A stretch of DNA of 37,631 nucleotides from Patescibacteria group bacterium (GCA_038065515.1 JBBTQV010000017.1:1-37631); one strand, 5' to 3'; shown: positions 1 to 37,631, counted from the first letter of the stretch. Notes: generated by a model not told the origin, from the sequence alone. A program made the numbers and translations.

Positions 1-138
1 TCAGTCCGTTTCTTGTTCAAAATAGGTTCGAGCAAAGCAGAGTAATACAGCACAACTTCAGAAAATCGGCATTGACAATGTATTCATTATACTATATAAG
101 GGTGCTAAGCTGTTTTCCAACCAACAAGGAGTAAAGAG

Positions 139-912
139 ATGCGCAAGGTCTTGTCGACCGCATTTGCATGCCTCATCCTGACCCTGTTGTCCCAAGTCGC
201 TCCGGCCCAGCCATACACCACGCGCCAGGAGCTCGCCGTCCCACACTACCAACTGGAGCGAGGGGGCAGTCTGGACCTGCCATTCGACCTCGGAACCATC
301 AAATTCCTCGGGCTCAAAATCAACCCCGTACGAATCGCGTATCGTATGGATTTGAATCCGGGAACCGAAGAGGTGTTGTCGGACATCAGCACTTGCGGAT
401 TCGGCGAAACGGAACCTTACCGGCAGGAGTGGAGCTGTCACAGCTGGCTCAAGCACGATGATACTTTCATCCAGTTCTCGTTCGAGTTCACCACGATGTA
501 CCCGACACCCAAACTCGACGACGCCGTCTATGTCCGGATTGCCACATCCGACCGGAGGCCTTCCTCGGAAACCGTCGTGTATCCGAAAGAGATTCGAGTA
601 GTCTACAACCTCGGCGGATCTCCGCTCGAATGGGGTTCACTTCCGATTCCCAGTCACCGCGACTCACTAATCGCCGGGTTCGCTGGCAACTCGCTGTTCA
701 TTTGCGATGCTAGGTTCGACCTCGATGAGATTACGGTCTGCACCGAGAGTGGGGCGCACGCGGTGATTCGCAGGGGAACGGTTGGCACCTTGCACATCTG
801 GAGAACCTCTTTGCAGCTGTCGTGGCAGGGAGGCCACACTGACAGAGAAAGAGAAGGAGGAGGATACGACGACATTCTCCTTACCATCACACTCCAACGC
901 AATCAACCCTAA
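139..912 (+). CDS. Secreted hypothetical protein
   Basis: 257-aa ORF with signal-peptide-like N-terminus (MRKVLSTAFACLILTLLSQVAPA); AAGGAG SD at 126-131; TTGACA at 72-77. Confidence 0.75.
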   Translation: MRKVLSTAFACLILTLLSQVAPAQPYTTRQELAVPHYQLERGGSLDLPFDLGTIKFLGLKINPVRIAYRMDLNPGTEEVLSDISTCGFGETEPYRQEWSCHSWLKHDDTFIQFSFEFTTMYPTPKLDDAVYVRIATSDRRPSSETVVYPKEIRVVYNLGGSPLEWGSLPIPSHRDSLIAGFAGNSLFICDARFDLDEITVCTESGAHAVIRRGTVGTLHIWRTSLQLSWQGGHTDREREGGGYDDILLTITLQRNQP

Positions 913-929
913 GAAGTTCTCGTAAGTTG

Positions 930-1070
930 TCACAGACCACCATGTCGTAGGACCTCTGGTGGTTTTTCTTTGGCGGCATACCCTTGCAACTCTACGAGTT
1001 GCGCTTCAATACTCAAAACCTGTCGGTCATCTTCTTCGGTAGATTTGCGAGCATAAAGTATATATTTCAT
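930..1070 (-). pseudogene. N-terminal fragment of a serine recombinase (resolvase family)
   Basis: MKYILYARKSTEEDDRQVLSIEAQLVEL matches the YxRxS catalytic motif region; frame ends after 46 aa. Confidence 0.85.
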
Positions 1071-1137
1071 ATTATAGAGCACAACTTCAGAAAATATGAT
1101 AGAGTAGGCTAGCTTCAACCCCTCCGACAAACTTATC

Positions 1138-1548
1138 ATGCCAAAAGAGATTCCAAAACAACCCGAGCGCGCTCAACCTGATCAAGAGCATTGGCACGGC
1201 CCGATTGCCGGACTGGAAGACACCCGCGAAATACATATTCTGCGTAAGCTCACAGAACATGGTCTTGCCAAAGAAGAACTCTACACAGACCCTGAAGGAA
1301 ATATTATTTATCAAGTGAGGGAACTTGTGAGAAAATCGGACGGGACAGTCGGGGGAGGACGAATTATCCGTATGGAAAACGAAACCCTTCTCAAGCAGCT
1401 CCTTGATGAAGACGCGCGCATGCAGAGTCTGATTCAGGAGTACAAGTCTCGAGACAAAAATCGGGGCCTGGCTCTCGATAAGAATACCGCTAAAGTCGTT
1501 GAACTTATGGAAATGCCTCCTCCCAAGGAGGGCGGCAAAGACCATTAA
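1138..1548 (+). CDS. Hypothetical protein
   Basis: 136-aa charged ORF ending at a hairpin shared with the convergent gene. Confidence 0.65.
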   Translation: MPKEIPKQPERAQPDQEHWHGPIAGLEDTREIHILRKLTEHGLAKEELYTDPEGNIIYQVRELVRKSDGTVGGGRIIRMENETLLKQLLDEDARMQSLIQEYKSRDKNRGLALDKNTAKVVELMEMPPPKEGGKDH

Positions 1549-1550
1549 AT

Positions 1551-1566
1551 ATCCCCGCTGGGGGAT
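1551..1566. terminator. Hairpin between convergent genes
   Basis: ATCCCC-GCTG-GGGGAT. Confidence 0.5.
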
Positions 1567-1567
1567 C

Positions 1568-2191
1568 TTACGGCTTCCGGATGAGGTAGTCCAGAAGGGG
1601 AATAGGGTGGCGGCCTTCGGGAATGTATTGCGCAAACACAGCACGAACTTCTTCGTGGTTTTGCTCGCCCAATGGAAGCCGCAAATGCGGAACATGCCAG
1701 CGCCCGGAATGCAGACTCACTTCCATCGCGCCGTCAGGCATCGTGTGAATATCAAATGATGCCAAGTCAACATGCGGGTAATGATGGCCGTCGACTTCGA
1801 TGCCGTGTTCGTTCACCGCAACGCGCACTGGCTTGCTCCACCGCTGTCGCGCCTCCAGCGCTCCCGCGCCGGCGAGCACAACCAGAAATCCCGTGAGACT
1901 TGCCTGCCAGAGCGCAACAAGCCCGCCCACCGCTGCAAAGGCGCCCAACAACATATAATGTTTGCGGCGCGCAGCGCCCTGGAGCGTGTGGTCGGCCTCC
2001 CATGCAATAGTGCGTGGGGCGATAGTCGCTGATAAGGTGAGCGCAGCAAGCTCGTCGATGGTCATGTTATCCGCATGTGCCGGTTCGGGTCCGCTGATGG
2101 TCAGCGCCTCCACCGGTGTTGCGATATCGGTAGTAGTGGCAGATGCGCCGCCACGCTCCGTTGGATTCTTCAAATCAAGCACATCACTCAT
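1568..2191 (-). CDS. Membrane protein, two TM helices plus small C-terminal soluble domain
   Basis: Hydrophobic pair (YMLLGAFAAVGGLVALW / LTGFLVVLAGAG); start placed at MSDVLD, 6 nt after TATACT. Confidence 0.7.
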   Translation of the reverse strand: MSDVLDLKNPTERGGASATTTDIATPVEALTISGPEPAHADNMTIDELAALTLSATIAPRTIAWEADHTLQGAARRKHYMLLGAFAAVGGLVALWQASLTGFLVVLAGAGALEARQRWSKPVRVAVNEHGIEVDGHHYPHVDLASFDIHTMPDGAMEVSLHSGRWHVPHLRLPLGEQNHEEVRAVFAQYIPEGRHPIPLLDYLIRKP

Positions 2192-2231
2192 GCGCCCAGT
2201 ATACAACAATTATGAGAATCAACGGAGGCGT

Positions 2232-2807
2232 TCAGATCTTTCCGACGAGTTTGATGCCAGGCTTGAGCGTTTTGTCGCCCGGCTCCCAGCTAGCGGGGCA
2301 CACATTTCCGCTGTGCGTTGCCACGAACTGCGCCGCCTTGAGCTTTCGGAGTAGTTCCTTCGCGCTGCGTCCGATGGAATTGTCGTGGATTTCGACCGTT
2401 TTCAGTATGCCTTCCGGGTCAATAAGAAATGTCCCGCGCAATGAGAGCCCCTCGTTTTCGATGTAGGTGCCAAACATCCGGCAGACGCGGCCCGTCGGAT
2501 CGGCGAGCATCGGATACTGCACTTTGGCAATCGCGGGAGAATTGTCGTGCCACGCCTTGTGCACGAACGCCGTGTCCGTGCTGATGCTCATAATTTCCGC
2601 TTTGAGCTTCTTGAATTCGGGGTAATACTTCGCCGCCTCTTCGAGCTCTGTGGGGCAGACGAAGGTGAAATCTGCAGGGTAGAAGATGAGCGCAACCCAC
2701 TTTCCGCGATATGCTGATAGCTTTACCTTCTTAAACTCGTCGTTGATGTACGCGTCGAGTTCAAAATCCGGAACCTGCTGACCGATTGATACAAATGATG
2801 TCTCCAT
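2232..2807 (-). CDS. ahpC: Peroxiredoxin (alkyl hydroperoxide reductase C)
   Basis: FYPADFTFVCPTE and VCPASW motifs of 2-Cys peroxiredoxins. Confidence 0.95.
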   Translation of the reverse strand: METSFVSIGQQVPDFELDAYINDEFKKVKLSAYRGKWVALIFYPADFTFVCPTELEEAAKYYPEFKKLKAEIMSISTDTAFVHKAWHDNSPAIAKVQYPMLADPTGRVCRMFGTYIENEGLSLRGTFLIDPEGILKTVEIHDNSIGRSAKELLRKLKAAQFVATHSGNVCPASWEPGDKTLKPGIKLVGKI

Positions 2808-2864
2808 GTGTTGTTATTGATTAATTGGATACAGAGCTCCTTTCTTCTTCGCGACAAGTCACGG

Positions 2865-2949
2865 CGGAGGGTGTAGGACTCGAACCTACAAGCCCCTTTC
2901 GGGGCCCCAGTTTTCAAGACTGGTGCCTTACCATTCGGCGCAACCCTCC
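2865..2949 (-). tRNA. tRNA-Ser(TGA)
   Basis: Acceptor GGAGGGT/ACCCTCC, anticodon arm CCAGT-CTTGAAA-ACTGG, long variable arm, GGTTCGAGTCC; CCA not encoded. Confidence 0.95.
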
Positions 2950-2972
2950 AAGATTATCTTCTGGACTGACTG

Positions 2973-3060
2973 CGGAAGCGGGAGGATTCGAACCTCCGAT
3001 GGGGTTACCCCCATGCCACATTTCGAGTGTGGTGCCTTCAGCCAACTCAGCCACGCTTCC
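2973..3060 (-). tRNA. tRNA-Ser(CGA)
   Basis: Acceptor GGAAGCG/CGCTTCC, anticodon arm CCACA-CTCGAAA-TGTGG, long variable arm; CCA not encoded. Confidence 0.95.
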
Positions 3061-3105
3061 GTGCTGGAAATTATAACACTTTTCGCGCTTTTTGCAATTC
3101 TCCCG

Positions 3106-3840
3106 CTAGTAATAGATCTCCTTGCGGGGAGGGGACTTTGAGATAATGTCCATCGCCTCCTGCGCGGTGTCAATGAGGTGGTACAACTGCATATCTTCTT
3201 TGTCGATAGCTTTGTATTTTTCATACACCGTGTCGCTGATATATGAAATGAGCGGCGTCCAGAATTCTTTGCCTACAAGGATAAGCGGCACCGATTCGCG
3301 GTCGATTTTATGCGTCTGCACCAGTGTCACCAGCTCAAAGAATTCGTCCAGCGTTCCGAACCCGCCCGGGAAGAACACATATGCCTGCGCGGTGTAAAAC
3401 AGCATCACTTTGCGCACGAAGAAATAATAGAACGGCTGGCTCTTCGTGATATACGGATTATTGCGCTGCTCGAACGGTAACCGGATGGAGATACCGATGC
3501 TCTCTCCGCCCGATTCATACGCGCCGCGGTTTCCACCTTCCATGATGCCCGGACCCGCGCCGGTGACCACGCCGATTTTCTTTTTTGCCAGCAGTGCGCC
3601 GAGTTCGCGGGCAACCTGATACCATTTATTGTCTTCCGCGAACCGCGCAGAGCCCAATATAGAGACCGTGTTTTTGTAGTCGGTGATGAACTGCCACCCG
3701 TCAACGAATTCCGACATGATGCGGAACACGCGCCAGTGGAAACTGGAGCGGAAATCCAGAGGAACTTCGCCGAGCTGTTGGCCCCACGGAAGCTTCGACT
3801 CCGGCAGATTCATTGAACCCTTTGGATTATCAGGGGGCAT
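3106..3840 (-). CDS. LOG family (TIGR00730-like) nucleotide phosphoribohydrolase
   Basis: GSAR, TGAGPGIME, RKVM and PGGFGTLDE motifs; start uncertain (3840 or 3813). Confidence 0.9.
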   Translation of the reverse strand: MPPDNPKGSMNLPESKLPWGQQLGEVPLDFRSSFHWRVFRIMSEFVDGWQFITDYKNTVSILGSARFAEDNKWYQVARELGALLAKKKIGVVTGAGPGIMEGGNRGAYESGGESIGISIRLPFEQRNNPYITKSQPFYYFFVRKVMLFYTAQAYVFFPGGFGTLDEFFELVTLVQTHKIDRESVPLILVGKEFWTPLISYISDTVYEKYKAIDKEDMQLYHLIDTAQEAMDIISKSPPRKEIYY

Positions 3841-3941
3841 TACCCGATAGTGTACCACAAACGGCTCCCTAGGCGAACCATTGAATTGTTGTTTCCTGTC
3901 CTGATGCATTTACTGATGAGCTTTCAGGGCGGCGTTTTTAT

Positions 3942-4649
3942 CTACCGATTATCTGCTCCGATTTCGAGTGCTACTGATCCAGTGCCGACATTCCCAGCAG
4001 CATCATACGCCTTCACAGTAATCGAATGTTCGCCATCGGAAAGCTCGGAAAGATCTACCGCGATCTTTCCGTTCCCATTGCCGTATGAATCCGGATATTT
4101 CAGGATGTCATCGATGAACACATCCAATTTTACAATGCCAGAACTCGGTTGTGGATCAAGCGCAATATGCTGTTCAAGCCCGACCACTCCACAGATCTTT
4201 CCGCCGTTCTTGCACCAGTCATTCACCGAGAACGATGAGACAATCTTGATTCGCCATCGTTCGAGTTCATGATCGACAATTGGAGCGGCCGTATCAGCTG
4301 GCGTTGGAGTGGGGGTCGGCATGACGGTAACAGTCACGTAAATAATTTGGGGGATTGGTGCGAGGGTGGGAAGAACGGATACGACGATATTTGGGGTCGA
4401 TGTAGGTGTTGGCGTGTATGGAATATTTGTCAGCTTCGGTGTTTTTAGAGGCGTTGCGATGTCTGCGAGTTTTGTAATTGTCGTAGGTGTTGGGCTGGAT
4501 GGCTCGATAAATTCTAAAAGAGCCGCCTGCTGCTTTTTGGAGTTGATTTCGGTGCGATAGGATATTAGCCCCACGACAACAATAAGAAGAATGGATCCCA
4601 TTACTAAAATAGGGAATTGAATGAAGCCAAATGGTTTTATTTGAGACAT
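3942..4649 (-). CDS. Membrane-anchored protein with Pro/Thr linker and C-terminal Ig-like domain
   Basis: N-terminal TM helix, PTPT repeats, GEHSITVKAYDAAGNVG typical of bacterial Ig-like folds. Confidence 0.75.
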   Translation of the reverse strand: MSQIKPFGFIQFPILVMGSILLIVVVGLISYRTEINSKKQQAALLEFIEPSSPTPTTITKLADIATPLKTPKLTNIPYTPTPTSTPNIVVSVLPTLAPIPQIIYVTVTVMPTPTPTPADTAAPIVDHELERWRIKIVSSFSVNDWCKNGGKICGVVGLEQHIALDPQPSSGIVKLDVFIDDILKYPDSYGNGNGKIAVDLSELSDGEHSITVKAYDAAGNVGTGSVALEIGADNR

Positions 4650-4650
4650 T

Positions 4651-5049
4651 TTAAAAAAGTTTATTCCAAATATGCTCTCCAAACAAAAGCAAAGAAGCTA
4701 TATCTGCCAAAAGCGGAATTGCGATAGTCAATGAAATAATTCTCATCTTTCTTCTCGCCCTGTTCGTTATAACCCCACCCCTCGTGGCTTGCATAATATT
4801 CTTTTCCTGTATAAGCCCGCCGTTTTCAGCCTCGTTCAGAATCTGCCCCCCTTCGCTGGCCTTCATTATATTATTTGACTGGACCAATTTCTCTGTTGCG
4901 CGATGTTCTAAGTTGCCGCCATCAACTGTTTCTTCTACATCTCGCATAAAACATTTGGTCGCATTAATCTTAATAGAGTCTCCTCTTTTGAGATTCATCC
5001 TTATGCCATCATCTCCTATAGAGAGCAGTGGTTCTGTTTTATCATTCAT
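4651..5049 (-). CDS. Hypothetical protein, AT-rich, C-terminal hydrophobic helix
   Basis: 132-aa ORF with imperfect repeats NIMKASEGG/NIMQATRGG. Confidence 0.55.
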   Translation of the reverse strand: MNDKTEPLLSIGDDGIRMNLKRGDSIKINATKCFMRDVEETVDGGNLEHRATEKLVQSNNIMKASEGGQILNEAENGGLIQEKNIMQATRGGVITNRARRKMRIISLTIAIPLLADIASLLLFGEHIWNKLF

Positions 5050-5139
5050 ATTTTTGGCAATGTTTTACTTGGTGGTGTTTGTTTAAAAAAGTCAGAACCC
5101 ATTTTGCGGAGAACCCTGAAAACTAATGCGGACTCGGCA

Positions 5140-5546
5140 GGGCGAAACATTATCTCCGCGATAGTATTTCCGCCATTAAAATACGGTTAGAGCGACTTAC
5201 AGACGCATATTTAGGCGAAGCGTTGGAACTTACCGAGTATCAAGAAAATAAAAATGTTTTAATGGCGGAAAAGAAAACGATTGAGGAGAAATTGAGTGAT
5301 TTTGAGCGAAAAGGCAATCATTGGCTCGAACTCATGCGAAACTGGATTATTGAGGCCAACCAAGCCGAAAATCTCTCTAAACAAGAAAATCTTTCGGGGA
5401 TGAAAGATTTTCTTGTGGACATCGGCTCGAACCGCCGCCTTTCGGCGGGAATGCTTTTGGCGGAATTCAAAACCCCTTGGAATTTCTTGGCGGAAACCAA
5501 TGCCGAGGGGCGAAGCCCCGAGGCAACTTCTTCGGCAAATCAAATT
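5140..5546 (+). pseudogene. C-terminal fragment of a large serine recombinase abutting the tRNA-Ala 3' end
   Basis: Frame reads IKIRLERLTDAYLGEALELTEYQENKN...WLELMRNWI...IGSNRRL...FKTPW, a coiled-coil tail typical of these recombinases; no catalytic domain, in-frame stop at 5124. Confidence 0.75.
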
Positions 5547-5620
5547 TGGTGGACCTGCGGGGAGTTGAACCCCGGACTCGACTATGCCATAGTCGCGTGT
5601 TACCGCTATACTACAGGCCC
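5547..5620 (-). tRNA. tRNA-Ala(GGC)
   Basis: GGGCCTG/CAGGTCC with G3:U70, anticodon loop ATGGCAT (A32-U38), encoded CCA. Confidence 0.95.
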
Positions 5621-6288
5621 TCACAGAGCAGCCGACCAAGAATCATAAGGTCGTGGAAGACTGCTGCCGAAAAGTAATCTATCCGACACACTCCAAGATA
5701 CTCCTTCTTTCGGGTCCGCTTCCCTTGAGAACGCGGGTCGGCGCGAAATGCGTAGAACTGGGAGCGGGGGATACCGGTTGTCAGGCTCCAAAATCGCTCC
5801 AGCTTCTCACCATGCTGATCTCGTCGCCCCTGCACCGTACACCGAAACTTTTCAGCATCTATTCTATAACAAAATCGCAATAAATGCAAGAATAGTCGAA
5901 TAATCCCCGGGTCAGAATTGCCAAACATTAAGGATCCTTTTTGAGTTTTCCCGCCCTCGGCGAGGTAGAGCGTTGCTAATATTAATTTAGCTATGTCCGG
6001 GTTCTTGAGAAGTCGCACGCGCGACATATGTGTTTGTCGGATGGTCGAAAAATAAATTTTCCGTCGCCCGCGTAAGATCTCCTGACCTCGCCGTCTTGCG
6101 CGTACTAGCTTTCGAGCGATTCGGCTGGTCATACGTTTAAGAGCAGTCTGTGGGATTACTACGGTGCGCATCCAATATGCAAGCGTGCCTTTTGGGACTC
6201 CGCCGATCTCTTCGCTGATCTCTGTGTATGTCCGACCGTGCTGCCGTAACGCGATGGCGCGCAATCGTTTTCCATTGTTTCGAACCAT
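5611..6288 (-). CDS. HTH plus LAGLIDADG-like domain protein, tRNA-associated
   Basis: N-terminal HTH-like ALRQHGRTYTEI...VPKGTLAYW; LYLAEGGK...FGNSDPGIIRLF resembles a LAGLIDADG helix and following strand; stop codon inside tRNA-Ala. Confidence 0.7.
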   Translation of the reverse strand: MVRNNGKRLRAIALRQHGRTYTEISEEIGGVPKGTLAYWMRTVVIPQTALKRMTSRIARKLVRARRRGQEILRGRRKIYFSTIRQTHMSRVRLLKNPDIAKLILATLYLAEGGKTQKGSLMFGNSDPGIIRLFLHLLRFCYRIDAEKFRCTVQGRRDQHGEKLERFWSLTTGIPRSQFYAFRADPRSQGKRTRKKEYLGVCRIDYFSAAVFHDLMILGRLLCEGL

Positions 6289-6367
6289 AGTGGTATTGTA
6301 TGTGTTTTATTGACATTTGTAAATAAGGCCTATTTCATGGTATATTCAACTCGTCTCATTGCAACCT

Positions 6368-6439
6368 GTCCCCGTCGTTCAATGGATAGGACGAGCGTTT
6401 CCTAAACTCTAAATCGAGGTTCGACTCCTCGCGGGGACA
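6368..6439 (+). tRNA. tRNA-Arg(CCT)
   Basis: GTCCCCG/CGGGGAC, anticodon loop TTCCTAA, GGTTCGACTCC; one C:U mismatch in anticodon stem; CCA not encoded. Confidence 0.9.
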
Positions 6440-6470
6440 CATTTCGACAAGCTCAACGCAGGTCACGCCT

Positions 6471-7904
6471 ATGGAGATACATCCAAAAGTCAGAGAAATA
6501 CTGAAGACGCTCGAAGGGGAAGGGCACAAAGCTTTTGTCGTGGGCGGGTGTGTTCGCGATGTTCTGATGGATCGGCACCCAACCGACTGGGATATTGCCA
6601 CCGATGCACTGCCGGAACGGATTCAGGAGCTGTTTCCGGACAACTTCTACGATAACGCATTCGGCACGGTCACCATTAAGACACGCGATGAAGACCCCAT
6701 CGTACGAACCGTGCAGGTGACGCCGTTTCGCATTGAGGGCCGCTACAGCGACAAACGCCATCCCGACACGGTGCAGTTTGCGACAACAATTGAAGAAGAT
6801 TTGTCGCGTCGCGATTTCACGGTGAACGCAATCGCGGTATCGCTGGACGGTACCGTCGTCGATCCGCACGGGGGACAGGCGGACATCGAACGCAGAACTA
6901 TCCGCGCAGTCGGCGACCCCGTAGCGCGCTTTGCGGAAGATGCCCTGCGCATGATGCGCGCCGTGCGGTTTGCAACCTCGCTGGATTTCTCCATCGATGA
7001 CGCTACACTCAAAGCAATCACGAGCAACGCGACATCACTCAAAGATATTTCCGCCGAGCGCGTCCGCGACGAACTGATCAAAATCATCGACACGCCTCGT
7101 GCGCTGGACGGAATCCAGCTCCTCGAAGATGTGGGCCTACTCCAATTCATCATTCCCGAACTGCGCGAGGGCCTGGGCGTCGAGCAAAATCTGCATCACA
7201 TCTACACCGTGTGGGAGCATAATCTGCGAACCATGAAATACGCGGCTGACAAATCGTACTCGTTCGCGGTGCGCATGGCGTGCCTTCTGCACGATGTGGG
7301 AAAGCCGCGCAGCAAACACGGCGAAGGAAAGCATTGCACTTTCTACGCGCACGACGCTATCGGCGCAACCATGACGAAGAAAATCATGGAACGCCTGAAA
7401 TTTCCTCACGATATTTCCCACAAAGTGGCCCTACTTGTGCGCTACCATATGTTCTACTACAGCGTCGGAGAGGTGACCGAATCATCGGTTCGGCGCCTCA
7501 TCGCCAATGTCGGACTGGAAAATATCGACGACCTCCTCCGTCTGCGGGAAGGGGACCGTATCGGTTCGGGTACGCCCAAGGCCGTGCCATACAAACTGCG
7601 TCACCTGAAATACATGATTGACAAAGTCAGCCATGACGCCATCTCGGTGAAAATGCTGGCGGTCAACGGCGCTGATATCATGGAAGCGCTCGCGACGCCG
7701 CCCGGTCCGAAAATCGGCCTCATCCTGAATTCATTGCTTGCCGAAGTGCTCGACGATCCGTCGCTCAACGAACGCGACCTGCTTTTGGAGCGCATCCGGA
7801 AGCTGGACAAGAAAACACCCGATGAACTGCAAAAATCGCTTGAACGCATCAATAAGGCGCTCGAACAGGAAGAGCAGGAGCGCATGAAGAAATATTATGT
7901 GTAA
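6471..7904 (+). CDS. cca: CCA tRNA nucleotidyltransferase with HD domain
   Basis: VGGCVRD, DWDIAT, RRDFTVNA, EDALR, ERVRDEL and LLHDVGK motifs. Confidence 0.93.
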   Translation: MEIHPKVREILKTLEGEGHKAFVVGGCVRDVLMDRHPTDWDIATDALPERIQELFPDNFYDNAFGTVTIKTRDEDPIVRTVQVTPFRIEGRYSDKRHPDTVQFATTIEEDLSRRDFTVNAIAVSLDGTVVDPHGGQADIERRTIRAVGDPVARFAEDALRMMRAVRFATSLDFSIDDATLKAITSNATSLKDISAERVRDELIKIIDTPRALDGIQLLEDVGLLQFIIPELREGLGVEQNLHHIYTVWEHNLRTMKYAADKSYSFAVRMACLLHDVGKPRSKHGEGKHCTFYAHDAIGATMTKKIMERLKFPHDISHKVALLVRYHMFYYSVGEVTESSVRRLIANVGLENIDDLLRLREGDRIGSGTPKAVPYKLRHLKYMIDKVSHDAISVKMLAVNGADIMEALATPPGPKIGLILNSLLAEVLDDPSLNERDLLLERIRKLDKKTPDELQKSLERINKALEQEEQERMKKYYV

Positions 7905-8019
7905 GTTGGCAAAAACGCCAGAATATGCTAGGGTTTTTTGGCGAATTCGGGCTGTAAGCAAAGCTTGCACCTCGGGCTTTCGGAACATATCAAAAGGAAT
8001 TTGATATGCTTCCTCATTA

Positions 8020-8090
8020 CGGGCTGTAGTATACCGGTAGTACGTATGATTCGGGTTCATAAAGACCGGGTTCGATTCCCGGCAGCCCGA
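8020..8090 (+). tRNA. tRNA-Pro(CGG)
   Basis: CGGGCTG/CAGCCCG, anticodon arm TATGA-TTCGGGT-TCATA, GGTTCGATTCC; followed by CCG, not CCA. Confidence 0.93.
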
Positions 8091-8095
8091 CCGAT

Positions 8096-8127
8096 ACTAA
8101 AACACCCCTCCTAGGGGGGGTTTTAGT
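8096..8127. terminator. Bidirectional intrinsic terminator
   Basis: ACTAAAACACCCCTCC-TA-GGGGGGGTTTTAGT between tRNA-Pro and the convergent gene. Confidence 0.7.
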
Positions 8128-8742
8128 TTAGACTTCTAGGCCGATGACCGCCGATTCCTCCTGTTGCAGCTCGCGGTCCATCTGGCGGAGCTCTTTTTCT
8201 AGCTCGTCGTCGTCCTGCGGAGTATTATTCTTGTCGTGCTTTTCTTCCGACAATGTATTACCGTTGTTTTCGGATTTCTTGTCGTTGCGGTTGAGATTTT
8301 CCGGCTTCGGAGTTTCAATATCTTCATCTTCGACATTTTCAGCTTCGTTCTGTTCGTCGGCGGCCAGCACCTCATCAACGGCACCCACCTCTGCATTGAG
8401 CTGTCGTTCGATCTGTCGCAGCTCCACATCAAGTTGAGCGTCCTCGTTCAGCGCCATCGCCGATTCGATGCGGTCATTTACCTGAAGCCTGAAATCGTAG
8501 AGCGCATCGTTCGGGCCAGCCATACTCGCGGAAACGCCGGTGCCTCCAAGTGCCAGCAACACCGCCAGAGCGGAGGACACTAGCGCATGCCTGCGAACCC
8601 ATGAGAAAGCACCACTTCCGGCAACACAAGGGGGATTCGAAAGCGTGTACGCCAACAGCTTGTGGCGCATTACCACCTTTTCAGCGGCAGTCATGGCGAT
8701 TTCTCTGCCATGAAACATAAGTTGTTCGGGTTGTTCGGTCAT
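8128..8742 (-). CDS. Putative anti-sigma factor (DUF5667-like)
   Basis: Overlaps sigma stop (ATGA); single TM then ASMAGPNDALYDFRLQVNDRIE motif; acidic tail. Confidence 0.7.
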   Translation of the reverse strand: MTEQPEQLMFHGREIAMTAAEKVVMRHKLLAYTLSNPPCVAGSGAFSWVRRHALVSSALAVLLALGGTGVSASMAGPNDALYDFRLQVNDRIESAMALNEDAQLDVELRQIERQLNAEVGAVDEVLAADEQNEAENVEDEDIETPKPENLNRNDKKSENNGNTLSEEKHDKNNTPQDDDELEKELRQMDRELQQEESAVIGLEV

Positions 8743-9236
8743 ATCTTCATTAATGCACGAAGCTTTTGCATACCGCGGGTAATGCGCACGGAAACGACAT
8801 TTTCACTCTCTCCGATAATCTCCGCAATCTCGCGGGGCATCAGAGCTTCAACATAGCGGAGCAGAACAACCTCCCGGTACGGCTCCTCCAGTGCGCCCGC
8901 GAGTCGAACCGCCTCTGCGGCCGATGCCGACACAAGGGGACTTGGGGTGCATTCGTCGGCGACATCGAATCCCGTCTCCTGCAATTCATCCAGCGACTGC
9001 GCAGACGGTCTGCGCGAGTGGTCGATGAGCGCATTGCGGGCTGTTTGATATAAGAACGGACGCATCTGCTGAACGCTTTTCCCCTGTATCAGGTACCGCC
9101 ACACGCGGGCGAAGGTGTCCTGGGTCAGGTCCCGCGCAAGCTCACGCCAACCGGTCTGCGCATAGCAGAACCGGAATATCGCATCCGAATGTTCGTCGAA
9201 CGCGGCTATAAACCGTTCTTCAAGGGTCTGCTTCAT
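8739..9236 (-). CDS. ECF-type RNA polymerase sigma factor
   Basis: Region 2 (ARDLTQDTF...FLYQTARNALID) and region 4 (YREVVLLRYVE...EIAEIIG...VSVRITRG). Confidence 0.93.
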   Translation of the reverse strand: MKQTLEERFIAAFDEHSDAIFRFCYAQTGWRELARDLTQDTFARVWRYLIQGKSVQQMRPFLYQTARNALIDHSRRPSAQSLDELQETGFDVADECTPSPLVSASAAEAVRLAGALEEPYREVVLLRYVEALMPREIAEIIGESENVVSVRITRGMQKLRALMKI

Positions 9237-9240
9237 AGTA

Positions 9241-9269
9241 TATGACGCACGGTAGCGTCTTCTCTTTCA
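9241..9269 (-). promoter_or_regulatory. Putative ECF promoter of the sigma gene
   Basis: TGAAAG-N16-CGTCAT, 5 nt before the ATG; matches the motif at 9933-9961. Confidence 0.65.
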
Positions 9270-9278
9270 TGAAGCAAA

Positions 9279-9899
9279 TTACGGAGTCGGAGTAGGGGTC
9301 ACTGACGGGGTCGGAGTGATGGACATGCCACGCGTTGAGACAATCACATCTATCAGCGCTTTGTGCGCCTCACGAATCTTGCCAACGACGCCTTTGTGCA
9401 GTTCGCGAGCCTTGGCAATGATGTCAGCGACCGGCTTTCCGTCGTCAACCATCTTCTTGAGCTCTGTAACCGCACTGTCGAACGCCGCCTGCGCACCATC
9501 GATCTTTGCCCGTGCGGCAACCAAATCGGCCTTCAGCTTGGTGACATCCCTTCCGGCTGCGGCGAGTCGGTCTAATCGCGCACCGATCTTGTCGGCCATC
9601 TTCTTCTCGCGGTTGATCAGCTTCTGAAGCCGTTCGCCGGTCTTTTTCCAGAACTTCACGAGACGGTTTTTGCGTTCAAGGTCGCGTTTCTCCTTGAGTT
9701 TAGCTTGAAGCTCTTGGCTCCGGGAGGCGATTTCCTGACGGGTATCTTTTCGAATCTCTTTCACTTCTTGGCGGAACTCACGGCGCAATCTGGGAGAACC
9801 AGAGGGCGAAGGGGACGGAGACTCATCCGCTAGGGCGGGTGCGGCCGTGGCAACCAGGAAGGTAGCCAGCGCGAGGGTTGATACGATGTGTTTGTTCAT
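9279..9899 (-). CDS. Secreted coiled-coil protein
   Basis: Signal peptide MNKHIVSTLALATFLVATAAPALA, long helical charged region, PT tail. Confidence 0.8.
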   Translation of the reverse strand: MNKHIVSTLALATFLVATAAPALADESPSPSPSGSPRLRREFRQEVKEIRKDTRQEIASRSQELQAKLKEKRDLERKNRLVKFWKKTGERLQKLINREKKMADKIGARLDRLAAAGRDVTKLKADLVAARAKIDGAQAAFDSAVTELKKMVDDGKPVADIIAKARELHKGVVGKIREAHKALIDVIVSTRGMSITPTPSVTPTPTP

Positions 9900-9932
9900 A
9901 GGAATAGTGTAGCACAATGACAGTACAGGTGG

Positions 9933-9961
9933 TATGACGATACTAACTCCAATCTCTTACA
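9933..9961 (-). promoter_or_regulatory. Putative ECF promoter of the secreted-protein gene
   Basis: TGTAAG-N16-CGTCAT. Confidence 0.65.
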
Positions 9962-10036
9962 ACACTAGCCAAATACGGCGTTTTATGCTATTTTTTCAAC
10001 TTGAGGGCTTTGCCCTCCGTAGTTTCAACGAAGGAG

Positions 10037-10110
10037 GGGCCTGTAGTAAAGTGGCATTACACGGCATTCGCATTGCTGAGGCGGGAGTTCGATTCTCCCC
10101 AGGTCCACCA
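10037..10110 (+). tRNA. tRNA-Ala(CGC)
   Basis: GGGCCTG/CAGGTCC with G3:U70, anticodon loop TTCGCAT, encoded CCA. Confidence 0.95.
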
Positions 10111-10287
10111 TTTCAGATTTGCCGAAGAAGTTGCCTCGGGGCTTCGTCCCTCGACATTGGTTTCCACCAAGAAATTCCAGGGGGTTTTGAATTCCGCCAA
10201 AAGAATCCCTGCCGAAAGTCGGCGGTTCGAGCCGATGTCCACAAGAAAATCTCTCGCGGATGAGAGATTTTAGGCTTGGTTGGCCTC
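10111..10287 (-). pseudogene. Second serine-recombinase C-terminal remnant; inverted homolog of 5352-5546
   Basis: DIGSNRRLSAGILLAEFKTPWNFLVETNVEGRSPEATSSAN nearly identical to the first copy; internal deletion near 10255. Confidence 0.8.
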
Positions 10288-10321
10288 GACCGAGGCCGTC
10301 ATCTGGAGTTTTGGTCAAGCG

Positions 10322-10373
10322 TTGACAAGGAAGCTGTTAGGGCATAAGCTGACTCTGTAATACAAAGTAATAC
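10322..10373 (+). promoter_or_regulatory. Sigma-70 promoter and putative operator of the TA operon
   Basis: TTGACA-N17-TAAGCT, then GTAATAC direct repeats at 10357 and 10367. Confidence 0.6.
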
Positions 10374-10381
10374 CATACTCC

Positions 10382-10588
10382 ATGCGGTGCGTTGTAAATA
10401 TCTCCCTGCCGTCGTCACTTTCTGCGGTAGTCAAAAAAGAAGTAAAGCGGGGTAAATACGCGAGCACAAGCGAGTACTTTCGAACACTCGTACGGAATCA
10501 GGAGCTTGCACGAGAACTTGAAAAGTCGAGCAAAGAGTTCGCGGCAGGAAAAGGCGGTGTTCTTCGATCTCTTCGCGATCTTCGATAG
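10382..10588 (+). CDS. Ribbon-helix-helix antitoxin (ParD/CopG-like)
   Basis: VNISLP...VKRGKYASTSEYFRTLVR RHH pattern; directly upstream of toxin. Confidence 0.85.
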   Translation: MRCVVNISLPSSLSAVVKKEVKRGKYASTSEYFRTLVRNQELARELEKSSKEFAAGKGGVLRSLRDLR

Positions 10589-10590
10589 CG

Positions 10591-10854
10591 ATGCCGCGCA
10601 TGAAGATCGTATATTCACCGACATTTCTGAAAAGCTATCGGAGGTTATCGCTCCAAGTGAAGCTCGCAGCGGAAAAGAAGGAGACGGTATTCCGCAAAAA
10701 CCCATTCGATAAAAGCTTAATGACCCATAAGTTACATGGGTATTTAAAAGAATATTTGTCTTTTTCAGTAAACAGAGATTACCGGATAATTTTTGAATTT
10801 GAGAGTAAGCAGATGGTACGATTTCACATGATAGGCAAACACGATATCTACTAG
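10591..10854 (+). CDS. RelE/YafQ-family mRNA interferase toxin
   Basis: YSPTFLKSY...NPF..SLMTHKLHG...SFSVNRDYRIIF...IGKHDIY; start may be 10600. Confidence 0.88.
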   Translation: MPRMKIVYSPTFLKSYRRLSLQVKLAAEKKETVFRKNPFDKSLMTHKLHGYLKEYLSFSVNRDYRIIFEFESKQMVRFHMIGKHDIY

Positions 10855-10859
10855 TCAGC

Positions 10860-12827
10860 ATGAACCCTGTCCTTGAAGGCCTCAATGATAAACAGATCGA
10901 GGCCGTCACGACGACGGAAGGCCCGGTGCTGGTCATTTCGGGCCCCGGTTCGGGCAAGACGCGCGCGCTGACCCACCGTATCGCGTATCTGTTGAAATCG
11001 GGAATACCCGCCAACAGTATTCTTGCGGTAACTTTCACAAACAAGGCCGCCGCAGAAATCAAAGAGCGCGTACACAAACTGCTGGGCGCCAAAAGCGCAC
11101 ATCCCGCATTGGGAACCTTCCATTCCGTCGGCTTGCGCATTCTGCGCGTGCATAGTGAGAAGCTTGGCTACAGCAAGAACTTCACGATTTTGGATTCAAG
11201 CGACCAACAGGCGCTGATACGCCGGATTCTGGCGCAGTTTGAACTGGACCCAAAACGGTACACACCCGGTTCGATGCTCGGGAAAATTCAGAAACTCAAA
11301 ACGGAACTGACCTCCCCACAGAACTACGAAGGCACGAGTCACAACGAAAAAATCGTTGCGAAATTGTACCGCGCGTATCAGACACAACTGGAAGCGATGA
11401 ACTCGGTTGATTTCGGCGACCTCATCATGCTTCCCGTACGGCTGTTCCGAGAACATCCCGAAGTGCTCGCGCGATATCAGGATATGTGGCGGTACATATT
11501 GGTAGATGAATACCAAGACACGAGCCATGACCAGTACACGCTCATCGGCATGTTGGCGGCGCGCCACGGGAATCTGTTCTGTATCGGCGACGACGCGCAG
11601 TCTATCTACCAGTTCCGGCAGGCCGATATCCGCAATATTCTGAATTTCCAACGCGATTGGCCCAAGGGCAAAGTGATTCTGCTCGAGCAGAACTATCGCT
11701 CGACAAAAACGATTCTCGCCGCCGCACAAGCCGTCATTTCAAATAATAAAGCACAAATCGCCAAAGACCTGTGGACGCACAACGCATCGGGGGATGCCAT
11801 CACCGTCACCGAGACGGTCAGCGAGCGGCACGAAGCGCAGCATCTCATTGACACTCTGAAAAAACTCCAGTGCCAGCGCTACACGCTGTCTGACTGTGCG
11901 GTGCTGTACCGCACACACGCGCAAAGCCGCGCGCTGGAAGAACAGCTCGTTCGCGCCGGCGTACCATACCGCATCATCGGCGGCATCCGTTTCTATGAGC
12001 GGCGCGAAATCAAAGACCTGCTCGCATACGCGCGACTGGTGAACAACCCTGCCGATGTTGTCAGTCTCGGACGCATTGCCAATGTTCCCGCACGCGGCAT
12101 CGGGCCGGTCACTGTCGAACGCATTCTGGCTGTTGATGCTCCCGACCGCATCAGCGCCATCGGCGTGCTCTCGGAAGATTATCCGCCCACAAGCAGAACA
12201 GGAAAATCGCTTTCCGGCCTGCACGGATTGCTCGTGCGTCTGCAGCGCACCGCGGAGCAGAAAAAAACCAGCGAGGTTGTGCGCGCCATCATCAAGCTGA
12301 CAAACTACGAAGAATACCTGCGCACGCAAAAAACACCGGACGGCCCGGGCGCGGCCGAAGAACGCATCGAAAATGTGCGCGAACTGCTGACCGTCGCAAA
12401 GAAATACGACAGCATCGGCCCCGCCGGATTGGGACAATTCCTCGAAGAGGTCGCGCTCCTGCAGGATACCGACCAGCTCGCGGTGGGGGACCAGGCGGTC
12501 ACCCTGATGACGATACACGCCGCAAAGGGCTTGGAATTTCCCATCGTATTCATCTGCGGGATGGAGGAAGGATTGTTCCCGCACAGCCGCACCATCTGGG
12601 CACCGCACGAGTTGGAAGAGGAGCGCCGGCTGTGTTATGTAGCCATCACGCGGGCCAAAGAACGATTGTTTGTGAGTCTGGCCAAGTGGCGCAACATCTA
12701 CGGCTCCCGGCAGGCGAACATTCCGTCACGCTTTCTATCGGAAGTTCCTGATCATCTGCTGTCATGGCAGAGATTCGAACCCGAAGGATGGCTGGACCGC
12801 GAAGAACGCATCGACTATGACGACTGA
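10860..12827 (+). CDS. pcrA: UvrD/PcrA ATP-dependent DNA helicase
   Basis: GPGSGKT, TFTNKAA, VDEYQD, GDDAQSIY, QNYRS, TIHAAKGLEF, YVAITRA motifs. Confidence 0.95.
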   Translation: MNPVLEGLNDKQIEAVTTTEGPVLVISGPGSGKTRALTHRIAYLLKSGIPANSILAVTFTNKAAAEIKERVHKLLGAKSAHPALGTFHSVGLRILRVHSEKLGYSKNFTILDSSDQQALIRRILAQFELDPKRYTPGSMLGKIQKLKTELTSPQNYEGTSHNEKIVAKLYRAYQTQLEAMNSVDFGDLIMLPVRLFREHPEVLARYQDMWRYILVDEYQDTSHDQYTLIGMLAARHGNLFCIGDDAQSIYQFRQADIRNILNFQRDWPKGKVILLEQNYRSTKTILAAAQAVISNNKAQIAKDLWTHNASGDAITVTETVSERHEAQHLIDTLKKLQCQRYTLSDCAVLYRTHAQSRALEEQLVRAGVPYRIIGGIRFYERREIKDLLAYARLVNNPADVVSLGRIANVPARGIGPVTVERILAVDAPDRISAIGVLSEDYPPTSRTGKSLSGLHGLLVRLQRTAEQKKTSEVVRAIIKLTNYEEYLRTQKTPDGPGAAEERIENVRELLTVAKKYDSIGPAGLGQFLEEVALLQDTDQLAVGDQAVTLMTIHAAKGLEFPIVFICGMEEGLFPHSRTIWAPHELEEERRLCYVAITRAKERLFVSLAKWRNIYGSRQANIPSRFLSEVPDHLLSWQRFEPEGWLDREERIDYDD

Positions 12828-12859
12828 ATCGTGAAACATGAAGCATTAAATATAAAACA
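12825..12859 (+). repeat. 7-bp tandem array, left arm (consensus TGAAACA)
   Basis: TGAATCG TGAAACA TGAAGCA TTAAATA TAAAACA. Confidence 0.85.
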
Positions 12860-13224
12860 TGACTGAACAAGGCGCATTTCACTCTATTCTGCGAAAGAAG
12901 ATCGACCTATTTGTTCATGCAGTATATGCCGTATCGCGAACATTTCCCCGCGAAGAACTCTATGGTGTAACATCGCAATTTCGTCGGGCCGCGTTGTCGG
13001 TAGCGCTCAATTACATTGAAGGGTACGCACGCACAAAAAGACTGGTGCATGTACAATTCCTGGAAACCTCTTACGGATCACTCAAAGAAGCAGGATACCT
13101 CATCGAGTTTTGCAGTAAAGAGAATATAATCAGCTCCGAGAACTGCACCGCTCTGACGGAACAGGCAGACGAGATCGGAAAGATGCTTTGGGGTACCATT
13201 CAAGGACTGAAACAGCGCGCATAG
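12859..13224 (+). CDS. Four-helix-bundle protein (23S rRNA IVS protein / Avd-like family)
   Basis: FPREELYGVTSQFRRAALSVALNYIEG...FLETSYGSLKE family signature. Confidence 0.92.
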   Translation: MTEQGAFHSILRKKIDLFVHAVYAVSRTFPREELYGVTSQFRRAALSVALNYIEGYARTKRLVHVQFLETSYGSLKEAGYLIEFCSKENIISSENCTALTEQADEIGKMLWGTIQGLKQRA

Positions 13225-13233
13225 CCGGCCGCT

Positions 13234-13261
13234 TGTTTCATGTTTAATACTTCATGTTTTA
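13234..13261 (+). repeat. 7-bp tandem array, right arm (inverted relative to left arm)
   Basis: TGTTTCA TGTTTAA TACTTCA TGTTTTA; contains the rsmA ATG. Confidence 0.85.
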
Positions 13262-14009
13262 TCCTAAAAAGTCTCTCGGGCAGAACTTCCTCGTCAACAA
13301 GGGGGTGCTCGACCGCATCGTGGAGGCGGCACAATTGTCTGCCGAAGATACGGTGATTGAGGTGGGCCCGGGGACGGGCGTCCTGACACAGCGCCTCGTG
13401 GCAACCGGCGCACAGGTCATCGCAATCGAAAAAGACCGGCGGCTCATCGAGCCGTTGCGTGAGAAATTCGCCGGAATTACAAATCTTGAAATTATTGAGG
13501 GTGATATTCTGGAGTTTGACCCCTCAACCTACAAGCTACAAGCTGATTCCTACAAGCTCGTAGCAAATATCCCTTATTACCTGACTTCACACCTGATACG
13601 GCTGATGTTGGAACAGTGGCCAGCACCTGAACGCGCAATACTGATGGTGCAGGAAGAAGTCGCGCGGCGCATGATGGCCGTGCCGCCGGAGATGAATCTG
13701 TTGGCACTGTCGGTACAGCTGTACGCGACACCGACCATCGTGATGCGCGTTTCCCGCGGCAGTTTCCGTCCAATACCCGATGTAGACTCGGCAGTCATCA
13801 AGCTCGAATTACGGGACACGAATAACGAATTACGGGAACAGAACGAAAAGGTGCTCCAGATAGCAAAAAAATCATTCGGACAGAAACGCAAACAGCTCAA
13901 AGCGACTATACCCGCCGAAACGCTCGGACACGCCGCAATCTCCCCGACAGCCCGCCCCCAGGAGCTTTCGGTTGCCGACTGGGTCCGTCTGGCATCCGCC
14001 CTCCAATAG
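13254..14009 (+). CDS. rsmA: 16S rRNA adenine dimethyltransferase
   Basis: KKSLGQNFL, EVGPGTGVLT, IEKD, ANIPYY, MVQEEVA, F.PIPDVDSA motifs. Confidence 0.96.
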   Translation: MFYPKKSLGQNFLVNKGVLDRIVEAAQLSAEDTVIEVGPGTGVLTQRLVATGAQVIAIEKDRRLIEPLREKFAGITNLEIIEGDILEFDPSTYKLQADSYKLVANIPYYLTSHLIRLMLEQWPAPERAILMVQEEVARRMMAVPPEMNLLALSVQLYATPTIVMRVSRGSFRPIPDVDSAVIKLELRDTNNELREQNEKVLQIAKKSFGQKRKQLKATIPAETLGHAAISPTARPQELSVADWVRLASALQ

Positions 14010-14065
14010 ATATACACACAGAGTCTAGATTTTTCGCGCCGGCATCGTGCTAGAATGGGGTCAAT

Positions 14066-14986
14066 ATGAGCGGAAAGCTCCGAATTGTCTTGGGCGTTCT
14101 GGTGCTCGCGGCCGCGGGCTCTGTTTCGTACCTGCTTCCGTCGTTATCACCAAGTTCACCATCCGAGAAAACCGCAACGGTAGGTGATGCGTTAGCCCTG
14201 AAGAACGACCTTGCAGACACCGACCACGACGGCCTCATCGACCGCGACGAAACTTACTGGCGCACCAACCCCAATAACCCCGACACCGACGGAGATGACT
14301 TCAAAGACGGTGAAGAGGTGCTCACGGGCCATAATCCGCTCGTCAAAGGCCCCGATGATTTTCTCGACCCGACACAGAATGCCACCAAGCGCGTCACCGA
14401 GCTCGCCGTCGGCGGTCTCATGGCGGGCGACCTCGACCCAAGCAGTCCGAACTATGAGGCATCGGTAAAAATGCTCGCCGAAGAAATGGCCACACAATAC
14501 GGCCGAACCATCACGATACCACGGGATACTCTCCAAATCATCGCGGACAGCGACGAGGCCGAGGTGGCATATGTGCGCACGATGTCCTCTGCTTTTTTAA
14601 AAATAATTCTTCCCGCAACCAAAGATACTGGTGCGTTCTTCGATACATTCCGCGAGGTTTCGTTTGCAAGCAGATCCTGGATAACCGAAAATCAGAAACT
14701 GTATACCTCGTTCTCCAAAGAAGCCCGCCGACTTGCCGCAGTCATGCAGGACCGCGCACTAAAGATTATTGCAATTCCGGTGCCGAAATTATTTGAACCG
14801 CAGCATACGGGCGCCGTGCAGATGCTGCGCGCGCAGCAGCGATACTACGAACTACTCGCTGCATTCAAAGAAGACCCTCTGCTGGGCTCTGCGGCATTGA
14901 GCGGTCTCCTGCGACTGCAGTATGAGGGAACACAAAACCTGATGTACGACTTCACGAATGCGCTTTCAATCAAGCTCATCCAATGA
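14066..14986 (+). CDS. Membrane-anchored protein with Ca-binding (TSP3-like) repeats
   Basis: N-terminal TM; DTDHDGLIDRDE and TNPNNPDTDGDDFKDGEEV. Confidence 0.8.
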   Translation: MSGKLRIVLGVLVLAAAGSVSYLLPSLSPSSPSEKTATVGDALALKNDLADTDHDGLIDRDETYWRTNPNNPDTDGDDFKDGEEVLTGHNPLVKGPDDFLDPTQNATKRVTELAVGGLMAGDLDPSSPNYEASVKMLAEEMATQYGRTITIPRDTLQIIADSDEAEVAYVRTMSSAFLKIILPATKDTGAFFDTFREVSFASRSWITENQKLYTSFSKEARRLAAVMQDRALKIIAIPVPKLFEPQHTGAVQMLRAQQRYYELLAAFKEDPLLGSAALSGLLRLQYEGTQNLMYDFTNALSIKLIQ

Positions 14987-16551
14987 TAAACCGTCGAATT
15001 ATCTTCAGTGTTCTCATCGTGGCAGCACTTTTTGCATCGCCTGCGGCTGTTCATTCATTTACGGTAAGCGATATCCAGCGATACAGCCGAGAAGCCCAGC
15101 AGTATGCTCAAGACGCCCAGTGCGCCGCACAGAATATCGGTAACATCGTCGACAAATTCAACAGCGATTATGCCCGGCAGCTCGTAGACCAGGCAAAACA
15201 AGAATTCATAAATTCTTTTAAAAATTATTGGCAGCAGTGGGTGATGTGCATCGCAGGAAGCACGCTCGTCGGCGGCACCGGTATTTCAGGCGCAAAATCG
15301 TGCACAACTACCGTGGCCAATTCGACTAAAGCGGCTCTGGAAGATACCTATAAAAGAGAGTTTAAGGCCGACCTTATAACAGACTGTGCGGCGCAGGTGG
15401 ATGTGCGCGCCGTCCTCAATGCCGCCCGAGAAATTCTGCTACAGAACGGCCGTGACGGTGGAGCGGTATTCGTGCGCGACTGGCGCGCATTCCAGGCGGA
15501 CAACCGCTACCGCGGCCTACAGATCGCGCGCAACGAGATGGCGAACACCAAGCATTGCTCGTGGGTAAGCGGACAACTCCAAGGCATCTTCAATTACGAT
15601 CCCGCAGATGCGGCTCCTCCGATGAGCGGAAATGAGGACGGTCAGAATTCGTACATTCGCGATGCAGAATGCTCTCTACCCGATGATTTCAACCCCGGCG
15701 CACAGAAATATCAGACAACGGAAGCGTTTGCCGCGATGATGCTTCCGCAAAATAATATCTGGGGTTCTTATCTGCTGGCACAGGAAGAAATCAGCCGACA
15801 GATTGCGGATGAAGAGCAAGCGGCGCAAAACGAATTCGCCAACACGGGCGGCGTTGGCGCGCTACGCGCGCAAAACCCCGCCACAGGCACCAGTTGTGCC
15901 GTCATGGCCGCAGACGGCAGTACCTGTCTGCAATACTCAAACATCGAAAATCCCGGCGCCGGAGTTGTGGCGGAAATCAGCGCACAACGACAGGCGCTCT
16001 ACGACCTGATTACCAACCCGCGCACGACCAGCCAGGTGGCCAATGATGTAAGGGCGAACCTTATCAGCACATTTATGTCGATAAGTCAGCCGCTCGCCGC
16101 GCTTCAGTACCGGCGCGGGGGCGTCAGTGGCACTGGCACTCCGGGACCGAGCCCGACACCCACGAATATTCCCGGATCCGGCGATGAAGGCGACCCCGTG
16201 TGTACCGGTGGCAATCCCGATTGCAACTGCGCGATGAACAACACATCAGCACAAGAGCTGGCCCGCGGAGCAGTGCTGACCGCAACGCGGGCCGCCATCA
16301 CCCAACATCCCGAAATGATGGCACCCGACGGCGTTACGCTCCTCCAAGGCCAGAACATTCCGTTCTTGCAATCTGTATGCCAGGTGGGAGGACTATCTAT
16401 TAGCGGCGGCTGTCGCCCCAACAACTCCGGTTTCGGACTCATTATTTCAACGGAGCCGATCGAAATTAATGTCGATGTTATTTTGCCCAATAATGTTGTC
16501 CGCCAACCGGGCGTCGTGACGGTCGTCTGCACAACGCCGGGGAATCTCTAA
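14983..16551 (+). CDS. Secreted Cys-rich protein of the T4SS-like cluster
   Basis: Signal peptide, many paired Cys, PT linker; ATGA-coupled to upstream gene. Confidence 0.75.
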   Translation: MINRRIIFSVLIVAALFASPAAVHSFTVSDIQRYSREAQQYAQDAQCAAQNIGNIVDKFNSDYARQLVDQAKQEFINSFKNYWQQWVMCIAGSTLVGGTGISGAKSCTTTVANSTKAALEDTYKREFKADLITDCAAQVDVRAVLNAAREILLQNGRDGGAVFVRDWRAFQADNRYRGLQIARNEMANTKHCSWVSGQLQGIFNYDPADAAPPMSGNEDGQNSYIRDAECSLPDDFNPGAQKYQTTEAFAAMMLPQNNIWGSYLLAQEEISRQIADEEQAAQNEFANTGGVGALRAQNPATGTSCAVMAADGSTCLQYSNIENPGAGVVAEISAQRQALYDLITNPRTTSQVANDVRANLISTFMSISQPLAALQYRRGGVSGTGTPGPSPTPTNIPGSGDEGDPVCTGGNPDCNCAMNNTSAQELARGAVLTATRAAITQHPEMMAPDGVTLLQGQNIPFLQSVCQVGGLSISGGCRPNNSGFGLIISTEPIEINVDVILPNNVVRQPGVVTVVCTTPGNL

Positions 16552-16560
16552 TGCCACCCT

Positions 16561-18705
16561 ATGAATCTGCTGACCAATCCGCTCGGTACAATATTGGACG
16601 GAACTCTTAGTCTTCTTGTTACCGTCAACGCGCTACTTGGGCAACTATTCAATGCTGTAGGCTGGGCGCTTAGGTGGGTATTGTCGCTGGAGATTACAAC
16701 ACAACTGACCGTGGTCGGAATTGCATGGACATCCATCCGCGATATGGTCAACCTTGTGTTCATTGTTCTGTTTATCGGGATTGCCTTTGGCACCATTTTC
16801 AACGCGCTCGGATTCTTCAAGGGGTGGCACTATAGCTCGGCACTGATGCCGCTCATCATCGCGGCGATGCTGATGAATTTTTCACTGGCCATCGGGAAAG
16901 CGATTGCGCTGGTCTCCAATCAGGCAACAAAATCAGTGTTGGGGGTCATAGGGGATCCGGGCGCCATCCTCATAGAGAGCCTCAAACCGAACTCTCTCGT
17001 CATCGGCTCTTCTATTGGAAACGCCTTGACGGCGCTCAAAGCCCCCATTACCGATACGACAGCAACCAGAACCGAAGCCGAAAATAAACGGTACCTCGAA
17101 TGTCTCAAAGAAGAGAAGACGGTCGTTGACGCCAATGTCGGCTTGTGGCGCTATGCCATCAGGTTTATGAAAGATTTGCCCTCAACAAAAGTACGAAAAA
17201 CGATAGGAGACTGCAACTTAGAGATTAACGACGCTCGCTACCACACGACGCCGGCCGCCGTTGCCCAGGCGGGAGCGATGAACGAGAAAGAGCGACTATC
17301 GGCCGCCATTTCGGAGGGGTCGGTCACGGACAAGTTGATGCTCATTGCCAGCGCGCTGTTCAACTCGCTGATGATTTTGATGCTCATCTCGTGCCTCGCA
17401 TCGGCATTCATCTTCCTCGCATTGCGCATCATCGTAGTATGGGTGTTGCTGGCCACTGCGGCGCTGGCATGGATAAGCTACGCAATTCCGGGGAATCGGG
17501 AAGGCTGGCACAAGTGGTGGAAGCACATGATCGCGTGGAATGTCTTCGCTCCGCTCTACTTGCTCTCGCTCATACCGGGTCTCGTGATGTTGGGGGGGTC
17601 TGCGGAAATGATGGCGCAACTGAAAGCGGCGGGAGGAGACATCGGCACCGCGGGAATGCTTATCCAACAGTTCTTTTTCTACGCCTTCGCGGTGCTGATA
17701 TTTGTAGGCGGGCTTGCGCTGTCTCTCAAGTCGTCGTTTGCAACCACCGTGAAAGGAACAGAAATGGTCGGCGGGTTTGCCTCTAAGCTCGGCGTCTTTG
17801 ATACAGCTGGTTTCGGAGCAAAGGCTACAGGCATGACGGCGCGATATGAGGGAGCCAAAGCGGGCGTGTCGGCATTGTATAAGGAGAAAATCACTACGCC
17901 TTTAGCGCGGCGTGAAGAGGAACTCACCGCCCGTTACCAAGCTCGCTTTGGCGACCGACGCGCCAGAGAGGTTCTTGAGCAAAAACGCATCACCGAGCAA
18001 TTCAACAAAAATAAAGAAGCGGGCCTCTCGGTGGCAGACCTCAAATCAGACTTGGGCAAAGTCGGCACGCCGAAGTACTTTGCAGCAGCAAAGGCCCTTC
18101 TAGAAGCAGGTGAACTTGATGCAAATCAAATGGACACATATGTCACAGCCGCATCAAGAGTGAGTCCCTCCTTTGGTCGCGTAGCACAGGAAGCAGCGGA
18201 AAAGAAACTGAAGGAACTATCAAAAGAGAAGAAATTCAAGAACGCTGAAGATGTCGGAAAGGCGCTTGCATATTACGGCGATAAGCCGAGCAGCGACGAC
18301 AAAACAGTGAAAGAAAATAAGAAGAGACGCGATGCAATCCTCAAGAGTCTTGAGGAGAACCAGCCGCTTATCGCAGCTGAGATGGCAAAGGAGGGTCACT
18401 ATTTCAATCCGGACGGATCGAAAGCTACGGCAGCAGATGTTCTCGAGCGCAACACGAAGGGTCTTGACAGTGATGCTTGGGCCAAAATACTTGAGAAAGA
18501 TCGCAAAGGAGAAATGACTCTTACCCCAAATCTTCAGCGCATACTAGCTGAACGCACAAAGAAAACTGGAGACTATCTGGCGCTAGCTGGACGCGTTAAG
18601 AACAAAGAAGACCAGGTGGCGTTGGCACATATATCCGCCCTCGACGAACAGATACAAAGAGCGAAAGCGGCGAAGAAAGGGAAGAAACGAAGTCAAACTC
18701 CTTAG
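16561..18705 (+). CDS. Polytopic membrane protein, VirB6/TrbL-like
   Basis: WTSIRDMVNLVFI...LIIAAMLMNFS, several TM helices, WHKWWK motif, charged C-terminal tail; context with PrgI/VirB4. Confidence 0.7.
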   Translation: MNLLTNPLGTILDGTLSLLVTVNALLGQLFNAVGWALRWVLSLEITTQLTVVGIAWTSIRDMVNLVFIVLFIGIAFGTIFNALGFFKGWHYSSALMPLIIAAMLMNFSLAIGKAIALVSNQATKSVLGVIGDPGAILIESLKPNSLVIGSSIGNALTALKAPITDTTATRTEAENKRYLECLKEEKTVVDANVGLWRYAIRFMKDLPSTKVRKTIGDCNLEINDARYHTTPAAVAQAGAMNEKERLSAAISEGSVTDKLMLIASALFNSLMILMLISCLASAFIFLALRIIVVWVLLATAALAWISYAIPGNREGWHKWWKHMIAWNVFAPLYLLSLIPGLVMLGGSAEMMAQLKAAGGDIGTAGMLIQQFFFYAFAVLIFVGGLALSLKSSFATTVKGTEMVGGFASKLGVFDTAGFGAKATGMTARYEGAKAGVSALYKEKITTPLARREEELTARYQARFGDRRAREVLEQKRITEQFNKNKEAGLSVADLKSDLGKVGTPKYFAAAKALLEAGELDANQMDTYVTAASRVSPSFGRVAQEAAEKKLKELSKEKKFKNAEDVGKALAYYGDKPSSDDKTVKENKKRRDAILKSLEENQPLIAAEMAKEGHYFNPDGSKATAADVLERNTKGLDSDAWAKILEKDRKGEMTLTPNLQRILAERTKKTGDYLALAGRVKNKEDQVALAHISALDEQIQRAKAAKKGKKRSQTP

Positions 18706-18712
18706 AAAGTCT

Positions 18713-19207
18713 ATGATGACTGAAGATCCAAATGACATTCTCTATAGCCCGTTTGCCGCGGCAATGGCAGACCGAACCCCTCAACAACAAGAGGCATTCT
18801 TAGAACGCTTCTCAACAATGCCTGATGACATACGCGAATTCTTCACATCTTTGAAAACAGTTGAGGCAATTAAGACAATCATGGAAACCGGTGAGCTGTC
18901 TGGGGACTACGATTTAGCAATCACTAAAATCGTCGCATTTGCCGCTCTTGGAGATGTGCCCCCTGCCAACATCGAGGAACTTCTCATTAAGCTTGGAGTT
19001 TCACCTCAACAGGCTGCTGATGTAAGCCAGAAACTTCTCGGAGTGCTCGCTCCTATCATCTCTGCGCGAGCGATTCATGCCGTTCCCACGATGTCCGAAC
19101 TTCCGCCACTCACACAAAAGATTCCACCAATGACGCCGGTTCCCGATTCGTCGAAGACGCCGGCGCGTAATATAATAGACTTACGGAAACAACAGACGGA
19201 ACAATGA
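18713..19207 (+). CDS. Hypothetical protein
   Basis: 164-aa ORF, ATGA-coupled to prgI-like gene. Confidence 0.7.
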   Translation: MMTEDPNDILYSPFAAAMADRTPQQQEAFLERFSTMPDDIREFFTSLKTVEAIKTIMETGELSGDYDLAITKIVAFAALGDVPPANIEELLIKLGVSPQQAADVSQKLLGVLAPIISARAIHAVPTMSELPPLTQKIPPMTPVPDSSKTPARNIIDLRKQQTEQ

Positions 19208-19521
19208 AATTCCAAGTCCCACAATTCATCGAGACGGAGACGAAGATTATCGGGCCGCTGACGCTCAAACAGTTTTTGTTCGTCGCCGGTGGCGTCAGCA
19301 TGACGGCATTGGAATACATCATGCTCAACGGCATTTTGTTCGCGGTGGCGGCGCTGCTGACCATCAGTTTTTTCGGAGCGCTGGCATTCCTGAAAATCGA
19401 CGGTCAGCCGTTCCTCAACTACCTTGCCTACATGCTGGCCTACGCACTGGGAGCTAAACGCTACATCTATCGCATCAAAGAGGACACTAACCAATTCACT
19501 GTACCCCCTAATGGCCAATGA
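19204..19521 (+). CDS. PrgI family protein (VirB3-like)
   Basis: MKFQVPQFIETETKIIGPLTLKQF plus two TM helices. Confidence 0.88.
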   Translation: MKFQVPQFIETETKIIGPLTLKQFLFVAGGVSMTALEYIMLNGILFAVAALLTISFFGALAFLKIDGQPFLNYLAYMLAYALGAKRYIYRIKEDTNQFTVPPNGQ

Positions 19522-20152
19522 GCCCTCGACAACGGATTTGATTCAGCTCAAAGAACTCCGTGACGGAGTGGCACTCCTCAAAGACGGGTCGCTGCGCGGT
19601 GTTGTGCAGGTCAGTGCTATCAATTTTGAATTGCGTTCCAGCGATGAGCAGGCGGCGATTCTCCAGCAATACGCGTCATTCCTGAATTCGATTGATTTTC
19701 CGATACAGATGATTGTACACTCCCGCCGATTCGACATCTCGGAATATCTGGCGACCGTGCAGGCGGCGGCGGACCAGCTGACGAACGAACTGCTGAAAGT
19801 GCAGGCGACGGAATACATCCGATTCATCGGTGAACTGTCTTCGCTTTCCAACATCATGGCAAAGAATTTTTATATCGCTTTGCCCATGATGGTTACACCT
19901 CCGAAAGAACAGGGGGGATTTTTCAAGGGCATCACGGGCATCTTCAAGAAGAAGCCAGTCAAAACGGGTGGCCAAACAACAGAACAACTAACAACCTATA
20001 AAGCGCAACTGCAACAGCGCGCCGACCTCATTATCGGCGGCTTGTCAGGCATGGGCCTGAAAGGGCACATGCTCGGACAAGAAGAACTGCTGAAGCTGTT
20101 CAACGAACTGTACAATCCCGTTGTGCCGGCTCCGCAGAAAACAAACGCATAA
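19511..20152 (+). CDS. VirB4-associated protein (TraC N-terminal-like)
   Basis: LKDGSLRGVVQVSAINFELRSSDEQ...FLNSIDFPIQ; lies between PrgI and VirB4. Confidence 0.75.
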   Translation: MANEPSTTDLIQLKELRDGVALLKDGSLRGVVQVSAINFELRSSDEQAAILQQYASFLNSIDFPIQMIVHSRRFDISEYLATVQAAADQLTNELLKVQATEYIRFIGELSSLSNIMAKNFYIALPMMVTPPKEQGGFFKGITGIFKKKPVKTGGQTTEQLTTYKAQLQQRADLIIGGLSGMGLKGHMLGQEELLKLFNELYNPVVPAPQKTNA

Positions 20153-20155
20153 CCT

Positions 20156-21901
20156 ATGGAAACCACACCCACCGGAAACTCAATGACCGTCGCCCCATCG
20201 GCGATGCAAATCACGCCCAACTATCTGCAAATCGGAGACAAGTATGTCCGTACTATTTTCATCGCCACCTACCCGCGGTTCCTCAACGCGAACTGGCTCT
20301 CTCCGATTGTAAACCTCGACAAGGTGCTGGATGTCGCCATCTACATCAATCCGCAACCCACTGCCGATGTACTCAAACAGTTACGCACCCAGCTTACCAA
20401 AGTACAGGCGCAAATCATGGAAGAAGAGGCTGCGGGAAAAGTTCGCGACCCGGTGTTGGAAACCGGTGCACAAGACCTGGAAGCGCTACGCGACGAGCTC
20501 CAGCAGGGGACGGAGCGGTTCTTCCATGTCGGGCTGTACCTGACCATTTACGAAAACAATCCGAAAGATTTGGACGAAACCGAAGGAACCATCAAGAGTA
20601 TGCTCGACGGACTGCTTGTGGTGGCGAAGCAATCCACTTTCCGGATGCTGGAGGGATTTCTGACTACTTCTCCGCTGGCCGACGATCGTCTGCAGGCGCT
20701 CACCTCATTGAACACGCATCCGGTTTCTTCCACATTCCCGTTCGTCTCCAGCGACTTGACTTCGAACTCCGGCATTCTGTACGGAATTAACACTACGAAC
20801 AACAGTTTGGTGTTGTTTGACCGGTTCTCGCTGGAAAATGCCAATGCCGTGATGTTCGCAAAGTCCGGCGCCGGCAAGAGCTACACCGTGAAGCTTGAAA
20901 TTCTGCGCTACCTCGTACTGGGAACGCAGGTGCTGGTGATTGATCCTGAAGACGAGTACAAATACCTATCCGACACCGTCGGCGGCACCAACATCAAGAT
21001 TTCCATCAATTCCGACCAGCACATCAATCCGTTCGACCTGCCGACTCCGAAAGATGAAGAGTCGTGGGCAGATGTGTTCAATTCTCACATTCTGAATCTT
21101 GGCGGACTCATTAAGCTGCTGATGGGCGGCAATCTCACACCGGAAGAAGAATCAATGCTGGACCAGGCACTTATTCAGACTTATGCCATTAAAGACATTG
21201 TGCCTGACGCGGATTTCTCGAAACTTCCTCCGCCTATTCTGGGCGATTTGCAGAGTGTGCTCGAGGGGATGACCGGCGCGGAGCGCATGGCAACCCGCCT
21301 GACGAAGTTCACCACCGGCACCTTCGCGGGATTCCTGAACAACCCTACCAACATCCCGCTGGAGAACCAGCTCGTTGTGTTCGGTATCCGTGATTTGGAA
21401 GATGAGCTACGGCCCATCGCCATGTATTCGGTGCTCAATTACATCTGGACACAAGTACGCCGCGAAAAGAAGAAGCGCATCATGGTCGTCGATGAAGCGT
21501 GGTATGTGATGAAGTTTCCCATCGGCGCAGAGTTCCTGTTCAACATCGCAAAGCGCGGCCGCAAATACTACTGCGGCATGACCACTATCTCGCAGGACAT
21601 CCCGGACTTCATGAGCACCGCGCAAGGGAAAGCAATCGTTACCAACTCGTCCATGCAGATGCTGATGAAACAGTCGCCGGCCGCCATCGATATCATCCAG
21701 CAGACATTCAACCTCACCGACTCCGAGAAATACTACCTACTGGAAGCGCGTGTCGGGTTCGGCCTGTTTTTCCTCGGCTCCAACCATGTGGGCTTGCGCG
21801 TGCTTGCTTCATACGCCGAAGACCAAATCATCACCTCCGACCCGAAACAACTTCTGGAAATCGAGAAGGCAAAACAGGAATGGGCGCAGATAGGAAAATA
21901 A
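20156..21901 (+). CDS. virB4: VirB4-like conjugation/secretion ATPase
   Basis: Walker A AKSGAGKS, VIDPEDEY, INPFD, Walker B VVDEAW, KRGRKY, ISQ. Confidence 0.9.
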   Translation: METTPTGNSMTVAPSAMQITPNYLQIGDKYVRTIFIATYPRFLNANWLSPIVNLDKVLDVAIYINPQPTADVLKQLRTQLTKVQAQIMEEEAAGKVRDPVLETGAQDLEALRDELQQGTERFFHVGLYLTIYENNPKDLDETEGTIKSMLDGLLVVAKQSTFRMLEGFLTTSPLADDRLQALTSLNTHPVSSTFPFVSSDLTSNSGILYGINTTNNSLVLFDRFSLENANAVMFAKSGAGKSYTVKLEILRYLVLGTQVLVIDPEDEYKYLSDTVGGTNIKISINSDQHINPFDLPTPKDEESWADVFNSHILNLGGLIKLLMGGNLTPEEESMLDQALIQTYAIKDIVPDADFSKLPPPILGDLQSVLEGMTGAERMATRLTKFTTGTFAGFLNNPTNIPLENQLVVFGIRDLEDELRPIAMYSVLNYIWTQVRREKKKRIMVVDEAWYVMKFPIGAEFLFNIAKRGRKYYCGMTTISQDIPDFMSTAQGKAIVTNSSMQMLMKQSPAAIDIIQQTFNLTDSEKYYLLEARVGFGLFFLGSNHVGLRVLASYAEDQIITSDPKQLLEIEKAKQEWAQIGK

Positions 21902-21982
21902 ATGCAAAAATCAAAATGCAAAATTGAAGCAGTATGGATTCGGAAACTTTTTAATTTTTGATTTTTCACTTTTAATTTTGCA
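21901..21982. repeat. Inverted pair of 7-bp arrays with no enclosed gene
   Basis: AATGCAA AAATCAA AATGCAA AATTGAA, 19-nt spacer, TTTTTAA TTTTTGA TTTTTCA CTTTTAA TTTTGCA. Confidence 0.8.
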
Positions 21983-21984
21983 AC

Positions 21985-23100
21985 ATGGCCCGCGAACGCA
22001 CCCAACAAGAAACAGAGAATCTCTCCCGCATCAGGGAGCAGATGGCCGATGCGGCCAGCGAACTGGCAGATGCCACACGCACGCGCCGCCAGCTGGAAGT
22101 ACAATTGCGCGAAGTCCAGCATCAGATGGCATCACCAGATGGCATCACATCTTCGGAGCAGTTCGTTGATGATGTGTCCCGCCTGCGTCGTGGAATCCAA
22201 AGCGCCGCAGCACGCGAACAAGAGGCTGCCGCGGTCCGAGATCGTTTGTCTGCGCAGGAGATGCAAGTCAGCGCCATGAGTAGGCCGTCTCTCGGGGCGC
22301 GCCCTCAACGGACCGACACGACCGCCTCATCTGCGGGGATTTCTGCAACGGCATCCGCGCAGATGATGTCGGGGCTGGATGCACTGCGGCGCGCGCAAAC
22401 GCAATTTGAACGCAACAGCACGGCACGCACAGAGATCGAGAAGAAACTGGCCAATAATATTAAGAAAACAATTCTCATCGTCTTTATCTCGGCGGTCTGT
22501 GTTGCGGCTCTCGCTGACATCTTGAGTATCATTGACTTCGGGTGGCTTGTTTCCTGGACGATACCGATGATTGTCTGGACCATGGCGCGTCGTGTGACGG
22601 CCATCAACGCAGGAGGGGACGCAATCGTTGCCGCGCATACATCCGCACAACGCCAATTAACGCTCCTGCAACAAAGACTCCGCCCTGCCATGCAGTCCTC
22701 AGGAAATACTGGGCTACTTGTATCAACGAAAGTCGGCAGCCTTGTGTTCGCAGGCAAGTCATATGTCTCGACATTCGCACGGGATACCATCATCACCCAA
22801 CTTATCGAGCTTATTCCTATTATTGATGTGCTTCCTCTCTATATAGGGCAGGTGGTAAAGGTGTTCGTTGACCAGAATATTTCCTATCAAAAGGTAAAAA
22901 AACTGATGCCGCACCTGCAGTATGTTCATCAACAGATTGACCGCTTGGAACAGTTTGAAATTCAATATATGGCCCGGCAAATCGCGACCGTCGTGCGCGC
23001 ACAACAAATCATCGGTGCCCGACAGCGCCAGCAAGCCTCCGCCGCCCAACCACAGAAAGCGCGGGCACCTTCACCGCTGGCTCTTGGCTACGCAACATAA
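21985..23100 (+). CDS. Coiled-coil membrane protein
   Basis: N-terminal coiled coil, central TM hairpin, IELIPIIDVLP motif. Confidence 0.75.
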   Translation: MARERTQQETENLSRIREQMADAASELADATRTRRQLEVQLREVQHQMASPDGITSSEQFVDDVSRLRRGIQSAAAREQEAAAVRDRLSAQEMQVSAMSRPSLGARPQRTDTTASSAGISATASAQMMSGLDALRRAQTQFERNSTARTEIEKKLANNIKKTILIVFISAVCVAALADILSIIDFGWLVSWTIPMIVWTMARRVTAINAGGDAIVAAHTSAQRQLTLLQQRLRPAMQSSGNTGLLVSTKVGSLVFAGKSYVSTFARDTIITQLIELIPIIDVLPLYIGQVVKVFVDQNISYQKVKKLMPHLQYVHQQIDRLEQFEIQYMARQIATVVRAQQIIGARQRQQASAAQPQKARAPSPLALGYAT

Positions 23101-23102
23101 TC

Positions 23103-24245
23103 ATGTCATTACATTCCGGCCTCAATTTTCTTCCGCAAAGAAATCGTCTCCGCCTTTTGCAGGCGGGCGCACTTTCTGCCGTCCTGATGGCTGTGGTGAT
23201 GGCCGGTGCGGTGCTGCGCTCCTCCGGCGGACAAACGGCATCGCTGTCAGATACACTCGCCACGCCATCCGTTTCAACTTCTACATCGGAGCACATTTCT
23301 GCGCGACCGAAAGCAATCAGTGAGAATGCGGCCGTCTCGGTTGCGTTGGGTAAAGAGAGTGATACGGCAAAATACTATGAACGGGAGACCGGCAAAGCGT
23401 TTTCGGTAAATCTCAAAACCCTCAAGACCGATGTGCTTTCCGACACGCGACTACCAGGCTTCATCCGCTCATATTGGCTCCCGTACAGCAATAAAGTTGT
23501 TTCAGAATTCCAAGACCCTGGTGGCATCAGCTACCGTGCATTTGATTATCAGACCAAAGCGACCACTACCATCGGGTCCGATATCATAGCTCTTGCAGTA
23601 TCTCCCGACGGCCGGCAAATTGCGTACATGAAACCGATGGAAGACGCGTCGGCATTATTCATCAGCGACAGCGACGGCTCAAATCCACGCACACTGATAA
23701 CAACCCGCGCGCAGGAAGTGCGTTTGAACTGGCCCGTCAAGGATACACTCTCAATGGCGTCGCGCCGTCCTGACCGCACGGGCACCGATCTGTCGATTAT
23801 CGATCTTGATGGCACACTGACAATCATGATGTCCAACCGTGAAAATCTCGAGTATGTCTGGTCGCCCGACGGAACACACTTACTGTATTCGTACTTCACT
23901 CCCGAGCAGGGTGTCTCTCTGTGGTACCGCGAAGCGGGGTCCAGGCTTGATGTTCCGCTGGGACTGGCAACCAGCGCGCGCAAATGCGCATGGCATGACA
24001 ACACAATGACCATCACCTGTGGCGTTCCTGCGAAGAATTCGCTGGGCCGCGATGTACCCGCTGACCGCTCCGCTACCGTGGACGACATTGCGACGCTGGA
24101 TATGTCGACCGGAGAACAAAGCCGCCTCTACGGAGGAACAGGTGCGACGCTCATCGGAGTCATTGAGCCGCTCGTTTCATCGTCCGGAAATTATTTCGTC
24201 TTCACCAACCTGTTCGATCAACGGTTGTATCTGTTCCCGCTGTAA
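23103..24245 (+). CDS. TolB-like beta-propeller surface protein
   Basis: VSPDGRQIAY and WSPDGTHLLYS repeats; N-terminal TM. Confidence 0.8.
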   Translation: MSLHSGLNFLPQRNRLRLLQAGALSAVLMAVVMAGAVLRSSGGQTASLSDTLATPSVSTSTSEHISARPKAISENAAVSVALGKESDTAKYYERETGKAFSVNLKTLKTDVLSDTRLPGFIRSYWLPYSNKVVSEFQDPGGISYRAFDYQTKATTTIGSDIIALAVSPDGRQIAYMKPMEDASALFISDSDGSNPRTLITTRAQEVRLNWPVKDTLSMASRRPDRTGTDLSIIDLDGTLTIMMSNRENLEYVWSPDGTHLLYSYFTPEQGVSLWYREAGSRLDVPLGLATSARKCAWHDNTMTITCGVPAKNSLGRDVPADRSATVDDIATLDMSTGEQSRLYGGTGATLIGVIEPLVSSSGNYFVFTNLFDQRLYLFPL

Positions 24246-24246
24246 C

Positions 24247-24275
24247 AAAAATACCGCCCCACGGGCGATATTTTT
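24247..24275. terminator. Bidirectional intrinsic terminator
   Basis: AAAAATACCGCCC-CAC-GGGCGATATTTTT between convergent genes. Confidence 0.75.
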
Positions 24276-24733
24276 TAGAGTGGCTTGATGACGACTCTGC
24301 GCTGCGGATCTTGTCCCACGCTTTCGGTCGACAGATCGCTGTAGGTTGCGAGCTCGGTATGAACAAGGCGCCGTTCGTATGATGTCATCGGTTCAAACGC
24401 CTCTGAACGCCGCGTCTGCTGAACACGCGCTGCGGTCTCCCGCACCAATTGAATGAGCTCCTTCGAGCGTTCGGCGCGATAATCGTTGACATCAACGATG
24501 ACGGATCGGTTTTCGGGATTCTGTCGCATCCACATCACGCGGACAACATGCTCGAGCGCCTTGAGGTTCTGACCGTTTTTTCCAATGAGAAGGCGCCCGT
24601 TGTCATCCGCCTGCACCGCCACACTGACCGAGCCGCCTTCTTCGGACGATACCGAAACCTCGCAGGGAATCTGCATGTATTCGGCGACGCGCCGTATAAA
24701 ATCATTGATAATCGAGGTGTTCTCCGAATTCAT
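24275..24733 (-). CDS. jag: Jag/KhpB RNA-binding protein (KH + R3H, no N-terminal Jag domain)
   Basis: LIGKNGQNL KH motif; ERRLVH R3H motif; follows yidC. Confidence 0.9.
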   Translation of the reverse strand: MNSENTSIINDFIRRVAEYMQIPCEVSVSSEEGGSVSVAVQADDNGRLLIGKNGQNLKALEHVVRVMWMRQNPENRSVIVDVNDYRAERSKELIQLVRETAARVQQTRRSEAFEPMTSYERRLVHTELATYSDLSTESVGQDPQRRVVIKPL

Positions 24734-25428
24734 GGGGCTAGTATGCCTGAACGGCGACTCAAATACAACTGTTCACCGATAGACCATAGCGAAGTGGCAA
24801 CCCAGTACAGTGCGAGCCCCGCCGGCAGGTTCCAACTGATAACAATGATCATGACCGGTAGGAGGTAGGTCATCTGCTGATTGAGCGCCGCGGTTTGCGG
24901 AGATTTCGGCTGATTCGCCATAGCCGCGCGTGCTTGGATGAATTGCGTGACGCCAGCAAGAATCGCCAGCACAGGGTTGCTCTTGCTGATATCCAACAGC
25001 CCCAGCATTATGTGATTGATGGCCCCGGGGTGTTGGACGAAACCGTACAACAGATCGAGTGTTTCCGGTTTGAAAATTTTCAAGAACACCTGATACACCC
25101 CGATGAGAATGGGGAGTTGTAACAGCAACGGGAGACACCCGGCCAACGGACTGACCCCCTTTTCTTTGTACAGCTTCATAACCGCTTCCGACTGCGCGGC
25201 AGTATTTCCCTTATGAGCGGCCTTCACTTTTTCAATCTCCGGAGCCAACTGTGCCATCGCCCTCTGCGAACTGGCTGTCTTCATCGACAACGGCAACAAC
25301 ACCGCGCGCACAAGCACAGTCATCGCGATAATGGCGATTCCCAAATCACCAAACCCGACCGTGTTGTACAAAAAAACGGTGAGATTCAGTATCGGCTGAT
25401 AGATGATAATAGTGAAGATATTACCCAT
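24730..25428 (-). CDS. yidC: Membrane protein insertase YidC
   Basis: LYKEKGVSPLAGCLPLLLQLPI and PAGLALYW motifs. Confidence 0.95.
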   Translation of the reverse strand: MGNIFTIIIYQPILNLTVFLYNTVGFGDLGIAIIAMTVLVRAVLLPLSMKTASSQRAMAQLAPEIEKVKAAHKGNTAAQSEAVMKLYKEKGVSPLAGCLPLLLQLPILIGVYQVFLKIFKPETLDLLYGFVQHPGAINHIMLGLLDISKSNPVLAILAGVTQFIQARAAMANQPKSPQTAALNQQMTYLLPVMIIVISWNLPAGLALYWVATSLWSIGEQLYLSRRSGILAP

Positions 25429-25648
25429 GTCGTTGTGTCGGCCACAGCGGGTTACACCGTGCTACGCGCGCGATGGATTTGGCGATGCCCCTGATCGCGC
25501 CGTCGCGCTCAATAACATCCAGTGCGTACTCCGAGCATGTCGGCCAGGAGCGGCATCCGGAATAGCTACCCAGAAACAGCGGGCCGGGGGAGAGGCTCCA
25601 GCTGACGGCCTGATATGCGCGAATAAGCCTGATAAAGATGCGTTTCAT
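25421..25648 (-). CDS. yidD: Membrane protein insertion efficiency factor
   Basis: CRSWPTCSEYA...RCNP. Confidence 0.9.
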   Translation of the reverse strand: MKRIFIRLIRAYQAVSWSLSPGPLFLGSYSGCRSWPTCSEYALDVIERDGAIRGIAKSIARVARCNPLWPTQRHG

Positions 25649-25998
25649 CAGTTCAGGATACCAGATTTCTTCATCAGCGACAGTAGTTCGTACTCCAGAG
25701 CGGCCGCGTCCGGAAGGCGCTTTGTCCTGACCGATACGACAGCGCTAATGCCAGGCCCAACTGAAGAGGCACGGATAACACGCGCAATAACTTCAGAGGT
25801 ACGGCGTCGGAGCAGATTGCGCGCCGTTGCAAGAGCAACGAGCTTAGCGGGAACTACGACGGCAAACTTTGATGTATTTCCCGAAGGACCACGGGAAACG
25901 CGTAAAAAAAAGTTACGAGAAACAGCAGGTCGCGCCTCCGTAAATATTTTTGTGAACTCCCGTTTTCCTTTCAGGCGGTTTTGTTTTGGAAGCGCCAT
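25648..25998 (-). CDS. rnpA: RNase P protein component
   Basis: NRLK...F, FAVVV, ATARNLLRRR; canonical synteny; start at MALPK. Confidence 0.88.
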   Translation of the reverse strand: MALPKQNRLKGKREFTKIFTEARPAVSRNFFLRVSRGPSGNTSKFAVVVPAKLVALATARNLLRRRTSEVIARVIRASSVGPGISAVVSVRTKRLPDAAALEYELLSLMKKSGILN

Positions 25999-26013
25999 GT
26001 TTGTGCGTGCGGA

Positions 26014-26045
26014 AAACCGCCCCGATCGTTTGTCGGGGCGGTTTC
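26014..26045 (-). terminator. Hairpin after rpmH
   Basis: On minus strand GAAACCGCCCCGAC-AAAC-GATCGGGGCGGTTTT. Confidence 0.65.
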
Positions 26046-26047
26046 GA

Positions 26048-26185
26048 TTAGACGGAGAGCTTTGCACGCCCCCGGCTCCGGCGGCGCGCAACTACTTTTC
26101 TGCCTGACTTGGTTTCCATGCGTGACAAAAAACCATGCTTGCGTGCGCGTTTCGCTTTCTTGGGTCGGAATCGTGTGATTTTCAT
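26048..26185 (-). CDS. rpmH: 50S ribosomal protein L34 (absent from ORF track)
   Basis: [45 protein letters not shown]; promoter TTGACC-N17-TAAACT at 26223-26195. Confidence 0.95.
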
Positions 26186-26226
26186 ATCGGAAACAGTTTA
26201 CACCGTTTAATCTCGCCGGTCAATCT

Positions 26227-26267
26227 TTACCCGCAGTTCTCCACTTGTTATAAACACTCTGTCCACT
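26227..26267 (+). promoter_or_regulatory. Cluster of degenerate DnaA boxes upstream of dnaA
   Basis: TTACCCGCA, TTCTCCACT, TTATAAACA, CTGTCCACT at 10-11 bp spacing. Confidence 0.55.
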
Positions 26268-26356
26268 GATTCCTGCCCAAAGCATGCTTGAGTGTGATGT
26301 GAGGCGCTGTATACTGGCGACACAGCGGAGAGCCGGAGGTGCCCGCAAACACAATC

Positions 26357-27739
26357 ATGTCATCCGTAACCCACGAAGATATTTGGAAAGCGGTGCTCGG
26401 AGAAATGGAGCTTTCAGTTTCCCGTGCGCATTTCTCAACGTGGTTTAAGAATACCACCGTCATCGCGCGCGATCAGAACTCAATGACCGTCAGTGTGCCG
26501 AACGGTTTTGTGAAAGAGTGGCTTGAAAATAAATTCAACCGCCAAATTCTCACCTCTATCCACAAACTTTCCAATGAAATCCGCGAGGTGAAGTATGTTA
26601 TCGGCCTGCCGAAACCCGAACCATTGCGGCAGGACATCTCAAAAATTATTATTGAAAAAGAATTCCAAGAGCAGACCACCGCTGATCAGAGCCAAGAAAT
26701 CGATAAAATCACTCACCTGAACAAAAAGTATTCGTTCGATTCGTTCATCGTCGGCTCTTCCAATGAATTCACTTTCGCTTGCTCACAGGCGGTTGCCGCA
26801 AGCCCCGGCAAGCACTACAATCCGCTCTTTCTCTATGGCGGTGTCGGTCTGGGGAAAACCCATCTCATCCAATCAATAGGAAATCAGGTGCTCCGCGATT
26901 GGCCCGACAAGAAGGTTCTGTATACCACGGGCGAGAAGCTCACCGCCACCATCGTCGAGTCGATCCGTAACCGCACCATTGAAGATATTAAAACACTCTA
27001 CTCGCGCCTTGATCTCCTTATCATCGATGATATTCAGTATATCGCGGGAAAAGATAAGACACAGGAAATCGTGTTCACTATTTTCAATGAGCTTCACAAC
27101 CGCAACAAACAGGTTGTCTGCACATCGGACCGTCCTCCCAAAGCGATTCCCGCTATCGAGGAGCGCCTCCAGTCACGGCTCGAAGGGGGAATGCTTGCGG
27201 AGATCAACATGCCGGACTTTGAAACACGGTTGGCGATTCTCAAATCAAAGGCGGTCGAAAAAACAAGTCAGCTAAGCGACGAAGTCCTTTCCTATATTGC
27301 AACCCACATCCAAAAAAATGTCCGTGAGCTCGAAGGGGCGCTCAACCGCGTCGTCGCGCTCTCCCAAATCTACAACCGCATACCAGATCTTAAGGAGGTT
27401 AAAAACATCCTGAATGCCTATCTTGCCATCCCGTACCGCAAAACCTCTCCCCAAGTCATCCTAAAGACCGTGGCGGATTTCTATAGTGTCGCCTCGGCAG
27501 ACCTGACGAAGAGGAGTAGGAAGAAAGAAATCGTAAAACCCCGCCAAGTTGCCATGTATCTCCTGCGTGAAGAGATTAAGCTTTCTTTCCCCGAGATCGG
27601 GCAAAAACTGGGTGGCCGCGACCACTCTACCGTGATTCATGCGTGTGAAAAAATCCGGAGAGAAGAAGGGGTGGATGAGCCGCTGAAGAACGAGTTAGTT
27701 ATGATCCGTCAGCGTATTTACGACTCTTTCGATCGCTGA
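26357..27739 (+). CDS. dnaA: Chromosomal replication initiator
   Basis: [49 protein letters not shown]. Confidence 0.98.
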
Positions 27740-27950
27740 CGAATAAGGTGTGGAGAAGCCTGCGTATAATCCGGGAAAGAAAAATAAGCTCCGAGGTTAT
27801 CAGTGTCGGATCAATAGTTATCCTATGCGCGTCCACAACAACAAAGAGGCACATATCGTATACGGGACATGATAAAAGAGATGATCATCCCCATATCCAC
27901 AAGTGTAGTAGTAAGTAGTAGTATATAAATATCTTATTAATACAGAACAG
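27740..27950. other. Replication origin oriC
   Basis: DnaA-box-like TGTGGAGAA (27749), TGCGTATAA (27761), ATATCCACA (27893), then TAG-type trios and AT-rich DUE, between dnaA and dnaN. Confidence 0.85.
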
Positions 27951-29042
27951 ATGAAAGCACTGGTACACAAAACACGACTTCAGCGGGCGCTCGGATTTGT
28001 TGACCGGGTCACTTCACGCAACGCAACATTGCCCATCTTGAGTAATATACTCTTGCGCACTGAAAACGGCCGTATCCGTGTGTCTGCGACGAATCTTGAA
28101 GTCGGAGTGAGCTCAGTCATCGGTGCGAAAGTGGATTCTGAAGGTCAGGTTGCCGTGCCCGGCAAGATGCTTGCGGATTTCGTACGGAGTGCGCCCGGGG
28201 AGAATGTTGTCCTTGACCTCAAGCAAAACACACTCTCCGCACAGGCCGGCTCGTACCGGACGACTATTCTGTGTTTCGACGCGGCGGAGTATCCTATCAC
28301 CCCGAAAGTGGAGGGGGGTCACCAGTACAGTGTGCCGGTCGGAATATTGCGCCAACTTATCGGTTCCGTGTCAGACTCTATCGCGTCATCAGATTCCAGG
28401 CCGGAACTTGCAGGAGCATTTCTGCGGTTCGATAACAATGAGATCGTGATGGCCTCAACAGACATCTTCCGCCTCGCAGAGCGCAAAGCAGTGGGACAGT
28501 ATGCGACTTCCAGTTCCGTTATTGTTCCCCGGGGTACCATTTCCGAACTCGGACGCATTCTGGGAGACATCGACGGCGATGTAATGGTGCGCGTTGCGGA
28601 TAACCAGATATCATTCTCCCATGAAGAATTTGAGATTGTATCGAGGCTCATTGACGGCCGTTATCCGGACTACCGGAAGGTAATTCCCGAACGGGCACTT
28701 GCGAAGGTACTGGTGCGCCGCGACGACCTGGAGAACGCAGCAAAAGTTGCAGCACTGTTCTCTTCGAGTATTTCTGATATCAAACTGGAATGCGATGGAC
28801 AGGGTCTGCGCATCAGCGGAAAGAATTCCAGTAAAGGAGAAGCGTTGGCCGGAGTGGAGGCGAACCTCAAGGGAGACCCCTTTGATGTCTCAATGAATTT
28901 TCATTATTTTCTCGACGGGCTCAAGGCGGTCCAAACGGACAAAGTGATCCTAGAGTTTACCGGGAAGGGGAGTCCCTTTGTGATGCGACCAGACACAGAC
29001 GAGCGTGAGTCTGTGTATCTCATTATGCCCCTGCGGAGCTGA
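27951..29042 (+). CDS. dnaN: DNA polymerase III beta clamp
   Basis: PILSNILL, ATNLE, SRPELAG, STD.FRLAE, SRLIDGRYPDY, YLIMPLR. Confidence 0.97.
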   Translation: MKALVHKTRLQRALGFVDRVTSRNATLPILSNILLRTENGRIRVSATNLEVGVSSVIGAKVDSEGQVAVPGKMLADFVRSAPGENVVLDLKQNTLSAQAGSYRTTILCFDAAEYPITPKVEGGHQYSVPVGILRQLIGSVSDSIASSDSRPELAGAFLRFDNNEIVMASTDIFRLAERKAVGQYATSSSVIVPRGTISELGRILGDIDGDVMVRVADNQISFSHEEFEIVSRLIDGRYPDYRKVIPERALAKVLVRRDDLENAAKVAALFSSSISDIKLECDGQGLRISGKNSSKGEALAGVEANLKGDPFDVSMNFHYFLDGLKAVQTDKVILEFTGKGSPFVMRPDTDERESVYLIMPLRS

Positions 29043-29323
29043 TGTTTAAATCAATACAAAGCGCACTTAGCCGGCGCCAACAATCGGTAGGCCGGCAAGA
29101 AAATGTCGCTGACATTACCCAGCAGGCGGTTTTGGAGTTTCTGCAACAGGGTTACTCCGATACCTCCGCCCGTATTTCGGTGCGTTATCAGGATGCGGAC
29201 GGCACGCTCATTATTGTGACACCGAACAAAACACTCGCGGGAGAGTTAATGTTGCACACACCGGAACTCCGGGCATATCTCATTTCACGAACTATCCGCA
29301 TTGAGCGGATAGTTGTGCGGTAG
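29042..29323 (+). CDS. DciA/DUF721-like protein
   Basis: TLIIVTPNKTLAGELML...LRAYL...IERIVVR resembles the DUF721 KH-like core; coupled to dnaN. Confidence 0.6.
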   Translation: MFKSIQSALSRRQQSVGRQENVADITQQAVLEFLQQGYSDTSARISVRYQDADGTLIIVTPNKTLAGELMLHTPELRAYLISRTIRIERIVVR

Positions 29324-29326
29324 TCT

Positions 29327-31453
29327 CTAGAAACCGGAATACGAACGGACAGCCCACTCCCAGTTCGCATAGTGCGGATCAATCTCGGGTGTCGGGGGGA
29401 TTGGTCCAAGCGGATCGTCTTTCGACACGAAATACAGAATCGAATGTGTATCAGGTGTGCCATTGAGCATCGCCTTACTCGTGATAATGGGGTCGGGTTT
29501 AACGAATGTTTCAGCGGGGGAATCCTTGAGAGCTGCGTTTATGAACGCATTCCATAGTGGCCCCGATGCGCTGATACCGGCGCCGGCTGCCGTCATGGAT
29601 TGATTGTGGTTGTTTCCCACCCAGACACCTACCGCAATCGAAGGCGTGTACCCGACAACCCACGCATCCCTATTCTCTTGTGTGGTGCCCGTTTTGGCGG
29701 CCACATCGCGTCCGGGAAGGTAGAGGGAGTTGATGAAGCCGAACGCCGGAGCACGGGCGTTGTTGTCGCTAAGCACATCACTGACCAGGCGGGCGGTTTG
29801 GGGGTCTAAGACACGCTCTGAATCTATGTGCCGTTCTTCCAGCAGTGTTCCGCCGCTGACCTCAATGCGTTGCATGAATCCCCACGGCACACGGACTCCT
29901 TCATTGGCGAACACGCCGTACGCGGAGACAAGATCAATGGGGCGGACTTCTGCGCCGCCGAGCACCAGCGAGAGGCCGAACCGCGAACGATCGCCCAGTG
30001 TAGTGATGCCCATGCGGGTCGCCAGATCGATAACCGAATCAATACCCGCGAGGTAGAGTGTTTTTACCGAGGGGACATTCAGCGACCGCGCAAGTGACTG
30101 TCTCATAGTCACCGGCCCGGAGAATGTGCCGCTGTAATTTCTCGGGTGGTAGCAATCCTGACCGGTGGGATCTTTTGTGCCCGAAGCGTCGGGCGGACAC
30201 AGAGGATTGAATTCTGTTTTCACATCCCACAATACTGTGCTGTCAGGATATCCTTTGGCAAATGCGGCGGCATATGCAAAGGGTTTAAACGCGGAACCAG
30301 GCTGTCGTTGTGCAGTGACCACATTGTAGTTTCCTTCATTGTCGACATTAAAGTAATCAGCAGAACCAACCAACGCGCGCACCTCACCCGTCTTCGGGTC
30401 AATAGCAACCAATGCCGCATTCGTTGCTTTGTACTTTTCGTTGATCTTCGCGTATTTTGCCACCAACTCTTCTGCTTTTTTCTGTAATTCCGCGTCGAGC
30501 GTTGTGATAATCTTGAATCCGCCGCTGGATACGATATCCGCACCGTATTTAGAGGTGACATACTCACGCGCCATGGCAACAAAATGCGGAGCTGAAATTG
30601 AGGCGGATTTCGGTTTAAACTCCAACCGTACCGCCAATGTATCACGGTACTGTTGTTCGTTAATCGAATTCAATTGACGCATGCGGCCAAGGACATAGTC
30701 CTTCCGTGCCAGCAGTTCATCCAGATGTGCTCTGTACGGGGAAAGATACGATGGCCGCTGTACCATCGCGGCGAGCGCGGCGGCTTGTGCCAGCGAAAGA
30801 TCGGACGCGGGGATGCCGAAGTAAGTCTGACTCGCTGATTCAATGCCGTACGCGTTTGAGCCGTAGGGGACCTGATTCAGATACATCTCAAAAATCTGAT
30901 CCTTCGTGAATCTCCGTTCAACTTCGATCGCCAAAATAAGCTCCTGAACTTTACGCATCATATTCTTCTCGCGTCCCACAAGCGCATTGCCGACGAGCTG
31001 TTGGGTGAGAGTGGACCCTCCTTGTGCCGCACCGCCAATAAGTAAGTCATTATAAACGGAACGAGCGATTCCTTTGAGATCGAATCCCTTGTGTTCATAA
31101 AAACCACTGTCTTCGACGGCCAGAGTGGCTTTCTTAATGGTCTCGTTTATCTTATCCCAAGCGACAACGGTCCGACGCTCTTCATCGTAGATGTCGTACA
31201 ACACCACGGTGCCGGTCCGGTCGTAGATTTTCGTCGACTCTTTCACCTGACGCGAGACAATCGATTCAGGATCGGGGACCTTGCTTTTTGCGTATAAAAT
31301 AAACAGCGAAACACCGATGATGCCGAGTGTTACCACCCATGCCACGAGCACAAGAACATGGGACAACCATGTTCGCCAAGAAGTGCGACCACGGCGGATG
31401 CGCCGCGTCAGCGGTTTTATGCTCGATATACGAAGCCAGGGAGTATAGGGCAT
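29327..31453 (-). CDS. Class A penicillin-binding protein (PBP1A family)
   Basis: EDSGFYEHKG, GGSTLTQQL, RKVQE; SAFK, SLN, KTGT motifs; start at MPYTPW. Confidence 0.95.
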   Translation of the reverse strand: MPYTPWLRISSIKPLTRRIRRGRTSWRTWLSHVLVLVAWVVTLGIIGVSLFILYAKSKVPDPESIVSRQVKESTKIYDRTGTVVLYDIYDEERRTVVAWDKINETIKKATLAVEDSGFYEHKGFDLKGIARSVYNDLLIGGAAQGGSTLTQQLVGNALVGREKNMMRKVQELILAIEVERRFTKDQIFEMYLNQVPYGSNAYGIESASQTYFGIPASDLSLAQAAALAAMVQRPSYLSPYRAHLDELLARKDYVLGRMRQLNSINEQQYRDTLAVRLEFKPKSASISAPHFVAMAREYVTSKYGADIVSSGGFKIITTLDAELQKKAEELVAKYAKINEKYKATNAALVAIDPKTGEVRALVGSADYFNVDNEGNYNVVTAQRQPGSAFKPFAYAAAFAKGYPDSTVLWDVKTEFNPLCPPDASGTKDPTGQDCYHPRNYSGTFSGPVTMRQSLARSLNVPSVKTLYLAGIDSVIDLATRMGITTLGDRSRFGLSLVLGGAEVRPIDLVSAYGVFANEGVRVPWGFMQRIEVSGGTLLEERHIDSERVLDPQTARLVSDVLSDNNARAPAFGFINSLYLPGRDVAAKTGTTQENRDAWVVGYTPSIAVGVWVGNNHNQSMTAAGAGISASGPLWNAFINAALKDSPAETFVKPDPIITSKAMLNGTPDTHSILYFVSKDDPLGPIPPTPEIDPHYANWEWAVRSYSGF

Positions 31454-31518
31454 GCAAGGCGAATATACCACAAAAAATGCGTATTTACAATGATTCCCGA
31501 TGACGGTACAATGATTCA

Positions 31519-32661
31519 ATGACATCAGAAGAACGACAGTCGTATGTGGCTGGTATGCTCCGACGGCGTGTCGAAGCGGTCTACCCGTCCGAGAAAGAAG
31601 TTGCGGTCCGTTTGGCCGGAGCCGAACGGCTGACTATCTATCTTGGTATTGATCCGACCGGGGCGGAGATTCATCTCGGCCACACCATTCCGTTGCTACT
31701 ATTGAAAGAGTTGTTCGCGCTCGGGCATGATGCTGTTTTGCTCATCGGGGATTTTACCGCGCGCATAGGAGATCCGACAGGAAAAGATGCCGCGCGCGTT
31801 GTGCTGACCCCCGAACAGATAGACCAGAACATGGCAACCTACGGAGAGCAGGCAAAAAAGATTATTCCGGAAACGGCGTTCCGTATTGCCTACAACAGTG
31901 AGTGGCTCGGAGCGTTGAATATGGAGCAGATTCTCCGCCTCACGAGTATGGTGACGGTTCAACAAATGCTGCAGCGCGACATGTTTCAAGTCCGCCAGAA
32001 GGAAGGGCGTCCGATATACCTCAACGAATTCTTGTATCCGCTCATGCAGGGATATGATTCGGTTGCATTGCGCACCGATGGTGAGATTGGCGGCAATGAT
32101 CAGACATTCAACATGCTAATGGGGCGCGAGCTGGAGCGCGAATTGTTGGGCAAAGATAAGTTCGTGATTACCACTAAGCTTCTCGTTGATGTCGCTACCG
32201 GCAGAAAAATGAGTAAGTCTGAAGGTGCGCTCATTGCCATCAATGACTCCGCGCAGGAGATTCGTCGGAAGATTCTTGCTGTCGATGACGGTATGATAAA
32301 AACGATTTTTGAATTATGCACGGAAAAGAATCAAGAATGGATCAGCCAGCGACAGGCGATGGTTGATGCAGGGGAGAATCCGAAGCAGTTCAAAGAAGAG
32401 CTTGCCGCAGAACTGATACAGATGTATCACGGCAGTGAAGCGGTGGGTCAAGCAGATCAGGCCATAGAAATACGGCAGACAGGATCGCTGGAACAGGTAC
32501 TCAAAGAGTCCGGCCTCGTTTCTTCCCTCGGAGAGGCAAAGCGGCTGGTCGGACAGGGTGCGGTTCAGGTGAACGGGGAACGGGTCGAGCGGTGGGATAT
32601 CATCATACAAATAGGGGACGAGATACGAGTCGGAAAAGGAAAATTCGTCCGCGTCGTCTGA
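31519..32661 (+). CDS. tyrS: Tyrosine--tRNA ligase
   Basis: GIDPT..EIHLGH, YPLMQGYD, GGNDQ, KMSKS, C-terminal S4 domain. Confidence 0.96.
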   Translation: MTSEERQSYVAGMLRRRVEAVYPSEKEVAVRLAGAERLTIYLGIDPTGAEIHLGHTIPLLLLKELFALGHDAVLLIGDFTARIGDPTGKDAARVVLTPEQIDQNMATYGEQAKKIIPETAFRIAYNSEWLGALNMEQILRLTSMVTVQQMLQRDMFQVRQKEGRPIYLNEFLYPLMQGYDSVALRTDGEIGGNDQTFNMLMGRELERELLGKDKFVITTKLLVDVATGRKMSKSEGALIAINDSAQEIRRKILAVDDGMIKTIFELCTEKNQEWISQRQAMVDAGENPKQFKEELAAELIQMYHGSEAVGQADQAIEIRQTGSLEQVLKESGLVSSLGEAKRLVGQGAVQVNGERVERWDIIIQIGDEIRVGKGKFVRVV

Positions 32662-32664
32662 TAC

Positions 32665-32692
32665 AGAACACCCCGGAAACCCGGGGTGTTCT
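32665..32692. terminator. Bidirectional intrinsic terminator
   Basis: AGAACACCCCGG-AAAC-CCGGGGTGTTCT followed by T run. Confidence 0.8.
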
Positions 32693-32693
32693 T

Positions 32694-32837
32694 TTAGAGG
32701 GGCACATCTTCATCTTCCTCATCTTCTTCCTCTTCCTGCTTCATTTTTTCTTCTTCTTCATCCTCTTCGTCCTTGTCGTCGAATTCTTCTTCAACAGGCT
32801 CTTCCACGGCACTGAATAGATAGGCATCTTCGTTCAT
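32694..32837 (-). CDS. 47-aa hyper-acidic small protein (absent from ORF track)
   Basis: MNEDAYLFSAVEEPVEEEFDDKDEEDEEEEKMKQEEEEDEEDEDVPL; own TTGACA-N16-TACAAT promoter and terminator. Confidence 0.75.
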   Translation of the reverse strand: MNEDAYLFSAVEEPVEEEFDDKDEEDEEEEKMKQEEEEDEEDEDVPL

Positions 32838-32867
32838 GGCGTTATTGTAGGCAGTCGGCTGTTGATG

Positions 32868-33341
32868 TCAATACTTCTGCCGGGCGGTCGAGCAGCACAA
32901 CGCAAGCGCAAGCGCATCAGCGGCGTCGTCAGGGCTGATTTTTTCCTTGATATGCAATAACATCCGCACCATATCCTGCACCTGTGGTTTCTTTGCCTGT
33001 CCGTTTCCACAGACACCACGCTTTACTTGTTGCGGCGTGAATTCGACCACAGGAATCCCGTGTTGCGCCAGCGTGAGCATGATGACTCCGCGCATTTCCG
33101 CGACCGCCATCGCGGTTTTTGCGTTATTCATAAAGAACAGGCGCTCAACACCCGCGGACTGCGGTTTGTATGAAGTGATGAGGTCGGCAAGTGCAATGGC
33201 GGTCGCTTGTTTGTCTGCCACCGAGTCGGTTCCCGGATTACGGAATACGCCCCAGGTCAGAGGCCGTAGCGAACTACCGACGTCTTCGACGATACCATAG
33301 CCGATAATCGTGGTTCCTGGATCAATGCCAAGGTAGCGCAT
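32868..33341 (-). CDS. ruvC: Holliday junction resolvase
   Basis: LGIDPG, ERLFF, GNGQAKK, DDAADALA. Confidence 0.96.
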   Translation of the reverse strand: MRYLGIDPGTTIIGYGIVEDVGSSLRPLTWGVFRNPGTDSVADKQATAIALADLITSYKPQSAGVERLFFMNNAKTAMAVAEMRGVIMLTLAQHGIPVVEFTPQQVKRGVCGNGQAKKPQVQDMVRMLLHIKEKISPDDAADALALALCCSTARQKY

Positions 33342-33350
33342 TCAATGTTG

Positions 33351-33887
33351 TTAGGAGTCTGCGTTGGTGAACACATTTTGCACATCCTCGTGTTCCTCGA
33401 GCGCCTTGATGAGTGTGTCTAGGAGTGAGCGCTCGTTGAGGTCGGTAACCGGAATAATTGTTGTCGGTGTCAGCATTCCCGGCAATCGCACGAACATCCA
33501 GAGCACCGAACCCCGGCCGACCATCCGGCCGCCGAGTTTTACGGCGAGCTGCTTGAGGTCATTGATGGTGCGATTGCTGTTGTCGGTGATGGCGTTGACC
33601 ACGATTGCCGCGCCGCCGGGACCTATGAGCTCGAGTTGCACCTCTATCAGGGCAGAGGCGCTCTTATCCACGACGCGCCTGATTGCCCGTTCGATATTTT
33701 CACTCGGCATGTTCACTTCGCGCGCCCGTTCGATTTCAGCCTTCAACCGGAGATTGGAAGACGGGTCTGGATTATCGCGTGCGGCAATGGAGATTGCGCG
33801 AGCAATCTTTCCGAAGGTGACGCCCTTCTTGGCATCGGCGACACCTTTCTTATGTTTGATTTGGGACCACTTTGAGTGACCAGACAT
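33351..33887 (-). CDS. yebC: YebC/PmpR family protein, short form
   Basis: MSGHSKWSQIKHKK, GPGG, TDNSNRT, EDVQNVFTN; 178 aa. Confidence 0.92.
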   Translation of the reverse strand: MSGHSKWSQIKHKKGVADAKKGVTFGKIARAISIAARDNPDPSSNLRLKAEIERAREVNMPSENIERAIRRVVDKSASALIEVQLELIGPGGAAIVVNAITDNSNRTINDLKQLAVKLGGRMVGRGSVLWMFVRLPGMLTPTTIIPVTDLNERSLLDTLIKALEEHEDVQNVFTNADS

Positions 33888-33914
33888 AACAAACCAAGCA
33901 TAGCCGAGCGGGCA

Positions 33915-34937
33915 TCAGAAATCCAGCTTCAGGGACGCTGGATCGGGCACGCCGACATGGTCACGCCCCGCTTTTGTGATGACGCGCCCCTTGGTGGTGC
34001 GGGCGATGAAGCCCAGGCGCATCAGATACGGCTCGTAGACATCTTCAACGGTACTTTCTTCTTCGGAAATTGACGCGGCAATTGATTTCAAACCGACCGG
34101 ACCACCGCTAAATGTCGTCGCGATGGCGAGTAGTATTTTCCGGTCAGTTTCTTCTAGGCCCTGCGGGTCTACTTCGAGCATCCGAAGCGCTGCCTGCGCG
34201 GTCGGTTCGTCGATGGTCGCGATGTTGTGCACCTGCGCATAATCACGAACGCGCTTGAGAAGCCGGTTGGCAACGCGCGGAGTGGCACGCGCCGAGCGGG
34301 CGATAAGTGTGAGCGCAGGCTTGGTGACCGTGATACCCAACAATCCGGCAGAGCGAGTGATGATGCGCTCGATTTCGTCCGGCGTGTAGTACTCGAGACG
34401 GAAGCTAGAACCGAATCGGGAGCGAAACGGCGCCGAAAGCATCGATATTTTGGTGGTTGCGGCGACCAGCGTGAATCGGGGGAGATCGATTTGGAGTGTC
34501 TTCGCCGCGTTGCCCTTGCCGATGACGATGTCGAGCTTGAAGTTCTCCATTGCCGGATAGATGACTTCTTCAACCATCTTGTTGAGACGGTGAACCTCAT
34601 CGATGAACAGCACATCACCGTCCGACAGCCCCGTGAGAATTGAGCCCACATCGCCGGCTTTCTCCAGAGCTGTTCCGGATGTCATGCGCATGTTAGCGTT
34701 GAGCTCACGGGCGACCAGATAGGCCAGCGTCGTCTTGCCCAGACCCGAAGGACCATGCAGGAGGACATGCTCGGGAGTCTCATTGCGCTTTTTGGCCGCA
34801 CCCAGTACGATACGAAGGTTTTCCTTCGCTTTCTCCTGCCCGACATACTCCGCGAAGCTCTTCGGACGAAGGGTCAGGTCGAGCAATTGGTCGTCAGGAC
34901 CGCTCTGGGGGATAGTTTGGGGGTCCTTGACATTCAT
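33915..34937 (-). CDS. ruvB: Holliday junction branch-migration helicase
   Basis: LRPKSFAEYVGQ, GPSGLGKTTLA, FIDEVHR, YPAMENF, YEPYL; start at MNVKDP. Confidence 0.97.
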   Translation of the reverse strand: MNVKDPQTIPQSGPDDQLLDLTLRPKSFAEYVGQEKAKENLRIVLGAAKKRNETPEHVLLHGPSGLGKTTLAYLVARELNANMRMTSGTALEKAGDVGSILTGLSDGDVLFIDEVHRLNKMVEEVIYPAMENFKLDIVIGKGNAAKTLQIDLPRFTLVAATTKISMLSAPFRSRFGSSFRLEYYTPDEIERIITRSAGLLGITVTKPALTLIARSARATPRVANRLLKRVRDYAQVHNIATIDEPTAQAALRMLEVDPQGLEETDRKILLAIATTFSGGPVGLKSIAASISEEESTVEDVYEPYLMRLGFIARTTKGRVITKAGRDHVGVPDPASLKLDF

Positions 34938-34950
34938 AACAAATACTGTA

Positions 34951-34978
34951 AACTTATAACTAACAACTAACAACTTCA
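34951..34978. repeat. Solo 7-bp tandem array
   Basis: AACTTAT AACTAAC AACTAAC AACTTCA. Confidence 0.7.
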
Positions 34979-34980
34979 GC

Positions 34981-35150
34981 AAGGACCTCTATAATCTGTA
35001 GGCAACTGAACCCAGTGTGCTAAACATGCCGGTTCAGTCGGGATACTCTCTTAGCTCGGAAGATTCGGTTTCGACTGGATCTCTCCTCGGAATTATCCTG
35101 TCCCGTGACCCTATGGTCGTGGATATTGCCTACAGGTTATAAAGGTTCTT
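34981..35150 (-). ncRNA. 6S RNA-like long hairpin
   Basis: ~170 nt with closing stem (AAGAACCTTTATAACCTGTAGGCAA / TTGCCTACAGATTATAGAGGTCCTT) and 3' ACTGAACC...GGTTCAGT hairpin. Confidence 0.65.
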
Positions 35151-35175
35151 CGCTGTCCCAGCGTCCTGTCGAGGA

Positions 35176-36840
35176 TTACCCCAACACCCGGCGGATCTCT
35201 TCTACCGATGTGATGCCCCGGATCAGTTTGAGATAGCCGTCCTGCAGCATGGTGACCATGCCCTCCTTGATAGCCAGGTCGCGGATATCAGTAACGGATG
35301 CATTTTCGAGAATCAACCGCTCCATCGCGCGGGTCACTTCAAATACCTCGTATACTCCGATGCGGCCCTTATAGCCGATGTTATTACACTCACTGCAACC
35401 GCCCGGACCGTACACCGGAAGCGATGCATTGATTTCCGGCAACTCAAATCGCTTACTGATGGAAGCGATGTTTTCTTGCAGTTTTTTCAGGTCTTTTTCT
35501 TCCAGTGGCAACTTTTTTTTGCATGATTCGCACAGCTTGCGCACAAGGCGTTGCCCCATTGCCATTGTCATCGCGGGTGCGACCGTTTCCGGTTTGACGC
35601 CGAGGTCAACGAGACGGGGGATAGTGCCGGCGGCGTCGTTGGTGTGAATGGTTGAGAGTACCATGTGGCCGGTGAGCGCGGCTTCCAGCGCGATGCTGGC
35701 CGTTTCTAGGTCGCGGATTTCACCGATAAGAATAATATCGGGGTCTTGGCGTACGATGGCGCGCAATCCTCCGGCGAATGTGTATCCCTTGGAAGGTTCA
35801 ACCTGCGTCTGATTGACTCCTTTGATATGATATTCGATAGGGTCTTCCACCGTAATGATTTTCATGTCCGGCGTATTCAGGTAGTTCAGGAACGCATACA
35901 GCGTTGTGGTTTTTCCGGAACCGGTGGGGCCAGTCGTCAGCAGGGTGCCCTGCGGGCGACCCAAGAGAGCTTTTACTTGCTCCAATACATCGGTTCGCAT
36001 GCCGAGGTCTTCCAGTTTTGCCCTGATGCCGCGCGGATCCAACAAACGCATAACGATGGATTCGCCGTATTCGCTCGGCAGAACAGAAACACGAACCTCG
36101 ATATCAATATCACTTTGGCGGATAGTGAACCGGCCGTCCTGGGGTGCCTTGGTGATGTTAAGCTTCATTTTCGACAGCACTTTGACGCGGTTGAGCACTC
36201 GCTGATACCGCGCCTTGTCGATAGTGGCGACTTCATGCAGAAGGCCGTCGAGACGGTACCGCAAACGACACAGGTCGGATTCCGGCTCAAAGTGAATGTC
36301 GGATGCGCGGGTCGAGAGCGCGCCCGCGACGAGCATTTCGAACAGCTGGGTTACGGGAATCTGTCCCAGCTGCCCTTTGAGGTCGTTGATGTTTTTAATT
36401 TTTTCCGCAGCCTGTGCTATCACCTTATCGTCCACACTGATAGCGCCCACTTCAAATGTCTCGATGGTTTTGATGGTCGCATAGCGCATCCAGACGGTTT
36501 CCATGGTCGCACGGGCGACCATGAGCACTTTCAGGATTGTGTAATGGGTGCCGAGGTCGTCTAACAGCGTCTTGGCTTCAGGCGTGCGCGGGTCCAGCAC
36601 CGCAACAACGGCTACCGGGCCTTTTGTTTGCACAACGGCAAGACCGGCGGCTCGGGATTGTGCTTCAGGAACGATTTTGAGCGCCTCCGGATCGATGGGG
36701 AGGCCTTGAATATCTACAAACGGCAGGCCAAGCTCCGTGGCGAGCGCTTGCGCGGAAAGCGCTTGTTCTTTTTCTCCGATACTGGACAGCTTCTTTTCCA
36801 GTTCGGCCGCTATATCTGGCTTTGTGGGTGCAGTCACCAT
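35176..36840 (-). CDS. Type IV pilus / T2SS assembly ATPase (PilB/GspE)
   Basis: ASDIHFEP, PQDGRF, GPTGSGKTT, EDPIEY, RQDPD, TGHMVLST.HTN, two CxxC. Confidence 0.95.
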   Translation of the reverse strand: MVTAPTKPDIAAELEKKLSSIGEKEQALSAQALATELGLPFVDIQGLPIDPEALKIVPEAQSRAAGLAVVQTKGPVAVVAVLDPRTPEAKTLLDDLGTHYTILKVLMVARATMETVWMRYATIKTIETFEVGAISVDDKVIAQAAEKIKNINDLKGQLGQIPVTQLFEMLVAGALSTRASDIHFEPESDLCRLRYRLDGLLHEVATIDKARYQRVLNRVKVLSKMKLNITKAPQDGRFTIRQSDIDIEVRVSVLPSEYGESIVMRLLDPRGIRAKLEDLGMRTDVLEQVKALLGRPQGTLLTTGPTGSGKTTTLYAFLNYLNTPDMKIITVEDPIEYHIKGVNQTQVEPSKGYTFAGGLRAIVRQDPDIILIGEIRDLETASIALEAALTGHMVLSTIHTNDAAGTIPRLVDLGVKPETVAPAMTMAMGQRLVRKLCESCKKKLPLEEKDLKKLQENIASISKRFELPEINASLPVYGPGGCSECNNIGYKGRIGVYEVFEVTRAMERLILENASVTDIRDLAIKEGMVTMLQDGYLKLIRGITSVEEIRRVLG

Positions 36841-36939
36841 ACGCAGTCACCATACGCGAGAAGCCCTTTTTGTAAACGATTTTTTGTGGACAACCTCACA
36901 TCAAAACGCCCACGACCCACCGCTCCTCCCACGGGTCCG

Positions 36940-36968
36940 TGGACAACTCCAAGACACCATGCTATACT
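36940..36968 (+). promoter_or_regulatory. Near-consensus sigma-70 promoter with no downstream ORF
   Basis: TGGACA-N17-TATACT with extended -10 TG. Confidence 0.7.
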
Positions 36969-36974
36969 GCCCGC

Positions 36975-37030
36975 ATCACCACGAAGAAGACCCTTGTGAG
37001 GCTCGTCCTTACCGGGGGCTTTTTCATTTT
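36975..37030 (+). ncRNA. Candidate small hairpin RNA convergent on the NYN gene
   Basis: ATCACCAC-GAAGAAGACCCTTGTGAGG-CTCGT-CCTTACCGGGGGCTTTTTC-ATTTT, downstream of the promoter above. Confidence 0.55.
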
Positions 37031-37518
37031 AATTCCAAAATTCCTCGCTGATTGCTTAGGTAGGCAATCCGGGCGTTCGTGCGCTTGAGGAGAATTGAGC
37101 ATTTCCTTTCGATGCTTGGAGAGAGAATACATGAAAGTTGTTTGCGTTCTTGAAGAAATTTCACGAGACCTGCGTAATCCCCGTCGCTTGAGACGATAAC
37201 TGCTTTTTCGAATACACCCCCGTAGGCATCGCGCACCGCCTGTAATACCAAATCCGCGTCGCAGTTTCCCTTTGGCTTTCCGGCGCCATCGTAGACGACC
37301 TCTTTGAAGACAAGCGTAAAGCCTGCTTCTTGGAGATGGGTATACAGGTCTTTATATTTCGCGATGAGACCGATGAAAATATATGCGCGACCAACGCCAT
37401 ATTTTTCGGTAAGCCATATGCGCAACTTTCGGTAATCGAGATCCCATCCCACATCACCCATTGCCTTATGCAAATTTGCCCCGTCAATGAATGCGTAGTT
37501 GTTCGTTGGCTGTTGCAT
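37024..37518 (-). CDS. NYN domain protein (PIN-like RNase, LabA/DUF88)
   Basis: AFIDGANL, KGNCDADL, SSDGDY acidic motifs; start 37518 or 37527. Confidence 0.9.
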   Translation of the reverse strand: MQQPTNNYAFIDGANLHKAMGDVGWDLDYRKLRIWLTEKYGVGRAYIFIGLIAKYKDLYTHLQEAGFTLVFKEVVYDGAGKPKGNCDADLVLQAVRDAYGGVFEKAVIVSSDGDYAGLVKFLQERKQLSCILSPSIERKCSILLKRTNARIAYLSNQRGILELK

Positions 37519-37631
37519 GAGCGCCATCCTCGCATGTTTGGTTAGCACAATCAACGCCCCAACTTTCTTATCCACACCCCATCCTAGCGGGGGGGGGGTG
37601 CTTTCATGGGATACTGGCGAGGTATGGCATT

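Follow-up and report, generated by a model that had tools for sequence, protein, structure and literature searches.

Type III toxin-antitoxin systems (ToxIN, CptIN, TenpIN) have a layout in which a tandem-repeat RNA array lies upstream of the toxin gene, on the same strand, and is processed by the ToxN-type toxin, and antitoxin RNAs of the RatA and SR4 type are at least 100 nt long, form long overlaps and are associated with small-peptide toxins. The par locus of pAD1 combines convergent promoters, an RNA of about 40 nt and a common bidirectional terminator, and pairing starts at complementary stem-loops (PMC7472228). For the yonT/SR6 pair of Bacillus subtilis, SR6 is reported to promote degradation of the toxin mRNA (PMC5848175).

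The Patescibacteria (CPR) constitute a large part of bacterial diversity, and their regulatory RNAs and addiction or defence modules are almost uncharted. Here, we describe a locus from this group in which comparative sequence analysis establishes a small-RNA gene as a strand-specific, structured, independently promoted and near-obligate companion of two subfamilies of NYN genes. On this evidence, the RNA is best read as an antidote or regulator of a NYN toxin, the two forming a toxin-antitoxin-like pair. The window, that is, the whole 37,631-nt stretch of DNA that was analyzed, is contig C17 of a 656-kb genome (G000; 64 contigs, rated 100% complete) of an ultra-small groundwater bacterium of the Patescibacteria group, and the RNA/NYN module sits at its right end, beyond ruvB and a gene for a pilB/gspE-type ATPase (Table 1).

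Table 1. Coordinates of the features discussed in the text, counted from the first nucleotide of the window or, for the three classes of NYN stop codon among homologous loci, in RNA coordinates
Feature	Position	Strand	Remarks
dnaA	26339-27739		about 10 kb from the module
ruvB	33915-34982	-	
pilB/gspE-type ATPase gene	35176-36840	-	PF00437, E 9e-123
DnaA-box-like 9-mer CGTGGACAA	36938..36946	+	two mismatches to TGTGGATAA; overlaps the -35; weak assignment
Small-RNA promoter	36940..36968	+	-35 TGGACA 36940-36945, 17-nt spacer, TG 36960-36961, -10 TATACT 36963-36968
Small RNA, about 55 nt	36975..37030	+	8-nt 5' tail, A-run, hairpin, U-run
Hairpin, 17 pairs	36983..37025	+	strand-biased bidirectional terminator
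NYN (PF01936) gene, predicted ribonuclease, 164 aa	37024..37518	-	ATG at 37518; open frame to 37575
NYN upstream region	37519..37567	-	weak promoter, no Shine-Dalgarno, possibly a leaderless mRNA, as deduced for the window
NYN stop beyond the hairpin	RNA -5..7		20 loci of 114
NYN stop inside the hairpin	RNA 20-38		49 loci of 114
NYN stop at or after the U-run, as in the window	RNA 50-71		45 loci of 114

A first-pass annotation of the window had reported an extended-TG promoter with no ORF behind it, a predicted transcript of about 55 nt forming a 19-position imperfect stem with a CUCGU loop, and a U-run over the NYN stop codon, and each of these observations holds. The promoter is present at the place reported and matches the consensus at 10 of 12 positions in addition to the TG extension, and the only frame behind it, of 49 aa, starts upstream of the promoter. 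With the start of the RNA placed from promoter geometry and its end from the terminator, the 58 nt from 36975 fold into 17 pairs and 2 mismatched positions at -21.4 kcal/mol (z = -3.63; none of 200 shuffles as good). The basal part of the hairpin consists of seven A-U/G-C pairs between the A-run and the U-run, followed by an A.G mismatch, above which lie a CCCU/GGGG lower stem, a U.C mismatch, a 6-bp variable upper stem and the loop; the U-run covers the NYN stop codon at 37024-37026. Shuffles fold as well as the reverse complement does (z = 0.02), several of the hairpin pairs being G.U; the window by itself thus already assigns the hairpin to the plus strand and not to the NYN transcript. The region 36700-37631 contains no tandem repeat except an unrelated 13-nt duplication at the pilB start.

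Among 61 related genomes, NYN proteins with E below 1e-36 were counted as close orthologues; they are encoded in G000 and nine others and in none of 11 same-genus genomes, the nine other loci all show the downstream element by eye, and the flanking genes of the close-NYN loci are unrelated to each other. An alignment of ten NYN proteins (A1) led to at least 576 tblastn-confirmed stretches in a species-level genome collection, the best 80 of which, together with the ten, make up the subfamily-A set of 90 loci. A second NYN subfamily (B; alignment A3), 40-50% identical, gave at least 476 confirmed stretches, of which 80 were kept; the two sets of confirmed stretches may overlap. The relatives and all homologous loci are from Patescibacteria/CPR metagenome-assembled genomes. 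A covariance model (R1) was built from an alignment (A2) of 85 distinct subfamily-A RNA sequences. It matches 89 of the 90 subfamily-A loci, always antisense to NYN and at the NYN 3' end, with 38.5-86.6 bits versus at most 36 bits on the NYN strand at the same places; the sole miss is L039, where the NYN 3' end has diverged. Matches were also obtained in 78 of the 80 subfamily-B loci (77 antisense and one, L249, co-directional), and in the remaining two the hairpins have diverged by eye. Over both subfamilies, three of 170 close-NYN loci (L039, L304 and L313) lack an R1 match, and the orientation is antisense in 166 of the 167 loci that have one.

The hairpin is supported by covariation. In A2, 98.9% of 1445 cells are paired and 11 of the 17 pairs show changes on both sides; none of 500 shuffles reached any of five measures, slid controls were 45-71% paired, and RNAalifold independently gives the identical structure. 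The strand can be read from the wobble pairs: A2 holds 133 G.U cells (A.C if read on the NYN strand) versus 9 A.C cells, and a U.G pair occupies columns 20-41 in 62 of the 85 sequences. The RNA-sense fold is the more stable one in 80/85 A-type and 74/80 B-type sequences, with a mean gain of 4.5-5.4 kcal/mol. The hairpin is thus selected on the strand opposite NYN. The B-type alignment is 89% paired, with double changes at 14 of 17 pairs, figures biased towards the R1 structure to which it was fitted. The two RNA types differ in their lower stems (GACCC/GGGGGC versus GCACYUC/GCGGUGC) and have in common the A-run, the U-run, a C-G/U.G/U.C motif below the variable upper stem, and GGUUYYGUCC, which comprises the loop and the pairs that close it. 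In 85 sequences of type A and 76 distinct ones of type B, conservation reaches 90% or more at the G, U and GU columns of the loop, and the CCC/GGG lower stem is invariant or nearly so.

Several other explanations of this conservation were considered and rejected. Coding is not its cause, the NYN stop falling at three position classes and in all three frames. An integron attC-like site, considered by comparison with attC core motifs, was dismissed, there being no cassette arrays and the promoter being conserved. An A-rich conserved segment of the RNA resembles a 23S segment of G000 (one substitution and one deletion); rRNA mimicry was rejected, as local alignment of the RNA with the partial 23S locus in either sense scored 17 and 18 against shuffle means of 18.7 and 18.8. 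The 23S stretch itself (C7:11684-13435 of G000) is partial; the match of 867 model positions across 1752 nt points to a large insertion or intron.

Promoter-like sites occur in 30000-37631 at about twice the shuffle rate (11 vs 5.2 +/- 2.8), so that a single site is weak evidence when taken alone. In the homologous loci, the best -35/-10 pair within 48 nt upstream of the RNA was scored, with 1548 windows of the same loci as controls. At least 10 of 12 consensus positions are matched in 63 of 84 subfamily-A loci versus 12 control windows (0.8%), in 78 of these 84 loci the end of the -10 precedes the conserved first A by 6-7 nt, and the TG extension is present in 56; in subfamily B, 56 of 75 loci reach 10/12. 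For the RNA promoter, 75% of loci reach this score, versus 5% for the NYN promoter. That the element is a mere intrinsic terminator of NYN beside a promoter-like site due to chance would suit the terminator-like stem-loop and U-run, as well as the excess of promoter-like sites in the window. We nevertheless consider it extremely improbable, given that about 160 loci have kept the hexamers, their spacing, the TG extension and the distance to the conserved first base, that the hairpin is selected on the strand opposite NYN, and that R1 scores 38-87 bits antisense versus at most 36 bits in the sense direction. The central contention of the first-pass annotation, namely, that the RNA is independently promoted, tied to the NYN gene and not a plain terminator, is accordingly upheld by a promoter and a stem conserved antisense at NYN; the comparison of homologues that it had suggested finds promoter, start distance, covarying stem and loop conserved over about 165 loci. 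The Rfam search, likewise suggested there, gave no family match for the RNA: with Rfam 15, only tRNAs reach the gathering score in the window, and 36780-37120 searched at E up to 10 produced two chance-level matches of 13.2 and 11.5 bits.

The 9-mer that overlaps the -35 in the window has better counterparts in relatives, just upstream of the -35. Exact TTATCCACA or its complement TGTGGATAA, a DnaA-box-like 9-mer, occurs at -75..-35 in 20 of 85 subfamily-A loci, with 0.0019 expected per window; if one mismatch is allowed, the number of loci with a box rises to 37 of 85, with 0.015 expected; the corresponding counts for subfamily B are 9/75 and 20/75. The motif is about 100-fold enriched at the RNA promoter and weakly before NYN (3 exact in 65). 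It is present in both orientations and at slightly varying distances, as expected of a protein site, and we infer that DnaA binds it.

The NYN product is predicted, from sequence and a structural model, to be a ribonuclease. It matches PF01936 with 50.3 bits (cut-off 24.2; E 4.6e-13), and the start at 37518 leaves seven residues before the YAFIDG motif, as in most relatives. The acidic motifs, already described as intact from the window, are so: D12, D87, D112 and D114 are invariant in 44 of 44 aligned relatives, and D89 is kept in at least 90%. These residues align to D residues of 2QIP and are presumably catalytic and metal-binding. The AF2 model (pLDDT 92.6) has a PIN-like alpha/beta fold, the top Foldseek matches being 2QIP (VPA0982; E 2.6e-9, TM 0.74) and the NYN domain of MARF1 (TM 0.65), and RNA-bound 8wzc, the KHNYN NYN domain with RNA, is also among the fold matches. 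Upstream of NYN, a 10/12 promoter was found in 3 of 65 relatives; in 27 of 65, the start codon follows the end of a -10 hexamer (at least 5/6) by 3-14 nt and there is no ribosome site, which suggests that the mRNA is leaderless in many loci. PADLOC returned only a weak generic NYN match and NCBIfam and PHROGs none; with the RNA pattern giving 0 matches in viral contigs, a defence or phage link was rejected. In the freely accessible literature, we found neither a PF01936 NYN protein as an established toxin of a toxin-antitoxin system nor a description of an RNA partner of PF01936/LabA-like proteins or of a NYN-linked small RNA. A distant NYN paralogue on contig C28 of G000 has no such RNA, the single R1 match in the 656-kb genome being that at 36975-37033 (+; 74 bits, E 6.8e-15).

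Overlap between the RNA gene and NYN was counted in 159 distinct RNA loci; in 114 of these, the NYN frame is intact and ends at the RNA. The coding overlap ranges from 0 to about 55 nt. In 69 of the 114 loci, the stop codon lies inside or beyond the hairpin, so that the mRNA is necessarily complementary to 15-55 nt of the RNA; the earlier argument that an overlap of only a few nucleotides favours RNA-protein binding over antisense pairing fails in relatives. In A2, the stem is flanked by an A-run and a U-run in most loci and both strands fold, which makes the hairpin a bidirectional terminator common to both genes; in the window, the NYN-sense hairpin is poor and the NYN-sense U-run weak.

We tentatively favour, at somewhat less than an even chance, cis-antisense action at the NYN 3' end as the primary mechanism, as in par RNA I/RNA II, within a toxin-antidote-like pair. 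A weakly promoted, probably leaderless NYN gene would face a strongly promoted gene for the RNA of about 55 nt, with one bidirectional intrinsic terminator common to both. The small RNA, presumably abundant, and the NYN mRNA at its 3' end would carry complementary terminator hairpins with complementary loops, which would kiss and extend to a duplex. Through the duplex, the mRNA may lose the 3' hairpin that protects it (RNase III or 3' exonucleases), or polymerases may collide, and NYN would be kept low; when RNA synthesis falls, NYN would be made and cellular RNA cut, and DnaA, via the box beside the -35, may tune RNA synthesis. RNA expression, NYN toxicity, duplex-mediated decay and the DnaA input are steps that we infer. 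The guaranteed complementarity of mRNA and RNA and the flanking A-run and U-run count for this reading, as do the linkage of the RNA to NYN, selection of the hairpin on the RNA strand and the resemblance to par. Against it count the poor hairpin and weak U-run of the NYN sense in the window and the missing par-type contact at the 5' end: the 5' tail of the RNA is not complementary to the NYN 5' region (RNAduplex, 67 loci; mean z +0.27, 1% below -2), and a second contact of this kind was rejected. So does L249 (1534-1593), the only locus with the RNA gene co-directional to an intact NYN gene, where the promoter adjoins the NYN stop codon and cis-antisense pairing cannot work.

A cis-antisense RNA can do without a conserved sequence, yet conservation of the loop GGUUYYGUCC, of the C-U-U/C-G-G mismatch motif and of the lower stem is seen regardless of reading frame and in both subfamilies, which points to recognition by a protein. 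The RNA could thus act on the NYN protein itself, as a type III-like pseudo-substrate inhibitor or as a cofactor or specificity subunit, with convergence only ensuring co-inheritance, a possibility that we rate as rather unlikely. Besides the frame-independent conservation, which extends to the CCC/GGG lower stem and the U.G plus U.C motif, this explanation would account for the association of each NYN subfamily with its own lower-stem type, both types adjoining in one locus (L045), for the intact NYN in co-directional L249, and for well-kept RNAs that lack a NYN gene; a protein that recognizes the RNA, most simply NYN, explains these features better than antisense pairing does. The fold match to the NYN domain of KHNYN with RNA (8wzc) agrees with it. 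However, the convergent, downstream, repeat-free layout is unlike every known type III system, subfamily-specific stems can be explained by plain co-inheritance, and binding alone does not require the near-fixed antisense orientation (166/167). The antisense and protein-binding mechanisms are not exclusive of each other. A bolder version appears doubtful to us: that the single, non-repetitive hairpin RNA of about 55 nt represents a new class of RNA antitoxin, a pseudo-substrate of NYN through the UUYYGU loop and the C-U-U/C-G-G motif, with a terminator in common with the toxin and a DnaA-wired promoter that would release the nuclease upon a change in replication initiation, widespread and mobile in the reduced genomes of Patescibacteria.

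The distribution of the two genes bears on all of these readings, including the preferred one, cis-antisense action in a toxin-antidote-like pair. Strong R1 matches were found in 11 of the 61 relatives, namely, the ten with close NYN (including G000) and G058, where the match lies 266 nt from the end of a contig; in G043, an additional RNA copy is located beside a 66-aa C-terminal NYN fragment, and weak matches of 42-52 nt (E 7e-5 to 8e-4) were obtained in G028, G030, G014 and G021. With strong matches in 11/61 relatives and in 0/11 same-genus genomes, a housekeeping or integration-site RNA was rejected. A scan that started from the RNA, using its exact conserved core, found more than 120 stretches in the genome collection, of which 80 were fetched; the scan is biased to perfectly kept cores and would miss decayed RNAs. 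Among these 80 loci, 49 have an intact convergent NYN, one of them (L142) in a co-cultured Patescibacterium, and 14 a decayed one (an N- or C-terminal fragment in six, an internal deletion in two, and a frame interrupted by frameshift or stop in six). No remnant of NYN was seen in 15, and the other 2 are truncated by the end of the contig; conversely, NYN without the RNA was observed in one of the 90 subfamily-A loci. Decayed and orphan loci have an RNA promoter of the same strength as intact ones: at least 10/12 is reached in 40/49 intact, 11/14 decayed and 9/14 orphan loci. Of the 15 orphan genomes, whose completeness is not given, five encode an intact close NYN elsewhere, one a broken copy and nine none (E 1e-10, or a distant paralogue only).

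NYN is therefore almost never without the RNA and the RNA is often without NYN, an asymmetry that fits a toxin and its antidote, as do the strong RNA promoter versus the weak NYN promoter, the multi-copy and decayed copies and the neighbourhoods rich in toxin-antitoxin genes. The orphan RNA genes L134, L136, L138, L183 and L122 are convergent with unrelated genes; judging by motifs, neighbours of this kind are Doc/Phd-like, HEPN plus nucleotidyltransferase (MNT) and HicA-like, and a kinase is also among them. Two complete NYN-RNA modules, A-type and B-type, lie in tandem in L045 (483-2047), each with its own RNA type, which counts for a two-part module, and three RNA genes with their own promoters and differing lower stems are in tandem in L109 (1988-2271), two of them without NYN. 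The pair is a compact, patchy and probably mobile two-part module.

Orphan RNA genes with strong promoters and the nine orphan genomes without close NYN argue against antisense action and could be taken to mean that the RNA is autonomous, with a cellular role of its own as a small RNA that acts in trans or responds to DnaA, and that NYN is merely the most frequent user of its bidirectional terminator or a fellow traveller. The intact promoters of orphans beside unrelated convergent genes (Doc/Phd, HEPN+MNT, HicA, kinase), the tandem genes of L109 and the enrichment of the DnaA-box-like motif at the RNA promoter, weak before NYN, would all be in line with such autonomy. We nonetheless hold it to be improbable: among the 61 relatives, the RNA is found only where close NYN is, plus at one contig edge; it is absent from all 11 same-genus genomes and so is not a housekeeping RNA; a mere three of 170 close-NYN loci lack a model match; and no candidate target was found, the 23S rRNA comparison being no better than shuffles.

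In the same-genus genomes, pilB is followed directly by a divergent nusA, with no module, which makes the module accessory here. In three of them (L329, L330 and L333), at about 2540-2620, the nusA promoter is close to consensus and the leader contains a conserved hairpin, GAGGTCCAC...GTGGGCCTC, that could be autoregulatory. A TGTGGACAA box at 36885-36893, upstream of pilB in the window and one mismatch from the complement of the DnaA box, is kept near 2490 in the same three genomes, which lack the NYN module. A perfect 13-nt tandem duplication (2.2 copies) at 36830-36857 spans the pilB start codon and makes a second, out-of-frame ATG; it is absent at the orthologous site of G006. At the other side of the module, the last 64 nt of the window (37568-37631) recur in contigs C16 (1818-1881) and C63 (14-76) of G000; this repeat opens with an exact TTATCCACA and enters the 5' end of a paralogous secreted, collagen-like gene. 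Comparison with four DNA sequencing runs showed the module in a related strain as well, and the repeat is a contig break point in several runs. The DnaA-like boxes were considered as terminal inverted repeats of the module and rejected, the 36885 box being a genus-conserved element upstream of pilB and the 37568 box belonging to the repeated gene 5' end. Farther away, at 26339-29042, dnaA is followed by a 363-aa ORF, probably dnaN, with a few one-mismatch DnaA boxes in between; the likely origin region lies about 10 kb from the module.

The RNA constitutes a small-RNA family with clear covariation, a conserved promoter and no Rfam family, present at hundreds of loci and tied to a single family of enzymes. 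Should the pair prove to be a toxin-antitoxin system, the range of RNA-antitoxin systems would widen to include an enzymatic PIN-like toxin and a further clade at phylum level, and the PF01936/LabA-like proteins, mostly of unknown function, would gain a first regulatory partner. Were the link to the DnaA box real, an RNase switch would be tied to the replication cycle in organisms with very few regulators. The module spans only about 0.7 kb, which makes the hypothesis directly testable in E. coli.

Among known systems, type III, to which the first-pass annotation referred, has a different layout: a repeat array is absent here, the RNA gene does not precede the candidate toxin gene on its strand, and the candidate toxin is not of the ToxN type. 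What the locus has in common with type III systems is an RNase paired with a small cognate RNA, and it would be a functional analogue if the RNA binds NYN; unlike them, it has a single hairpin, convergent and downstream, and a NYN instead of a ToxN/AbiQ fold. The protein itself resembles NYN/LabA-like proteins (PF01936; 2QIP VPA0982; MARF1 NYN) in its Pfam match, fold and invariant acidic residues. As in txpA/RatA, bsrG/SR4 and yonT/SR6 of Bacillus subtilis, a convergent RNA overlaps the 3' end of the putative toxin gene, but the RNA is only about 55 nt here and its partner is a NYN enzyme. An antisense RNA gene with its own promoter that overlaps or abuts a protein gene is also the arrangement by which type I systems are recognized. 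Differences from par (Fst/RNA I-RNA II of the Enterococcus plasmid pAD1) include the toxin, a 33-aa membrane peptide there and, as a putative toxin, a 164-aa soluble NYN enzyme here; the absence of a counterpart to the DRa/DRb direct repeats by which the par RNA masks the ribosome site; an mRNA that is apparently leaderless in many loci; conservation of the RNA loop and stem beyond the needs of pairing; and the host clade, Patescibacteria. Shared with par are the convergent promoters, a very small RNA (about 40 nt in par, about 55 nt here), one bidirectional factor-independent terminator that gives both transcripts complementary terminator stem-loops, and a compact, patchily distributed module. 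By its sequence layout, the architecture is closest to that of the type I par locus, not to type III.
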